Positions 1 to 64,000 of a stretch of DNA of 64,000 nucleotides are shown piece by piece. The translations under genes and the position numbers were made by a program. The notes under the pieces were generated by a model. The model made no database searches, was not told the DNA's origin, and saw only the letters and a program-made list of their open reading frames with translations. Position 1 is the first letter of the stretch. Each line of letters opens with the position of its first letter. The stretch comes from an uncultured Spirochaetales bacterium (GTDB lineage: Bacteria; UBP6; UBA1177): the NCBI GenBank assembly GCA_902774115.1, contig CACYHH010000002.1, forward strand, positions 115,894 to 179,893, read 5' to 3'.

Positions 1-1421
1 CTTTCGACTTTTATTGTTCCTTCGTAATATCTTTCAGGTTCGATGCACTGCTGCATGATTTTCACAAAACCCTGGGATTTGAACATATAGTGGCTGCAGT
101 AAAAATCGGGGATGTATTCTCCGGGATAGACGAAGTATCCTATCGATTCGTTCAGTTCTTCAGCCGGATAGTCAGGAAGCGGCGCATAAAGTGAGAAAAC
201 CTGGGTTTCGTCATCTTTGCTGATGAGCTCTTCCCAATCAGGAAAACTCTCTCCTTTTTCAGCGGTTTCGCTGTCCGTAAGAACATATTCTATCCAGTCA
301 TTCAGAATATACAGCGTGCTGGAACTACCTCCGCCGTTGTTGAAAAGCACGTGTATTTCGCCGGTTTCAGGGTAGTATGCAAGCATTGCTGCCGTGACGA
401 TGACGTCTCCGCCGTGGTAATAGAATTTACCGTGTGAACCTTTGCCGTACATTATGGCGAGTCCGTAAACAGGGGTTCCCGAGACTTTGACCATGTCGAG
501 CATTTGATCGAGGCTTTCTTTTGAAATGAGTTTTCCGTTGAAAAGCGCGTGAGCATATTTGAACATGTCTTCAACGTTTGAAATGATTCCTCCGGCAGTC
601 CAGAAACGTTCGTTGAGTTCGTACGGAACGATGTTCCCATATTCGTCGAACGTATGTCCGTGGGCTTTTTCTTCAATCGGATATTCTTCGAACTCTTTCA
701 TGAAAGTGTGCTTCATTTCAAGCGGATCTAGGATTTTTTCGCGGATAACTTCTACCGCGTCTTTTCCTGTAACTTTGTTGATGATAAGCCCTGCGATAAC
801 AAAGTTGGTGTTGCTGTAGGACCAGTTTGTTCCCGGCTCGAAGTTGAATTTTCCGTTGACCTTTTCGACCATACCTTCAAGATCGTCGAATTCATTCCAC
901 TCCAGAATGCCTGAAGTGTGGTTGAGCAGCATCCTGACAGTAATAATATCGCCTTTTTCAAAGTCGGGGAACCACTTGTCTATCGTCTGGTCGAGATCGA
1001 CTTTGCCTTCTTCCTGCAAGAGAAGCATTGTCACCGCGGTGAAATTTTTCGTTATACTTCCGATATCGAAAAGGTCTTCGGTCGAAAGCGGCTCCTGAGT
1101 AGTGTTGTGGCGCACGCCGTAAGCTATAGATGCCGGTTCGTCAGTGCCGTAACCTATGACAACACCTGTGCCGTGGGATAATCTGACATAGTCTTCGGCA
1201 AGATTTCTGATGCTTTCAGATTTTGCTTCGTCTTCCGGTGAATGTTCCTGAGCTGTTCCGTCTTCATCGGAATCTTCTTGTTCAGTGTCGTCAGTTTCAT
1301 CGGTATCCGTTCCGGTTTCATCGGTGTCAGGAATTTTTTCTTCGTTTTTCGATGAGCTGCCGCAGCTTGCACCGAAGAAAATCATCGAAAAAACGATTGC
1401 GGCGAATAGAATTTTTTTCAT
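1..1421 (-). CDS. Serine hydrolase (beta-lactamase/AmpC-like family) lipoprotein, truncated at window start
   Basis: Not in the ORF track because it runs off the edge. Manual translation from ATG 1421: MKKILFAAIVFSMIFFGASC lipobox, D/T/E-rich linker, FDIGSITK (SxxK), LLNHTSG, WSYSNTN (YxN), YYHGG. Confidence 0.85.
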   Translation of the reverse strand, partial: MKKILFAAIVFSMIFFGASCGSSSKNEEKIPDTDETGTDTDETDDTEQEDSDEDGTAQEHSPEDEAKSESIRNLAEDYVRLSHGTGVVIGYGTDEPASIAYGVRHNTTQEPLSTEDLFDIGSITKNFTAVTMLLLQEEGKVDLDQTIDKWFPDFEKGDIITVRMLLNHTSGILEWNEFDDLEGMVEKVNGKFNFEPGTNWSYSNTNFVIAGLIINKVTGKDAVEVIREKILDPLEMKHTFMKEFEEYPIEEKAHGHTFDEYGNIVPYELNERFWTAGGIISNVEDMFKYAHALFNGKLISKESLDQMLDMVKVSGTPVYGLAIMYGKGSHGKFYYHGGDVIVTAAMLAYYPETGEIHVLFNNGGGSSSTLYILNDWIEYVLTDSETAEKGESFPDWEELISKDDETQVFSLYAPLPDYPAEELNESIGYFVYPGEYIPDFYCSHYMFKSQGFVKIMQQCIEPERYYEGTIKVE

Positions 1422-1440
1422 AACGCAACCTGCTGATTTG

Positions 1441-3039
1441 TTAAAATATTTCCGACGGCATTAAAACCGTGTCTTTAGCCTCGTCAAGCAGTTTCGGATA
1501 ATCGATGTTGAAGTGCAGACCGCGGCTTTCCTTGCGCTTCATCGCGCTTTTTATAATGAGTTCAGCCGTGAGAGTTATGTTCCTGAGTTCAAGAAGGTCA
1601 CGAGAAACTTTGAAATTCCAGTAGTATTCGTTGATTTCGTGTTTCATCAGTTCAAGTCTTGCCAAAGCGCGTTCAAGACGTTTGTTGCTGCGGACGATGC
1701 CGACATAGTTCCACATTATGCGGCGGACTTCATCCCAGTTCTGCTTGATGATGATTTTTTCGTCTTCGTCTTCCGCGTCTCCCGGGTTCCATTCAGGCGG
1801 CTCCGGACATTCGCCGGTGTAATCCGCAACATAGGCGATGATTTCTTTTGCAACGTATTTCGCCATGACGGCAGCTTCAAGAAGCGAGTTGGAAGCAAGT
1901 CTGTTTGCGCCGTGAAGCCCTGTGTGGGCGACTTCGCCGCTTACGAAAAGACCGGGGATCAGAGTTTTTCCTGTCGGTTCGCTCTGCAGACCTCCGCATG
2001 AATAGTGCGCCGCAGGAACGACCGGTATCGGCATGGTTCTCATATCGATTCCGGCATCCATGCAGATTCTGAAAATGTTCGGGAACCTCTGCTGCAGGAA
2101 ATGTCCGTCGAGCTTGGTCATATCGAGGAAAACGCAGTCGTCGCCGCTCATCTTCATCTCGTGGTCGATAGCGCGGGCAACGATGTCGCGCGGAGCAAGC
2201 GATTTGAGCGGATGATACTTTTCCATGAAAGTTTCGCCCTTTTTGTTGATGAGAACGCCGCCTTCACCGCGAAGAGCTTCGGAAATAAGCATTGACTTGA
2301 TTTTTTCATGGTAAAGAATCGTCGGATGGAACTGGATCATCTCCATATTGACTACCGGAACGCCTGCACGGAAGCCGATCGCAACGCCGTCGCCGGTCGT
2401 AACATCCGGATTCGACGTGTAAAGGTAGACTCTTCCGCAGCCGCCTGTCGCCAGAAGAACCGTTTTTGCCGTGATCGTCAGGATTTCACCGTTTCTGCCG
2501 AGAACATAGGCGCCGATGATTTTGTTGCTTTCGCTGCACATGAATTTCGATTCGGTTATGACGTCTATTGCAGTGTGGTTTTCCAGAACGGTGATGTTCG
2601 AGTGGAGCAGGACAGCCTTTTTAACGACTTTTATCAGCTCAAAACCTGTGATGTCGCCTGCGTGGACGACTCTGCGCTCCGAATGTCCTCCTTCGCGTCC
2701 GAGATCGAGTTTGCCGTCTTCGTTTTCGGTGAAGTGGCATCCGAGTTTTTCAAAATATTTGATCGCATCGGGACCGTTTTCCACAAAAAAGCGGACAGCC
2801 TTTTCATTGTTGAGTCCTGCTCCCGCCGTTATGGTGTCTTTTATGTGCTTTTCGAACGAATCTACGTCGAAATCGGTTACGGTAGCGATTCCGCCCTGAG
2901 CGTTCGCGCTGTTCGAAACATCAATCGCCTCTTTCGTGACGACGACCGTTTTAAGTCCTTTTTCGGCAAGGCTCAGAGCGGTCGAAAGCCCTGAAAGTCC
3001 GCTTCCTATGATGAGTGCGTCTGCATAAATGCGTTTCAT
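1441..3039 (-). CDS. nadB: L-aspartate oxidase
   Basis: IIGSGLSG FAD motif, AQGGIA, REGGHS, QFHPT, SEALRGEG, HGANRLASNSL, ESRGLH. Confidence 0.95.
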   Translation of the reverse strand: MKRIYADALIIGSGLSGLSTALSLAEKGLKTVVVTKEAIDVSNSANAQGGIATVTDFDVDSFEKHIKDTITAGAGLNNEKAVRFFVENGPDAIKYFEKLGCHFTENEDGKLDLGREGGHSERRVVHAGDITGFELIKVVKKAVLLHSNITVLENHTAIDVITESKFMCSESNKIIGAYVLGRNGEILTITAKTVLLATGGCGRVYLYTSNPDVTTGDGVAIGFRAGVPVVNMEMIQFHPTILYHEKIKSMLISEALRGEGGVLINKKGETFMEKYHPLKSLAPRDIVARAIDHEMKMSGDDCVFLDMTKLDGHFLQQRFPNIFRICMDAGIDMRTMPIPVVPAAHYSCGGLQSEPTGKTLIPGLFVSGEVAHTGLHGANRLASNSLLEAAVMAKYVAKEIIAYVADYTGECPEPPEWNPGDAEDEDEKIIIKQNWDEVRRIMWNYVGIVRSNKRLERALARLELMKHEINEYYWNFKVSRDLLELRNITLTAELIIKSAMKRKESRGLHFNIDYPKLLDEAKDTVLMPSEIF

Positions 3040-3048
3040 ATCTCTGAC

Positions 3049-3477
3049 CTATTCATTTACATACCAAAATTCGCTTATGAGTTCATCCATAGCTTTTTCA
3101 ATGACTTTTTTGTCGGTATCTGACATATCCACGAATTTTACGCTGATTCCGATAACCTGATCCTCTTCTGTACAGCGAAGAACTTCCGCTCCGCATCGGA
3201 TGATATAATCGGTGCCCGGAACCTGAAACTCTATGTTGATGATTGTTCCGGCCTCGTATGGATTCGGAGAAAGGATATACATACCGTTTGTGCTCAAATT
3301 AGCTGTCTGCTGGAAATAGTCGGCATTTCCATCCATATTTCTCACCCACATTTTGACTGGAATACGCTCTTTAGTGCGTCTTTCCTTCTGCCTTCTGTCC
3401 TTCTTGCCTCTTGCATCGTTGGGAAGTTTGAATTGCAGATCGTCTCTGCGGTCTTTGTTTTGTCGTCTATCGTCCAT
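3049..3477 (-). CDS. PilZ-domain protein (c-di-GMP receptor candidate)
   Basis: RxxxR (ERRTKERIPV) and NxSxxG (NLSTNGM) motifs, N-terminal DRR repeats; start moved to ATG 3477 behind an AAGGAG RBS. Confidence 0.8.
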   Translation of the reverse strand: MDDRRQNKDRRDDLQFKLPNDARGKKDRRQKERRTKERIPVKMWVRNMDGNADYFQQTANLSTNGMYILSPNPYEAGTIINIEFQVPGTDYIIRCGAEVLRCTEEDQVIGISVKFVDMSDTDKKVIEKAMDELISEFWYVNE

Positions 3478-3582
3478 TTGTCTCTCCTTGAAAAAAATAC
3501 ACAAGCAAACAACGGAATATAATTCAATATAATTTAAAGTCCATTTAAACCTTAATATATGCGGATGATTTTTGTCCTGTAA

Positions 3583-5781
3583 TCAATCCAGTTCTGTCGG
3601 AACGAAATCGAAGTAATCTATCATGAAATAGTTGTGTTTGCTGACCAGCTCGCGCGGAACTATTCTGAAATCGTGCATTCCTTTGTCAAGGCGGGTATGG
3701 ATATAAACGGTGTTCATCTTTTTCTCGTCGAAATGGAAATCAAGTTCCGCCGCTTTTTTGCCGTCGATAAGAAGGTCGAAATTGCCCATTTCCTTTCCCT
3801 GCAGACCGTAGACCCTTATCTCGTAATCGCCGCCCTTGTTTATTTTCTGCTTGAAATCGTAATATTGTTCAGTATCCACGAATCTGCAAAACAGCAGAAA
3901 CTGGTATTTTACAAGGTATTGGTAAGGGGGTTCCATGTCCAGATATGCATCAAGATAGGACATTTCGGGAAATGTCTGGCAGAAATCGGGGTTTCCTTTC
4001 AGGGGAAAGGATTTGTTCTCAAGATCGACATGGATCTCTCCGGTGTCTTTCGGTACAAAAATCTCTTTAATTTCAGGTGGTTCAGTGTTGTTGATCATTT
4101 CCTTGAAGCGTGCCCAGTAATATTTTTTTCCGGGATATTCAAACATTATCCGCCGGTTCTGTTTTTCTCCCAAATCACGGACATATATGATTTTGTTGTT
4201 TTCAGGATGAGCATGGTCCATCAGCGCATAACCTGATCCGTACATCGTAAAAGGAGCCACAAAGACGACTCCTTCCTTTATGCCGGCATCATCCAGAGCT
4301 TTTTTAAGATCGGCGCTGACATTCCAGAAACCTTTGTCGTAGCTGTTTTTCAGAGCTGGAAGAGCAAAGAATGTCTGGTATGAAACAGCTGCGGAAAGTA
4401 AAGAAAATGTCAATATTCTGGCAACTTTATTTAATTTCAGCCTTTTGGACAGCCCGTCTGTTACCCGGCAGAAAGCATAGGCCAGAATCACAATGAGGAA
4501 GAACGAAGTTTCATACAGATAGCGCGGTCCGAAAGCATTTCCATGGTAATAAAAGAAGAAATATCCTGCTAAATTTACGAAAAAAATGGAGAACAGAAAG
4601 AAGAGCTTTTTGAAATCTTTCCGGTTACCGGCAAAAACAAAAGCAAGAGGCAAAAGGATAAGCAGCATCGGATGCATAAAAAGATTCATTATCAGTGATG
4701 AAAGTCTGTGATTCGAGACAAGAAAGGCATGTGAAAGAGTAAGTCCTTCCGGCGGCAGTTCTATGCCGTTGGAATACGAGCAGCCCGTTCCCAGACCGAA
4801 TCTGTGGCAGAATTTGCGCGGCTCGCTGTAGTTGAAAAAGACATCCTGCTTGAAAAGCAGCGGATCTCCTGTGTAGATCGAGTTGTAGTAAAGGAGAAAA
4901 ACGAGAAACGGCGCGAAAGAAAGGAGTGCGAAAGAACCTTTTTTTATCGCTTCGGCAAAAAACTTTGCATCGCGCTTTTCAAAAATAGTGCAAAAGTAGT
5001 GCAGGATCAGCGGAATTCCGACAAAAAGAGTATTCTGCGGGCGGGTCAAAGCAAGCCATCCTAATGAAATTCCCAATATCGTCGGATATTTTAACGATTT
5101 CTGATCAACCATGTGAATGTATGCCCGGACTGCTGCAAGAGTCATAGTCATGCAGAAGGGGTGGGCCATCCATGTTCCGCCCATAACAATGAAAAATGTC
5201 GAAAAAAGCATGAAAAACATTGAGATTACGGCAATTTTTCTGCCGAACAGGTCTTCTGCTATTTTACCGGTCAGAAAAACGTTCAGCGCAGTGAGAATCG
5301 GATTTGCAAGAACCGGGATTCCCAAAATAACGAAAGGGACCAGAAAAAACGAAAATCCCGGCAGAAAGAGCGAATAGAGCTTTTCGCCGTCAGGAATCAT
5401 GTAGGCATACTGAAAAAATTCGTAGTGCTCCGGCATTCTGCTGTGAAGCCTTCCCACTGCGAAATTCTCAGCCATGACGAGATAGTTTATGCTGTCCTGA
5501 ACATGCGGCATCCCTTGAAAAAACAGGAACGCCACAATAAGAGAAAGTACGAAAGCCGCAGCCGGAAGAATGAAAAACGGCGATCTGCCGAAATCAAGAT
5601 TTATGTTCTTAAAGTCGTATTTTACGGAAAGGACGTAGAAAAGCATCAGAAAAAAGAAGAGAAGAAGGTGGAATGTCGGGAATGAGAGAGTGAGCGGCAG
5701 AAACAAGTTCCCGAATGTTGCCCAACAGAAGAATATCAGAAAAACAGCCAGCGAAATCAGTGACTTGATGATTATATTCAT
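3583..5781 (-). CDS. Multi-pass membrane GT-C fold glycosyltransferase (ArnT/PMT/GT39-like) with soluble C-terminal domain
   Basis: Many TM segments, PHVQDSINY loop, TRPQN, FGPRYLYE motifs; paralog of the next gene. Confidence 0.65.
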   Translation of the reverse strand: MNIIIKSLISLAVFLIFFCWATFGNLFLPLTLSFPTFHLLLFFFLMLFYVLSVKYDFKNINLDFGRSPFFILPAAAFVLSLIVAFLFFQGMPHVQDSINYLVMAENFAVGRLHSRMPEHYEFFQYAYMIPDGEKLYSLFLPGFSFFLVPFVILGIPVLANPILTALNVFLTGKIAEDLFGRKIAVISMFFMLFSTFFIVMGGTWMAHPFCMTMTLAAVRAYIHMVDQKSLKYPTILGISLGWLALTRPQNTLFVGIPLILHYFCTIFEKRDAKFFAEAIKKGSFALLSFAPFLVFLLYYNSIYTGDPLLFKQDVFFNYSEPRKFCHRFGLGTGCSYSNGIELPPEGLTLSHAFLVSNHRLSSLIMNLFMHPMLLILLPLAFVFAGNRKDFKKLFFLFSIFFVNLAGYFFFYYHGNAFGPRYLYETSFFLIVILAYAFCRVTDGLSKRLKLNKVARILTFSLLSAAVSYQTFFALPALKNSYDKGFWNVSADLKKALDDAGIKEGVVFVAPFTMYGSGYALMDHAHPENNKIIYVRDLGEKQNRRIMFEYPGKKYYWARFKEMINNTEPPEIKEIFVPKDTGEIHVDLENKSFPLKGNPDFCQTFPEMSYLDAYLDMEPPYQYLVKYQFLLFCRFVDTEQYYDFKQKINKGGDYEIRVYGLQGKEMGNFDLLIDGKKAAELDFHFDEKKMNTVYIHTRLDKGMHDFRIVPRELVSKHNYFMIDYFDFVPTELD

Positions 5782-7961
5782 TACAGTGCCTCAGTTTTCA
5801 CGGAAGGAAAAAATTCAAATTTGTCAATTATGAAATAGTGCGGTTTAGCGTTCAAATCTGGAGAAAGTTTTATAAAATTCATCCCTTTTTTGAAGGAAAC
5901 ATCAAATTCTACGCTGTCAAGATGCCTGTTCTGTGAGTAGAAATCTATTTTTTTACTGAAATTTCCGCTTTCAAAGTAAAATTTTCCGCTTTCGGGAGTC
6001 GCTGCGAAAGTTATTCGGACTTTGTAATTTCCCTCTTTTTCAAAATTCTGCCCGAAAGTGTAGAACTGTGATTTTTCCGTAAAGCGGCAGAAAAAGAAAA
6101 CACGCTCGGAAACCACATCTTCAGGCAGCGTAAAACCTGCATATTTATTAACAAAATCTGGATATTGCGGGAACTTGTTGCAGTAGTCCGGAGCGCCGTT
6201 GACAGGATTGTTCTTGTATTCGGCTTCGGCAGTCACCCATGAAACCGAAGGATCGCGGTGTATTTCAAAAATTTCAGGTTTTTTATCCCCGCCGTTCCTG
6301 AACAAAGCGGTGTAGAACTTCCTTCCTTTGTAGTAATCCATAAGATTCTGGTTTGACATATAGTCCAGAGCGTGAGCGAAAATCAGCTTGTTTCCATCGA
6401 TCTTGTGCAGATTCATACGCACTGCGCCGTCGGCGTAAAAAGTGTCAGGGGAAATAAAAACGACACCTTCATCTATGTTTTTTTCCTTCAGCGCTTCGGA
6501 AAGAAGTTTGTCACCTATCCAGAAACTTTTTGAATAGTAAAAATTTTTCGCCGGTAACATCCAGAAAGTCTGAAAAATCAGTGCGGAAGCAATGAATGCC
6601 GGAACAAAAACGGCTTTCTTGAAAAAAGGTGTCACGAATATTTTTTCCGATTTTCTGACTGCAGCCGTGATTCCTTTCGCGATCAGCGGAAAAAGAAAAA
6701 ACGAACATTCGTAGTAGTATCTTGCACCATACCCGTAATCTATGTAGTAATAGAAAAAATAAACAACAAAAAATATGATGTAACCTGATAGAAGTATCGA
6801 GCTTTTCTTAAGCTCAAACTTGCTTTCCGCAAAAAGGAAGGCGAGTATGAGAAAAAGCAGCATAAAGGGTGTGAAAATAAAATCCGAGACAAAATAATAA
6901 AGTCTTTCGGCCGTAATCCTGAAGGCGAGGGGAACAGTCAGCCCGTTTTCAGGCATTTCGTAGGGAGTTCCGAATTTGCACCCTTTCCCGAGTCCGAGTC
7001 CCATGCAGTTGTCGACAGGTTCGGAAATATTCCAGTATTCTGCATACTTGAATTCTGTGATTTTTCCGCTTACCGCATAGTTCGAGTAAACAAAAAGCAG
7101 GAAAAAGACGAAAATCACGCCACCCATAACGGAAATGATTTTAAAAAAAGACTTTTTATCAATAAAAACAAAAAGATAAAGCATAATAAACATAAGTGCG
7201 AAAAGGGCGTTCTGCGGTCGGATGAACATCAGAAACGAGATAAAAAGAGCCGAAACCGCGGCGGAGACTATTCTTTTCGCTCCGCAGTTTTTGACAGCAA
7301 GCAGGGCAAGGTAAAAAGCTCCGATAGTGCAGACCGCGCAGAAGGAATGTGCCATCAGAGTTCCGCCCATAAGAGCGGTGTAAAGCGAGAGCGATGCAAG
7401 CGCCATAGTTATGAGAGCGGCGGTTTTACCGTAAAACTCCTCTGCAATTTTTCCGATCAAAAATACCGATACGGCATTTAGCAGCGGATTGCACAAAAAC
7501 GGCACTTTAAAAAAAACAAACGGTGCTAAAAAAATCGAAAAACCAATCTGGTAGATAGAATAAGTCCCTGAAATTGCAGGATTTGCATATAAAAAGTGAA
7601 AAAACTCGTAGTGCGGATGGAGCGGTGTCGTGATTTTGCCGTCAAGGATCGCCTCTGCCAGATATTTGTAGTTCATTTCGTCGGGTACATGCGGCAGACC
7701 TCGAAAAATAAAGATGGAGACCGCAAGCGAAAAAAGAAATGCCAAAGCGGGGAAAATATAGAATTGGTAAGGCTCGGTTTTATCTGCCGCAGCTCTGAGT
7801 TTTTCTGCCGGAACGAACGCGAAAACAGCGGATGAAACAAGAAAAAGCACAAACATCGAAGGAAGATGAAAAAGAAAAAGTGCGCTGAAATTACCGGCAA
7901 AAGCCCAGACGAAAAAAATCAGAAAAAGAACTGTTGCAATCAAAAATCTGACTTTTTTCAA
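5781..7961 (-). CDS. Multi-pass membrane GT-C fold glycosyltransferase, paralog
   Basis: PHVPDEMNY, IRPQN, YGARYYYE motifs; start re-assigned to in-frame TTG 7961 behind AGGTG, which removes the overlap with the upstream gene. Confidence 0.65.
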   Translation of the reverse strand: MKKVRFLIATVLFLIFFVWAFAGNFSALFLFHLPSMFVLFLVSSAVFAFVPAEKLRAAADKTEPYQFYIFPALAFLFSLAVSIFIFRGLPHVPDEMNYKYLAEAILDGKITTPLHPHYEFFHFLYANPAISGTYSIYQIGFSIFLAPFVFFKVPFLCNPLLNAVSVFLIGKIAEEFYGKTAALITMALASLSLYTALMGGTLMAHSFCAVCTIGAFYLALLAVKNCGAKRIVSAAVSALFISFLMFIRPQNALFALMFIMLYLFVFIDKKSFFKIISVMGGVIFVFFLLFVYSNYAVSGKITEFKYAEYWNISEPVDNCMGLGLGKGCKFGTPYEMPENGLTVPLAFRITAERLYYFVSDFIFTPFMLLFLILAFLFAESKFELKKSSILLSGYIIFFVVYFFYYYIDYGYGARYYYECSFFLFPLIAKGITAAVRKSEKIFVTPFFKKAVFVPAFIASALIFQTFWMLPAKNFYYSKSFWIGDKLLSEALKEKNIDEGVVFISPDTFYADGAVRMNLHKIDGNKLIFAHALDYMSNQNLMDYYKGRKFYTALFRNGGDKKPEIFEIHRDPSVSWVTAEAEYKNNPVNGAPDYCNKFPQYPDFVNKYAGFTLPEDVVSERVFFFCRFTEKSQFYTFGQNFEKEGNYKVRITFAATPESGKFYFESGNFSKKIDFYSQNRHLDSVEFDVSFKKGMNFIKLSPDLNAKPHYFIIDKFEFFPSVKTEAL

Positions 7962-7974
7962 ACTGCACCTGAAG

Positions 7975-9336
7975 TTAAAATTCGTCGTCTTTCGAAAGTC
8001 TGCGGTAGAGCGTCCGCTCGGAACAGCCGAGAAGTTTTGCGGCGGAATGTTTGTCTCCGTTTGTGAATTTGAGCGTTGCTTCAAGCACCTCTTTTTCGAT
8101 TTCTTCGAGGGTCTTGTCGCCGACCCGGAACGAAAGGATCTCTGCGCTGCCGTTATCGGATTTTGCCGAAGCCTGCTCGTTTTCGCCTGACGGAAGCCCG
8201 GAACCTGTCAGAACAAGGCGGCTTACGAAACTTTTGAGTTCTCTGACGTTGCCTTTCCAGTCCCGTTTGACAAGTTCCTTTATAGTCTCGTGATCGGGGT
8301 ATACTACCTCTTTCGCAAATTCCAGAGATGCTTTTTCTACAAAATGCTGAACGAGCGGAGGAATATCCTCTCTGCGCTCTCTCAAAGGCGGGATGTGAAG
8401 GATAAACGTGTTCAGTCTGTAGTAGAGATCTTTCCTGAAATTTCCTTTTTCAGCCTCTTTTTCAAGATTTTTGTTCGTCGCGGCGATAATTCTGACATTC
8501 GCATGTAACGGAGTCGAACTGCCGACCGGAAGATATTCCCTCGATTCGAGGAAACGGAGCAGTTTCGTCTGAAGACTCGGCGGCATATCGCCGATTTCGT
8601 CTATGAAAAGTGTTCCTCCTTCTGCCGCGCCCACTAAACCGGGCGAATTTTTGTCGGCACCCGTGAAAGCTCCTTTTTTGTAGCCGAAAAGCTCCGATTC
8701 CATCAGGGATTCTGTTACCGCAGCGGCATTGAAAGGAAGAAACGGTGCTCCGGCGCGTCTGCTTTCTCGCAGAACGAAGCGTGCAACGAGCTCTTTTCCG
8801 GTTCCGCTTTCGCCGGTTATGAGAACGGTTTCATCGGTTTTTGCTATTTCCGCTGCGTTTTTGAGAAGTTTTTCCATCGTCTCGCTCTGGAAGATTATGC
8901 GGTATTTATCCGCCGAAATATCGAGGTTTTCCTTTTTCAGACGAACGTTTTCTTTCATAAGATTTCCGACTTCGATCGCTTTGTTCATCTGTTCCAGAAG
9001 AACTTTTATATCGACCGGTTTCGTAAGAAAGGTGAATGCGCCGTTCTGCATAGCCCGAACGGCATTTTCGACATTGCCGTAAGCTGTTATCATGATGATA
9101 GGGATCTGCGTTCCCAAATCCTTTACCGCCTCGATTATGTCAAAACCGTCAAAGCCGCCGGGAAGAAAAAGGTCGGTAACGATGACTGAAAGTTCATGCT
9201 CGAGTTCCTTAATGATTTTAAGACCTTCTGTGGCTGAAGCCGCAGTCATTACCGTGTAGCCCGAGTTGCCGAGCAGGAATTTGAGCGAAGTGAGTATCGA
9301 TTCTTCGTCGTCTATGACAAGAACAATTCTATTCAT
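7975..9336 (-). CDS. Sigma54-dependent response regulator (NtrC/PilR family)
   Basis: Receiver (VIDDE, TDLFLP), Walker A GESGTGKE, GAFTGA, GNVREL, C-terminal Fis-type HTH. Confidence 0.93.
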   Translation of the reverse strand: MNRIVLVIDDEESILTSLKFLLGNSGYTVMTAASATEGLKIIKELEHELSVIVTDLFLPGGFDGFDIIEAVKDLGTQIPIIMITAYGNVENAVRAMQNGAFTFLTKPVDIKVLLEQMNKAIEVGNLMKENVRLKKENLDISADKYRIIFQSETMEKLLKNAAEIAKTDETVLITGESGTGKELVARFVLRESRRAGAPFLPFNAAAVTESLMESELFGYKKGAFTGADKNSPGLVGAAEGGTLFIDEIGDMPPSLQTKLLRFLESREYLPVGSSTPLHANVRIIAATNKNLEKEAEKGNFRKDLYYRLNTFILHIPPLRERREDIPPLVQHFVEKASLEFAKEVVYPDHETIKELVKRDWKGNVRELKSFVSRLVLTGSGLPSGENEQASAKSDNGSAEILSFRVGDKTLEEIEKEVLEATLKFTNGDKHSAAKLLGCSERTLYRRLSKDDEF

Positions 9337-9342
9337 CCGGAT

Positions 9343-10941
9343 TTATGCTTCTTTTATGTGTTTTTTGAAGAAAGGTCTCAAAACAAGAAGACCGATCGGA
9401 GTGATAAGCGCCATACCGCCGATTATTACCCATACCATGTGGTGGTTCGGATAACTCGAAGCGATTTTTCCTGCTTCGTCAAGCGGAACGTAAGAGCTTA
9501 CGAGCCAGCCTGAAAGCGGAGCAACGAAGAATTTCGCGAAGAAGAAAGGAAGGACCGAAAGAGAAATGTAGGTTCCTTCTTTTCCTTTCGGAGCGATTTC
9601 AGCTGTGAACTGCATAAGTCTCGGGGACCAGATCGATTCGCCGATAGTGAAGATGATGAAGAAGAAAATCAGCGACCAGTACTGCATCGAAAGCGGATTA
9701 GCAGCGAAGAACTCCTGAAGTCCGTTCATATCCTTTGCAATTCCGAGCCATTTGATAAAGATGATCTCGCTCAGAACCGAGTCGTTGAGGAATGAGAACA
9801 TCGTGCCCGGAAGGACTGCGATAAAGCAGCTGGCAGCCGAAACGAGCGAGCCGATGACGAGCATTTTGTAAGATTTCGTCTTTCTTGTGAAAGCAGCTAC
9901 GAGCGGAGTGAGGTAAATAATGAGGACAGGGTTTAAAACGCCGTAGATCGAGCCGATTTTCGCACCTTCGCCGAGAACTCTGATTCCGTATTTCGGGAAA
10001 GTGTAGTGAAGGTGGAAGAAAACGAAACGGACGAAAAGCGTGATCGTGAGGATACCGATGAATATCCAGAAGTAATTCTCTTTTACGGCACCGCCTATTT
10101 TTTTGCCCATTGAAACTGCCGCGCCTTTGACAGCCTGAAGACCGCTTCCGTGCTGTTCGACCGGTTTTTTGACGATTTGTGAAGTGGTTTTTCCGGTTTT
10201 TTCGTCGGTTTCTTCGACAACTTCGATACCGTCACGGATGAACATGATTACAAGCGCGCCGACAATCGTAAGTCCGACAGCGATGAGGAAGAGCATCTGA
10301 TAACTCGAAAGATGAATTCCTGCGAGGTCTATTCCGGCGTTTTCATTAATGATTTTGCCTGCAGCGTCTCTTTCGGCGAATCTGTCTCTGACAAAGTCGA
10401 TAAGCCAGCCGCCGACAGCGTAAGCCGCATTCATAATGACGTAGAAAAGACCGAATCCGAGAGCCGCACCTTCTTTAGTCGTGTATCTTTTGATCGAAAC
10501 CGAAATAACGGGCGAAACAAGGGCAAAGCCGAGTGCGAACGGAATGAAACCTACGATGAAAACGACAACAGGATTGGTGATGAATGTCATCGCCAGACGC
10601 GAAAGGAAAAGGAATATGACACTGAGGAACATTACTTTTCTTACGCCGATCGTGTCAACGAGAGCACCTGCGACCATACCGATGCAGGAAAGGAGGATCG
10701 ACCAGATCATAATGATGTTTCCGGCGGTGATGTCGCTTACCCCGCAGTCAGCCGAAAGCCAGAGAGTAAGCACAGGGTTCATCGCGGCATAAGCGATATA
10801 CTGAATTACCATGTATCCGAAAAGGATCCACATGTCGCGCGGAGATTCATGAAGATCTTTAACGTATTTCCAAACAATAACACCGGCAGCAACGACACCG
10901 GCAACAAGAAGCGCGACAGCTAAAATAGAAGCAGCATTCAT
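9343..10941 (-). CDS. MFS transporter (POT/PTR-like)
   Basis: GALVDTIGVRK MFS motif A, many TM helices, TIGESIWSP and EIAPKGKEGTY motifs; ATG 10941 behind GGAGG. Confidence 0.8.
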   Translation of the reverse strand: MNAASILAVALLVAGVVAAGVIVWKYVKDLHESPRDMWILFGYMVIQYIAYAAMNPVLTLWLSADCGVSDITAGNIIMIWSILLSCIGMVAGALVDTIGVRKVMFLSVIFLFLSRLAMTFITNPVVVFIVGFIPFALGFALVSPVISVSIKRYTTKEGAALGFGLFYVIMNAAYAVGGWLIDFVRDRFAERDAAGKIINENAGIDLAGIHLSSYQMLFLIAVGLTIVGALVIMFIRDGIEVVEETDEKTGKTTSQIVKKPVEQHGSGLQAVKGAAVSMGKKIGGAVKENYFWIFIGILTITLFVRFVFFHLHYTFPKYGIRVLGEGAKIGSIYGVLNPVLIIYLTPLVAAFTRKTKSYKMLVIGSLVSAASCFIAVLPGTMFSFLNDSVLSEIIFIKWLGIAKDMNGLQEFFAANPLSMQYWSLIFFFIIFTIGESIWSPRLMQFTAEIAPKGKEGTYISLSVLPFFFAKFFVAPLSGWLVSSYVPLDEAGKIASSYPNHHMVWVIIGGMALITPIGLLVLRPFFKKHIKEA

Positions 10942-10968
10942 AAAAAACCTCCGTAAAATATTCAAAAA

Positions 10969-11514
10969 TTAGTGATGATGTCCGCAGCCGCAGTTGCAGT
11001 CATGATCATCGCAGTCGTGGTCGTCACAGTCGCAGTCGTCGCCGCACTCTTCGCAGCCGCAACCGCAGTGATGATGAGGGATTTCAACGCCGGTAGCTAC
11101 AAGTTCCATCTCGAAAGTAAGCTCTTTTCCTGCAAGCGGATGGTTTGCATCGAGATAAACCGTGTCGCCTTCGATTTTCGAAATGACTACCGGAATAACT
11201 TCGCCCTGATCGCTCTGCATCTGGAAGATAGCTCCTTCGTGAATGTCTGCGTCTTTCGGGAATTCCGACTTGCTGACATCGAAAACATACTCTTCCATTC
11301 TTTCGCCGTAAGCCTGTTCCGGCGGGATGACTATTGTTTTTTTGTCACCGATTTCCATGCCGATGACACCGTTTTCAAATCCGGGGATGACCATTCCGCC
11401 GCCGACTTCGAACTTTATCGGTTCGCCGTTTTCGTAGGAATTGTCGAATTCGCTTCCGTCTTTCAAGCGTCCGATGTAGTGGATCGCCACTTTGTCACCT
11501 TTCTGAACTGCCAT
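10969..11514 (-). CDS. slyD: FKBP-type peptidyl-prolyl isomerase SlyD with His/Cys-rich tail
   Basis: VAIHYIGRL, IPGFE, PPEQAYG, DANHPLAGKELTF; tail HHHCGCGC...CGCGHHH. Confidence 0.9.
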   Translation of the reverse strand: MAVQKGDKVAIHYIGRLKDGSEFDNSYENGEPIKFEVGGGMVIPGFENGVIGMEIGDKKTIVIPPEQAYGERMEEYVFDVSKSEFPKDADIHEGAIFQMQSDQGEVIPVVISKIEGDTVYLDANHPLAGKELTFEMELVATGVEIPHHHCGCGCEECGDDCDCDDHDCDDHDCNCGCGHHH

Positions 11515-11635
11515 TTTTTTCTCCTCCAAAATATTAAAAAAATCGAGATTTAATCTCAAAATCGCAATATTTTAAAGATTTATGAAAAAAGTGCAAAGAA
11601 TTTAGGCAATAAAATAGGGGCGAGCGGTTATTTTT

Positions 11636-13234
11636 TTATTCGATCGTCGGCTTGAAAAAGTCAAAGTTGACATATTTTTTGTCTTTGCTCTTTCTGACGG
11701 CCATTCCCGGATCGGTTTTTATGTAGATTTTCAAAATACCGTTTACTTTTTTCGGGTAAATGTATGAAACCTCGGCCTTGAAAGCGCGGGTGTCGATAAT
11801 GTTAAGTAAATATTGAGGAATTTTGTCAAAGTTGTGGACATCGATGACGAATCCGCCGGTTATTTCCCTGAACTGATAGTCGACTTCGCCGTCAAGTTCT
11901 ATCGTTATCCGGCTGAATTCGGGGAATTTTCTGAAGAAAATGTTTTTCAGCTTTCCTTTCTTTGCCAGTTTCGTGACCGGAAGATCAGGCAGTTTTTCGC
12001 TCAAAGTCGGTTCTTTTTCAGCTTTTACGACTTTTAGCTGCCTGATTTCGCCGTCTTCCGACCTGACCGCTTTTTTGCGTTCTGCGAGCCGTTTTTCCTC
12101 GGCTAAACGTTTTTCCTCTGCAATCCGATTTTCTTCTTCAGCTTTTTTGAGTTCCGCGAGCCGTTTTTCCGCGGCTAAGCGTTTTTCCTCTGCGATCCGC
12201 TTCTCTTCCTCGGCTTTTTTGAGTTCCGCAATCCGCTTTTCTTCAGCCAAGCGTTTTTCTTCTGCAATTCTTTTTTCTTCTTCAGCTTTTTTGAGTTCCG
12301 CGAGCCGTTTTTCTTCTGCAATTCTTTTTTCTTCTGCAATTCTTTTTTCTTCTGCAATTCTTTTTTCTTCTTCAGCTTTTTTGAGTTCCGCGAGCCGTTT
12401 TTCCTCGGCTAAACGTTTTTCCTCTGCGATCCGTTTTTCTTCTTCGGCTTTTTTGAGCTCCGCGATCCGCTTTTCTTCAGCCAAGCGTTTTTCTTCAGCA
12501 ATTCTTTTTTCTTCTTCGGCTTTTTTGAGTTCCGCAAGCCGCTTTTCCTCTTCCAGACGTTCTTCTTCGGCAAGTTCGTTCATGAGGGAATTGACAAGTC
12601 GGGTTTCTCTTGCAGCGGCGAGACGACGCTTTTCTTCTTCAGCCTTTTTAAGTTCCGCGATCCGCTTTTCTTCGGAAATCCGTCTCTTTTCCTCTGCTTT
12701 CTGAAGTTCTGCTATCCGTTTTTCCTCGGCTAAACGCTTTTCCTCTGCGATCCGCTTCTCTTCCTCGGCTTTTTTAAGTTCTTCGAGCCGTTTTTCTTCC
12801 GCTAAGCGTTCTTCTTCGATTTTCCGCTCTTTTTCAGCCTGTGCGAGACGTTCCGCTTCTCTTTTTTCTGCAAATTTCGCTATGATCGTATCGAAATTCT
12901 CGTCGTCCAGAAACAGCGAGCGGCTTAGACCCATGATAATCGTTCCTTTGCGGTTGAAAAAAGTGTATTGAGCTCCCGGCTCGACAAAAAATATGAATCG
13001 CGTCATTCCGCCGGAAACGCTTTTTTCAACAGATTTAACCATTTCCGGAAGATCTGGCAAAACGGTGTCTTTGAAAGTTCCGCTTGCCTCGAAAACGATT
13101 CTTTCGGGATTGTTCAGGCGGTAAGATGAAAAAGTCGGGTTTTCATCAGAACTTTCGAAAATCAGGTAAAAATTGTCGTTGTCAGAGAGCGTCTGCAGCG
13201 AGAAAATGAAGAGAAAAGCAAGAAAAAGGCTCAT
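11636..13234 (-). CDS. Secreted protein with AMIN-like domains flanking a long E/K/R/A repeat helix
   Basis: Hydrophobic N-terminus, YRLNNPERIVFE (AMIN-like), ~260 aa of AEEKRLAELKKAEEEKRI repeats, C-terminal FSRITIELDG...FVIDV domain. Confidence 0.6.
   Translation of the reverse strand: MSLFLAFLFIFSLQTLSDNDNFYLIFESSDENPTFSSYRLNNPERIVFEASGTFKDTVLPDLPEMVKSVEKSVSGGMTRFIFFVEPGAQYTFFNRKGTIIMGLSRSLFLDDENFDTIIAKFAEKREAERLAQAEKERKIEEERLAEEKRLEELKKAEEEKRIAEEKRLAEEKRIAELQKAEEKRRISEEKRIAELKKAEEEKRRLAAARETRLVNSLMNELAEEERLEEEKRLAELKKAEEEKRIAEEKRLAEEKRIAELKKAEEEKRIAEEKRLAEEKRLAELKKAEEEKRIAEEKRIAEEKRIAEEKRLAELKKAEEEKRIAEEKRLAEEKRIAELKKAEEEKRIAEEKRLAAEKRLAELKKAEEENRIAEEKRLAEEKRLAERKKAVRSEDGEIRQLKVVKAEKEPTLSEKLPDLPVTKLAKKGKLKNIFFRKFPEFSRITIELDGEVDYQFREITGGFVIDVHNFDKIPQYLLNIIDTRAFKAEVSYIYPKKVNGILKIYIKTDPGMAVRKSKDKKYVNFDFFKPTIE
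12071..12871 (-). repeat. Coding tandem repeats (EEKR-type)
   Basis: Repeated AEEKRI / AEEKRL / AELKKAEEEKR units visible in both DNA and protein. Confidence 0.9.
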
Positions 13235-13252
13235 GATTCAAGGCGTTTGTGT

Positions 13253-14080
13253 TTAATCGTTACCGGGAGTGGAAGGATCGTCAGTTATCGTTTCCCATTC
13301 AACAGATTTAGCGGCGATACATTTTCCGTTTGAGATAAAAATGTAGTCTAAATTATCTTCAGCCTGCTTGAGAATGAGGTTTTTGATGTTGCCGTTTGTT
13401 CTTTGCGCATCGCCTTCACCGGCAACTTTTGTGATTTGAAGTGTTCCCGCTGTCTGGAAGTAGTATTCTTTCGCTGCTGCAAGTTCGGCATCGACCCAAA
13501 CCATGACACACTGCTGGCACTGAGAGTAGTTGTCGTTCACACCTGTTCCAAGCTCATAAGTTCCTTCCTTGAGATCACCCATAAGAAAGATTTTTATGAT
13601 ATCGATTGCGTTTCCGCTCATAGCAGGGGAGAAATAACCGTTAATTTCATCGGGATATCCGGACATTGTTATTGTCGGAACTTCAATCATCGTGCAGCCT
13701 TCAGCATTCTGCTCAAATTCCGGATCAGGCTCATCGGTAGGTTCTGGCTCTGTAGGATTTGTCGGTTCAGTCGGCTCTGTCGGCTCAGTATCCGTGTCGT
13801 CATCGTTGGTCGGTTCGGTATCGTTATCGCCTGCCGGTTCATCAGAATCCCCAGTCGAATCGGTGCCATCCGGAGTTGTATCTGCGGGATACGGTGTTGT
13901 GTCGGCTGAATCATCAGTTGAATCACCGCTATCCGGAGTTGTATCGATATCCGATGAGTCTGCTTCAGTGTCAGTTAGTTCTTCCTTATCTTCGTCGGAA
14001 CTGCTGCATGCAATGAACAATGCAAGTGCCGAAAGCAGAAGAATAAACAGAATTTTTTCAATAAAATTCTTACTTTTCAT
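13253..14080 (-). CDS. Hypothetical lipoprotein with D/T/P/E-rich linker
   Basis: LFIAC lipobox, acidic low-complexity tether, C-terminal domain with NYSQCQQCV and YFQTAGTLQIT. Confidence 0.75.
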   Translation of the reverse strand: MKSKNFIEKILFILLLSALALFIACSSSDEDKEELTDTEADSSDIDTTPDSGDSTDDSADTTPYPADTTPDGTDSTGDSDEPAGDNDTEPTNDDDTDTEPTEPTEPTNPTEPEPTDEPDPEFEQNAEGCTMIEVPTITMSGYPDEINGYFSPAMSGNAIDIIKIFLMGDLKEGTYELGTGVNDNYSQCQQCVMVWVDAELAAAKEYYFQTAGTLQITKVAGEGDAQRTNGNIKNLILKQAEDNLDYIFISNGKCIAAKSVEWETITDDPSTPGND

Positions 14081-15632
14081 CAATCAAAGCTCCTTTTATT
14101 TCATTTGCAGTTTTTTTGATATTTTCAAGAACATTTTCTTTCAAAGGATCGAGAGTGATAACGCGGACTTTCGTTTCTTCAGCTACCGATTTTATGACTG
14201 AATCGGGGATCTGAGCCTGCATGAATACGGCTTTTGCGTTGTTTTTCTTTATAAAATCTACAACTTTCGCCATATCGACTGCGCCAGGTTCCTTTCCTTC
14301 GACTTCAAGCGGGACCTGTTTGAGCCCGAATCTTTCTGCAAAATATCCGAAAGCGGGGTGGTGAACTACGAAACTTTTTCCTTCAACTTCTTTGAGCTGA
14401 GCCGCAACTTCATCATTCACTTTTTTGATCTCAGCTTTCAGAGCTTCACCGTTTTCACGATAGATTGCCGCATTGTCGGGATCGGCTGTGGAAAGTTCCG
14501 CAACGGTGTTGTCGGTCATAACGATAAGGTTCATCGGATCGAGCCAAACGTGAGGATCGTGCATTCCGTGATGGTGGTGATGACCGTGGCAGCCTTTTCC
14601 GTTAAGGCAGGCACAGCCGCCGTGTTTTTTGCAGCATTCCTTATCGCCTTTGCACGGACATTCCTCGCCGCCGCACTTAGGACAGCCTTTTCCGTCGTGA
14701 TGACAAGCGCATTCCTTTCCTTCTTCTTTGCATCCGCATTTGCAGTCGGCACAGCCTTTACCTTCTTTGCAGTCGCAACCTTTTCCGTCTTTGCATCCGC
14801 AGTCGCACTTTTCACAGCCTTCGCAGCCTTTTTCACCACCGCAGCAGCCTTTGTCGCCGTGATGGCATCCGCACTCTTTTCCTTCTTTGCACCCGCACTT
14901 GCAGTCAGCACAGCCTTTACCTTCTTTGCAGTCGCAACCTTTTCCGTCTTTGCATCCGCAGTCGCACTTTTCACAGCCTTCGCAGTCTGCTTTGTCACAG
15001 TGGTGTTCTTTGTGATGAGGGCAGCCTTCGTGCATTCCCTTGTGCTCGTGTTTTTCTTCTTTCGGAGCGTCGAATCCCGGAAGAGCGCACGCATCTGCGC
15101 CGCATTCATCTTTTTCAAGCTTTTCACCGTGCTTGCATCCGCATTCCCTGCCTTCCTTGCATCCGCATTTGCAGTCTGCGCATGCTTCGGCACAACCTTT
15201 GTCGCAGTGATGATGAGGATGAAAATGTCCTTCCATTTTGCGGAAATTTATTCCTTTCGCCATATCGGCAAAACGGATATTTTTGTAGTCAGCGGCAAGT
15301 TTTTCGATAGAAGCTGCTTCGAAGGGGACTCCGATTTTGAGGTAAAGTGCGGAATCTTTGAGGTCAGCCATCTTTTTCGGACCCGGTTCATAGGTTTCGG
15401 GCGTGCTTGAAGGTTCCATCATCGTGTTTACTCTGACTTTGTCCTTGCCGACCGTTTTGACTATGAAAGCCTGCGGCGGAATACTGACAGTTACATTGAG
15501 AATGTCCCGTTTTTTTGCCGCGGTACTGGCCTCGCTACTGGCTGCGCTGTCCTTGGAAGCGGTTTTTTCACCGCAGGAAACAAGCACAAAAAGAGCCAGA
15601 AACACAACCAAAATTTTCATGATTTTTTTCAT
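14070..15632 (-). CDS. znuA: ZnuA/TroA-family metal ABC substrate-binding lipoprotein with metallothionein-like insert
   Basis: VLVSC lipobox, VSIPPQ, PETYEPGP, DPHVWLDP, HPAFGYFA, EVEGKEP; Cys/His-rich insert in the loop before DPHVW. Confidence 0.88.
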   Translation of the reverse strand: MKKIMKILVVFLALFVLVSCGEKTASKDSAASSEASTAAKKRDILNVTVSIPPQAFIVKTVGKDKVRVNTMMEPSSTPETYEPGPKKMADLKDSALYLKIGVPFEAASIEKLAADYKNIRFADMAKGINFRKMEGHFHPHHHCDKGCAEACADCKCGCKEGRECGCKHGEKLEKDECGADACALPGFDAPKEEKHEHKGMHEGCPHHKEHHCDKADCEGCEKCDCGCKDGKGCDCKEGKGCADCKCGCKEGKECGCHHGDKGCCGGEKGCEGCEKCDCGCKDGKGCDCKEGKGCADCKCGCKEEGKECACHHDGKGCPKCGGEECPCKGDKECCKKHGGCACLNGKGCHGHHHHHGMHDPHVWLDPMNLIVMTDNTVAELSTADPDNAAIYRENGEALKAEIKKVNDEVAAQLKEVEGKSFVVHHPAFGYFAERFGLKQVPLEVEGKEPGAVDMAKVVDFIKKNNAKAVFMQAQIPDSVIKSVAEETKVRVITLDPLKENVLENIKKTANEIKGALIDEK

Positions 15633-15653
15633 GAGACATTCTCCTTTAAAAAA

Positions 15654-16532
15654 TTACTCGCAAATATCCATGATCTGCCTTGTGACAGATTCAAACTCTT
15701 TTGCTGCCGGATTGCTGTCTGCCGCGTAGACATAAGGAAGTCCGCAGTCGCCCGATTCGCCGATAGCCGGATCGAACGGGATTTTCCCGAGCAGCTTGAT
15801 ATTGTATTTTTCGGCGATCTGTGTTCCCGCGCCGGTTTTGAAAATTTGTGTGACTTTGCCGCAGTGCGGGCAGATGAAACCGCTCATGTTCTCGACTATT
15901 CCGAGAATTTTTATATGTGCTTTTTCGCAGAAGTTGACCGATTTTCTTACATCAGCAGCAGCGACTTCCTGAGGAGTCGTGACTAAAACCGCGCCGGTGA
16001 GATCGTCAACAGTGTTGATGAGCGAAAGAAGCTCGTCGCCCGTTCCGGGAGGCGAATCGATTACGAGATAATCAAGCGTTCCCCAGTCGACATCTTTGAA
16101 AAACTGCTGGATCATTCCGTGTTTTATCGGGCCTCTCCAGATTATCGCGTCGTCAGAATCCTGAAGGAAAAAGCCGACCGACATTATTTTGAGCGCGCCG
16201 AAAGTGACCGGCAGCAGTTTGTTGTTTTCATTGACATTGATTTTGCCGTCCTTCATGCCGAACATCGTCGGAATGCTCGGTCCGTGCAGGTCGATATCGA
16301 GAAGACCTGTCGTTTTGCCTTCCAATGCGAGTTTCATCGCCAGATTTACCGCGACAGAGCTTTTGCCGACACCGCCTTTCCCTGACATGACAAGGATCTT
16401 GTTTTTGATTTTGCAGAGATTTTTCTTTATCTCCTGCCTTGCAAGAAACTGTTCGTCCGTTTCATCCTGCATCTGTTTCTTCGCACTGCAGGTCGTGCTT
16501 GTGCAACTTTCACAAGAAGAGTGGTCAGTCAT
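15654..16532 (-). CDS. Mrp/NBP35 (ApbC) Fe-S cluster carrier ATPase
   Basis: MSGKGGVGKS, IWRGP, DSPPGTGD, ENMSGFICPHCG; N-terminal Cys cluster; ATG 16532 behind GGAGGTG. Confidence 0.92.
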   Translation of the reverse strand: MTDHSSCESCTSTTCSAKKQMQDETDEQFLARQEIKKNLCKIKNKILVMSGKGGVGKSSVAVNLAMKLALEGKTTGLLDIDLHGPSIPTMFGMKDGKINVNENNKLLPVTFGALKIMSVGFFLQDSDDAIIWRGPIKHGMIQQFFKDVDWGTLDYLVIDSPPGTGDELLSLINTVDDLTGAVLVTTPQEVAAADVRKSVNFCEKAHIKILGIVENMSGFICPHCGKVTQIFKTGAGTQIAEKYNIKLLGKIPFDPAIGESGDCGLPYVYAADSNPAAKEFESVTRQIMDICE

Positions 16533-16599
16533 TTTCACCTCCAATCAACTAAAAACGATGGATTTTAAGGAAAAAAAGCAGAAAAACAAGATTCTTTTT

Positions 16600-16677
16600 C
16601 GTTACGTCGTCACCTTGTCACGCCGTTACGGTTTCGCGCCTTCTGCGTTACGTCGTCACGCCGTCACATCGTTACGC
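16600..16677. repeat. Octamer tandem repeat CGTYACGY (4 units + 14-nt spacer + 4 units)
   Basis: CGTTACGT CGTCACCT TGTCACGC CGTTACGG ... CGTTACGT CGTCACGC CGTCACAT CGTTACGC. Confidence 0.85.
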
Positions 16678-17948
16678 CGACGCGGCGCGATGAACCTTTT
16701 TTCCAGTTCTTCCCTGTATTTTCCGAGATCAAGTTCAACTCTGTTGACACCTTCTTCGACCGCGGCTGAAGCGACTGCGAACGCTACTTCGACGAGGACT
16801 CTCGGGTCGAAAGGTTTCGGGATGATGTAGTTTCTGCCGTATTCGAGCGAATCAAGCCCGTAAACCTTGAGAACTTCCGGAAGGACCGGCATTTTCGTCA
16901 CTTTTATGAGTGCCTGTGTCGCTGCCATTTTCATTTTTTCAGTTATCTGACGTGCCCTGACGTCAAGTGCACCTCTGAAAATCGCGGGGAATCCAAGAAG
17001 ATTGTTGACCTGGTTCGGGAAATCGGTCCTTCCGGTTCCTACAATCGCGTCGGGACGGGCAATCTTAACTTCTTCATAGGTGATTTCGGGGTCGGGGTTT
17101 GCCATCGGGAAAATAACGGGGTTCGGTGCCATTTTCTTGAGCATTTCAGCTTTGACAAGTCCTTTGATGCTTACTCCGATGTAGATGTCGGCGCCTTCAA
17201 AAAGCTCTTCAAGAGTGCGGAATTTCGTATTTCTGTACAAAAATCTGTGATATTCCGAAAGATTGTCCTTTCTTCCTTCGAAAAGAACGCCGTCCTTGTC
17301 GTAAGCGTAGACGTTTTCCTGCTTTACACCGCAGTTTATAAGGTGTTTCGCGATCGCAACACCTGCAGCTCCGGCACCAGTGATGACAACTTTACAGTTT
17401 TCAGGTTTTTTGCCCGCTATCTCGAGCCCGTTGAGAACTCCGGCAGCGCAGATAACGGCAGTTCCGTGCTGATCGTCGTGGAAAACCGGAATATTCATTG
17501 ATTTTTTGAGTTTTTCCTCGATTTCGAAGCACCTCGGAGATGAGATATCTTCAAGGTTTATGCCGCCGAAAGTGGGTTCGAGCGACTTCACGATCTCAAC
17601 GAATTTGTCCGGATCGTGCTCGTCTATTTCGATATCGAAAGCGTCGATCCCTGCGAAACGCTTGAAAAGAAGCGCCTTTCCTTCCATGACCGGCTTTCCC
17701 GCAAGCGCGCCGATGTTTCCGAGCCCGAGCACTGCACTTCCGTCGCTGATGACGCCGACGAGATTCCCTTTTCCAGTGTAGTCGTAGACAGTTTCGGGAT
17801 TGTCTTTGATTTCAAGGCAGGGAAGGGCAACTCCAGGCGTGTAGGCTTTAGACAGATCAGCTTGTGTTGCGCAGACTTTGGATGAAACGACTTCAAGTTT
17901 TCCGGGCTTCGGGTTTTTGTGATAACTGAGGACTTCTTCTTTGTTCAT
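16656..17948 (-). CDS. NAD(P)-dependent malic enzyme (short form, no PTA domain)
   Basis: AYTPGVA, GLGNIG, PVMEGK, INLEDI, FHDDQHGT, GAGAAG, MANPDPEI, PNQVNN. Confidence 0.93.
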   Translation of the reverse strand: MNKEEVLSYHKNPKPGKLEVVSSKVCATQADLSKAYTPGVALPCLEIKDNPETVYDYTGKGNLVGVISDGSAVLGLGNIGALAGKPVMEGKALLFKRFAGIDAFDIEIDEHDPDKFVEIVKSLEPTFGGINLEDISSPRCFEIEEKLKKSMNIPVFHDDQHGTAVICAAGVLNGLEIAGKKPENCKVVITGAGAAGVAIAKHLINCGVKQENVYAYDKDGVLFEGRKDNLSEYHRFLYRNTKFRTLEELFEGADIYIGVSIKGLVKAEMLKKMAPNPVIFPMANPDPEITYEEVKIARPDAIVGTGRTDFPNQVNNLLGFPAIFRGALDVRARQITEKMKMAATQALIKVTKMPVLPEVLKVYGLDSLEYGRNYIIPKPFDPRVLVEVAFAVASAAVEEGVNRVELDLGKYREELEKRFIAPRRRNDVTA

Positions 17949-18009
17949 TCTGTTCTCCGCTCAAAAATCAAGAAACTTGGTGAAAATTGTCAAAAGAAGG
18001 CAAAAAAAA

Positions 18010-18085
<76 letters not shown>

Positions 18086-18103
18086 ACCTCGTTGCCGCGC
18101 AGT

Positions 18104-18131
18104 ATGATACTCAAAAGGTTTTGCGTGTCAA
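18104..18131 (-). promoter_or_regulatory. Sigma70-type promoter of the tRNA
   Basis: TTGACA-N16-TATCAT, 18 nt upstream of the tRNA. Confidence 0.7.
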
Positions 18132-18150
18132 GTATTTTGCTGATTTTCGG

Positions 18151-18627
18151 CTATCTTATTCCGGTGCTGCCGAAGCCGCCAACTGATCTTTCAGTTTCCG
18201 AAACCTCTGAAACTATTGAGAAATCTGCCTGTTGAACCGGCGTTACGACAAGTTGCGCGATGCGGTCGCCTTTTCTGACTTCAAAAACTTTGTCCGACAT
18301 GTTGGCTAAAATCACTTTGATTTCGCCGCGGTAGTCGCTGTCAACCGTTCCTGGTGAATTGAGGACGAAAACGCCGTTTTTTGCGGCAAGTCCGCTGCGG
18401 CTTCTAACCTGAATCTCGAAATTTTCAGGAATTTCAGGGAAAAGTCCGGTTGAAACCATTTCCCAGCTTCTCGGATTTATTGAACAATCTTCGTTTGAAG
18501 AGACATCGGCACCGGCCGCCCCCGTTGTTTTGTATTCGGGGAGAACGGCGCCTTCAGCCAGTTTGAATTTTATTGAAATTTTATCTGTGGTTTTCTCTGC
18601 CACCGCGGTCTCCGCCTCTGCGCTCAC
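18151..18627 (-). CDS. dut: dUTP diphosphatase
   Basis: AAGAD, RSRSGLA, NSPGTVDSDYRGEI, GDRIAQLV, RSVGGFGSTG. Confidence 0.95.
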   Translation of the reverse strand: MSAEAETAVAEKTTDKISIKFKLAEGAVLPEYKTTGAAGADVSSNEDCSINPRSWEMVSTGLFPEIPENFEIQVRSRSGLAAKNGVFVLNSPGTVDSDYRGEIKVILANMSDKVFEVRKGDRIAQLVVTPVQQADFSIVSEVSETERSVGGFGSTGIR

Positions 18628-20806
18628 CGTTTCTTGAATCGTCTCTCGGTCTAGGCGGTCTTGCAGGTCTCTCTTTCGTCCAGTCTTTGTCGAAGTCGCC
18701 CGGTTTCATGCTGAGTTTGAATTTGCCGCCTGCCTCTATTTCGGTGACTATTACGCGGACTTTCTGACCCAAATGCAGATAATCGTTTACGTTTTCTACT
18801 CTTTCGTCGGAAATTTTGCTGACGTGGAGAAGACCTGTCGTACCTCTCCAGATTTCGACGAATGCGCCGTATTCTTCAATTCTTGTAACTTCGCCTTCAT
18901 AGACTTTGCCGAGTTCGACATCGTCGGTGAACGATTTTACGAGAGCGATCGTTGCATTAAGAACTTCCTGATTCTTTGCCGAAATCGTGACGGTTCCGTC
19001 CTGCTCGACTTCAACATCAGCGCCGGTTTCCTCGATGATTGATTTGATGTTTTTGCCGCCTGTTCCGATGAGATCTTTGATCTTGTCGACATCGATCTTG
19101 AGTTGGCAGAGTTTCGGAGCGTTCGGGCTGAGTTCCGGTCTCGGAGCTGCAATCGCCTTTTCCATTTCGCCGATGATGTGCATTCTTCCGACTTTCGCCT
19201 GAAGCATAGCGCGCTCCATGACTTCTTTCGGCAGACCTTTGATTTTGATATCCATCTGGATCGCTGTGATACCGTCTTTTGAACCAGCGACTTTGAAATC
19301 CATGTCGCCGAGGTGGTCTTCATCGCCAAGAATATCGGAAAGGATGTAGAAATCGTTTCCGTCCTGAATAAGTCCCATTGCGATTCCGGCAACGTGTTTT
19401 TTAACGGGAACACCTGCATCCATAAGTGCGAGCGAGCCCGAGCAGACTGTTGCCTGGGAAGACGAACCATTCGATTCCATGATTTCGGAAACAAGTCTTA
19501 CAGTGTAGGGGAACTCTTCTTTCGGCGGGATTATTGCGGAAAGTGCTCTTTCAGCAAGGTTTCCGTGGCCGAGTTCACGTCTTCCCGGAGATTTAAGTCT
19601 TGCGACTTCGCCGACTGAGAAAGGCGGGAAATTGTAGTGAAGCATGAAGCGTTTGCTCGAGCCTTCGGTAACGGTGTCAACTTTCTGCTCGTCTTTGCCG
19701 ATTCCGAGTGTGAGAACGCCGAGAGACTGGGTTTCACCGCGTGTGAAAACAGCTGATCCGTGGGTCATCGGAAGAACGCCGAGGTCAATCGTAATCGGTC
19801 TGATCGAAGTGAGATCCCTGCCGTCAATTCTTCTGTTTTCGGTGATTATCTGATGTCTCATCGCATATTTGAGGTAGTCGTCGAAGAAGGTTTTCGCGCG
19901 GTTGATGACGGTCTGCGGCTCGTCAATGTTCATAAAGTCCGCACCTTCCTCGATTTTTTTGGTTACTCTTTCTACGAGTTCAGCCTTTGCTTCGTCGAGA
20001 AGTGCGTATCTTTTGAGCTTTTCGGTCGTCGAAAGAGCTTCCTTAACGATTTCTTCGCAGTTTTCATGGACGAATTTTTCAAGATTTTCGTCTTTTACTC
20101 TTGCAACTTCAGCTCTTTTTACAGGATTGATCTGTTTTGCAAGTTTGTCCTGCATTTCAAGAAGCGGCTGAATTGCCTGATGACCGAGTTCTATCGCGCG
20201 GGTCATATCTTCTTCGCTTACTTCCTTCGATTCGCCTTCGACCATGACGATCGAGTCATAGTTTCCTGCTACAGTGATGTCGATGTCGTAGTCTTCATCG
20301 TCGCTGACAGCCGGATTTATCATGAATTCACCGTTCTTTCTGACAACTCTGCATCCTGCGACCGGACCATTGAAAGGAATGTCCGAAATCATAAGAGCAG
20401 CAGAAGCGGCCGTAATCGACATTACTCTCGGATCGCAGTTCGGATCGAAGCTGAGAAGGTTTACGAGAATCTGCGTCTCGTTGGTGAACCAGTCTGCAAA
20501 CATCGGTCTGAGCGGTCTGTCGATAAGACGTGACGTAAGTTTTTCCTGCGTGCTCGGCTGGGATTCTCTTTTGAGGAAACCGCCCGGAAATCTGCCCGCA
20601 GCGTAGAATTTTTCGGTGTAGTCAACTGTAAGCGGAAAGAAATCGCTGTCAGCGACCGGATCTCCTTTTGCCGCGACGACTGTCGCAAGAACAACTGTTC
20701 CGCCGTAGTTGCACCATATCGCGCCGTCAGCCTGTTTCGCATAGCGGCCTGTCGTGAGTGATAAATCTTTGCCGTTAAAAACTATAGATTCTTTTACCGG
20801 ATTCAT
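18581..20806 (-). CDS. pnp: Polyribonucleotide nucleotidyltransferase
   Basis: FFPLTVDY, SRLIDRPLRP, FTRGETQ, RRELGHG, SNGSSS, GDMDFKVAG, KH and S1 domains. Confidence 0.97.
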   Translation of the reverse strand: MNPVKESIVFNGKDLSLTTGRYAKQADGAIWCNYGGTVVLATVVAAKGDPVADSDFFPLTVDYTEKFYAAGRFPGGFLKRESQPSTQEKLTSRLIDRPLRPMFADWFTNETQILVNLLSFDPNCDPRVMSITAASAALMISDIPFNGPVAGCRVVRKNGEFMINPAVSDDEDYDIDITVAGNYDSIVMVEGESKEVSEEDMTRAIELGHQAIQPLLEMQDKLAKQINPVKRAEVARVKDENLEKFVHENCEEIVKEALSTTEKLKRYALLDEAKAELVERVTKKIEEGADFMNIDEPQTVINRAKTFFDDYLKYAMRHQIITENRRIDGRDLTSIRPITIDLGVLPMTHGSAVFTRGETQSLGVLTLGIGKDEQKVDTVTEGSSKRFMLHYNFPPFSVGEVARLKSPGRRELGHGNLAERALSAIIPPKEEFPYTVRLVSEIMESNGSSSQATVCSGSLALMDAGVPVKKHVAGIAMGLIQDGNDFYILSDILGDEDHLGDMDFKVAGSKDGITAIQMDIKIKGLPKEVMERAMLQAKVGRMHIIGEMEKAIAAPRPELSPNAPKLCQLKIDVDKIKDLIGTGGKNIKSIIEETGADVEVEQDGTVTISAKNQEVLNATIALVKSFTDDVELGKVYEGEVTRIEEYGAFVEIWRGTTGLLHVSKISDERVENVNDYLHLGQKVRVIVTEIEAGGKFKLSMKPGDFDKDWTKERPARPPRPRDDSRNGERRGGDRGGRENHR

Positions 20807-20870
20807 TTTGCCTCTTTAAAAATTAGATTGTGAATTGAAAAAAACTGGAAACGCGAAAGAAAAATGTCGA

Positions 20871-21137
20871 TTACTTACGCAGACCAAGTTCTTTAATAAG
20901 TGCCGTATATCTGTCAAAACTGTTCCCCTTGATGTAGTTGAGAAGTTTCTGTCTTCTGCCAACCATCTTGAGAAGTCCGAGTCTTGAGTGATTGTCTTTC
21001 TGGTGTGTTTTAAAATGTTCAGTAAGTTCATTGATTCTTGCGGTGAGAATCGCAACCTGAACCTCAGGCGAACCCGTGTCGCCTTCTTTTGTTGCGAACT
21101 GAGCGATAACAGCTGATTTTTTTTCTTTATCAAGCAT
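20871..21137 (-). CDS. rpsO: 30S ribosomal protein S15
   Basis: [22 protein letters not shown]; classic rpsO-pnp order. Confidence 0.97.
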
Positions 21138-21179
21138 ACCCTAAATCCTCCAATAACAAGGGTCAAAAAAAACGCGGGA

Positions 21180-21207
21180 ATTATACGGAAGTACGGCAAA
21201 AAGTCAA
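21180..21207 (-). promoter_or_regulatory. Sigma70-type promoter of rpsO-pnp-dut
   Basis: TTGACT-N16-TATAAT. Confidence 0.75.
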
Positions 21208-21305
21208 AAAAATTGTACCCGTTTGAAAGTTTTCTTCGAAAATATTCAATAGAATCAATATGTTGCAATTCTCGAGACAAGCCGGAAGATTCTTGTGAAT
21301 TATAT

Positions 21306-21734
21306 TTAGTAGCCTTCACAGTCGTTGTTAAGTTCATCAGTCGCCCGGTCGCAGTCGATGTCGTCCCAGGTGCCTTCGCATTTGTATTTTTTACCATTGT
21401 ATTCATACCATCTGCTGCCGTTTTCATCTGTGCAGACTTTGTAGTCACACGCGCTGCCGGTGCCGTATTCGCAATTAGTCTGGCCGCAGGCTTTGTAAAC
21501 TTCCTCGACAGCCTTGTCGCAGTCAATATCTTCGTTTTTGCCTTCGCATTTGTATTTTTGGTCTTCATACTCGAACCATCCTGTCCCTTTGCTTTCATTC
21601 ACGCAGAGTGTAACTTCTGAACCCGGACACATCCATTCACCGACGTCCTCGCACTGGACATCTTCGTCGCCGCCGCACGAAACAAGCGCGAACAGGCTGA
21701 GAACAAAAATCATTGCTTCCAAAAATTTTTTCAT
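21306..21734 (-). CDS. Small Cys-rich lipoprotein with two internal repeats
   Basis: ALVSCGG lipobox; two copies of C...W[FY]EY..KYKCEG...IDCD.A. Confidence 0.75.
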   Translation of the reverse strand: MKKFLEAMIFVLSLFALVSCGGDEDVQCEDVGEWMCPGSEVTLCVNESKGTGWFEYEDQKYKCEGKNEDIDCDKAVEEVYKACGQTNCEYGTGSACDYKVCTDENGSRWYEYNGKKYKCEGTWDDIDCDRATDELNNDCEGY

Positions 21735-21847
21735 GACAAATCTCCAACGTAAAAATCGCAAAAAACGTAGTATTTTAGCTGAAAAGGAATTTTAGTCCAT
21801 TTAAAGATGTCAAATGAGATAATTATGAATTTAGAATCAAGATCGTT

Positions 21848-22102
21848 TTAGAGTCCCATGCAATCCATAACGATTGTCTGAGCTGCTTCCGAACAGTCAG
21901 CAGTTGCACCGCTGCCTTTGCATTCGTACTTTTTGCCATTGTATTCATACCATACTTTGCCGCCTTCTTTAGCACAAGCCTTGTAATTGCAGCTATCATC
22001 GTTGCTGTCTTCGCAGTGAGTTGAGCCGCCGTCGCTGCCGCCGCAGGAAACGAGTGCAAATACGCTGAATACAAAAATCATTGTTGCAAAAAACTTCTTC
22101 AT
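21848..22102 (-). CDS. Small Cys-rich lipoprotein, one-repeat paralog
   Basis: Near-identical signal peptide (MKKF...MIFV..FALVSCGG); WYEYNGKKYECKG...DC. Confidence 0.75.
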   Translation of the reverse strand: MKKFFATMIFVFSVFALVSCGGSDGGSTHCEDSNDDSCNYKACAKEGGKVWYEYNGKKYECKGSGATADCSEAAQTIVMDCMGL

Positions 22103-22175
22103 AACAAACCTCCAAAGTAAAAATTACGAAAAAAACGCATTATTTTAGATAAAAATCCATTGAAATCAATTTTTT

Positions 22176-22781
22176 CTATTTTTCGTAATAAAGTTTGAAA
22201 GTTTTATTGAAATCAATGAGTTCTTTGTTCAGTTCGGTGTTTGCCGCGGCTATGTTTGAAATGGTTTTCTTGATATCGTTTCTGTTTGAAACCATTTTTG
22301 CAGCCCATTTGGTGTACATTTTTTCAAGCGATGAAACAGAAGAGGTCAGATAAAGCAGTTTTCCGTATTCTGTGCCGTAGATTTTGTCGATAAAGTCTTC
22401 AAAACTGGCTGAAGTCTTCTTTTTTTCGAGAAGCTGCACGAATTCCTGAGCGATAATGAGTTTTATCGATTCATCGTTTGCCAGATTTACGAGTCCGCAG
22501 CTTTTTTCGATGTTCCCCTGCATGAAATTGAGGAGATATTCGGCGTTTGCAAAGACGTTTGTCGCCACGTTTTTGTGTTCCAGAGCCTTTTTGTAAAGCT
22601 CCGAAACGGCGTTTGCAAGTGCTTTGTTTTTCTGCGGAAGTTCTTTGCACTGGTTTTTCGCGCTGTTTAAAAGTATAGCCGACTGGTTATAAAGCTGAGA
22701 CGCGAAAATCTGTGTTTCCTCCTGCTGCGCGCTTAAAAAACCGAAAGTTAAAATGGTGAGAACAAAAACGATTTTTTTCAT
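22176..22781 (-). CDS. Hypothetical secreted helical protein
   Basis: Sec signal MKKIVFVLTILTFGFLSA; 2-nt gap to the upstream gene. Confidence 0.6.
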   Translation of the reverse strand: MKKIVFVLTILTFGFLSAQQEETQIFASQLYNQSAILLNSAKNQCKELPQKNKALANAVSELYKKALEHKNVATNVFANAEYLLNFMQGNIEKSCGLVNLANDESIKLIIAQEFVQLLEKKKTSASFEDFIDKIYGTEYGKLLYLTSSVSSLEKMYTKWAAKMVSNRNDIKKTISNIAAANTELNKELIDFNKTFKLYYEK

Positions 22782-22783
22782 CG

Positions 22784-24658
22784 TTATCTCAGTGATGCCG
22801 AGATTTCAAAACGGTAGGCACGGAATGCCGAAAATTCGTTTACAGGATAATCGTCGTCGATGTATCTGTCGAGTGTTATTCTGTTTTTCTCGGAATTGTC
22901 CTTTGGGTCGATCTCGACTATGAATGCTCCGACCGGACCTTCGCCGTACTGTTTTCTGAACATTTCGGGAATGAAGGAAGATCCGAGAGAGCCTGAAGTT
23001 ATGAGGCGGTTGCCGTTTTCAAGCTCGTTCGCACCGCTTACGATGAGGCTCATCGAATACCACATCGGGTCATCGTTAAGAACGTATTCCCAGATCTGCT
23101 GGATTGTTCCGCCGTAACCGTCCTTGTCGGGAACGATTTTGTATTCGACGACTCTGCTGTAGTGGTACATTGAAATCGGCGGGAATCCGAAATTCCTTGC
23201 CAGGCCGTTGTCGAAAAGCATGAGGTTTCCGTTTTTGAGGATCGTCGGGTTGTGTGCGCGGAAAGGCCATGAGAAATCTTCGTGCGCCTCTAATCCTTGT
23301 TTTACGGACAAGTCTTCGATTTCTTTGCCGTTTTTGTCAAGCGGAGTGAGGAAGAACTCCGGGTATTTAAACTCGAATTCGGAGTAAACTTTGTAAGGGA
23401 TTCCGTTGATCGGAGCTCTTTCGTTGACATATTTTTCACCTGCAACGGTTTTGCCGTCATCGGTTTTCTGCGAGTAGTCGCCGACCCATGTCATCTGGTT
23501 CGCCGGGTCGTATTTGGACATGAAGGAATCGCTGAGTCCGTCTTTGTCGGCATCGTCGATAAGACCGAAAAGATGAGGCGCGAGATACCATTTTACATAT
23601 CCGGAGTGGGTAAGTTTCACGATTCCTGCGGTCTGCGATCCGACAATTATCGAATCGTCCGACTCGTCGTAGAAAATCGCGTTGTGATGGATCGGGTTGT
23701 TCGTCTGTCCCGGAATTTCGGTGCTTGTAGGCTGCATGTCCATGAAAAGATCGGCAAGATCTGGGAAAGTGTCGTTCAGGTTCCACGCACCGCGCAGCTG
23801 CGGATTTGCAGGATCGTTCGGGTTGATTTCGATGACTCTGTCCTCGATATAGCCGCTGTCTTTTTTGTCAACGCCGAGAAGATAGTTGCCGTCGGGTTTT
23901 ATGAAAACTTCGTGGTGAACGTTTTTGTAGCCGAGCGGAGCGACATCGATATCTTCAAGAACATAACCCATGAAATCATATTTTGTAACGTGGGTTTCAG
24001 CTTCTCCTCCGCCGCAGTAGAAGGTGTCGTCTTTTATGACTATCGGGAAACATACAGGAAACGCCAGATCGCTGTACCAGCGGACTCTTCCGAGCTCGTC
24101 AAGCGCGATACCGTTCATTTCGGTTCTCGAACGGGGAGTTCTGAGCCAGTTGACCATCGTCCAGCCTGAATTTATCGTTCCCGTCATTTCTATTGCCGGA
24201 AAGTCTTTAGGCAGATTGCCGGTTTTGAGAGTGAAAGTCTTTTCGTCGACTGTTTTTCCGCTTTCATCCAAAGCCGAAACCGTAACTTTGTTTTTGTAAG
24301 CCGGAAAAAGCCCGAGAACAGGGATTTTCACAGTTTCCGCGGCATCTGCAACGGTGTATTCACGCGAAAAAGGCTCTTTGCCTGCTTCTTTGTCGGCAAC
24401 TTTTACCGAAACTTTCGCGATACCTGCCGACTTCATCGGAATTTCGGCGCTGAGCGGAATATTTCCCGAAGGATTTATCTTCGGCATCGAGAAAACCGAA
24501 CCAGTCAGATCGACATCGTCACCATCATCGTCGGTTTCTTCCGTATCGCTGTCGTTGTTTTCATTGTCGCCGTCGTTTTCTGATTTAGAACCGCCGCCGC
24601 ACGAAACAAGCATCGAAAAAACAACCATAAGTGCTGTCAGAACAAAAAATCTTTTCAT
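22784..24658 (-). CDS. Aryl-sulfate sulfotransferase (ASST family) lipoprotein
   Basis: LVSCGG lipobox, INPSGNIPLSA and IPVLGL Ig-like N-domain, NVHHE, HHNAIFYD, AHNP, LMLFDNG, YSRVVEY. Confidence 0.82.
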   Translation of the reverse strand: MKRFFVLTALMVVFSMLVSCGGGSKSENDGDNENNDSDTEETDDDGDDVDLTGSVFSMPKINPSGNIPLSAEIPMKSAGIAKVSVKVADKEAGKEPFSREYTVADAAETVKIPVLGLFPAYKNKVTVSALDESGKTVDEKTFTLKTGNLPKDFPAIEMTGTINSGWTMVNWLRTPRSRTEMNGIALDELGRVRWYSDLAFPVCFPIVIKDDTFYCGGGEAETHVTKYDFMGYVLEDIDVAPLGYKNVHHEVFIKPDGNYLLGVDKKDSGYIEDRVIEINPNDPANPQLRGAWNLNDTFPDLADLFMDMQPTSTEIPGQTNNPIHHNAIFYDESDDSIIVGSQTAGIVKLTHSGYVKWYLAPHLFGLIDDADKDGLSDSFMSKYDPANQMTWVGDYSQKTDDGKTVAGEKYVNERAPINGIPYKVYSEFEFKYPEFFLTPLDKNGKEIEDLSVKQGLEAHEDFSWPFRAHNPTILKNGNLMLFDNGLARNFGFPPISMYHYSRVVEYKIVPDKDGYGGTIQQIWEYVLNDDPMWYSMSLIVSGANELENGNRLITSGSLGSSFIPEMFRKQYGEGPVGAFIVEIDPKDNSEKNRITLDRYIDDDYPVNEFSAFRAYRFEISASLR

Positions 24659-24689
24659 ATCAACCTCTTTAAATGAGATCTCACTTTTT

Positions 24690-24725
24690 GTTCCCATCTC
24701 CACAGTGGAGGGGGTAGGGGTGAGG
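24690..24725 (-). repeat. BoxC/REP-like imperfect palindrome
   Basis: CCTCACCCCTACCCCCTCCACTGTGGAGATGGGAAC resembles the CCCTCACCCnnnCCCTCTCC-N-GGAGAGGG repeat family. Confidence 0.45.
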
Positions 24726-24780
24726 TCAAAACCGCAATATTATACTCAATTTTTTGGAAAATAAAAGCATGAACGCCGCC

Positions 24781-24808
24781 TTTACACTTTTTCCGTTTCT
24801 GCTAAAAT
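24781..24808 (+). promoter_or_regulatory. Sigma70-type promoter of the MoxR gene
   Basis: TTTACA-N16-TAAAAT. Confidence 0.65.
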
Positions 24809-24833
24809 CGGCAGTCTTTTGATTGGAGGAAAT

Positions 24834-25775
24834 ATGGAAAGCGCGGAACTTCAGCAGATTTTAAACGATGTCAAAAACAATGTTGCAAAGTTGGTGAAAG
24901 GGCATGATAACGTCCTTACAAAAACGGTCTGTGCCTTCTTTTCGGGCGGTCATCTGCTTCTTGAAGATGTTCCCGGCACGGGCAAAACCACGCTTGCAAA
25001 AGCTCTTGCGAAATCGCTCGGCATGAAGTTCAGCCGTATTCAGTTCACTCCCGATCTGATGCCTTCCGATATTACCGGAGTTTCGATTTTCAATCCGAAA
25101 ACTTCATCTTTCGAGTTCAAAAAAGGACCGGTTTTCGCAAACATGATCCTTGCCGACGAGATCAACCGCGCTTCTCCGAGAACTCAGTCGGCGATGCTTG
25201 AGGCGATGGGTGAAGGGCAGGTGAGTACCGATGCGGGGCAATTCGTTCTCGAAAAGCCGTTTTTTGTCATCGCGACGCAGAACAACATCGAATCAAAGGG
25301 AACCTACGCGCTGCCGGAATCACAGATGGACCGCTTTGCTATGAAACTTTCACTCGGATACGTTTCAGCCGAAGCCGAAATGGAGATTCTGAACGGCCGC
25401 GGTTTTGTGACTGCACTTGATGAGCTGAAGCCTGCGGTTTCGTTCGAAAAGGTATGTGAAGCGATCCGCGCGGTCGAAGAAATCAAGGTGAGTGACGAAC
25501 TCAAATACTTTGTGATAACGCTTGTCAACGCGACTCGAAGCGCTCCTAACGTGAAGCTCGGCGCAAGTCCGAGAGGTGCTATTTCGCTGATGAAAGTGTC
25601 TCAGGCTGCAGCGGCATTCGACGGGCGTGACTTCGTTATTCCGGATGATATTCTCTCAAATGCCGTTCCGGTCCTTGCACACAGGCTGATCCTCGACAAT
25701 TCGGCATTTGTTTCGGGTACTTCAAAAGAAAAGGTCATCGCTTCGATTCTTGAAAATATCAAAGTTCCTGTTTGA
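24834..25775 (+). CDS. MoxR-family AAA+ ATPase
   Basis: LLEDVPGTGKT, RIQFTPDLMPSD, ADEINRA, ATQN, GASPRG. Confidence 0.92.
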   Translation: MESAELQQILNDVKNNVAKLVKGHDNVLTKTVCAFFSGGHLLLEDVPGTGKTTLAKALAKSLGMKFSRIQFTPDLMPSDITGVSIFNPKTSSFEFKKGPVFANMILADEINRASPRTQSAMLEAMGEGQVSTDAGQFVLEKPFFVIATQNNIESKGTYALPESQMDRFAMKLSLGYVSAEAEMEILNGRGFVTALDELKPAVSFEKVCEAIRAVEEIKVSDELKYFVITLVNATRSAPNVKLGASPRGAISLMKVSQAAAAFDGRDFVIPDDILSNAVPVLAHRLILDNSAFVSGTSKEKVIASILENIKVPV

Positions 25776-25786
25776 TGATTGTTTAT

Positions 25787-27364
25787 TTACTGAGCTGATC
25801 CGCAGCCTTCTTCCTTGCCCGGAACGATGACTTTGATTTCACGGCTGTCGAGAACGATTCCTTCGCCTTTAGCTTCAACCGTTATGCGGAAATTGTGCGG
25901 TTCGCAGTCGTTGTTTTTGTGGATTGTGTTCTCGAAAGTTACTTCGAAAGATGCTGTTTCTCCCGCTTTTACGGTTTTTCCTGCTTCAGGATAGATTGAT
26001 TTTACGAATTGTGTCGTATTCTCCACACCGTAATTGTTTCCGGCATGTTTGAACTGCGCTTTGACATCGAGTTTTATGTTGTCGGTCAGATTTTTGACGG
26101 CTTCCGCTATCTGTGCGGAGAAAGTTTCATCGTCGGCATTAACGGAAATATTGAAATTATTACCGGCTGTATCTTGTGACAAAGTGTTTCCTGCCACGCT
26201 TTTAAATCCGTTGGCAGGATTGGTTGTTTTATAAGAAACACCGATGAATTTCGCGTTTATTTCACTCATTTTCGCAGCGGCTTTAACAGCTGTCTTTTCC
26301 AGAGTATAAGTGTTTCCGTTGACACTTTCTCTCCATTCGTCGTAGTAGTCGCCGTTGTTTTTCTTCCGGAGAAAATTGTTGAAAGTTTGCGTGCTGGCCA
26401 TTACGAAAACCGGCATAGAGTTGTCTCTGAAACACGCGCCGCCGCGGTTTCCGATTTGACCGGTGCAGTCGGCAGCATCGATGTTTATTGTTTTATATGT
26501 GGCGTTGCATACAGCATTGTTGTCACAAAGGATCAGGTATTCTTTGTCTTCTTCGCCTGAAGCCGCCTCCCAAAGGGCGAGACCGTGGTATGTCCTTGTT
26601 CCAGAAGTTATTTTGGTAATTCCGTCGACTGCGTTTCTGACGTCATTCGGGTCTGTCGTAATCGGCTGAACCAGATTGTAAGCGTTTCCTGCCTCAACGA
26701 CTCCCAATGTGACGAGTCCGAACGCCGAATCTGAAATTTTTTCCCTGATTCCGTCAATAATTGCAGTTTTTACATTCGCTTTCAGGTTATCGTGTGCAGC
26801 AGACATTGATGAATAAAGTTCGACCATAAGCAGAACATCGATTTTTCTGACTGTTGTGTCGAAATCTATAGTTTTATCGACTGATGCGCCGTTGTATGGC
26901 AGAACGACTTCAAAATCGTATTCATCTTCAGGTTCTTCGCCTGAATCCTGATCTGTATCGTTCTGTGCGCCGTCGTTATCGGTCATGCCGTCTTCATCAG
27001 ATGCCGGATCGTCCTGATCTTCATGCTCATCAGGATCGGAAGTGTCTGCATCATCGTCAGCCGCCGTGTCGTTGTATTCTGGAGTATTGTTTTCTGAATC
27101 GTCGGCAGGATCGGTGTCGTTTGCATCTTTGTCGGGTTGAGAATCGCCCGAATCATCGGTCGAATCAGCGTTGTCGTCAGTTTTATCGCTGTTTGAGTCC
27201 GTGTCTGAATCGTTTCTGTTTTCGGAATTTTCGTCATCAGAAACGATATTTTCATTATTGTCGGATGCTTCACTATCCAAATCTGTTTCCGGTAAAACAG
27301 GGTCGTCTCCGCAGCTTAAAATGAAAAAAAGTGCAAAAACAGGAAGCAAAAATTTTAATTTCAT
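25787..27364 (-). CDS. Lipoprotein with long acidic linker and degenerate vWA-like domain
   Basis: ILSCG lipobox, ~130-aa D-rich tether, KIDVLLMVELYSSM (MIDAS-like position), GGACFRDNSMPVFV. Confidence 0.6.
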   Translation of the reverse strand: MKLKFLLPVFALFFILSCGDDPVLPETDLDSEASDNNENIVSDDENSENRNDSDTDSNSDKTDDNADSTDDSGDSQPDKDANDTDPADDSENNTPEYNDTAADDDADTSDPDEHEDQDDPASDEDGMTDNDGAQNDTDQDSGEEPEDEYDFEVVLPYNGASVDKTIDFDTTVRKIDVLLMVELYSSMSAAHDNLKANVKTAIIDGIREKISDSAFGLVTLGVVEAGNAYNLVQPITTDPNDVRNAVDGITKITSGTRTYHGLALWEAASGEEDKEYLILCDNNAVCNATYKTINIDAADCTGQIGNRGGACFRDNSMPVFVMASTQTFNNFLRKKNNGDYYDEWRESVNGNTYTLEKTAVKAAAKMSEINAKFIGVSYKTTNPANGFKSVAGNTLSQDTAGNNFNISVNADDETFSAQIAEAVKNLTDNIKLDVKAQFKHAGNNYGVENTTQFVKSIYPEAGKTVKAGETASFEVTFENTIHKNNDCEPHNFRITVEAKGEGIVLDSREIKVIVPGKEEGCGSAQ

Positions 27365-27382
27365 AATATTCTCCGAATGTTT

Positions 27383-28228
27383 TTAAACGATTTCAAGGGT
27401 GAGATTGATGTCTTTCGCGACAGCGGAGTGAGTAAGTGCTCCGACCGAAATGAAGTCGGCTCCGAGTTTTGAAAGCTCGTTGATCCTTTCAAGGGTGACG
27501 CCTCCCGAGATCTCGATTTTCGCGCTGTCACCGATTATTTCGATAGCTTCAGCCATCATGTCATAGTCCATGTTGTCAAGCATGATCACGTCGGCTTTTG
27601 CCGCAAGAGCTTCCTTTACTTCATCGAGATTTGTTGTTTCGACTTCGATTTTGAGAAGGTGATGGATTTTATTTCTGACGTTTTCGACTGCCTGCGTGAT
27701 CGAACCTGCGAGAACTATGTGGTTGTCTTTGATCATCACGCCGTCGTCAAGCCCGAAGCGGTGGTTGCTGCCTCCGCCCGTGCGGACTGCGTATTTTTCG
27801 AGAGTTCTGAGCCCGGGAGTCGTTTTTCTCGTGTCGGCGATTTTTGTTTCGGAATATTTGTCTATTTCTTTCACGTATTCGGCAGTGAGCGATGCGATGC
27901 CGCTCAGTCTCTGCAGGAAGTTGAGAGCTGTTCTTTCGCCTTTAAGAATCGATGCTGCATTTCCCGAAATGTTCATTATTCTTTCTCCTGCGCAGAGTTT
28001 TTCACCGTCACGCGCCAGAAGTTCAATATCAAGAGTTTCGTCAATAAATTCAAATATATATGCTGCCAAGTCAACTCCGCAAAGCACGAGGTCGCTTTTC
28101 GCCTTGATGAAAGCCCTGCCGTTACGCGGCTCATCGCAGACAAAGTTTGTCGTAACATCGCCGCGCCCCAGATCCTCTCTGATGACATACGCTATAAATT
28201 CCTTGGTCACATAGTCGGGACATCTCAT
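27383..28228 (-). CDS. nadC: Nicotinate-nucleotide pyrophosphorylase (carboxylating)
   Basis: ERTALNFLQ, DTRKTTPG, HRFGLDD, IKDNH, EISGG, ISVGALTHS. Confidence 0.96.
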   Translation of the reverse strand: MRCPDYVTKEFIAYVIREDLGRGDVTTNFVCDEPRNGRAFIKAKSDLVLCGVDLAAYIFEFIDETLDIELLARDGEKLCAGERIMNISGNAASILKGERTALNFLQRLSGIASLTAEYVKEIDKYSETKIADTRKTTPGLRTLEKYAVRTGGGSNHRFGLDDGVMIKDNHIVLAGSITQAVENVRNKIHHLLKIEVETTNLDEVKEALAAKADVIMLDNMDYDMMAEAIEIIGDSAKIEISGGVTLERINELSKLGADFISVGALTHSAVAKDINLTLEIV

Positions 28229-28237
28229 TTTTCTCTC

Positions 28238-28897
28238 CTATTTAGAAATATTTTTTGCGTTTCTTACAAGTTCTGCTCTTTCCGATGCGGGTTTGCCGAA
28301 GAAATACGAGCCCATGACAGCGATATCGGCACCTGCTTTGATGACTTCAGGCAGGGTTTTCGCGTTCACGCCGCCATCGACTGAAATTTCGTAGTTAAAG
28401 CCGTATTTTTCGCGGATCTCGGCAACTTTTCTGATTTTTTCGGATGCACTTTTTATGTATTCCTGACCGCCGAAACCGGGATTTACGCTCATCACGAGGA
28501 AAAGGTCGCACAGATCACCGACATAAGGGAGAAAATCGACTGCCGTGTGCGGATTTACCGAAATTCCGGCCTTAAGTCCGAGCCTTTTTATAAACTGGAG
28601 AGTGCGGTGAAGGTGCTGCTCCGTCTCGGCATGAACAGTGATCATTTCGCAGCCCGCATCGGCGAACTTCTGGATGAACTGCGTCGGATTTTCAATCATG
28701 AGGTGCGCATCAAAAGGAAGTTTTACGAGCGGACGGATCTGTTTCACGATCATCGGACCGAAAGTGATGTTCGGAACAAAGTGGCCGTCCATGATGTCGA
28801 GATGGACAAGATCGGCGCCGCTTGTTTCGATTGAACGGATTTCTTCCTCAAGTTTTAAAAAGTCGGCCGAAAGGATCGAAGGAGCGATTTTTATCAT
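28238..28897 (-). CDS. rpe: Ribulose-phosphate 3-epimerase
   Basis: IAPSILSADF, HLDIMDGHFVPN, MSVNPGFGGQ, VDGG. Confidence 0.96.
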   Translation of the reverse strand: MIKIAPSILSADFLKLEEEIRSIETSGADLVHLDIMDGHFVPNITFGPMIVKQIRPLVKLPFDAHLMIENPTQFIQKFADAGCEMITVHAETEQHLHRTLQFIKRLGLKAGISVNPHTAVDFLPYVGDLCDLFLVMSVNPGFGGQEYIKSASEKIRKVAEIREKYGFNYEISVDGGVNAKTLPEVIKAGADIAVMGSYFFGKPASERAELVRNAKNISK

Positions 28898-30207
28898 TTT
28901 ATTTTCCTCATTCTGCAGATGAAAAATATGTCTCTGTTGTCGTCGGGTTCTTTGACTGTAAAATACGATTTCTCCACGGTAAATTCAGGGTGATGTGCGG
29001 AGAAACGCTTGATCTGCTCCAATGTTTCCTCTTTCGTGAAGGTGCATACGGAAAAAACTAAAATGCCGTCTTTTTTCGGATATTTCGCCGCCTGTTCAAG
29101 AATTTTTCCCGAAATAGAAGCCATTTTCGCCGGGTCGTTGTTATTCTTTATCCATTTTGTCTCAGGGTGTCTTCTCACTGTTCCGAGCGCGCTGCAAGGT
29201 GCGTCAAGGAGAACTCTGTCGAAAGCGTTGTGCCATTCCGGGTTGTCTTTTGTCGCGTCGTGGAGTTTCATTCCGATATTTTTCTTTCCGTGCTCAAGGA
29301 CAACATCTGCGAGCATGTTAAGACGGTTTCCGTTGACATCCGCCGCCGTGACGAAGCCTTCATCTCCTGTCAGATACGATGCAAAAAGGGTTTTGCCGCC
29401 CGGAGCAGCGCAGATATCGAGGATTTTGTCGCCCTTTTTTATGTCCATTTCGAGAACCGAAAGCTGCGAAGACTCATCCTGAATGTAGATGTTGTCGAAG
29501 CCTTTCAGCATCGAGAAGTTGACAGCTTTGTTCGTGCAGATTCCGTAGGGACTGAGTTTTGCAGCTTCTGCCGTTGCCCCCTTCGAAACGAGCTTTTCGA
29601 TGATCTGCTGGCGCAAATTTTCGTCGCCTTCGATTCTGAGTGTGATCCCGAGCGGTTTGTTCACGATCTGCAGGTATTCTTCGACATCCTGTCCGACGGT
29701 CTCTGCCTGCGCTTTTATTCTGTCATAAAGCCACTGCGGTACAGAATAATAGGTCTGAAGAAACTCGTCGTGTCTTTCGCCGAAATCGGCTTCCATGTTT
29801 TCACGCGTCGGATTGGAGCGGAGAATTTCACGCAGAATGAAGTTGACGAATCCCGCAGTTTTCTCGTTTCCGCAGCGTTTTGCAAGCTCGGCCGCCTCAA
29901 AAACTATCGTTGCAGCTTCTCTGTTCGACATGAAAAGTATCTGATAAAGCGAAACTCTGATTAGGGAAAGCAGCTCTTTGTCCATCCGTTTCAGCGGTTT
30001 TCTGAAAACTTTTAAAATCCAGAAATCGAGGTGGCTCAAGTGCCGCACCGTGCCGTAAACAAGCTCCGTTATGAAGCGTCTTTTCGGAAAATCGAAAGCC
30101 GAAAGGCTGTCATTAAGAAGTTCGTTCACGAAAAACGACTGGTCAAGCACATCCTGAATCAGAGAACTTGCCACAAGTCTGGGATCTTTTGTCTTTTTAT
30201 TGCTCAC
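28894..30207 (-). CDS. rsmB: 16S rRNA m5C967 methyltransferase (NusB-like + RsmB domains)
   Basis: ELVYGTVR, IQDESSQ, DICAAPGGKT, LDAPCS, FSVCT. Confidence 0.88.
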   Translation of the reverse strand: MSNKKTKDPRLVASSLIQDVLDQSFFVNELLNDSLSAFDFPKRRFITELVYGTVRHLSHLDFWILKVFRKPLKRMDKELLSLIRVSLYQILFMSNREAATIVFEAAELAKRCGNEKTAGFVNFILREILRSNPTRENMEADFGERHDEFLQTYYSVPQWLYDRIKAQAETVGQDVEEYLQIVNKPLGITLRIEGDENLRQQIIEKLVSKGATAEAAKLSPYGICTNKAVNFSMLKGFDNIYIQDESSQLSVLEMDIKKGDKILDICAAPGGKTLFASYLTGDEGFVTAADVNGNRLNMLADVVLEHGKKNIGMKLHDATKDNPEWHNAFDRVLLDAPCSALGTVRRHPETKWIKNNNDPAKMASISGKILEQAAKYPKKDGILVFSVCTFTKEETLEQIKRFSAHHPEFTVEKSYFTVKEPDDNRDIFFICRMRKIK

Positions 30208-30268
30208 GTTTCCTCCGGAATCAAAATCCGGCGGTTTATAGCACAGTTAGGAAAAAAGATGGAATTTT

Positions 30269-31897
30269 TTATTCTTTTTCGTTGATTACTGCAACAGCGT
30301 CAAGGTCGAAACCTGCGCTTATCTCTCCGGTCGGATACGGGTCGTAGATCGGGTCGCCGATTGAATCAAGCTGAGAACCGTCGCCGATAACGTCAACTAT
30401 TTTAACGTGTGTGATCGCGTCAAGATTGACTGTTCCGGCAACGACTTCCGCTTTGTTTTCGAGGTCTGCGAGGTCGAACATATTGCCTTTGCCCTGTTTG
30501 AATTTGCCTGCGAATCCCCAGATCAGGCTTGCATCGTGGGAACCTGTTCCGCCGATTTTTTCAAGTCCGAGATAATAGTGGTCAAATGCAGCAAAGTTTT
30601 CGCCGTCGCTGCTGACTTCAACTGTTCCGAGTTCAAGGAAACCGTCGTTGAAACTGTTTTCGAAAACTGCGAAATCGGCTCCTTCGCCGTCTGTGATCGG
30701 TTTCGCAAAAGTAAGAACTATGCTTCCGCCGTCACCGAGAACGACAACGTCATAGGAATCACCGACAGCTTTTCCGAGAGCTTTTTCCGGAGTCTGCCAG
30801 CTTTCGTCGACACCTGCACCGACAACGTAATTTTCGTAACCGGTTGCCCATGCGACGATTTTTTCATCGTCTTTGTCGATCGGTTCTTCAACAACTGCGA
30901 TGAGTTCAGTCCAGGAATATCCGTTGCATCCTGATGTTTCCGGATCGGTTTTGTCGGCTGTCGTGACTGCGAGAGCTGCTTCTTCGGTTTCTTCCAGTGA
31001 AGCGATCTGACAGTAATAAATTTTTCCGTCTTTTATGACATAGTCAAATCTGCTCCACTTTCCTTCATAACCTGCGAAAGCCAGTTCGTCATCATTGTGA
31101 GCTATTATGAAATTGTCGACGCTGTCAAACTGTGTGATGTGGAAAAGCGAATCGCCCCATTCGGACGGCTGGAACCATGCGGTGTTGGAGATGATGTGGT
31201 TTCCGCCCCATGCGTCTGCGTATCTGCCGATAATTTCAACTGTATCTTTATGCAGTTTTGTCCAAGCGTAACCGGCACATCCTGAATTTGCCGGATCGGT
31301 TTTGTCGGCAGCCGGAGTCGCGAGAGCTTCTTCTTCTGTCTCTTTGTCATAAGCAGTCTGACAATAGTAGATAACACCGTTTTTTATGGTGTAGTCGAAC
31401 CTGCTCCATTTGTCAGGATTCCATGATTTTTCAGAATCGTTCTGAGCAATGATGAAATCCTGCTCGTTGTCATACTGCGAGATGTGATAAAGCGATGTGC
31501 CGTAAGAAGATCTCGAAGTCCATTCAGTTTTTGTAATGACATGGGAAGTGTCAAAATCATCCATGTATTTGCCGATGATTTCAAGAGATCCTTCAGTAGG
31601 TTCGTCAGTAGGCTCATCAGTAGGCTCATCGGTCGGTTCTTCAGTTGGTTCATCGGTAGGTTCATCCGTCGGCTCGCCGGTAGGTTCCGTAGTGGGTTCA
31701 CCGGTAGGATCATTAGTCGGCTCGTTGGTAGGTTCTTCTGTCGGATCATCGGTCGGTTCGGTGTCAGTGTCTTCAACATCCGTGTCATCAACGGTGTCAG
31801 TGTCGGTCGTCTCTTTTTCCTCTTTTTTGCCGCTTCCGCATGAAACTGCAAAAATCAATACAGTGATGATAAACAGTAAAGATAAAGGTTTTTTCAT
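30269..31897 (-). CDS. Cobalamin-riboswitch-associated multidomain lipoprotein
   Basis: FAVSCG lipobox, EPT/DEPT linker, two ~115-aa repeats (EIIG.Y.D...KWSRFDY...YYCQ...ADKTDP..SGC.GY.WT), C-terminal LGDGGSIVLTF..PI.DG.G.DFAVFEN domain. Confidence 0.8.
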   Translation of the reverse strand: MKKPLSLLFIITVLIFAVSCGSGKKEEKETTDTDTVDDTDVEDTDTEPTDDPTEEPTNEPTNDPTGEPTTEPTGEPTDEPTDEPTEEPTDEPTDEPTDEPTEGSLEIIGKYMDDFDTSHVITKTEWTSRSSYGTSLYHISQYDNEQDFIIAQNDSEKSWNPDKWSRFDYTIKNGVIYYCQTAYDKETEEEALATPAADKTDPANSGCAGYAWTKLHKDTVEIIGRYADAWGGNHIISNTAWFQPSEWGDSLFHITQFDSVDNFIIAHNDDELAFAGYEGKWSRFDYVIKDGKIYYCQIASLEETEEAALAVTTADKTDPETSGCNGYSWTELIAVVEEPIDKDDEKIVAWATGYENYVVGAGVDESWQTPEKALGKAVGDSYDVVVLGDGGSIVLTFAKPITDGEGADFAVFENSFNDGFLELGTVEVSSDGENFAAFDHYYLGLEKIGGTGSHDASLIWGFAGKFKQGKGNMFDLADLENKAEVVAGTVNLDAITHVKIVDVIGDGSQLDSIGDPIYDPYPTGEISAGFDLDAVAVINEKE

Positions 31898-31931
31898 TTT
31901 CTCCTCCATCATTTGGAAAGTGAATAAATAC

Positions 31932-31969
31932 GGAAAAATTGTGCAAACCTTGTGAATCGCAATTTTTCC
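31932..31969 (-). terminator. Hairpin in the riboswitch expression platform (possible attenuator)
   Basis: GGAAAAATTG...CAATTTTTCC inverted repeat followed by an AT-rich tract, between aptamer and RBS. Confidence 0.5.
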
Positions 31970-31992
31970 CTCCTCGGGGTACTCATTAACGT

Positions 31993-32082
31993 GATTTGAG
32001 TCTGTGTATCCGGCTTAGCCTTAGGCCTCACGGTTGCGGGACAGCATCGGATTTGCACCGATTTCCGCAGGAAACAAATCGC
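31993..32082 (-). ncRNA. Cobalamin (B12) riboswitch, short form
   Basis: Minus strand GATTTG...GGAAA-TCGGTGCAAATCCGA-TGCTGTCCCGCAACCGTGA-GGCCTAAGGCT-AAGCCGGATAC...CAAATC: T-loop hairpin, CCCGCAAC.GT element, B12-box-like AAGCCGGA and closing stem. Confidence 0.85.
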
Positions 32083-32088
32083 AACGGC

Positions 32089-32116
32089 AATATAGAATGA
32101 AAAAAACGGATGTCAA
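32089..32116 (-). promoter_or_regulatory. Promoter driving the riboswitch leader
   Basis: TTGACA-N16-TATATT immediately 5' of the aptamer. Confidence 0.7.
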
Positions 32117-32141
32117 CTAATGTTTTGTGAAGTTTAAGGAA

Positions 32142-33173
32142 TCAATAATAAATTTTTCCTTTCTTTCCGTAGATGACCCTTGTTCCGTCGGCTCCCGGAA
32201 GGTAAACGGCGTTGGAAAGGTCGTGGTCCGCCGTAAGAACCGCGCCGTCACCGGCGATGAGATTCGGTCCGAGAACGATTTCGCTGCTTTTTTCGATCTC
32301 GCAGTTGTTGCCTATCACTATCGGCGGTTCCTGCTTGATCGGCGGGAAGTTGAGTTTTTTGCCGAGTGCTACGAAAAAGTCTTCGTTTCCGCTGTTGCCG
32401 AAATCTTCATATTTCGTGTGGTAGTAATTGCCGAAAATATCTGTGTCGTCAAAGAATTTGAGCGGAAGTGTGCGGAGAAGTTGGAACGAACAGTCCAAAT
32501 ATCCGTCAGGAGTACCCATATCCCACCAGTTTCCTTTAATGGGGAATGCGTTGAGGTTCCTTCCTGATTTGACTGCCCGCTTGTAGACATAGCTCGTGAT
32601 CGAAACAAAGCAGCCTTTCGGGATGAATTCGAGAAGCTGCGGATTTATGACGTGAATGCCTGTGAAAAGAGCGTTTCCTTCAGGAATCGTATCGTAAATC
32701 GATTCATTGAGCATTCTGACTATTTTGTTGCCGTCGACGCGGATGACTGCGCGCGGATCGTTCTCTGAAGCTGGAAGTATGCCTAAAGTCGCCAGCGAAT
32801 CGGAATGGTTGTGGCTTTCGATCATCTTGTCGAGGTCGAAGTTGAAAATCGTGTCGGAATTTATGACGACGAAAGGCTCTTTTTTGACGAAAGGAGCCAT
32901 TGAAGCGATCGCACCGCCTGTTCCCAGAATCTCTTGTTCGGGGAGATATTCGATGCTGACGCCGTATTTGCTGCCGTTGCCGAGCGCTTTAGCGATCTTT
33001 TCACCGTGGGAGTGAAGGTTTATGTAGATTTCTTTGATCCCGTAGTGCTTCAGAAAGTAGATGTTGTATTCGATCGTCGGACGGTTCAGAACAGGAATGA
33101 GAGGTTTCGGGATGTTGTCTGTGATCGGAGCCATTCTGGTTCCGAAACCTGCGGCTAAAATCAGCGCTTTCAC
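32142..33173 (-). CDS. Sugar-phosphate nucleotidyltransferase (MurU-like)
   Basis: ALILAAGFGTRM, PKPLIPV, LGTGG, VINSD, WWDMGT; coupled to an AmgK-like kinase. Confidence 0.82.
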   Translation of the reverse strand: MKALILAAGFGTRMAPITDNIPKPLIPVLNRPTIEYNIYFLKHYGIKEIYINLHSHGEKIAKALGNGSKYGVSIEYLPEQEILGTGGAIASMAPFVKKEPFVVINSDTIFNFDLDKMIESHNHSDSLATLGILPASENDPRAVIRVDGNKIVRMLNESIYDTIPEGNALFTGIHVINPQLLEFIPKGCFVSITSYVYKRAVKSGRNLNAFPIKGNWWDMGTPDGYLDCSFQLLRTLPLKFFDDTDIFGNYYHTKYEDFGNSGNEDFFVALGKKLNFPPIKQEPPIVIGNNCEIEKSSEIVLGPNLIAGDGAVLTADHDLSNAVYLPGADGTRVIYGKKGKIYY

Positions 33174-34213
33174 TTTGCTCTCCCATTGTCAAATTCAGGA
33201 ATAAAAGGTGCGAGAAGCTCGATGATCTTGTCGAGTTCGAGTTTTATAAGTGCGTCCTTGACATAGCCGAGAGTCGGCAGAATGTACGGAACAAACCATT
33301 CTTTGCCTTTGACCTGATTGAGATATACGAATCTTCCGGCATCTTTCATCTTGCGCTGGAGAGTCTGAATGTAGAAAGCGTGCTCGAAAGTTTCGTAGTC
33401 GTTGAAAACTTCGTGCATAACACCGTTCGTGTTCCAGAAATAGGAAAGCAGCGACGAAAGTTCTTCAGCCGAAAGGGTGACATAGGAATCGCGAAGGAGC
33501 GAAACAAGATCGTAAACCGCAGGAGCCATCAGGGCGTCCTGAAAATCGATGAGATATTTCGTGTCGTCTTTCACCATGATGTTTTTCGACTGGAAATCCC
33601 TGTGCGAAAAGAAATAGGGCAGTGTGTAAAGTTCTTTCGAAATTTTAGTGAAGTATTTTTCAAGTTTCGGCCACAGATTTTTGTAGGGAATATGGTAGAT
33701 TCTTTTAGCGATCATGTATTCGTAAAAATGATAGAACTCGTCCATGAAAAGTTTGGTCGTGAATTTCCTTTTGTCCGCAGGAGTGTCGAATTTCGTGCGG
33801 TCGTAAAGTTTTTTCTGCGTATCTGTGAGCAGATCGAGTGCGTCTTTTATGTATTTGAACTTGTTCTTTCTGTCGTTTTCGATGAGTTTGAACAGGGTAG
33901 TGTCTCCCAGATCTTCAAGAAGCATCGCTTTCTGCTCCGGGATGACTGCAAGGATTCCGGGAACGTTCACGCCGAGACCGTTCAAAAAATCACGGATCGC
34001 GATGAAATCGGTGAAAGAATCGCCGCGCCCGAATTCGCCCGGTTTGATGTTTGCGACTTTCATCATTACGACAGTCGTGTTTTCAAAGCGGATTCTGCAG
34101 TAGGATCTGCCTGAAGCGTCGCCGAAAAGCGGTTCGACGAAAAAATCAAGAACTTTTCTTCCTTTGTAAAGGTTGAGAAGCTGATAAGCCAGAAAATCTG
34201 TTTCGTAATTCAT
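33170..34213 (-). CDS. APH-family phosphotransferase (AmgK-like anomeric MurNAc/GlcNAc kinase)
   Basis: GDASGRSYCR, LLEDLGD, HRDFQSKNIM, IDFQDA, YDLVSLLRD, QRKMKDAGRF. Confidence 0.82.
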   Translation of the reverse strand: MNYETDFLAYQLLNLYKGRKVLDFFVEPLFGDASGRSYCRIRFENTTVVMMKVANIKPGEFGRGDSFTDFIAIRDFLNGLGVNVPGILAVIPEQKAMLLEDLGDTTLFKLIENDRKNKFKYIKDALDLLTDTQKKLYDRTKFDTPADKRKFTTKLFMDEFYHFYEYMIAKRIYHIPYKNLWPKLEKYFTKISKELYTLPYFFSHRDFQSKNIMVKDDTKYLIDFQDALMAPAVYDLVSLLRDSYVTLSAEELSSLLSYFWNTNGVMHEVFNDYETFEHAFYIQTLQRKMKDAGRFVYLNQVKGKEWFVPYILPTLGYVKDALIKLELDKIIELLAPFIPEFDNGRAK

Positions 34214-34824
34214 TATTTTGTCTCCAGCTGGTCGTAAAATTCATAAATTACAGAGAAAAAATAAGGCGTTATAAGCGCACCGGCAATGAATCCGAGCGGC
34301 ATGAAGAGTTGTGCGAGAAGAAACGCCAGCGCAGCGGAAGCATAGAAAATCAGTGAAAACAGGAAAAGGGGGAGTCTGTAGCCGTTTCCTTCGCGAAGGC
34401 TGTCCCACATTGCGTCAACTGCGAATTTCTGCTGGCGCGCAGTGATGAAAAATGTGAACATGAAAACGCTGAAAAGAGCAATGGAAGGAATTACTGCGGC
34501 AACAAAACCGATAAGGAGCAGCGGGAAAAGGAGTATCGAAATGAGAAATCCGTTTTTGAAGCAGCTTAAGAGCAGTTTCGCCGAAGAAAAAGTGTCGTTT
34601 TTCATTCCTTTTGAAGCGCAGACGACCGAATTTGCAAGAAGGATCATAAGGAAACCTTCAAAAATCAGCGTCAGGATAACTCCGGCGGTTATACTGAAAT
34701 GAAAAAAAACGGGCGGAACCGCAATTGCCGCGCCCCATCCTGCGAGTTTCGTGAAATTGGATTTGTACTGAATCCAACCCTGTTCAAAAGCTCCTACAAA
34801 ATCAAGCCCTTCTGTTCTCCGCAT
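34213..34824 (-). CDS. Hypothetical membrane protein
   Basis: Several hydrophobic segments; ATG 34824 behind GGAGG; stop overlaps the next start. Confidence 0.7.
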   Translation of the reverse strand: MRRTEGLDFVGAFEQGWIQYKSNFTKLAGWGAAIAVPPVFFHFSITAGVILTLIFEGFLMILLANSVVCASKGMKNDTFSSAKLLLSCFKNGFLISILLFPLLLIGFVAAVIPSIALFSVFMFTFFITARQQKFAVDAMWDSLREGNGYRLPLFLFSLIFYASAALAFLLAQLFMPLGFIAGALITPYFFSVIYEFYDQLETK

Positions 34825-34908
34825 TACTTCCTCCGCGCGAATATGCAGCATATAAAAAACCAAAGCATCTTATTCTATTGATTTTTTTTTATAAGGCAAA
34901 AAGAACGG

Positions 34909-35466
34909 TCAGTCCGTTACCGAGGCGATAATACTGAGATTGGATCTGACGAGATCGATTTCCTTTTTAGTGAGACCTGCAGTCATTTCCTGAAAGAAGG
35001 CTTCTCCAGCTTTTTTGTATGCTTCGGTCTTGATTTTGATGTCTTTTTCGGAAGTGTCGTTCTGTTTCAGCAGTTCGATTCTTTTCTGCATGGTTTCGTC
35101 GCTGATTTCGTTTAAGGCAAGGTAGCATTTCAGTATTTTTTTCGATTTTTTCATGAAAACTTCAGGTTTGAGTCCCTTGCTTTCAAGGTATCCGTTGATC
35201 TCGCCTTTTCCTTCCTCGATAAGTTTGTATGCAGCACTCGGCGGAACTTCCGCAATTTTTTTGTCATATTTTGCAGTTATTGCATCAATAGTTTTTTTGT
35301 GTTCGGCAAGAAGCATGATATCGGTCTGCGTTATCGTGAGATCGGGTTCCTGTTCAACTGCCGTTTCTTTTTCTTTATGAGAGCAGGAAAAACAGAAAAT
35401 TACCGAAGCGCATAATAAAATTGCGGCGAAAATCGCTTTACTTAAGCAAAAACGAGCTGAATTCAT
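34909..35466 (-). CDS. Hypothetical lipoprotein
   Basis: FCFSC lipobox-like motif, helical body; ATG 35466 behind GGAGG. Confidence 0.65.
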   Translation of the reverse strand: MNSARFCLSKAIFAAILLCASVIFCFSCSHKEKETAVEQEPDLTITQTDIMLLAEHKKTIDAITAKYDKKIAEVPPSAAYKLIEEGKGEINGYLESKGLKPEVFMKKSKKILKCYLALNEISDETMQKRIELLKQNDTSEKDIKIKTEAYKKAGEAFFQEMTAGLTKKEIDLVRSNLSIIASVTD

Positions 35467-35536
35467 CGAACCTCCGAAAAAAAGTCCGTGTATTTTATAT
35501 GAAAACGGCGTAAAGACAAATTTTTGAATCGCGGAC

Positions 35537-35567
35537 AAAAAAAAGAGCCGGACTAAGCGGCCCTTTT
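35537..35567 (-). terminator. Rho-independent terminator after lat
   Basis: AAAAGGGCCG-CTTAGTC-CGGCTCTTTTTTTT on the minus strand. Confidence 0.8.
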
Positions 35568-35587
35568 GAGGTTATAATGGAGATAAC

Positions 35588-37024
35588 TTACTTTTTAGCG
35601 GTAAGAACTCTTTCCATTCTCTTCAAACCTTCTTTGACGTCAGCTTCGGTGATGTCGAGGAACGGTCTGAATCTGATCGAATTGTCGCCGCATGCAAGAA
35701 CGATCATGTTCTCTTTGTTCATGCAGTCGTCGATGAATTTGTTTCTTGCTTCGCCGTCTTTCATATCGAACGCGCAGAGAAGACCTTTGCCGCGGACGTT
35801 GAAGATTTTGCCTTTTGTCTTCTTGGAAAGTGCTTCAAGTCCTTCGAGAAGGATTTTTCCCATTTTCGCTGCGTTCTCGACGAGCTTTTCTTCCTTTATG
35901 ATCTTGAGGTAGCGTGCTGTTCTCTTCATATCGACGATGTTGCCGCCCCAGGTCGAGTTAAGTCTGCTTGATTCAACGAAAACGTTGTTCTTGACCGAAA
36001 GGACTCTGTCGTTTGCAAGGATACCGCAAACCTGGAATTTCTTTCCGAAACAGATGATGTCGGGTTTTACGCCGTAATGTTCGTGAGTCCACCATTTGCC
36101 GCTGAGACCGCCGCCTGCCTGAACTTCGTCGAAGATAAGGAGGAAATCGTATTTGTCAGCGAACTTTCTGAGTTCCTGAATGAACTCTTTTCTGAAGTGG
36201 TTGTCGCCGCCTTCGCCCTGAACCGGTTCAATGATGAGACCGGCGATCTGGCTGCCGAATTTGTCGCATGCGTCCTGGATTTCTTTGCATGCAACTTTCT
36301 CAGCTTCGATGGTCTTCTTCAGATTTTCGCCTTCAAGCGGGAAAATAGCTTTTGGGTTTGTGATTCTCGGCCAGTCGAATTTCGGGAAATACATATATTT
36401 TCTCGGGTCGGAAGTGTTGGTGAGCGAAAGGGTGTAGCCCGTTCTGCCGTGGAAAGCCTGTTTGAAGTGGATGATCTTCATCTCGTTTTCGTCGATTCTG
36501 ACACCCTTCTCAAGGTTCTTTCTGAACTTCCAGTCGAAAGCGGTTTTAAGTGCGTTCTCAACTGCAAGACCGCCGCCGTCAACGAAGAACATCTTCTTCA
36601 TGTAAGCCGGTTTTGCGGTTTCAGCCATAGCTTCAACAAATTCAGCCATAGTCGTGGTGTAGAAGTCGCTGTTGGAGATTTTGTGAAGAGCTACTTCACC
36701 GATCTCTTTGATGAACTCGTCGTTGTGAAGTTTCGGATGGTTGAATCCGATAGGCATTGAAGCGAAGAATGAGAAGAAATCAAGGTACTCTTTGTTGTGT
36801 TTGGCATCGTACATATAGCTGCCGTGGCTTTTTTCGGTATCGACAACCATGTCGTAGCCGTCGCAGAGGATGTACTTGCCGAGGATCTCGTGAACCTGTG
36901 AAGCCTTCATTTCTTTGATTTCAGCCGGTTTTACTTCTTTGACTGTTTTTGCGCAGCATTTCTTTGCGCACGGTTTCTTTGCCGGAGCAGCTTTTGCAGC
37001 CGGGGTCGCTTTCTTTGTTGCCAT
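35588..37024 (-). CDS. lat: L-lysine 6-transaminase (class III aminotransferase)
   Basis: YLDFFSFFAS, AVENALKTAFDWK, AFHGRTGY, EPVQGEGGD, FDEVQ, FGKK, NSTWGGN. Confidence 0.88.
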   Translation of the reverse strand: MATKKATPAAKAAPAKKPCAKKCCAKTVKEVKPAEIKEMKASQVHEILGKYILCDGYDMVVDTEKSHGSYMYDAKHNKEYLDFFSFFASMPIGFNHPKLHNDEFIKEIGEVALHKISNSDFYTTTMAEFVEAMAETAKPAYMKKMFFVDGGGLAVENALKTAFDWKFRKNLEKGVRIDENEMKIIHFKQAFHGRTGYTLSLTNTSDPRKYMYFPKFDWPRITNPKAIFPLEGENLKKTIEAEKVACKEIQDACDKFGSQIAGLIIEPVQGEGGDNHFRKEFIQELRKFADKYDFLLIFDEVQAGGGLSGKWWTHEHYGVKPDIICFGKKFQVCGILANDRVLSVKNNVFVESSRLNSTWGGNIVDMKRTARYLKIIKEEKLVENAAKMGKILLEGLEALSKKTKGKIFNVRGKGLLCAFDMKDGEARNKFIDDCMNKENMIVLACGDNSIRFRPFLDITEADVKEGLKRMERVLTAKK

Positions 37025-37142
37025 TTTCAACTCCTTAAAAAAATTATTAAAAAACGGGACACCAAATTTTACAAAACAAAGAACGTCTGAGACATAATAT
37101 TTTTTTTATTTTATTGCAATAAAAATCTGAAAATGATTTCAG

Positions 37143-37187
37143 ACGTGACGACGTAACGAATGACGTAACGACGTGACGTCGTCACAT
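37143..37187. repeat. Octamer tandem repeat CGTYACGY, mostly in reverse orientation
   Basis: ACGTGACG ACGTAACG aatg ACGTAACG ACGTGACG t CGTCACAT at the cysD stop. Confidence 0.8.
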
Positions 37188-38063
37188 ATACCCTTCTTTC
37201 CGGAGCGTTTCCAGTCCGCCGCCGTCGTCTTTGTCCTGCGCTCTGCCTGAGCGTTCCGCTATTTTGGCGAATTTTCCGCTACGCAATTCTTCGATTATTT
37301 CAGAAACATTTTTTGCGGTGCTTTCGACTGGAAATGTGCACGGGTAACATCCGAGCGAGCGGTATCTTTTCCCTTCGCCGTGGTCGTAGTAAAGCGAAAC
37401 TGTCGGAATTTTTTCCCGTTCGATGTATTCCCAGATGTTGAGTTCGGTCCAGTCGAGAAGCGGATGTATCCTGAGGTGCGTTCCCGGAGCGAAATCGGTC
37501 TTGAACTGGTTCCAGAATTCCGGCGGCTGGTCGCCGATGTTCCATTCGTTCGAGGCGTTTCGCGGTGAAAAGTAGCGTTCCTTCGAGCGGCTTCCTTCCT
37601 CGTCGCTTCTGATTCCGAGGATTATCGCTGTGAACGCTTCATGCGATTTGTCGGTTTCGTAGCAGCCTTTCGCGTGGTTGAAAACATATCTTTTGCCGGT
37701 GCCGTCAAGAGTCGATTTCAGTGCCTGCGTCTTGAGATTGCGGCAGCAGGTTATTCTGTCGGCGTTTCCGTCGGGGAAAGTCGCTTTTTTAGCAAGTGCT
37801 TCTTCGTTGACTCCGACGACCATATTCAGATGCCACTCTTTTGTGAGACGGTCGCGGTATTCGATCATTTCCGGGATCTTGTAGTGTGTGTCGATGTGTA
37901 TGAGCGGAAACGGAACATGACCGAAAAACGCCTTTTTCACGAGCCAGAGCAGAACAGTACTGTCCTTTCCGATCGACCAGAGCATGCCGAGATTTTTGAA
38001 ATTCGCGTAAGATTCCCTGATTATGTGGATCGAAGTCGCCTCAAGGCGGTCAAGGTGTTCCAT
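37182..38063 (-). CDS. cysD: Sulfate adenylyltransferase subunit 2
   Basis: [54 protein letters not shown]. Confidence 0.93.
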
Positions 38064-38196
38064 TCAGCCTCCCAAAAAAGCCGCGAATATTAACAATATT
38101 TTCGGGAAAGTAAAATTTCATCGTCATGCCGTTATTGCTTTTGGTGCGCGCCATCGATATGTCGGGATTTTGAAATACCGGCATTTCGACACGATT

Positions 38197-38844
38197 TTAG
38201 GCGCGATACATTTTCAGGAAAGGATTGAATTTCTTTTCGAGAGCGATCGAGGTGTTTTCGTCATGACCGGGATAGACAACCGTTTCATCAGGAAGACTGA
38301 GCAGTTTGTTTTTTATGCTTTCAATGATTTTTCTGCCGTCTCCGCCGGGAAAATCGGTTCTTCCGATGCTGCTTCTGAAAAGGGTGTCGCCCGAAAAAAG
38401 GAGGTGATTTTCGCAGATGTCCGATTTTTCGATGTAGAAACATGTGCTGCCCGGCGTATGTCCCGGCGTGTGGAGAACTTTGATTTTTGTTCCTGCAAAA
38501 TCGAGTGTCATGCCGTCTTCGAGTTTTATGTCGGCTTTTCCTTTGAAAACGAAAGTGAAGCCGAATTCTTCCGAAAAGTTGAGCTGCGGCGAATAGAGCC
38601 AGTCGTGTTCGAAAGTGCTGACGGCCGTTTTTGCTTCCGGAAACGCTTTTTTGACATCGTTGAGCCCGCCGATGTGGTCAAAATGAGTGTGTGTCAGAAG
38701 AATATACCGCACATCGAAATTTTCTGCGGCTTTTATGATCTTTTCAGCATCGCCGCCGGGATCGATTATGAATGCGGCACCGGCTTCAGAAACGATGTAA
38801 CAGTTAGCTCCGATGGGAGCGACTTGTATTTTACGGATTTCCAT
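38197..38844 (-). CDS. MBL-fold metallo-hydrolase (glyoxalase II-like)
   Basis: THTHFDHIGG, HTPGHTPG, FSGDTLF, GRTDFPGG, YPGH. Confidence 0.9.
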   Translation of the reverse strand: MEIRKIQVAPIGANCYIVSEAGAAFIIDPGGDAEKIIKAAENFDVRYILLTHTHFDHIGGLNDVKKAFPEAKTAVSTFEHDWLYSPQLNFSEEFGFTFVFKGKADIKLEDGMTLDFAGTKIKVLHTPGHTPGSTCFYIEKSDICENHLLFSGDTLFRSSIGRTDFPGGDGRKIIESIKNKLLSLPDETVVYPGHDENTSIALEKKFNPFLKMYRA

Positions 38845-38968
38845 TTTTACCTCCTTGAATAAAGCCGGAAGATTATACGGAGGTGACGGAAAATTGGAAT
38901 TTTTGGGACGTTTTTCTGCCGCAAAAATCGAAAAATCTCATGTTTTCAGTGGATTGTGTTTAATTAAA

Positions 38969-38996
38969 TTGACAAAATGGCGTTTTTGCGTAATGT
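38969..38996 (+). promoter_or_regulatory. Sigma70-type promoter of the LysM-kinase operon
   Basis: TTGACA-N16-TAATGT. Confidence 0.6.
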
Positions 38997-39047
38997 ATCA
39001 CGGTTATTTTTGTTTTGTCTTATAATTAAGATATAAGGAGTTTACCG

Positions 39048-40319
39048 ATGAAAACGATGATTCTTGCTTTTGTTTTGATGTTTTCGACTCTCATGTTTGC
39101 CGAAGAAGTTCCACCGGCAAGCGCGGAAGAAGTTCCGGTTCCGGATTTTATCAATCTCGACAATGTCGATCTCAATTCAGCTCCCGAAACTTACGAAGTC
39201 GCTCCGGGCGACACCCTTTGGGATATAAGCGAAAAGGAACTTAAAAGCCCGTGGTACTGGCCTAAAGTCTGGTCTCTCAATCCGCAGATCCAGAATCCGC
39301 ACAGAATCTATCCCGGAGACAAAATCTCTTTCCGTCCTACCGGCGAAATGATGATGCCAGGCGAAGAGGGAACCAACGCAAACGGTTCATACGGTGAGAA
39401 CGGCGAAGAAGGCTACAGCGCTGAGTATGAAGACGAAGGCGAAACCGATTCTCTTGCTCAGACTGGCAAAACGCTTGACGCTACACCGGAAAATTATAAG
39501 AGTTTTGTAAAACTCGGCGGAAAATACAGAGTTGACAGGTTCAAACAGATCGACGACACCCTTTTCGATGTCGTTCAGAAAGGTTTTGTCGGCAACACCG
39601 AAGAAGAGAAAATGGCGAAGATAGTCGCTTCCTTCGAGCCGAAAGAGCTTCTTTCTACAGGAGACAACGTATATGTCGAACTCGGTGACGACGATGATGA
39701 CGACAAAGACGATAAAGAGAAAAAAGGGGGAAAACCTCATTTCCAGATCGGCGACTATGTTGAAATCATCCATGTCAAAGAAAAAATCAAACATCCCGAC
39801 ACCGGTGATAAAATCGGTTCGATCGTCGATATAGTCGGCAGAGGCAAAGTTCTCGACATCGGCAAAAAGAAGAAAGACGAAGACAAAGACGATAAAGACA
39901 CTCAGATCGCGACAGTCAAGATCATAAAGTCTTACGATGCGATAGAGCGCGGTTTCTATGTACGTGAATACGTCGAAACGGAAGACAGCGTAAAAGTCAC
40001 CGAACCTGCATCCGACATCAAGGCGAAGATCCTCACCGGTTACGATCCGACTTTCTTCTACGGTCCTAACTACATCGTTTACCTTGACAAAGGCAGCGAC
40101 GACGGCGTTGAAAAAGGCGTTATGCTCTCTGTTTACAGAAAGGGCGACGGTCTTAAAGAATTCGAAGGCAAGGCTTCTCCGGCAGGGCTTCCTTATGAAA
40201 TGATCGGCGAGCTCGTAGTCGTTCAGGTTGCCGAAAAAACTTCAGTAGCGATCATTACAAACAGCATCACCGCTCTCGAAGCGGGCGACACTGCGGTCTC
40301 AGGCGAGATTGAAGAATAA
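39048..40319 (+). CDS. LysM peptidoglycan-binding protein (TsaP-like)
   Basis: Signal peptide, YEVAPGDTLWDIS...PWYWPKVWSLNPQIQNPHRIYPGD, C-terminal VYLDKGSDDGV...IGELVVV. Confidence 0.8.
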   Translation: MKTMILAFVLMFSTLMFAEEVPPASAEEVPVPDFINLDNVDLNSAPETYEVAPGDTLWDISEKELKSPWYWPKVWSLNPQIQNPHRIYPGDKISFRPTGEMMMPGEEGTNANGSYGENGEEGYSAEYEDEGETDSLAQTGKTLDATPENYKSFVKLGGKYRVDRFKQIDDTLFDVVQKGFVGNTEEEKMAKIVASFEPKELLSTGDNVYVELGDDDDDDKDDKEKKGGKPHFQIGDYVEIIHVKEKIKHPDTGDKIGSIVDIVGRGKVLDIGKKKKDEDKDDKDTQIATVKIIKSYDAIERGFYVREYVETEDSVKVTEPASDIKAKILTGYDPTFFYGPNYIVYLDKGSDDGVEKGVMLSVYRKGDGLKEFEGKASPAGLPYEMIGELVVVQVAEKTSVAIITNSITALEAGDTAVSGEIEE

Positions 40320-41994
40320 GTTCCTAATATTTTTACCTATTTTATTTTCTTTTTTTCTGTTTCTTTTTGTCTGTTTCAATTTTACCGATTCAAATGTTCT
40401 CGGTCATGCGATAGAAAAAGAGAGTTCTTTTTTTGCCGATGCAGGAAGTTTCAAGGCTGATCTCGACTCTCTCGACAGTTTTTCCGCGATGTACGAAAAA
40501 GCGGAAGAAAGTGTGCTGCCGAATGATTTCCTGACGTCCCGCATTCAGTCCGTGATAAGCAGGAACGCCCCTTTCATAAATGATGAAAGCGGAGAGCGTC
40601 TTTCATCGAGGATCGGGGATTTTTCGGTAAAAATTGTGACCGCAGGCGAGGCGCTGACTGAAGCGTCTGCCGAGGAAAAACCCCGCATAATTGCTTCTCT
40701 GCGGGCTGATATCTCGACTTTGAAGGATATGACAGACCTCGCTGCGAGGCAGAAACTCGGAATTATCCAGTACAGCTACTTTGTGTGGCAGGATTTCATC
40801 AACAAAACCGTGATAGCTGTTTCGGCGCTGTTTTTTCTTATAACTCTGATTCTTACGGTTCTTCTTTTGAAAAAGAGAAAAAGTGCAGTCAGACTGCTTT
40901 CCCTGATAGGTTTGGGCGCAAACGCTTCGGCTGACGACGCGGCGGAAGAGATCCGCAAGCTGACGGAAGCGAAGAACGCGGAACTTGACGAAATAGGGAA
41001 GAAATATGCCCGCGAACAGATCGTCGGAAAGAGGAAGGAGGATCTTCTCAACGCCATTCCGGAAGGACTTTCGGCGGCAGCTTCGGGGCGTGTGACTTTC
41101 GTTAATAAAACAATGAATGAGTGGTTCGGAGTTGACGGATCGTTTATCGGCGAAGAGATGAAAACCGTTTTTGACAAGGTCGGAAGCGACGGCGCGGAAG
41201 GCAAATTCACAAACGGCGAGGAAACTTATCAGCTTTCTGTTTCCCAGGGACAGAACGAAACCTTTTATATTATAAGGAATATAACGAAATCGGAAGAACT
41301 TTCGAGCAAGCTGCTCAATTCCGAGCGTCTCGCTTCGATCGGCGAAATGGCGGCGCGCATCACTCACGAAATCAGAAATCCGCTCAATACGATCAAGATG
41401 AACAGCGATTATCTGCTTGAGAATATCGGCAAAACCGAGCCTGAAGAAAAAAGGCAGCTTCTTTCTCTCGTTGTAAAGGAAGTCGAGCGTTTGGAGCAGA
41501 TCACTAACGAGTATATGGGAAAGGTGAACTACAGCAGGAGCGGTTCGGGCGACAGCGGAGTTTCCGTTCCTTCTGATATCGTCGAGTTTCTTTCCTTTCA
41601 TCTTCCTGAACTGAAAAAGCGGAATATCGAGCTTACGGTCGGCAGGAGCGAGCCTCTTTCGATTTCAATTTCGCTTTCATCCTTCAAGGAAATCATGCTC
41701 AATCTGCTGAAAAACGCGTGGGAAGAACTCGAAAACGGCGGAAAAATAGCGGTGAACTTCGGCAGAAACGGCAATTCTGCGGTTATTTCGGTTGAAGATT
41801 CAGGCCGCGGTGTTCCGCAGAGCGAGCGGGAGACTATATTTAAGAATTTCTACACGAAAAAACCTGGCGGCACAGGAATAGGCTTAAGTCATTCGAGAAA
41901 ACTTGCTGTTGAAGCGGGAGGGAAACTCTATGTCGGAGATTCCGCGCTCGGCGGCGCGGCGTTTATCCTTGAGATTCCGCTCAAAAGAAAGTAG
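40309..41994 (+). CDS. Sensor histidine kinase
   Basis: Two TM segments, ITHEIRNPL H-box, NLLKNA, EDSGRG, GGTGIGL. Confidence 0.92.
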   Translation: MKNKFLIFLPILFSFFLFLFVCFNFTDSNVLGHAIEKESSFFADAGSFKADLDSLDSFSAMYEKAEESVLPNDFLTSRIQSVISRNAPFINDESGERLSSRIGDFSVKIVTAGEALTEASAEEKPRIIASLRADISTLKDMTDLAARQKLGIIQYSYFVWQDFINKTVIAVSALFFLITLILTVLLLKKRKSAVRLLSLIGLGANASADDAAEEIRKLTEAKNAELDEIGKKYAREQIVGKRKEDLLNAIPEGLSAAASGRVTFVNKTMNEWFGVDGSFIGEEMKTVFDKVGSDGAEGKFTNGEETYQLSVSQGQNETFYIIRNITKSEELSSKLLNSERLASIGEMAARITHEIRNPLNTIKMNSDYLLENIGKTEPEEKRQLLSLVVKEVERLEQITNEYMGKVNYSRSGSGDSGVSVPSDIVEFLSFHLPELKKRNIELTVGRSEPLSISISLSSFKEIMLNLLKNAWEELENGGKIAVNFGRNGNSAVISVEDSGRGVPQSERETIFKNFYTKKPGGTGIGLSHSRKLAVEAGGKLYVGDSALGGAAFILEIPLKRK

Positions 41995-42085
41995 GTCTGA
42001 ATACTGTTCTGATCACTTTTTTGATTGCATAAAATTTATTTATACGTAAAATCTTTCGATATTTTTTTGCTGTTGGGAGGCAGAA

Positions 42086-43672
42086 ATGAAAAAAATCAAT
42101 TTTGTTTTTATCGTGTTTTTTTCGCTTTTTCTCGTAGTTTCATGCGGAGGTGACACCGATTCATGCACTCAGAACGAAGACTGCGGAAACGGTTTTACCT
42201 GTGATCAGAATGCAGGGGAATGCATTCCTGAAAACGGAGGGGGAAACGAAGGAAAAACGGACGAAAACGGAAACCCTAATGATGGTGGGAATCAGGACGG
42301 AGGTAACGGCAGCGGCAATAATTCCGGTGACAACCCTGAGGAAGATCCGGGGCAGAGCGGCATCTACGTAGCATGCACCCCCGGAGAAACCCGCCCGTGT
42401 TATGAAGGTCCGAGCGGCACGGAAGGTGTCGGTATATGCAAAGCCGGTATTGCCGAGTGCGTTGAAGACGGAAGCGACTGGAGCGAATGCAGGGATCAGG
42501 TCCTGCCGAGAACCGAAATATGCGGCGACGGCATAGATCAGGACTGCGACGGCGAAGATGTTACGCCGGAAAATGCCAAAGATATCGACGGGGACGGCTA
42601 CACTTACTGCTCCGGCGACTGCTGTGAAACGACATGGGACTGCAATGCCGATCCTGAAAAAGTCAATCCATCTTCGTATGAAGTACAGATGAACGGTGTC
42701 GATGACAACTGCGACGGTCACATAGACGAATCGGTTTCTCCGTGTGACTCCGGAATTATGACCGAGACAACGAATCCGATGGATATGGCGCAGTCAATCG
42801 ACCTTTGCCCGGTGGTTGACGACAAATCATTCGGCGTAGTAAGTGCAAAACTTCTTTTCCCTGACGGAACTGAAGGCACGATTCCGGCTCAGCAGCACGC
42901 TGTTCTTACCGGTTACGGCAATGTTTTGAAACCGAAAGCGGGAACATCGTTTCTTGCCTTTTCTACAGGTAAAGTTACTGCCGGTCAGGATGAATTTTCA
43001 GTTGACAACGGTACTTCAAGCGATGCTCCGGCCGACTGGTTTCAGGCAAACGGAGGAGTAAGTTTCCCCGATTCTCCGGCATGTCAGGGCGGGCTTGTGC
43101 AGCAGAGTGACCCGGGCAAACCGCCGTTGAACGATCCGGTAATGCTTGAACTGGTTATCCGTGCTCCGAAAAACGCGGAGGCATTCGGTGTCGGTGTTTA
43201 CTATATCAGCAGCGAGTTTCCGCAGTATGTCTGTCAGTACAATGACTTTTTCGTCATGCTTCTCGACACGGCGTTCACAACGACAGATCCTAATCTTCAG
43301 AATCCTGCCGACAAAAACATCGCGATGGACGGTCTCGGCAATCCGCTCGGCATAAACCTTGCGAAATCAGGACTTTTCACAGTCTGCTGCCCGAGAAACG
43401 CTTTTCCGAGCTGTCAGGGCGATGAAGAGCTCAAAGGAACTCCCTTCACACCGAATCAGTGTCCCAGCGGCATGATCGGCGCTGTTACCATGGAAAATGC
43501 TCACGGCGCGACAGGCTGGCTCGAAGTCAGAGGCAATATTGTTCCGGGAGAAGAATTCAAACTCAGAATGGCTATCTGGGATACGAATGACCACGTTCTT
43601 GACAGCATGGTTCTTATCGACAATTTCCAGTGGTATGAAGTTGCCGGCAAGCCCGGTATCGCTCCGAAATAA
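42086..43672 (+). CDS. Cys-rich surface lipoprotein with MopE-like repeats and choice-of-anchor-L-like domain
   Basis: VVSCGG lipobox, CTPGETRPCY, EICGDGIDQDCDG, NGVDDNCDG, YNDFF...GATGWL...AIWD...DSMVLIDNF. Confidence 0.72.
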   Translation: MKKINFVFIVFFSLFLVVSCGGDTDSCTQNEDCGNGFTCDQNAGECIPENGGGNEGKTDENGNPNDGGNQDGGNGSGNNSGDNPEEDPGQSGIYVACTPGETRPCYEGPSGTEGVGICKAGIAECVEDGSDWSECRDQVLPRTEICGDGIDQDCDGEDVTPENAKDIDGDGYTYCSGDCCETTWDCNADPEKVNPSSYEVQMNGVDDNCDGHIDESVSPCDSGIMTETTNPMDMAQSIDLCPVVDDKSFGVVSAKLLFPDGTEGTIPAQQHAVLTGYGNVLKPKAGTSFLAFSTGKVTAGQDEFSVDNGTSSDAPADWFQANGGVSFPDSPACQGGLVQQSDPGKPPLNDPVMLELVIRAPKNAEAFGVGVYYISSEFPQYVCQYNDFFVMLLDTAFTTTDPNLQNPADKNIAMDGLGNPLGINLAKSGLFTVCCPRNAFPSCQGDEELKGTPFTPNQCPSGMIGAVTMENAHGATGWLEVRGNIVPGEEFKLRMAIWDTNDHVLDSMVLIDNFQWYEVAGKPGIAPK

Positions 43673-43711
43673 ATAATGAGGCGTTTTGCCGCGTCTCTAA
43701 ATCCCTTTCAT

Positions 43712-43739
43712 TTGACTTGTTCAATATAACTCGTAAAAT
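43712..43739 (+). promoter_or_regulatory. Sigma70-type promoter of folP-cdaA-cdaR-cysC
   Basis: TTGACT-N16-TAAAAT. Confidence 0.72.
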
Positions 43740-43765
43740 TCAGCGGTTTTTGTTTCGAGGCGCTT

Positions 43766-44959
43766 ATGATTGTTTATCCTTTCAGAATTCTTGATGAAGA
43801 ATACGGACCGCTGATGAAGAAACTTGAGGTTTCGGAGTGCGGCTCTTCGATCATGCGCGGACGTTTTTCAGTGAAAACTTTCATGGTGTCGGATATTTCC
43901 ACTCCAGCGGCGAATGTCGTGAAACAGCAGGTTCTTGCTTTGGGCGGCGAGGCTGCCGTTCCGGCACATGCCGTAAACTGCTCTCAACCGAAAAGTGATT
44001 TCGTTTTTTCTCTCAGAAGCGACAAAATTTCTGAATTTGCCGCAAGGATGAAGGCTCAATGCTGGAAACTGCCTCAAGTTGCGGATTTTATTGAAAAATT
44101 TGTCGGATCTCAGAAGCCGTGGTTTTCTTTTTCACACCCTGGGATCGACACAACGCGGTCGAATATCATGGGCATTCTGAATGTTACTCCCGATTCTTTT
44201 TCGGACGGCGGAAGCTGGACGGATATCGATGCCGCTTTGAAACATGTTTCCGAAATGGTTAAAAACGGTGCCGATATAATTGATGTCGGCGGCGAATCGA
44301 CACGCCCGGGAAGTGATCCGGTCGATGCCGAAACCGAGAAAAGGCGCGTCGTTCCTGTAATCAGCGAGATAAAAAAGCAGTTTCCTAAGGCTGTGATTTC
44401 AATCGATACGGTGAAAAGTTCGGTGGCAAAAGCTGCGATTAACGCAGGTGCCGAGATCGTGAACGATGTGAGCGGTCTCACTTTTGATTCCGAAATGGCT
44501 TCAGTCTGCGCCGGTGCAGGAAAGCCTGTAGTGATCGGTCATATCAAAGGATCGCCTAAAGATATGCAGGAAAATCCGGTTTACGGAAATCTGTTCGGCG
44601 AAATGCTCGATTTTTTCAAGAAATCAAAAGAAATGCTGCTTTCAAAAGGTCTTAGTGAAAGCAAAATCATAATTGATCCCGGAATAGGTTTCGGCAAAAC
44701 TCTTGAGCACAATCTGGCGATAATAAAACATCTGGAAGTTTTTTTCTCATGCCTTGATCCGGTTGCGGTAGGTTTCAGCCGCAAAAGCGTGATCGGAGCA
44801 ATTTGCGGGAGAAAAAATCCGCTCGAAAGGCTCGCGGGAACTGTCGCGCTTGACACAATCGCTTTGGAAAAAGGCGCCGCCGTCATAAGAGTCCACGATG
44901 TCAAAGAAGCAAAAGATACTTTGGAAATATTCAACGCTTTAAAGGAGCCGTCATGTTAA
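43766..44959 (+). CDS. folP: Dihydropteroate synthase with N-terminal extension
   Basis: IMGILNVTPDSFSDGG, DVGGESTRPG, DPGIGFGK, GFSRK, IRVHDV. Confidence 0.95.
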   Translation: MIVYPFRILDEEYGPLMKKLEVSECGSSIMRGRFSVKTFMVSDISTPAANVVKQQVLALGGEAAVPAHAVNCSQPKSDFVFSLRSDKISEFAARMKAQCWKLPQVADFIEKFVGSQKPWFSFSHPGIDTTRSNIMGILNVTPDSFSDGGSWTDIDAALKHVSEMVKNGADIIDVGGESTRPGSDPVDAETEKRRVVPVISEIKKQFPKAVISIDTVKSSVAKAAINAGAEIVNDVSGLTFDSEMASVCAGAGKPVVIGHIKGSPKDMQENPVYGNLFGEMLDFFKKSKEMLLSKGLSESKIIIDPGIGFGKTLEHNLAIIKHLEVFFSCLDPVAVGFSRKSVIGAICGRKNPLERLAGTVALDTIALEKGAAVIRVHDVKEAKDTLEIFNALKEPSC

Positions 44960-45744
44960 CTTTTTCTGAATTTCTGATGAATATTGTCGGCAACGATTCA
45001 TTGCCGCTTTTCATTTTCAAAGCCGCAGTCGATTTCTGCTGCATTTACTTTATTTTTTATCTCTTTTTTGTCGAGATAAAGGACAGCAAATCGGTGAGGG
45101 TTACGGTCGGATTCGCGCTTTTGGCTTTGTTTTATCTTTTTGCGAGGATTTTCGATCTTACCGGTATCGAGTGGCTTCTCGGGAATTTCTTTTCCTATGC
45201 CGCGGTGCTGATAATCGTTGTTTTCCGCAATGAAATCAAAAATATGCTTGCTTCGATGAGCATTCTTAACGTCACTATGAAGCAGGAGGAATATTCGGGT
45301 GAAGAGGACGTTATAAGCCACATCGCGAACGCAATGGACTATCTCGCTTCGGTCCGTGAGGGTGCGCTTGTTGTCATCATGCCTTCTGAAGATGTGAAAC
45401 TCGGTGCGATAGCGGAGGGAACCGAAATCGATTCCCTTATTTCGAGAGAACTTCTTCTTACGATTTTTAAGAAAAATTCGCCTCTCCACGACGGCGCGGT
45501 AATCATAAAAAACAGAAGGATTTCAAGGGCTTCAGTATTTTTCTCGCTCAGCACTAACCCCGATATCGACCCTAACTTCGGAACGAGACACCGTGCCGCT
45601 TACGGTATCAGCGAAAAGGTTCCGGGCGCGCTTGTCATCGTAGTCAGCGAGGAGAGAGGCGAAATTTCGCTTCTTCACGGCGGAAGGATCACGCGCGACC
45701 TCAGCAAGGATGCGCTCAAACAGCAGCTTGCAAACAGACTGTAG
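44953..45744 (+). CDS. cdaA: Diadenylate cyclase CdaA/DacA
   Basis: Three N-terminal TM helices, PLHDGA, GTRHRAA, VSEERG. Confidence 0.92.
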   Translation: MLTFSEFLMNIVGNDSLPLFIFKAAVDFCCIYFIFYLFFVEIKDSKSVRVTVGFALLALFYLFARIFDLTGIEWLLGNFFSYAAVLIIVVFRNEIKNMLASMSILNVTMKQEEYSGEEDVISHIANAMDYLASVREGALVVIMPSEDVKLGAIAEGTEIDSLISRELLLTIFKKNSPLHDGAVIIKNRRISRASVFFSLSTNPDIDPNFGTRHRAAYGISEKVPGALVIVVSEERGEISLLHGGRITRDLSKDALKQQLANRL

Positions 45745-45753
45745 GAGATTCCA

Positions 45754-46296
45754 ATGAAGATAATGACACAAAAACCGGGCTTTATCAAAAGGGCTTTTAC
45801 ACACAATCTCCGCGAAAAATTACTGTCGGTGCTGTGCGCTGTCGTGGTGATGTTCGTCGCGGTCTGCTTCAAGCCTGTCAACAAAGTCTATTCCGTAAAG
45901 ATCAACACGAAGATTTCTCCGGATCAGGTGCTTGTTTCTGAAAATATAGACCGTATCGAAGTGAAAGTCAGCGGCAATTTTTTCGAACTGCGTAAAATAA
46001 AAAGCGAAGATCTGGTGATAAATTTCGATTTTTCATCAGAAAAAGCGGGGGAAATCAGCCGCAACATAGGCGACAACGAACTTCCGGCATCGTTTCTCCC
46101 TCTTGATGTTGAAAGTGTTTCGCCGCAGATTCTGGTTTTCATAACGGAAGAGAAAAAGGCGGAACCTGCAGAGACGTTGCCTGAAGCGTCTCCTGAACAA
46201 AAACCTGCCGAATCTGAATCTGAACCGGCAGAAACTGTCGTGCCGAAAACCGATGAAAACGCCGTAAAAACCGAAAACGGGGAGAAAAATGACTGA
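45754..46296 (+). CDS. CdaR/YbbR-like regulator (single domain)
   Basis: HNLREKLLSVLCA TM segment, IEVKVSG, position directly after cdaA. Confidence 0.7.
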   Translation: MKIMTQKPGFIKRAFTHNLREKLLSVLCAVVVMFVAVCFKPVNKVYSVKINTKISPDQVLVSENIDRIEVKVSGNFFELRKIKSEDLVINFDFSSEKAGEISRNIGDNELPASFLPLDVESVSPQILVFITEEKKAEPAETLPEASPEQKPAESESEPAETVVPKTDENAVKTENGEKND

Positions 46297-46813
46297 AAAA
46301 CCGCGTGTCATCTGGTTTACAGGTCTTTCCGGCGCAGGAAAAACGACTCTTGCCGAAAAACTGGCGGTTTATCTCAAAAATTCAGGCGTGAAATGTGAAC
46401 TTCTTGACGGTGACACCGTGAGAAACATCTTTCCGCAGACGGGATTTACCAAAAAAGACCGTGACGAGCACGTGAAACGGATGGGTTTCCTTGCTTCTAT
46501 GCTTGAGCGCAACGGTGTTACGGTCGTCGCTTCTTTTATTTCGCCTTACCGCGAATCACGCGACTTCGTCAGAAAAATGTGCAGAAATTTTGTCGAAGTT
46601 TACGTTTCGACCTCGCTTGAAGTTTGCGAAAAACGCGATGTTAAAGGGCTCTATAAAAAGGCGAGAAAAGGGGAAATCACCTCTTTCACCGGAATCGACG
46701 ATCCTTACGAACCGCCGGTTCAACCTGAAATCACGATAAAAACCGACAACGAAACGGTTGAGGAATCGTTTGAAAAACTGGTCGGGTATCTTGACAAAAC
46801 CGCGACTCAATAA
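46289..46813 (+). CDS. cysC: Adenylyl-sulfate kinase
   Basis: WFTGLSGAGKTT, LDGD, SFISPY, RDVKGLY, FTGIDDPYEPP. Confidence 0.95.
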   Translation: MTEKPRVIWFTGLSGAGKTTLAEKLAVYLKNSGVKCELLDGDTVRNIFPQTGFTKKDRDEHVKRMGFLASMLERNGVTVVASFISPYRESRDFVRKMCRNFVEVYVSTSLEVCEKRDVKGLYKKARKGEITSFTGIDDPYEPPVQPEITIKTDNETVEESFEKLVGYLDKTATQ

Positions 46814-46861
46814 TAAGAAGTGCCGTTTTCTGTTTATTAACTTCAATTTCAGGAGGAAACA

Positions 46862-48103
46862 ATGGTAACAGTAAGACCTTTCAGAGCTATCAGACCGCGT
46901 GACGAAATCGCTTCCAAAGTCGCGGCTTATCCTTACGACGTTCTCAATTCGGAAGAGGCAAGGGAACTTGCGAAAGACAACCCGATCTCTTTCCTTCACA
47001 TCAACAAACCCGAAATCGACCTTCCGAAAGGAACCGATCTCTATGACGACAGCGTTTACGCAAAAGGAAAAGAGAACTTCCAGAAAATGATGAAGGAAGG
47101 TGTTCTCGTTCAGGATAAGGAACCGCACCTTTACATCTACCGCCAGGTTATGAACGGCCACGAGCAGTACGGTATCGTAGGCTGCGCAAGCGCTGACGAC
47201 TACAACAACGACCTCATCAAAAAGCATGAGCTTACCCGTAAGAAAAAAGAGGACGACAGAACCCGCCACGTAATCGAACTCAACATCAACGCAGGCCCTG
47301 TTTTCCTTACCTACAGAGACAACAAACGCATCGACGAACTTGTTGCAGAAGTTGTTAAAAATACTCCGGAAGTAGATTTCACCGCTGACGACGGCATCCG
47401 CCACACGGTTTGGGTAATCAAAGACAACAAGATCAACAACGAAATCACTGGAACGTTCTACAACGAAGTTCCGCTCCTCTACGTTGCTGACGGTCACCAC
47501 AGAAGCGCAAGTGCGGCAAGAGCGAAGGCTGAGAGAATGAAAAACGATCCGCACTGGAACCCGGAAAAGGAATACAACTTCTTCCTCGCTGTTTTCTTCC
47601 CGGCAACCCAGCTCAAGATCCTCGACTACAACAGAGTCCTTCTCACGATGAACGGTCTCACAAAAGAAGAGTTCATGAAGAAAGTTCTCGAAAAGTTCGA
47701 AATCGTCCGCGAAGGCGAAGCAAGACCGAGATGCGCAAAGGAATTCGGCCTTTACATGGATAAAAAATGGATCACGATCAAAGCGAAAGACGGCACTTTC
47801 CCGGCTGATGACCCGATCGAAAGCCTTGACGTCGCTATTCTTCAGAACAACCTTCTTGCTCCCATTCTTGGAATCGGCGATCCGAGAAGCGACGAGAAAA
47901 TCGACTTTGTCGGCGGAATCAGAGGAACCGAAGAGCTCGAAAAGAGAGTCAACAGCGGCGAATGCACGATGGCTTTCAGCATGTTCCCGACCTCGATCGA
48001 ACAGCTTATGAGCGTTGCTGACGCAGGCAGGATCATGCCTCCGAAATCGACATGGTTCGAACCGAAGCTCAGAAGCGGACTTCTCGTCCACATTCTCGAC
48101 TAA
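46862..48103 (+). CDS. DUF1015-family protein
   Basis: VRPFRAIRP, PYDV, IKKHELTR, YVADGHHR, MPPKSTWFEPKLRSGL. Confidence 0.9.
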   Translation: MVTVRPFRAIRPRDEIASKVAAYPYDVLNSEEARELAKDNPISFLHINKPEIDLPKGTDLYDDSVYAKGKENFQKMMKEGVLVQDKEPHLYIYRQVMNGHEQYGIVGCASADDYNNDLIKKHELTRKKKEDDRTRHVIELNINAGPVFLTYRDNKRIDELVAEVVKNTPEVDFTADDGIRHTVWVIKDNKINNEITGTFYNEVPLLYVADGHHRSASAARAKAERMKNDPHWNPEKEYNFFLAVFFPATQLKILDYNRVLLTMNGLTKEEFMKKVLEKFEIVREGEARPRCAKEFGLYMDKKWITIKAKDGTFPADDPIESLDVAILQNNLLAPILGIGDPRSDEKIDFVGGIRGTEELEKRVNSGECTMAFSMFPTSIEQLMSVADAGRIMPPKSTWFEPKLRSGLLVHILD

Positions 48104-48127
48104 TCCGATAGACAGCTGATGTTTTTC

Positions 48128-48157
48128 AGGGCGGAGGGGAAACTCTCCGCCTTTTTT
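48128..48157 (+). terminator. Rho-independent terminator
   Basis: GGCGGAGGG-GAAA-CTCTCCGCC-TTTTTT. Confidence 0.88.
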
Positions 48158-48228
48158 GTTTCAACTAATTTGATAAATAATCGCAAATGTTTAAAATCAC
48201 TTGATTTTGTTGTTTTTATGGAGCGGTT

Positions 48229-48753
48229 ATGAAAAAATATTCGTTCGTTTTTCTCGTTTTTGCTGTTTTTCTGCTCTCATCGTGCGGCGGCAGCGGATCT
48301 TCGGCTGATATTCCCGAATGCGGTGAAAATCCCGTTTTTCCATGCGTCGATGCGGCGAGCGGTTTTGCATGGTCTGCAAAGACTTCTCATTCAAAAGTAT
48401 GGAGCGAGGCGGTGTTTTACTGCGAAAATCTTGAAGAAGGCGGTGTCAAAAACTGGCGTCTGCCTAATATCGACGAACTCAGGACTCTTGTTCAGGACTG
48501 TTACGGCACGGTCACTGGCGGAGAATGCAGGGTCAGTGATGAAAGAAACTGCCTTTCCTACGATTCATGCTGGTCGACATTTTGCCTGTGTTCATTCGAT
48601 GAAAGCGGGAAATACAGCAGATTCGGTGATTCGGGCGGATTGTGGTCGTCTTCCGAAGCGGGAGAAGAAGGAGCATGGTATATCAATTTCTACGAAGCGG
48701 AAATCGTGGATGTCCATAAACAGAACAGTTATGTCGTGCGCTGCATAAATTAG
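48229..48753 (+). CDS. DUF1566 (Lcl C-terminal-like) lipoprotein
   Basis: LSSCGG lipobox, WSEAVFYCENL, WRLPNIDELRTL, LWSSS, AWYINF, VVRCI. Confidence 0.8.
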   Translation: MKKYSFVFLVFAVFLLSSCGGSGSSADIPECGENPVFPCVDAASGFAWSAKTSHSKVWSEAVFYCENLEEGGVKNWRLPNIDELRTLVQDCYGTVTGGECRVSDERNCLSYDSCWSTFCLCSFDESGKYSRFGDSGGLWSSSEAGEEGAWYINFYEAEIVDVHKQNSYVVRCIN

Positions 48754-48785
48754 TGCCACGGTTTTTTACCAATTTGGTTTCATGC

Positions 48786-48813
48786 TTGACTTAAAAAGTT
48801 TTGCGTGTAAACT
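48786..48813 (+). promoter_or_regulatory. Sigma70-type promoter with extended -10 TG
   Basis: TTGACT-N16-TAAACT. Confidence 0.68.
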
Positions 48814-48869
48814 TCTTCCGTTTACTTGGTTTTTGGCTTTTTTATTCTTTTTATTTTTGGAGGTTTTTT

Positions 48870-50036
48870 ATGAAAAAGTTTTGGATGATTTCAATGCTTC
48901 TTATTGCAGCTCTTTTCGTAATCAGCTGCGGCGAAGCAGAAGTAGAAGATGCTACATCTGATGGAAACTGCACAGAAGGTCAGTACAGATGTGACGGACA
49001 GGCTCTTAAAGTTTGCGGCTCGAACGGATTCTGGACACTTAAAGAAGACTGCAACGGTGAGACCCCGAAATGCAACGCAGAAAAAGGTACTTGCGAAGCT
49101 GCTTCCGAGGGCGGAAACGAAGAACCGACAACTGAACCGACGACCGAACCCACGACCGAACCGACAACTGAACCGACGACCGAACCGACAACTCCGAACC
49201 AGGATGCTATGCAGGCATGTGCTGAAATTTATCAGTGCTTCGCTCAGTGCCAGGACAACGAATGCGCTAACGCATGCGTAAACGATGGCGATCCTGCAGG
49301 TCAGGACCTTTTCATGACGATGTACAACTGCTGGTCAAACAACTGCGCAAGCGCATCGACAAATGAAGAATTTACGGATTGTGTTGTTGCAAACTGCAAC
49401 GCTGAAACAGAAGCATGCGGTCTCCGTGTAACGCCGGCTGAAGGTGATTCCAGCTACAATGCAACTTACGGTTCTCTTTCAATCAGCTTCTCAGTTGATC
49501 AGATTGCAAACGATTCTGATGCCAACAACCAGCAGAGCACAGTCGGTATTACTCAGGCTGCATTCGCAACCGGAACTTACGGCAACGGTTCAACTTCCGT
49601 TACCCCGGCTGACGCTTACATGATCCAGTCGATGGCTTCATACTACGAGCAGAGCCAGAATGGCCAACTCTACAAAGGTGTTCAGGTTCAGCAGATTCCT
49701 GTTTATGTTCAGGGCAACCAGGGTGTAGGCGGCAACCCGCTCGTAATCCTTGACATTCCTGAAGACAGCGCTGCAGTCGGTGCTATTAAAACCTCTCTCT
49801 ATCAGGATGGTCAGGCTCAGCTTTATGTTGTTGACGTAAACTGGAGCACTTCACAGATCAGCTGCTTCCATGCTTTCGGTGAAGGCACTGTAAACATCAC
49901 CAACATCGGTGACATCGCAAATCACGGTGCTCTTGCTATTAACGGAAACGTAACGCTTTACAGCCCGAAGAACTATGACGGCAACGGCGATATTTCCAGC
50001 CAGCTCGGTGTTCCTGTTTGCAACCCTGTTCAATAA
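48870..50036 (+). CDS. Cys-rich surface lipoprotein with EPTT repeats
   Basis: VISCG lipobox, CTEGQYRC module, (EPTT)x6, CAEIYQC...C...C...C helical Cys module, beta-rich C-terminal domain; ATG 48870 behind GGAGG. Confidence 0.78.
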   Translation: MKKFWMISMLLIAALFVISCGEAEVEDATSDGNCTEGQYRCDGQALKVCGSNGFWTLKEDCNGETPKCNAEKGTCEAASEGGNEEPTTEPTTEPTTEPTTEPTTEPTTPNQDAMQACAEIYQCFAQCQDNECANACVNDGDPAGQDLFMTMYNCWSNNCASASTNEEFTDCVVANCNAETEACGLRVTPAEGDSSYNATYGSLSISFSVDQIANDSDANNQQSTVGITQAAFATGTYGNGSTSVTPADAYMIQSMASYYEQSQNGQLYKGVQVQQIPVYVQGNQGVGGNPLVILDIPEDSAAVGAIKTSLYQDGQAQLYVVDVNWSTSQISCFHAFGEGTVNITNIGDIANHGALAINGNVTLYSPKNYDGNGDISSQLGVPVCNPVQ

Positions 50037-50057
50037 GTAATTTGAATAAGGATTTTC

Positions 50058-50086
50058 AGAGCCCCTCTCCGGAGGGGCTTTTTTTT
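50058..50086 (+). terminator. Rho-independent terminator
   Basis: AGCCCCTC-TCCG-GAGGGGCT-TTTTTTT. Confidence 0.9.
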
Positions 50087-50277
50087 GCCCTTGAATCGCG
50101 TATTCGATAAAGACTATCCCCAACTGTCTGTTATTGTTTTTTTGCATCTGACGAAGATTGCGTGAGCCTGAAACGGCATTTTTATGTTTTAAAGCCAAAG
50201 CAATTTCTGAAACGATCGTAAAAAAGAGTCTTGATTTTTTTGTTAAGAAAGTCTTTTATCGGGAGTTTTTCAGGAAT

Positions 50278-52374
50278 TTAGAGAAGATCGAGAGCGCAGC
50301 CGCTGCTTTTTGATTTTGATTCCGCTTCTTTCATGCAGAATTCCGAGCAGCCGTCGCCGTTGATTTTGTTGCCGTCGTCGCACTGTTCGCCCGGGTCGAG
50401 TGTGCCGTTTCCGCAGTCGCTGGTATCGGCAGGATCGGTATCGTCAGCGGTTTCGCTTTCGTAGCAGCCCGATTTATCCCAGCCCAAGCAGTTTGAAGCA
50501 CATACCGCAGTTCCGTTTTCGGGAGTTCCTGCAAGCTGAGAGCACGGAATAGTGTTGCCGTCACAGATTTCGTTTGCTTCAATTACGCCGTTTCCGCAAA
50601 CAGGACCGGTCGGCTCAGTCGGTTCAGTTGTCGGTTCAGTCGTCGGCTCAGTCGGCTCAGTCGGTTCGGTCGGCTCAGTCGGTTCAGTCGGTTCGGTAGG
50701 ATCAGTCGGTTCATCCGGGTTATCAGTTTCAGGATCGCCGCTGCATACAACCTGACTGACATCTTCACCCGCCTTTTTGAGAGCTCTTTTGACAGCTTTG
50801 CATGCGTTGATTCTGCCGTAGCCGTATTTCGTGTTGAATCCGTTCGAATAGTTTACACCGCCGATTTTGTCTGAAGTTTTGACATAGATATCGTAAACCT
50901 GATCTCTTGTCAGATTCGGGTTTGCCGAAAGGACAAGTCCGGTGATTCCGGCAGCAAGCGGGCAGGCCGAGGAAGTTCCGCTGAAATCGTTTGTGTAGTT
51001 TCCCTGCGAATCGCCGAGCGATGATTGTCCTGTGTTGTAGCCGTCTCTTCCCATGTTGTCGATAGTCCAGATTCCGTCATATTGTTTGGTATAATTTGAG
51101 TTATAGTCGGAACTCGGAACCATAAAGTCCAGTGAATTTCCGTAATCAGAGTAAATGCATCTTTTTCCGTCAGCTCTCGAAGCGCCGATGGCGAAAACAT
51201 TCGGATTGCTCGCAAAACCGTCTGTTTCAATGCTTTCATTGCCGTTACCGGCAGCGAAAAGAATTATGATTCCCTTGCCGTCTCTGCCTTCCGTTACAAG
51301 TTTGGTGACAGTGTCCTTTAAAGGCTGGCTCATATCTTCAGCGCCATAGTTGTCAGCTGGTCCCCAGCTGTTTGACATAATGTCTGCCCCTGCATCAGCT
51401 GCCCATTCGAAAGCCTCTTTTCCGATACTGCTGAGTGATGCATCGCCGGCCAGATCGATTCTGACCGGAATAAGTTTGCAGTTAGGGCATGCTCCGGCTA
51501 CACCTTTGCCGTTGTCAGCCTTTGCAGCTGCAACTCCGGCACAGCATGTTCCGTGCATATCGTAATAATCCGAACTCCAGCCGACATTTTCGTAAGAAGG
51601 GTCGTTGTCATTGCCGCGGAAATCGTATCCTGCAAGAAACTGACCGCTCATATCTTCGTGATCGAGGTCGAAGCCGTCGTCAATGATCGCAAGTTTGATT
51701 CCTTCTCCGCCGATATTGCCTTTGAATGTCTTCAGGACTTCCCACGCTTCGGCAACACGTGCATGGTCGCTGCCGGTAAGCTGCGAATTTGTGCCGTCGT
51801 TGTGAAGATGCCACTGGTTTGAAAAAAGCGTGTCGTTCGGAATGTAAGCCCTTTTTTGAATATTGATGAAAAAATCGGGTTCAGCCTGCGTTGCGGTTTT
51901 GGAATCAACAAGCGCCGCAGCTTTTTTTATCGGGTTTTCCTCGACGGAAACCAGATACCATTCCGGAGTGTATTTGTATTGTTTGATCAGCTTCATTCCG
52001 TGTTCTTCGCACCATTTTTTTGCATTTTCGGTATTCGGAACGCCGGGGATTTTGACGAAAATCTGGTTGCTGACATGAACTTTGCCGCCCTCTTTTTTTC
52101 TGTATGCGGGAAATAAATTGCCTGAATTCTGCAATGTTTTCAATGTGTTTGCATCATTGACCTCAATGATGGAGATGTTTTCGTGCCTTTTGATCAGTTT
52201 AACATCCGCCGGAAGAGTGAAATCGGCTCTTGTTTTAGAAGTTCTGATGAATGAATAGCTCGAAAAATCCTCGGTAAGTTCGATTTTTCTGCCGTTGGAA
52301 TAGTAGTAAAGCGTCTCGGCGGACAGAGCAGCCGCAAAAAGCAGTACAGTCAGAAAGAAAATCAGTTTTTTCAT
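50278..52374 (-). CDS. Secreted S8 (subtilisin-like) peptidase with Myxococcus-type Cys-rich repeats
   Basis: Catalytic IIDDG, HGTCCAG, AAGNG, GTSSACP; EPT repeats; CGNG...EQCDDGN..NGDGCS..C; ends SSGCALDLL. Confidence 0.9.
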   Translation of the reverse strand: MKKLIFFLTVLLFAAALSAETLYYYSNGRKIELTEDFSSYSFIRTSKTRADFTLPADVKLIKRHENISIIEVNDANTLKTLQNSGNLFPAYRKKEGGKVHVSNQIFVKIPGVPNTENAKKWCEEHGMKLIKQYKYTPEWYLVSVEENPIKKAAALVDSKTATQAEPDFFINIQKRAYIPNDTLFSNQWHLHNDGTNSQLTGSDHARVAEAWEVLKTFKGNIGGEGIKLAIIDDGFDLDHEDMSGQFLAGYDFRGNDNDPSYENVGWSSDYYDMHGTCCAGVAAAKADNGKGVAGACPNCKLIPVRIDLAGDASLSSIGKEAFEWAADAGADIMSNSWGPADNYGAEDMSQPLKDTVTKLVTEGRDGKGIIILFAAGNGNESIETDGFASNPNVFAIGASRADGKRCIYSDYGNSLDFMVPSSDYNSNYTKQYDGIWTIDNMGRDGYNTGQSSLGDSQGNYTNDFSGTSSACPLAAGITGLVLSANPNLTRDQVYDIYVKTSDKIGGVNYSNGFNTKYGYGRINACKAVKRALKKAGEDVSQVVCSGDPETDNPDEPTDPTEPTEPTEPTEPTEPTEPTTEPTTEPTEPTGPVCGNGVIEANEICDGNTIPCSQLAGTPENGTAVCASNCLGWDKSGCYESETADDTDPADTSDCGNGTLDPGEQCDDGNKINGDGCSEFCMKEAESKSKSSGCALDLL

Positions 52375-52398
52375 AACTCAACCTCTCAAAAAATATAA

Positions 52399-53229
52399 TT
52401 ACTGTCTGGGGAATCCTTTGAACATACGCAGGTGTTCCGTTAGGATGAACGATTTTGACTTGAAGCGCTCGATTCTGGCGTAAGCGTTGTGCGAGTGGAT
52501 GCTTTCAAGATGGAGCGTTTCGACCATGAACCATTTTATTCTTTTGTCAGCCATCATTTTTTCAGAGATGTTTCTGACGACGTCTTCGGCAAAAACGGGA
52601 TTGGAAAACGCTTTTTCGGTGACGAATTTTTCGTCGGGCCGCTTGAGCAGCGGATAAATTTCGCAGCTTGCACTCTCTTCGATTACCGAAATAAGCTCTT
52701 CGATCCAGATGAATTTCTTGAACTGGACGTAAAGCGTCACGAAACTGCGCTGGTTGTGCGCTCCGAAAGCGCTTATCTCCTTCGAACACGGGCACAAAGT
52801 CGTTACCGGCACGCGAAGCCCTAAAATGAAGCTGTCGCCCGCCGTCTCGTCGCTGAAACCGCTGAAAAGAATGTTTGCCGAAAACATTGAAGTTATGCCT
52901 GAAACTGGAGCTTTTTTCCGGATGAAGTAGGGGAATCTGAGGGCGATTATCGCCTGCGGCGAGTTCAGGTGCTCTCTGGTTTTCTTTAGTATTTCCGGTA
53001 TGTTGTCCATTGTTATTTCGTGACTGTAGCTGCTCAGGACTTCAAGCATACGGCTCATGTGAGTCCCTTTGAATTCTGGAAGAAGCATGACCGTGATGTC
53101 AACTTTTGCCACGGTGTGCTGGATCTCGTTTGCTTTGTCCTTTACGACTATCGGATACTCGATATCCCATATTCCGACCTGATCGACGGTAATGTTTCTG
53201 TTGTCGATGTAATTCTGGACGTCATTCAT
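52399..53229 (-). CDS. folE2: GTP cyclohydrolase IB
   Basis: KGTHMSR, TTLCPCSKEIS, GAHNQR, LKRPDEK, ESIHSHNA. Confidence 0.94.
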   Translation of the reverse strand: MNDVQNYIDNRNITVDQVGIWDIEYPIVVKDKANEIQHTVAKVDITVMLLPEFKGTHMSRMLEVLSSYSHEITMDNIPEILKKTREHLNSPQAIIALRFPYFIRKKAPVSGITSMFSANILFSGFSDETAGDSFILGLRVPVTTLCPCSKEISAFGAHNQRSFVTLYVQFKKFIWIEELISVIEESASCEIYPLLKRPDEKFVTEKAFSNPVFAEDVVRNISEKMMADKRIKWFMVETLHLESIHSHNAYARIERFKSKSFILTEHLRMFKGFPRQ

Positions 53230-53254
53230 CTGTTGGAGCCTCTTTGATTGGGAA

Positions 53255-55060
53255 CTAATGAGTCGGTCTTGAGCATTCGTGGACTTCAGCCGGAGTTATT
53301 TCGGTGATTTTGATTTTTTTCTTCGCATCGTCGCCGCTGCCGTCGCTGACCTCAATTTTGAAGACATCCCAGCAGGTGTCGGTCTGGTTCATCAGGAGCG
53401 TTGCCGTTTTTTCTTCAACGCCGTGAGCATAAGCCTTTACGACCGCAGTTGACGGACCTTTTGAAGTGTCGTAAGCGTGGACGACAACAGTATAAGTTCC
53501 GTTGTCAGGCTTGTTTATCGTAACGGTTTCAGGTCCGATACCGTTGGTGTTGTCGATGTCGAGGAAAGGATCGTCCTTCGTGTCGCCTTCAACGCCCCAG
53601 TCCGGTCTTTCGCCAGAATACTGCGGCGAACAGTTCCAGAAGTAGCAGTCGCTTACCAGATCGCCGAATTCGCCGTCAGGTCTGATGAGGTGAAGGTCGA
53701 TATCGGAATTCTTGTTGTTCCAGAGCAGTTTTACTGCAAGGTCGTCGTCTGAAACGGCTTCGATCGTGCATTCTTCCGGCTTGCTGCTGATGCCCTGCTC
53801 GTTGATGACGATCAGTCGGACAGTGTACGAGCCTTTCATTTTTGCCTGGAATGCGGCGCGGCTTATCTTGTTTGACGGATCACCGTTCAGAGGTGAGCCC
53901 GCGCGGTTTGAATCGTCAACTATATCAAGCGAAATTCCGCCCGGAGTCGTTGAGAAACTCCAGAGATATTTAAGGTTTTCCTTGGATTCGCCGTCGCTGT
54001 CGGTGCTTCCGCTGCCGTCAAGTACAGCCCATTGGAAAACGGAGACTGTTTCGGGTTCGCATTTGAGCTTTGCCGTCGGATATTTTTCGACGTTCGGACC
54101 GCATTTGAGGGAGATTCTCTTGTTTGCGTTCTTGCCGTATTCTGTCGGGTCGGTGTTGACGATAAGAAGTTCGCCGGTGAGCGGAACAGGATATTCTTTG
54201 TCGTTGTAGCAGCCGATATTGAGCGTGAGTTCTTCGCTGGGAGCAATGCTAACGCCCGGTTCGGGAGCGTCTTTGATGAAAAATCCCGGTTCGCTGGAGC
54301 TTTTCGACAGTCCTTCTGAGATAACGACTGACGACAGCTTGAGATTCGCCGTTCCTTTATTGTAGACAATGACATCCTGCACGCTTTCGGAGATAACGTC
54401 TGTGAAAACAAGCACGTCGTCGTCTTCATCCTCGTCCATGGTTTTTACTTCGATTCTGCCGCTCGGTTTTGTCTGTGCAGTCAGCGGGATCAGGAAGCCG
54501 GAGTCTTTCTTGCACTTGTCGTTGCTGTCTATTTTAAGGTAGCGGATCTGTTCTTCCCAGGTGGAAGCGACGACGGAGATACCGATTTCGATCTCTTCAT
54601 CGTTTTTGAGGTTTACCGGACCGTTTGCAACAGGATTCGACTCGATCTTGAATGTTCCGGCGTCTTCGTTACCGCTTTTGTCGACAATGGAAATCCCTTT
54701 GATAACAAGAGGATCGGCATCGGTGCACGCATAGCAGCGGTTCATGATGTAGATGTATTTCGTGAGAGACTGTTCGCCGAAAAGTACACCGGAAAAAAGG
54801 AGTTCTTCATTTTTCGGTTTAAGCCTGTTGTCGGCACTGGAGTAGTTGCAGTCGTTTGCAGTGTTTTCGTTGTCGGGTTTTTCCGGGGTGTCACCGGTAT
54901 CGGTCGTATCGTCGTCGCCGGTTTCTCCCGTGTCAGCTGTCGTATCGGTGTCGGTATCGGTATCGGTGTCGGCATAAGGATCTTTTTTATCCCCTCCGCA
55001 CGAAACGGCGATAAAAATAAAAGAAAGAAAAAAGACTGAAGAAATTATGATTTTTTTCAT
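53255..55060 (-). CDS. Surface lipoprotein with Ig-like (choice-of-anchor-D/PKD-like) and YfaP/DUF2135-like domains
   Basis: IAVSCGG lipobox, DT repeats, YNKGTANLKL, LDGSGSTDSDG..YLWSF, LLWNNKNSDIDLHL...LDIDNTNGIGPE. Confidence 0.68.
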   Translation of the reverse strand: MKKIIISSVFFLSFIFIAVSCGGDKKDPYADTDTDTDTDTTADTGETGDDDTTDTGDTPEKPDNENTANDCNYSSADNRLKPKNEELLFSGVLFGEQSLTKYIYIMNRCYACTDADPLVIKGISIVDKSGNEDAGTFKIESNPVANGPVNLKNDEEIEIGISVVASTWEEQIRYLKIDSNDKCKKDSGFLIPLTAQTKPSGRIEVKTMDEDEDDDVLVFTDVISESVQDVIVYNKGTANLKLSSVVISEGLSKSSSEPGFFIKDAPEPGVSIAPSEELTLNIGCYNDKEYPVPLTGELLIVNTDPTEYGKNANKRISLKCGPNVEKYPTAKLKCEPETVSVFQWAVLDGSGSTDSDGESKENLKYLWSFSTTPGGISLDIVDDSNRAGSPLNGDPSNKISRAAFQAKMKGSYTVRLIVINEQGISSKPEECTIEAVSDDDLAVKLLWNNKNSDIDLHLIRPDGEFGDLVSDCYFWNCSPQYSGERPDWGVEGDTKDDPFLDIDNTNGIGPETVTINKPDNGTYTVVVHAYDTSKGPSTAVVKAYAHGVEEKTATLLMNQTDTCWDVFKIEVSDGSGDDAKKKIKITEITPAEVHECSRPTH

Positions 55061-55072
55061 TTTACCCTCCTT

Positions 55073-56359
55073 TTACTGCGATACAGGCTGGACGCATCTG
55101 AAACCGAGGTTGTAATAACGGTAGTTCGGGAATGCTTTGTCGCGGGCGTAAGTCGTGATTTCATCTTCAAGCGATACCCAGCTTCCGCCGCGGATTACCT
55201 TCTCCTGCGTCGGAGAATCGGAAGGTCCTATCGGATCTTCTACGACAACTCCGTCCGTTCTCTTCTGATAGTAGGAATCAAGATTGTACCACGTGTCGGT
55301 CCATTCTGCGACGTTTCCCGCCATGTTGAAGACTCCGTAAGGCGAAGTGCCTTCTTCTCCCCACATTACCGAAGTTACGTCTCCGAAAAGAGCTGTGTAG
55401 TTGACCTGTGTCGACTCGATGTTGTCGGCGGGTTCATCGTTGCCCCACGGATATTTACGCATCGTTTTTCCGCGCGCCGCCTTTTCCCACTGCGCTTCGG
55501 TCGGAAGTTTTTTGCCTGCCCACTGGCAGAAGGTAGCCGCCTGGTTGTATGAAACCCAGATGACCGGGAATCCAGCGTAAGTCGTGTTGTTGTAGTAGTT
55601 CTGGTACATAATCGAAGTTACGTCGTAAGGTTCCGTGCAGACTCCCGCATCTTCGCAGAGTTTGTACTGGCTGTTGGAAACTTCGTATTTGTCGATGTAG
55701 TAGGCTGAAAGTTTAACGATGTTCGTTCCTTCAGACTGTTTCATTCCTTCCTCTTCTTCGTTGAGTCCTGTCGGAGTACCTTCGGGAGCTCCGTATTCGA
55801 ATTCGCCGCCGGGAATGAGGACCATTTCGGCTATACCGGCCTGGTTCGCGTCTTCCTGTTTGACCAGATCCTTCGGGAATCCGATGTGGAAGTTGCCAAG
55901 AAACTTGGTGCTTATCTTGAAAAGGTTGTTTTCAACGTCGAGTTCATAGGAATCTTCGTCAAAAACTTCGAAAGTCTGTCTGTCCATCGAGAAATAGGGC
56001 TTGAGGTCGAGCTCGTCAAGCAGATTCGGGAAATCTGCCTCTTTGTAAGGAATGACGACCGTCAGATTTTTTGCAAACTCGAACGCAGCCGGAGAAATGG
56101 AGTAGATGTTTGTGATCGGCTTTGAAACATTCGTGAAAGCCGGAGTATCAAGTGCGTATGCGGTTATTGTCACGACATCGGTCCCTTCAGGGAGAGAACC
56201 TTCCTCAATGTGGACTGTGACACCGTTGACACCTTTGTATGTTCCGCCTTTGTTGTCGAAATCCTGACCTATTTTTTTGTAAAGATACTCCTCTACGCCG
56301 CATGAAGAAAGAAGAATTGCGAAAAGAAGCACGGTGAAAATCTTTTTCAGTGCAGACAT
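55073..56359 (-). CDS. FGE-sulfatase (SUMF1-like) domain lipoprotein with ZU5-like N-domain
   Basis: LSSCG lipobox, IDKYEVSN, PVIWVS, LPTEAQWEKAARG, NMAGNVAEW, RGGSW, LGFRC. Confidence 0.82.
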   Translation of the reverse strand: MSALKKIFTVLLFAILLSSCGVEEYLYKKIGQDFDNKGGTYKGVNGVTVHIEEGSLPEGTDVVTITAYALDTPAFTNVSKPITNIYSISPAAFEFAKNLTVVIPYKEADFPNLLDELDLKPYFSMDRQTFEVFDEDSYELDVENNLFKISTKFLGNFHIGFPKDLVKQEDANQAGIAEMVLIPGGEFEYGAPEGTPTGLNEEEEGMKQSEGTNIVKLSAYYIDKYEVSNSQYKLCEDAGVCTEPYDVTSIMYQNYYNNTTYAGFPVIWVSYNQAATFCQWAGKKLPTEAQWEKAARGKTMRKYPWGNDEPADNIESTQVNYTALFGDVTSVMWGEEGTSPYGVFNMAGNVAEWTDTWYNLDSYYQKRTDGVVVEDPIGPSDSPTQEKVIRGGSWVSLEDEITTYARDKAFPNYRYYNLGFRCVQPVSQ

Positions 56360-57687
56360 TATTCACCTCCTATTACGGAAATTGAACAGCCGGAAGCCGA
56401 TGTTCCGATTTCCCAGCGCGGTTCGTCGCCTTCGATGACCTGAGTCCACTGAGTGTCGTTTTCGCTGCTGTAGCCGAAAAGCGAAACTTTCGTGACGGGT
56501 TCTACAGGATCGTTGCTGTAAATCGTGACAACGCCTTTCTGGGTGCCGACATCGTAAGGTTTGAAAAATACCGTGACCGCCGCTTTTTCACCGGGTGCGA
56601 TGTTCAGCGTGTCGGGAATTACGATAAAATTGGAGTCGTCGGATACGACTTTCGCTTCCATTGCTCTCGTTCCGATGTTTTCAACGTCGAATTCCCAATA
56701 ATCCTCGTCGCCCGGCATTGTATCGGCGAATTTGTGTGCTCTGTTCTCCATGAAAATAGCAGGAAAGTCGAATTTGACTTCCTGAGAATTGTATCTCCAG
56801 AGCTTTTCCTCGCGCAAAGGCTCGATGTTTATAGGAATCGGGAACTGAAGTTCGAGAATCCTGATCGTGATCGTAATGGTTAAAGTGATTACGATATTGT
56901 AGTAAACTTTCGACTCGTAGAAAACCGGAATCACCATAACTGTTCCTACAACCGGCGGATCTATAACGAGATACTGGTTGTCAGAGAAAACGCTTCTTTC
57001 CTGTTTTTCGTCAATGCCTATTCTGCTGCCGAACATTTCGACAAACATTTTGCCGTCAAGCTCGAAGTTGAAGTGGACAAGGCTGCAGAGATCGCCGACA
57101 ACAGGTATTGAAAGACCGCAGCTACCGCCTACCATATCCGCAAGAGTTCCTTCGTAAATCTGGAAGTGGTCTACGCTGTCTTCCATTGAAACAGGATTGT
57201 CAACGTTTCCGTCAAGAAGGAAGGGCTGGAAAGTTTTTGCATCTTCGAAGCTGAGGTCAAAATTGAGCCATTTACTGAGTTCGTGTTCCTGTTTGTCTCC
57301 GTAGCAGTTTTTATATTTTGCTTCCATGTTGATACCGTAGAACATGTCGGCGTGACCTCCGTCGGGATTTCCTTCGAAGTATACTTTGACGGCTTCAGGC
57401 CACTGCGCCTTGGATTTTCCCGTCATCTTCGTTCCCATTTCGGCGCCGTATTCAACATTGAAGAGAAGCGCTAACGGCATTAGTCCTCCGCAGTCTGACG
57501 GAAGCCAGTCTCCGGTTCCCCATTTTTTGTGTTCAACAAGCACATCACGGTATTCGAATTCGATTTCATCCGAATACTGCTCGTCGTAAACGCGCCATTC
57601 GTCTCCGTTCGGAACGATTTCCGCATTTGTCGGAAGAACCGCAAGAAGCAGAGCCGACAAAAACAATGAATCAAAGATTTTCTTCAT
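56359..57687 (-). CDS. Secreted beta-rich protein with C-terminal Ig-like (ASH/choice-of-anchor-D-like) domain
   Basis: Sec signal, VENIGTRAM...IAPGEKAAVTVFFKP...IYSNDPVEP; ends SASGCSISVIGGE. Confidence 0.65.
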   Translation of the reverse strand: MKKIFDSLFLSALLLAVLPTNAEIVPNGDEWRVYDEQYSDEIEFEYRDVLVEHKKWGTGDWLPSDCGGLMPLALLFNVEYGAEMGTKMTGKSKAQWPEAVKVYFEGNPDGGHADMFYGINMEAKYKNCYGDKQEHELSKWLNFDLSFEDAKTFQPFLLDGNVDNPVSMEDSVDHFQIYEGTLADMVGGSCGLSIPVVGDLCSLVHFNFELDGKMFVEMFGSRIGIDEKQERSVFSDNQYLVIDPPVVGTVMVIPVFYESKVYYNIVITLTITITIRILELQFPIPINIEPLREEKLWRYNSQEVKFDFPAIFMENRAHKFADTMPGDEDYWEFDVENIGTRAMEAKVVSDDSNFIVIPDTLNIAPGEKAAVTVFFKPYDVGTQKGVVTIYSNDPVEPVTKVSLFGYSSENDTQWTQVIEGDEPRWEIGTSASGCSISVIGGE

Positions 57688-57706
57688 CGCTTCACCTATA
57701 TTTCTG

Positions 57707-60601
57707 TTATAAATCTAAATCTTTAGCGCATCTGAAGCCTATCGAGTTCGAACTGTACTGCGGGTTTACGCCGCGTCTGTAAGTCGAACGGATAAGTCTT
57801 CTCGAAGTTTTCCAGCTTCCGCCGCGGACTGTTCTCTGGTCGCCTATAGGAAGCGGAACGCCGCCCTGGAACAAGTCGGAATAGTAGAAGAATCTCGTTG
57901 AAACCCACTCTTCCGCATTGCCTGCCATATCAAAAAGCCCGTTGGGATTCAGTGCGTCTTTTGTGCTGAATGAATCATATTTGTTGCCGTTGAAGTATCC
58001 TACCGGCGTTACATGCGGTTCCGGATAGGCAATAAGAAGGTCGTCTGCCGAAACCAGTTCTTCAAGCTCTCTGCTCGGCTCGTAAGGATCTGTGCTGCCG
58101 CGGTAGTTTGTTTTGTAAGGTATGCTGTCTCCTTCAAGGAAACTTGTTATTGTGTCAAGTATACCGCTTCCGTCTTTGCTTTTCCACGGCATATCAGGGC
58201 ATTCTTTCGTGCATTCTTCTTCATCATTGGCGAAACATATACAGTCGCTGTTTGTTCTTGCCGCGTATTCCCATTCTTCTTCAGTCGGGAGACGTTTGCC
58301 GACCCATTTGCAGTATGCGTCTGCGGCATACCAGCAGATGCTCGTTACCGGCATAAGGTCTTTCGAGCCGCTTTTGTATTTATCGCCACTGTATTTTCCG
58401 AACCACTCTTCAAGGTATTTCGTGTTGCCGTAGCACTTTTCCAAACCGCGTTCGTCATCGGTCTTCATAGCGTTTTCCGGTCTCCATATCTTGTTTTTCG
58501 GGTCGTTGAGGAATTTTTTGTACTGTGCGACCGTGACTTCGTATTTGTCGATAAAGAAATTCTTGTGCATAGCGATTCTGTGTTTCGGTTTTTCCATGAC
58601 GAACGATTCCTTGGTTTCGCTTCCCATAATGAAAGCTTTGCCGTCTGAATAAATTGAAACCATACATCCCGGAATGTCATCATCATCACAACGGCATTCA
58701 TCATGGACACAGACATTTGCTTCTGTCGGGTAGGGAACTTCCGTGTCGTCAGGATTGTCGTTGTTTTCTTCATCGTTGTTTTCGTTGAAGTAGTAGATAT
58801 CCTCGCCTGAGGTGTTGATGTTGAAAATCTCGTCGGTAAAGTCGATTATAGGCTGGTCGATGCCTCTGAAAAGTTTCAGGGTGTCGGCCGGAGAGAGCTT
58901 CTTGAAGACGAGATCGGTAACTTTCTGAAGCTGCGTCATGTAAGATTCGCTGCCGGTCGCCGTGCTGACGTCCTGAAGGAACGATTTGCTGCTTTTCGTA
59001 TCGCCGGAGAACGAATTTACGATGACTTCCATAACTTTTATGTAAAGGTTGTCCTTGTAGGGATTGGTCAGGAAGGAAGCCTTCTTTGACTTCATGAAGT
59101 CGTTTACGCGCTGTCCGATACCGCGTTCGCGGATACCTCTTGCAACGACGTTGACAGGATGACTTGCAAGTCCCTTGTTGACCGTTTTGTCATAATTCAT
59201 CAGTATATTCAGGAAGTTGTCGTTTACATCGGCTGAAATCATAACAAGCGGCAGCATTATCTGTGAGAAGTATGTCGCCCAGATCGGATCCATAGCTCTG
59301 TTGAGCAGACCTCCGCTGTTCGGAGCCGGAACGTAGCTTGCAAGAAGTCCTTCCTTGATCTCGTTGTTCTTGTATCTGAGCTGCGTTTTTTCGGTTTCGG
59401 TCGTCTCTTCAAAGTATGTCGCGATTTCCGAAGCCATTCTGTTCGGATGCCCTTCGACGATGAGTTTGTTCGTCAGGTAGTCCTCGTTGTTTACGATGTA
59501 GGTCTGAATGAGGCTCTTAAGTGTCGGAGAGACATAGTGCGTAGGCGGAACAATGAGGACCGGCATAGCCGATTCGTCAATGCCGTTGTCAGCGATCTCC
59601 GTCGGAAGAACCGGAACGGTCGGCATTGCATCGACATAGAAATAAGCCCAGCGCGGACGTGAATTGTAGGTTTTTACGGCTGAACCGTTTTCGTTGAAAT
59701 ATTTTACGAAAATCTGGTCGACTTCTTCTTCGCTCTCTTCTTTCGGAAGTTCCCTTAAGACGGAGTGATGGAATGTTTCAGTCTTGTCATCGGCAGTGAC
59801 CGTGAGATCTCTCGTGTATTTTTTCGTGCCTGCCTGTGTCGTATTTTCGCCGGAACCGGTTCCCTGATCTTCGATGTAGGAAGCTGTTTCGGTATAAAGC
59901 TCGTAAACCGCGGCTGCGATCGCGTTCTGAACGTCAAGGTCGCCTGCTACGATGATGCTCGGCGTGATGTTGACCATCTTGTCCTTGAGTATGCGGATGA
60001 GGGTTTTCGTCGCTTTAAGACTGCGGATCCTCTCAAGAAGAGCCGCGTTGTAAAGCGGGTTGACGGTCGTCGCGATGCCCGGCTGAAGGAAAATGAGCGC
60101 CGCCGCAGTCTCGCGGACGCTGAACTCGATATGTTTTCTCTTGAAGTAGTTTTCGCCGTTTGACGGGAATACAGTGAGCATGATCGGAACATTTTTCGTT
60201 TCATCTTCGTAGTTCGTCTTAAGGATGAAAAGCGTCGTTCCGACTACGTTCGAGCGGACCCAGAAGGTTCCGTTGACGGGATCTACGTTCTGTACGAGGT
60301 TGTTTCTGCTGTACTGAACCTGAAGGTTTGCATAAGGAATGATGAAACCGTCCGGAAGGCTGACCCTGCCGTGGTAGAATATTTTGTTGGAAACATATTC
60401 GATACCGCCGAATTCCTCTTTTTCGTCGAGCGGATTTTTAGGCTCGCTGAGGTTGTTGACGCACTTCGCATCGAAACATTTTTCACCTAAATCGCAGTCT
60501 TCGAAAGAACTGCACTCGATATCGAAATGGCTGAGTTCCGGAGAACATGCCGAAAAGATGAGCAGAATCAAAGGTAAAACTTTAAAAATCGATTTTTTCA
60601 T
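57707..60601 (-). CDS. Large lipoprotein with C-terminal FGE-sulfatase domain
   Basis: FSAC lipobox, small Cys module, [40 protein letters not shown]. Confidence 0.8.
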
Positions 60602-60605
60602 GTCG

Positions 60606-61694
60606 TTACCTCATTACGTTAAACATTACGGAAAGGTGGGCTCCGCCCTGGAAAAGCTGTTCGTTGCGGTCAAAACCCTTGAAAGATCCGTACATTTTAA
60701 GATATGTGAAGTTGCCGCCGACTCCGAGAGCGATATATTCCCACACTCTGAAAAAGTAGTCTAAATTCGCCGAAACGTATGGACCGCCGAAGAAACTCAG
60801 GATTCCGTTCGGTCTTGTGCGGTCTGCGATTTTTTCGATACCGCCGATAAATCCGGCTGTAGCTGTAAGCGCGCTTCTCGTCTTGCGTGTCCTGAGACCG
60901 TGAATGTAGTATCTGAGCACTATTCCGCCGCCGTAGTAAAGGTTGTCCGTGTCGAGCGACAGCATTCTTCCTTCGATTCCGACAACTAAATCCTGAAGTG
61001 CTCTGACGTTGAGTTTAAGGGTGTAGTTTCCGATCACGTCAAAGTTTTTGAAATCGCCGCCGCCGCCGCCGACACCGCCTGCAAGTTCGATCGAAAGCAT
61101 GTAGGTATGCCATTTTTCAAGGCGGACGTCGTCTTTCGGAACCCAGCCCTCCTTGCCGAGAAACTCAACGCGGTAGAAATCGTTGACTTCTTCGAGAACT
61201 ACGAGATCGTCCTTTTCGTAAAGCTCGAACAGCTTTTTTGAACGGACGCTTGCTTCGGTGTAAAGATAAGTCGGATTTACGACTTTCGCCAGATCCGGCT
61301 CTTTGTGCTTGTGAACGACACCTTTTTCACGTTTCTCGACGACGAAATCGTCTTCTTCAGGATCGGGATAGAGATTTTGAGAACCGCCCTGCACGAAATC
61401 GTCCTGCGGTTTTTCCGATTTTGACGATCCGGTTTTTGCGAAAGGGTCTTCTTCAGCTTTCTCTTCCTTCTCTTCGAAATCTGAACTCTCTTCTTCCGGC
61501 TGGTTTCCGCTCTCTTCCTCTTGTTCTTCAACCTCTTCCGAAGAACTTTCCTCTTCTTCGCCGGAAGATTCTTCCTCATCTTCGTCATCTTCGTCGGCTA
61601 TTGCCGCACTGATGACGGAAAAATCCGGAGCCAGCGCAAAAAGTGCGGAACAAGCGGTGAGCACACAAAAAACAATCAAAATTTTTTTCTTCAC
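60606..61694 (-). CDS. Secreted protein: acidic linker, SH3b-like domain, outer-membrane beta-barrel-like C-terminus
   Basis: Signal peptide, E/S-rich tract, [13 protein letters not shown] (SH3-like), alternating-hydrophobic Gly/Tyr-rich strands ending AHLSVMFN. Confidence 0.62.
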
Positions 61695-61746
61695 TTTGTC
61701 CTCAATATTTCAAAAATAACAACACCCTGCAAAATACAGACCAAAT

Positions 61747-61774
61747 ATAATAATATAAAACAATTTTTTTGCAA
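61747..61774 (-). promoter_or_regulatory. Sigma70-type promoter upstream of the 61694-50278 gene run
   Basis: TTGCAA-N16-TATTAT. Confidence 0.55.
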
Positions 61775-61800
61775 GGAATAAAGAAATGCCGCCGTGTCAT

Positions 61801-61832
61801 CGTTACGCCGTTACGCCGTCACGTCGTTACGG
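61801..61832. repeat. Octamer tandem repeat CGTYACGY (4 units) inside GCCGCC/GGCGGC inverted flanks
   Basis: CGTTACGC CGTTACGC CGTCACGT CGTTACGG. Confidence 0.85.
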
Positions 61833-61856
61833 CAAAGTTGGCGGCGGCGAAAAGAA

Positions 61857-63056
61857 TTATTTCTGGATTTCGAGATATTTTTCGAGACCGAGCTTGAGAA
61901 CGTTCATCGCTCTCTTGGTCTTCTCTTCGTTGAGTACGAATGCGATTCTTGCTTCGTTTCTGCCGAGTCCCGGAGTCGAGTAGAAGCCTTCCGCCGGAGC
62001 GAGCATTACCGTTTCGCCGTTGACGTCGAAATCGGTGAGGAGCCAGATTATGAAATCTTCCGCGTTTTTGACCGGAAGTTTGATTACGATGTAGAAAGCA
62101 CCGTTCGGAACTCTGTATTCAACGCCTTTCATCTCTTTGAGCGTTGCGAGGACTGCGTCTCTTCTTCTCTTGTATTCGCCGACAACAGTCTCGTAGTATT
62201 TGTCGTCGAGATCAGCCGATTTGACAGCCATCATCTGGTCGATCGTGGGCGGGCAGAGACGGGCCTGACCGTATGCCAGAGCAGCTTTCATGATTTCCTT
62301 GTTGTAGCTTACGAAAGCGCCGATCCTAGCGCCGCAGGAAGAGAATCTCTTCGAAATACTGTCCATAACGACGACTCTGTCCTTAGCCTCTTCGAAGCTG
62401 AGAAGGCTGACATGTTTTTCGCCGTTGAAAATGAATTCACGGTAAACTTCGTCCGCGAAGATGAAAAGGTCTTTTTTGATCGCGAGCTGGACGATCTTCG
62501 AAAGCTCTTCCCTCGAGTAAACCTTTCCTGTCGGGTTGTTCGGGTTGCAGATCATGACCGCTTTCGTGTTCGGGGTTACGAGCTTTTCGATCTCTTCGAC
62601 AGCCGGAATTTCCCAGTCGTTGTCGATTTTCGTCGTTATCGGAACGATTTTTACGCCGGTAGCGGTCGCAAAACCGTTGTAGTTCGTGTAGAAAGGCTCC
62701 GGAATGAGGACTTCGTCGCCTGCATCAAGACAGACTGTGTAAGCCATGATGATCGCTTCGCTGCCGCCCGTCGTTACCATGATGTTGTCACGGGTAAGCG
62801 GAATATCGTATCTTGCGTAGTATTTTACAAGCGCGTCCTGATATTCGGGAATGCCCTGACTCGGACCGTAAGCGATGACTTTTGTCTTGATTTCATTAAG
62901 AACTTTCAGCATCTCTTCGGGTGTTTCGACATCGGGCTGACCGATATTGAAGTGATAGACCGTTTTGCCTTTTGCCTTCGCGTCGTTAGCGTAAGGAGCA
63001 AGTTTTCTGATTGGTGAAAGGGGCATCGACTGGCCTCTGACGGAAATGTGTCTCAT
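61857..63056 (-). CDS. PLP-dependent class I/II aminotransferase (aspartate aminotransferase-like)
   Basis: FNIGQPD, TTGGSEA, NPNNPTG, ADEVY, DSISKRFSSCGARIG; start set at ATG 63056 behind GGAGG. Confidence 0.92.
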   Translation of the reverse strand: MRHISVRGQSMPLSPIRKLAPYANDAKAKGKTVYHFNIGQPDVETPEEMLKVLNEIKTKVIAYGPSQGIPEYQDALVKYYARYDIPLTRDNIMVTTGGSEAIIMAYTVCLDAGDEVLIPEPFYTNYNGFATATGVKIVPITTKIDNDWEIPAVEEIEKLVTPNTKAVMICNPNNPTGKVYSREELSKIVQLAIKKDLFIFADEVYREFIFNGEKHVSLLSFEEAKDRVVVMDSISKRFSSCGARIGAFVSYNKEIMKAALAYGQARLCPPTIDQMMAVKSADLDDKYYETVVGEYKRRRDAVLATLKEMKGVEYRVPNGAFYIVIKLPVKNAEDFIIWLLTDFDVNGETVMLAPAEGFYSTPGLGRNEARIAFVLNEEKTKRAMNVLKLGLEKYLEIQK

Positions 63057-63219
63057 TTTTTCCTCCATAAAAGTTAAAAAAACAGCATCTGCGCCCTTGT
63101 AGCACTTAAAACAGCAAAAGCAAGAAAAACAAGGCATGGAAAATTGTGAGATTTGATCAAAAAAATGGACGAAAAATAATTGTTGATTAAAATTCAGCGG
63201 TTTTTTTCGAAGGTGAAAA

Positions 63220-63630
63220 ATGGATACATTCAGACAGAACAAAAATTCGGTCAAAAATCCGATAACAAAAAAACAGGCAGCCGACAGCGGAATGGCGCTT
63301 GTTCTCATTGCTCTCATCTGTTTTGCGGCGCTGAGGCACAATGCATGGCTCTGGACAGCGATGGCAATTCTTGCTGTTGATATGATTTGCCCGGTAATTT
63401 TCAAGCCTTTTGCATTTTTATGGTTCGGTCTTGCAAAAATTATGGGAACTTTCATGTCGAAAATAATGCTTGCACTTGTTTTCTTTCTCGTTGTCTTTCC
63501 GATCGGGTTCCTGAGACGGATTTCAGGTAAAGATTCGCTTCGTCTGCGCCAGTTCAGGAAAGAAAAAACTTCGGTTTTTGCTGAAAGAAACCACGAATAC
63601 ACCGCGTCTGACCTTGATAAACCTTATTAA
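63220..63630 (+). CDS. SxtJ-family membrane protein
   Basis: P.IFKPFAFLWFGLAKIMG...FFLVVFPIG...GKDSLRL pattern; followed by small-protein and carbamoyltransferase genes. Confidence 0.78.
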   Translation: MDTFRQNKNSVKNPITKKQAADSGMALVLIALICFAALRHNAWLWTAMAILAVDMICPVIFKPFAFLWFGLAKIMGTFMSKIMLALVFFLVVFPIGFLRRISGKDSLRLRQFRKEKTSVFAERNHEYTASDLDKPY

Positions 63631-63641
63631 AGGAGGGAAAA

Positions 63642-63791
63642 ATGGAACTTCTGAAAGATTTGTGGGAATACCTGAAAGTTCGTAAAAAATTCTGGCTTCT
63701 TCCTTCAATAATCGTTCTTCTGCTCATCGGTCTTCTTATCGTCCTTTCAAGTTCGACTGCGATTGCACCGTTTATTTACACAATTTTTTAG
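63642..63791 (+). CDS. DUF5989 / SxtK-like small membrane protein
   Basis: Below the ORF-track cutoff: MELLKDLWEYLKVRKKFWLLPSIIVLLLIGLLIVLSSSTAIAPFIYTIF; AAGGAGG RBS. Confidence 0.85.
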   Translation: MELLKDLWEYLKVRKKFWLLPSIIVLLLIGLLIVLSSSTAIAPFIYTIF

Positions 63792-63803
63792 TTCGGGATC
63801 AAT

Positions 63804-64000
63804 ATGAAAAAAGAAATAATCTTAGGAATTTCAGCGTATTATCATGACAGCGCGGCGGCTCTTCTAATCGACGGCGACATATTTGCGGCGGCCCACGAAG
63901 AGCGTTTTACCCGAAAAAAACAGGATTCTTCTTTTCCGATAAACGCATGCAGATTCGTTCTTGATTATGCAGGAATAACGCTTGACGATGTTACGGCAGT
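63804..64000 (+). CDS. Carbamoyltransferase (NodU/CmcH/SxtI family), N-terminal fragment
   Basis: ILGISAYYHDSAAALLIDG.IFAAAHEERFTRKK.DSSFP; runs off the window end. Confidence 0.9.
   Translation, partial: MKKEIILGISAYYHDSAAALLIDGDIFAAAHEERFTRKKQDSSFPINACRFVLDYAGITLDDVTA

Follow-up and report, generated by a model that had tools for sequence, protein, structure and literature searches.

Among the described metal-binding proteins, the closest to the one studied here are the ZnuA of Synechocystis PCC 6803 (structure 1PQ4; loop-deleted forms 2OV1 and 2OV3) and the enterobacterial ZnuA proteins, which belong to the same family, have the same fold and likewise have a ZnuB/ZnuC-type ABC importer as partner. 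In Synechocystis ZnuA, a flexible metal-binding loop is found just before the DPHxW motif, and His and acidic residues abound in the known ZnuA loops. The role of these ordinary His loops is still debated; Wei et al. reportedly proposed in 2007 a regulatory role for the one of Synechocystis. The window analysed here, a stretch of 64,000 nucleotides from a rumen bacterium of lineage UBP6 (genome of 2.5 Mb, 99.4% complete), contains a gene of this family in which the loop at the same point is 226 amino acids long, compared to roughly 30 unaligned residues in 1PQ4, and is dominated by 49 Cys. The protein further differs from the Synechocystis and enterobacterial ones in having Glu as the first ligand, in being a predicted lipoprotein and in being encoded apart from znuBC. 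The features of the gene are as follows.

14070..15632, minus strand: znuA-family gene, encoding a 520-aa cluster A-I substrate-binding lipoprotein with a giant Cys/His loop (open reading frame and translation)
15573..15632, minus strand: signal peptide and lipobox LVSC (Cys20), read from the sequence
15237..15506, minus strand: N-terminal ZnuA lobe, aa 43-132, aligning to 1PQ4 residues 1-100
15396-15398, minus strand: Glu79, first metal-ligand position, PETYEP opposite PHTYEP of 1PQ4
14559..15236, minus strand: insert, aa 133-358 (226 aa), from MEGH to just before DPHVW
14723-14854 and 14882-15013, minus strand: tandem duplication of a 159-bp (53-codon) cassette (repeat search, 132 nt at 88% identity)
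14550-14552, minus strand: His361 ligand (of DPHVW), from the 1PQ4 alignment
14358-14360, minus strand: His425 ligand, from the 1PQ4 alignment
14073..14558, minus strand: C-terminal lobe, aa 359-520, aligning to 1PQ4 residues 130-286

The ZnuA scaffold is intact. The 520-aa protein matched PF01297 with 218.3 bits against a cut-off of 29 (E 1.7e-64), and this match falls in two stretches with the insert between them, the frame being unbroken on both sides. Its best solved relative was 1PQ4 (E 3.1e-48), which aligned up to its residue 100 and again from residue 130; the loop-deleted structures 2OV1 and 2OV3 (a 260-aa chain as read) join the same two points that flank the insert. The AlphaFold2 model was confident over the scaffold, with 10-residue block means of pLDDT of 84-99 for blocks 41-130 (84-98 for the N-terminal lobe) and 75-99 for blocks 361-520, and it placed long helices at 366-383 and 385-416 after the insert, so that the predicted fold has the two alpha/beta lobes and the long rigid helix of ZnuA proteins. 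An AAGGAG-type ribosome-binding site is located 8 nt 5' of the znuA ATG.

In the alignment of 67 homologues, His361 and His425 were invariant and Asp495 nearly so. The first ligand, on the other hand, deviates from the three His of the zinc-specific ZnuA subtype: the 1PQ4 alignment sets PETYEP against PHTYEP, so the first His is replaced by Glu79. An earlier note on this DNA had pointed out the substitution, which stands, although it is not special to this protein, as, among the 120 closest homologues, 74 carry PETYEP and a further 25 PATYEP. Judged from these alignments, Glu or Ala at this position is a clade trait. In addition, none of the 15 NCBIfam families listed for the protein reached its own cut-off; the best was AztC (NF040870, 127.8 vs 350), while ZnuA (NF007091) scored 108.3 vs 268. 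Because of the Glu ligand and the absence of an equivalog match above cut-off, zinc is an assignment by family name only.

The protein is predicted to be extracytoplasmic, as had been proposed earlier. It starts with a signal peptide ending in LVSC, which we take to be a lipobox from the consensus [LVI][ASTVI][GAS]C, and the genome encodes Lgt, the signal peptidase II LspA and Omp85, all of which support this location. Cys20 of the lipobox is the only Cys outside the insert.

The insert itself contains 49 Cys, 43 Gly, 36 Lys, 27 Glu, 25 His and 18 Asp in 226 aa. Its Cys content is 21.7%, or 23.8% over the Cys-bounded 206 aa, compared to a background of 1.76% in 1581 ORFs of at least 250 aa, and it forms the densest 226-aa Cys window of the genome, with 49 Cys vs 36 in the next best. 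It contains 17 CxC, 8 CxxC and 2 CC motifs and 5 matches to CxxCxCxCK[DE]; five six-Cys units of the form CxxCxCxC-x5/6-CxC (CxxCxCxCK[DE]GKxCxC) were counted, with other Cys cassettes between them. Thus, the loop of about 220 aa with 49 Cys, many His and repeated CxxCxCGCK[DE]GKxCxC-type units that the earlier note had read by eye was borne out by measurement. The His-rich loop expected before DPHxW is also present, with runs of His at either end and the Cys cassettes between them, but it is greatly enlarged and Cys-dominated.

Over the Cys-bounded 206 aa, hydrophobic residues make up 2.4% and aromatic ones 0.5%, so that the insert lies within the composition typical of metallothioneins (Cys about 15-30%, CxC and CxxC motifs, few or no aromatics). 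In six other Cys-rich lipoproteins of the genome, by comparison, the Cys content is 9.5-14.7% and the hydrophobic share 15-25%, with 0-6 CxC motifs; EGF-like Pfam matches were obtained in two of the five that were scanned, one above the cut-off and one weak, while the insert gave no EGF-type match in Pfam. By its sequence, the insert is metallothionein-like in composition, not disulfide-domain-like. AlphaFold2 gave pLDDT values below 50 at residues 136-151, 157-316 and 341-354 and only two short helices in the insert, 145-152 and 331-336; the predicted disorder would fit a region that folds only around metal. Taken together, we describe the insert, on the evidence of sequence, as a Cys array of metallothionein-like type that lies within the His-rich loop of an otherwise intact ZnuA-family protein.

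The metallothionein comparison, which had also been made earlier, holds for the architecture but not for family membership: searched alone, the insert matched no Pfam family at E<=10, the metallothionein families included, so by sequence it belongs to no described metallothionein family, and it is not a small independent protein. A phmmer search with the insert against 1.84 billion representative proteins of any length returned a single match, to its own family, and none outside it, with the reservation that the composition filters of HMMER may hide other low-complexity Cys arrays. Among 1277 shorter candidate proteins the only match was a truncated ZnuA and no stand-alone array was seen, and the protein atlas gave no usable match to the insert. 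In agreement with the earlier impression that the architecture was unfamiliar, no description of a ZnuA-type protein with such a Cys-array loop was found in the literature, and it appears to be undescribed so far.

The gene is the sole PF01297 gene of the genome. No znuB or znuC is adjacent to it, as had been noted, but these genes are only unlinked: another contig (C1) carries one znuC-znuB pair, consisting of one strong ABC-3 permease gene and the ABC ATPase gene next to it. The partners of an importer are thus encoded, their pairing with the binding protein being predicted, and a ZIP-family transporter was not detected in the genome. With one PF01297 gene and one unlinked znuC-znuB pair, the protein most likely still serves an importer as its binding protein. 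As to the storage or detoxification module on an ABC binding protein that was suggested earlier, the status of the protein as sole PF01297 protein and importer component favours capture for uptake over detoxification.

Two genes flank znuA closely.

15654..16544, minus strand: Mrp/NBP35-type P-loop ATPase (PF10609), upstream neighbour, 21 nt from znuA
13253..14083, minus strand: lipoprotein, candidate accessory protein, downstream neighbour overlapping the znuA stop codon

The Mrp/NBP35-type ATPase gene was found upstream of znuA in eight of nine related loci, the ninth being cut on that side, and also in genomes G025 and G031, and it is probably co-transcribed with znuA. A functional partnership with this ATPase, and with it an Fe-S cluster reading of the array, was set aside, since the adjacency is conserved in this genus only. 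The downstream lipoprotein follows znuA in all nine related loci and consists of an acidic linker and a beta domain of about 150 aa with four invariant Cys; in genome G006, two homologues of it lie directly upstream of znuACB. Its domain gave no Foldseek match in the PDB at E<=0.001, and in the wide VIA-align search the best Z was 4.8, to generic small beta barrels, so that no family could be assigned. When the upstream regions of znuC, mrp, the malic enzyme gene and znuA were compared, they shared 9-mers only and no convincing common palindrome. Between 11000 and 18400, terminator-like sites were not above chance (12 vs a shuffle mean of 12.6). A promoter scan of the same region gave a single strong promoter-like site, at 18131-18104, preceding a tRNA-like sequence.

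The reading that we prefer, with a probability of about one half, is that the Cys/His loop of this ZnuA-family protein is a thiolate-based capture and reservoir loop that feeds metal to the importer in sulfidic rumen fluid. What we infer here is that the loop binds metal, which metal this is, in what state the thiols are and that metal passes to the primary site. The protein would be the working substrate-binding lipoprotein of the only ZnuABC-type importer of the host, and the flexible loop at the mouth of its metal site, normally a short His tract, would have grown by cassette duplication. In the anoxic, sulfide-containing rumen the loop thiols would remain reduced and could bind many thiophilic ions as thiolate/imidazole clusters, Zn(II) being the most likely. 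Metallothioneins bind one divalent ion per about three Cys, and by analogy with this ratio the loop would have room for some 15 ions. Such a loop might outcompete sulfide and other ligands for metal beyond what a His loop can hold, and the metal, concentrated beside the primary Glu79/His361/His425 site, would be passed on to ZnuBC. The copy number of the Cys cassettes, which differs between species and strains, would tune the capacity. As a counterpoint, if the thiolates bound metal very tightly, the array could keep it away from the primary site rather than supply it.

This counterpoint leads to the competing explanation that fares best, although we consider it unlikely, namely that the array is a periplasmic buffer, sensor or detoxifier that sequesters excess Cu(I), Cd or feed-derived surplus Zn and either protects the cell or throttles import when loaded. 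A metallothionein-like composition would serve this purpose equally well, high capacity and variable copy number suit it, and tight thiolate binding favours holding metal over releasing it; a regulatory role like that proposed for the Synechocystis His loop would also be in line with it. However, a sink placed on the sole uptake route of a cell with one PF01297 protein and no detected ZIP transporter seems costly, and a stand-alone array, which a pure buffer could use, was seen neither among the 1277 shorter candidates nor among the 1.84 billion representatives.

The capture reading depends on reduced thiols, and the genome gives signs in both directions. One of its genes codes for a secreted triple DsbA-like lipoprotein, in which two CPFC sites are present, and Cys-rich lipoproteins of EGF-like type are numerous, so extracytoplasmic disulfide formation is plausible in this host. 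The array could then be disulfide-bonded or redox-active and have no metal role, acting as a cross-linked surface spacer or as a thiol/polysulfide buffer, and the tolerance of the loop to large changes of length would agree with this. We rate this explanation as distinctly improbable: the composition is unlike that of the disulfide-type proteins of the same genome (the hydrophobic share and the 17 CxC vs 0-6 given above), 25 His are interleaved with the Cys, the array occupies a known metal-binding loop, and no confident fold is predicted for it. Moreover, no DsbB, VKOR or DsbD membrane partner was found in the genome, and thus neither DsbB nor VKOR to recycle an oxidase, and the rumen habitat is anoxic.

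The long-loop form is confined to one genus, where it was found in 11 of 15 genomes and, split at contig ends, in one more; none of 24 genomes of other genera had it. In the sister genera, the orthologue has a short loop and lies in a znuA-znuC-znuB operon (4/4 loci examined); such orthologues are among the homologues of PETYEP/PATYEP type. Within the genus, the loops of G025 and G031 are about 25 aa long, of His type and with 0-1 Cys, those of P0050-P0058 are about 90 aa long and His-rich with 3 Cys, and the inserts of eight measured species loci (of nine; L014 was left out) have 28-70 Cys. The loops of a single genus hence form a graded series from short His loops through longer His-rich ones to Cys arrays. 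Total Cys per protein ranged from 4 to 64 across homologue clusters, and the cassette structure was mosaic, with 0-7 six-Cys units among 59 clusters.

The traces of duplication are clear in the present gene. At an offset of 159 bp, 107 of the 116 bases of 14715-14830 are identical, and the longest stretch without a mismatch covers 78 nt (14749-14826 vs 14908-14985); the near-exact DNA duplication reported earlier is therefore real, with a 159-bp period, only its second coordinate having been about 4 nt off. This duplication, the mosaic cassettes and the co-existence of length variants in metagenomes are what one would expect if slippage or unequal recombination had inflated a tolerant loop in a largely neutral way, the extra Cys being unselected. 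Such a low-complexity expansion seems to us more doubtful still. In 57 long-form clusters, the Cys-consensus columns of the insert were 94% conserved (28 columns) compared to 83% for its other columns (136) and 91% for the scaffold (287), a value which rests on an alignment prone to pair Cys with Cys. Every length variant observed was in frame, including joints removing 165 and 303 nt, a 30-nt deletion and insertions totalling 24 nt, and the expansion has been maintained in most genomes of the genus. As a content of 20-30% Cys is costly and reactive, neutral drift outside the cytoplasm would be unlikely.

The existence of the array is well supported by sequencing data, since the stretch was wholly or partly present in 20 of the 24 listed runs, from 11 studies. 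In run X8, an RNA library (metatranscriptome), a single 3172-nt contig covers the whole gene, including a related array, which hints at expression, although such contigs can contain DNA. In three independent runs, contigs from short-read DNA are broken or skip sequence within 14476-14990, with in-frame skip joints, so the repeat number of a single strain is less certain than the existence of the array. An absence of 14476-14987 in runs X4 and X5 was considered and rejected, the uncovered parts being read as contig breaks in repeats. That assembly or binning produced the array, as the broken contigs might suggest, is hardly credible, given the Cys-rich orthologues in MAGs from several independent rumen studies and hosts, the P0001 cluster with 10 member sequences on 4 contigs, the spanning contig of run X8 and a reading frame that is open throughout.

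A stronger version of the capture reading can be put forward only tentatively. In this genus, the zinc-recruiting loop of the only ABC metal-binding protein may have become an extracytoplasmic metallothionein of variable copy number, which takes Zn or other thiophilic metals out of complexes with sulfide or out of metal sulfide colloids and supplies them to the importer. The acquisition of zinc and thiophilic metals by strict anaerobes is poorly understood, because sulfide keeps the free ions extremely low. If true, a recruiting loop with up to about 70 Cys would be a simple and testable answer for anaerobes and a new acquisition strategy for sulfidic anoxic habitats, in which gaining or losing cassettes would let capacity be adjusted rapidly during evolution. 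Metallothionein-type chemistry would then also reach the bacterial periplasm or cell surface, and a component of an importer. The natural variants, with His loops of 25 and 90 aa and arrays of 28 to 70 Cys, could be used to dissect the function of ZnuA-type loops. To our knowledge, UBP6 has no cultured member, and any functional handle on this lineage would be useful.

Three further known systems bear comparison. With the Csp1-type copper storage proteins, the insert would share the concept of high-capacity thiolate storage of metal outside the cytoplasm; Csp proteins are exported, Cys-lined four-helix bundles, while the insert has two short predicted helices and no Pfam match. In AdcA, the module is a C-terminal domain with a fold of its own and with His as ligands. 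AdcA is among the homologues of the 520-aa protein, and the AdcA/AdcAII-type proteins share with it the idea of a cluster A-I binding protein with an extra metal-capturing module, there a ZinT-like domain or a His-rich tract; here the module is internal and a predicted disordered Cys array without a homologue elsewhere. A two-domain zinc-recruiting lipoprotein is described in PMC7858048. The metallothioneins (SmtA/BmtA and the eukaryotic ones) resemble the insert in the high Cys content, the CxC and CxxC motifs, the richness in Gly and Lys, the near absence of aromatic and hydrophobic residues and the lack of a confidently predicted fold without metal. Unlike these small cytosolic proteins, the array lies inside a 520-aa lipoprotein located outside the cytoplasm and contains 25 His, but by analogy it may work like a metallothionein.

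The ZnuA-family protein and its Cys-rich insert are encoded on the minus strand of the window, as follows.

14070-15632, minus strand: ZnuA-family lipoprotein gene, an open frame of 520 codons
14559-15236, minus strand: the insert (residues 133-358), 226 amino acids

The gene is preceded by a good ribosome-binding site, and the N-terminal signal of its product terminates in the lipobox LVSC, the lipidated residue being Cys20. The protein, named 'zinc ABC transporter substrate-binding protein' in public records, matched PF01297 (ZnuA) of Pfam with an E-value of 1.7e-64 and 218 bits, in two stretches with a long insert between them. The NCBIfam equivalog cut-offs were not reached (AztC, 127.8 against 350; ZnuA, 108.3 against 268). 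The nearest solved structure was that of Synechocystis ZnuA, 1PQ4 (E-value 3.1e-48); the alignment stops at its residue 100 and resumes at residue 130, so the insert is located exactly at the His-rich loop of 1PQ4. In the AlphaFold2 model (67 aligned homologues), the 10-residue block means of the scaffold were 84-99 (blocks 41-130) and 75-99 (blocks 361-520), and the pLDDT was below 50 at residues 136-151, 157-316, and 341-354. By sequence and predicted fold, the protein is assigned to the ZnuA family.

The earlier note had described a metallothionein-like insert with 49 Cys, repeated CxxCxCGCK[DE]GKxCxC units, and a near-exact internal DNA duplication. The 226 residues indeed comprise 49 Cys, 43 Gly, 36 Lys, 27 Glu, 25 His, and 18 Asp, while Met, Leu, and Phe together account for only 8. 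They contain 17 CxC and 8 CxxC motifs and five copies of the unit CxxCxCxCK[DE]GKxCxC. The duplication is a tandem one of a 159-bp (53-codon) cassette, the copies of which are identical at 107 of 116 bases over the coordinates proposed earlier, with an exact core of 78 nt. No other 226-residue stretch of the genome is as rich in Cys (49 against 36 for the next best; background 1.76%). The original observation was thus confirmed in every particular. No Pfam family matched the insert at E-values up to 10. The only match among shorter proteins was a truncated ZnuA, the only match among 1.84 billion representative proteins came from its own family, and the protein atlas gave no usable match. In sequence, the insert resembles nothing; in composition, it resembles a metallothionein.

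According to the 1PQ4 alignment, the first His ligand is replaced by Glu79, while His361 and His425 are retained; across the 67 homologues, H361 and H425 do not vary and D495 hardly varies. The protein is therefore not a canonical three-His zinc ZnuA. Among the 120 closest homologues, 74 carry PETYEP and 25 PATYEP, including short forms encoded in znuACB operons; the Glu is not tied to the insert. For this protein, "zinc" is therefore a family name and not a result, and its metal specificity is only putative. The clade without the first His ligand is broad, with records labelled Zixibacteria, Desulfarculaceae, Firmicutes, and Armatimonadota (loci L019-L024 among them). We know of no characterisation of a Glu/Ala first-ligand set.

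The host genome assembly (G000; 2.51 Mb, 15 contigs, 99.4% complete) encodes Omp85, Lgt, and signal peptidase II; the presence of Omp85 indicates a diderm cell. The window's gene is its only PF01297 gene. Contig C1 carries one strong ABC-3 permease gene with an ABC ATPase gene just upstream; the pair diverges from a gene for a FeoAB fusion, and no ZIP-family genes were found in the genome. The insert-bearing protein most likely remains part of an importer. In four genomes that belong to the same family or order but to other genera, a short orthologue stands in the order znuA-znuC-znuB. Members of the window's genus have znuA at a new position, flanked by the genes of an Mrp/NBP35 ATPase and an acidic lipoprotein. 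The downstream order is kept in all nine related loci and the upstream order in eight, the ninth being cut there. G025 and G031, which are deeper species within the genus, have the new position, yet a His loop of only ~25 amino acids; therefore, relocation preceded expansion. The surrounding features are these.

10969-11559, minus strand: FKBP-type peptidyl-prolyl isomerase, 196 amino acids, possibly SlyD-like
11636-13234, minus strand: 532-amino-acid protein, mostly Glu/Lys/Arg-rich repeats (AEEKRLAELKKAEEEKRI-type), with a weak C-terminal AMIN-domain match
13253-14083, minus strand: acidic lipoprotein, overlapping the znuA stop codon
15654-16544, minus strand: P-loop ATPase of the Mrp/NBP35 type (PF10609), Cys-rich at its N-terminus; 21 nt separate it from znuA downstream
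about 18000-18090, minus strand: tRNA-like sequence between the dUTPase and malic enzyme genes
18104-18131, minus strand: promoter-like site (11/12 matches) ahead of the tRNA-like sequence, the only strong one of the region

The ATPase-znuA adjacency is kept across the genus, and the repeat protein is conserved downstream in 9/9 related loci. The acidic lipoprotein consists of a long Asp/Thr/Pro linker and a beta domain of ~150 amino acids (pLDDT 84 in AlphaFold2) with four invariant Cys, one pair forming CxxC; no fold match to this domain was found in the PDB. In a further species genome (G006), two homologues immediately precede znuACB, and G000 holds four paralogues. The lipoprotein may have an accessory role in metal acquisition. 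The 14-nt sequence GTGACGACGTAACG occurs as two direct copies ~45 nt apart on the minus strand (about 16600-16660), where the malic enzyme gene ends and ahead of mrp.

The simplest extension would be that the genus has rebuilt the His-rich loop of ZnuA using thiolates. Rumen fluid is anoxic and contains sulfide, conditions under which thiols can remain reduced and sulfide keeps free Zn very low; thiolate clusters, as in metallothionein, have a far higher affinity for Zn than imidazole tracts do. In the rumen, the loop thiols would be reduced and could bind Zn as thiolate clusters. We infer from sequence and context only, with a probability of about 0.5, that the loop would serve the importer as an antenna of high affinity and capacity and as a store close at hand. 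That it is instead a buffer, sensor, or detoxifier seems rather unlikely.

A disulfide or redox array is unlikely. In its favour, G000 encodes a secreted lipoprotein with three DsbA-like domains, two of them with CPFC sites, although no DsbB, VKOR, or DsbD_TM was found in this genome. Contigs C1, C3, C5, and C6 encode many other large, Cys-rich lipoproteins, which have acidic linkers and contain 10-15% Cys (up to 176 Cys each); this is unusual for a strict anaerobe.

G000:C2:95197-97143, ~19 kb before the window start: 648-amino-acid lipoprotein with three tandem DsbA-like Thioredoxin_4 domains (CPFS, CPFC, CPFC)
C3:40795-42690, C5:117532-122922, and C1:125360-129250: examples of the Cys-rich lipoproteins

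The insert differs sharply from six of these Cys-rich lipoproteins, being less hydrophobic (2.4% against 15-25%) and having 17 CxC motifs against few. Two of the five scanned had EGF-like Pfam matches, one over the cut-off and one weak.

The MAGs with related loci are rumen and gut MAGs that bear the label UBP6_UBA1177, MAGs of yak, goat, buffalo, and red deer, and one with the label Spirochaetales. The comparison covered 39 species genomes of the phylum: long open frames (445-588 amino acids) were found in 11 of the 15 of the window's genus and in none of the 24 of other genera. Of the remaining four in the genus, two carry the short form, one has a gene interrupted by contig ends, and one (59% complete) gave no match. 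The 59 closest protein-database clusters are 372-572 amino acids long and have total Cys counts of 4 to 64, and the next ones tabulated (P0060-P0075) are ~300 amino acids long with 1-4 Cys. Each insert is a mosaic in which a few cassettes surround a conserved core; the forms range from ~90 amino acids (3 Cys, 25 His) to 275 (63 Cys), with 0-7 six-Cys units per protein. At the eight species-representative loci measured, out of nine, the inserts hold 28-70 Cys. Conservation was 94% in Cys-consensus columns of the insert, 83% in its other columns, and 91% in the scaffold, although alignment tends to pair Cys with Cys. Neutral repeat inflation is, in our judgement, very unlikely.

Of 24 listed sequencing runs (11 studies; bovine, sheep, and other gut metagenomes), 20 contained the stretch wholly or in part, and length variants were judged on contigs from four independent runs. 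A 3172-nt contig from an RNA library covers the gene and differs from the window by a 30-nt deletion and insertions totalling 24 nt within the insert, while DNA contigs end inside the repeats and in-frame skip joints drop 165 and 303 nt. The array is thus real and polymorphic, and an artefact is extremely improbable, although the exact copy number from any single short-read assembly is less certain than the existence of the array. We conclude that the feature is real, conserved, rapidly varying, and restricted to one uncultured genus.

Full-text literature searches, as far as the texts were accessible, returned no published description of a Cys-rich ZnuA loop or of a periplasmic metallothionein on a binding protein. 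By sequence, the protein falls in no described metallothionein family. It may work as a binding protein with a built-in metallothionein. Nearest to it in concept are the AdcA-type proteins, which bear an extra zinc-recruiting module, and Csp1, an exported copper store.
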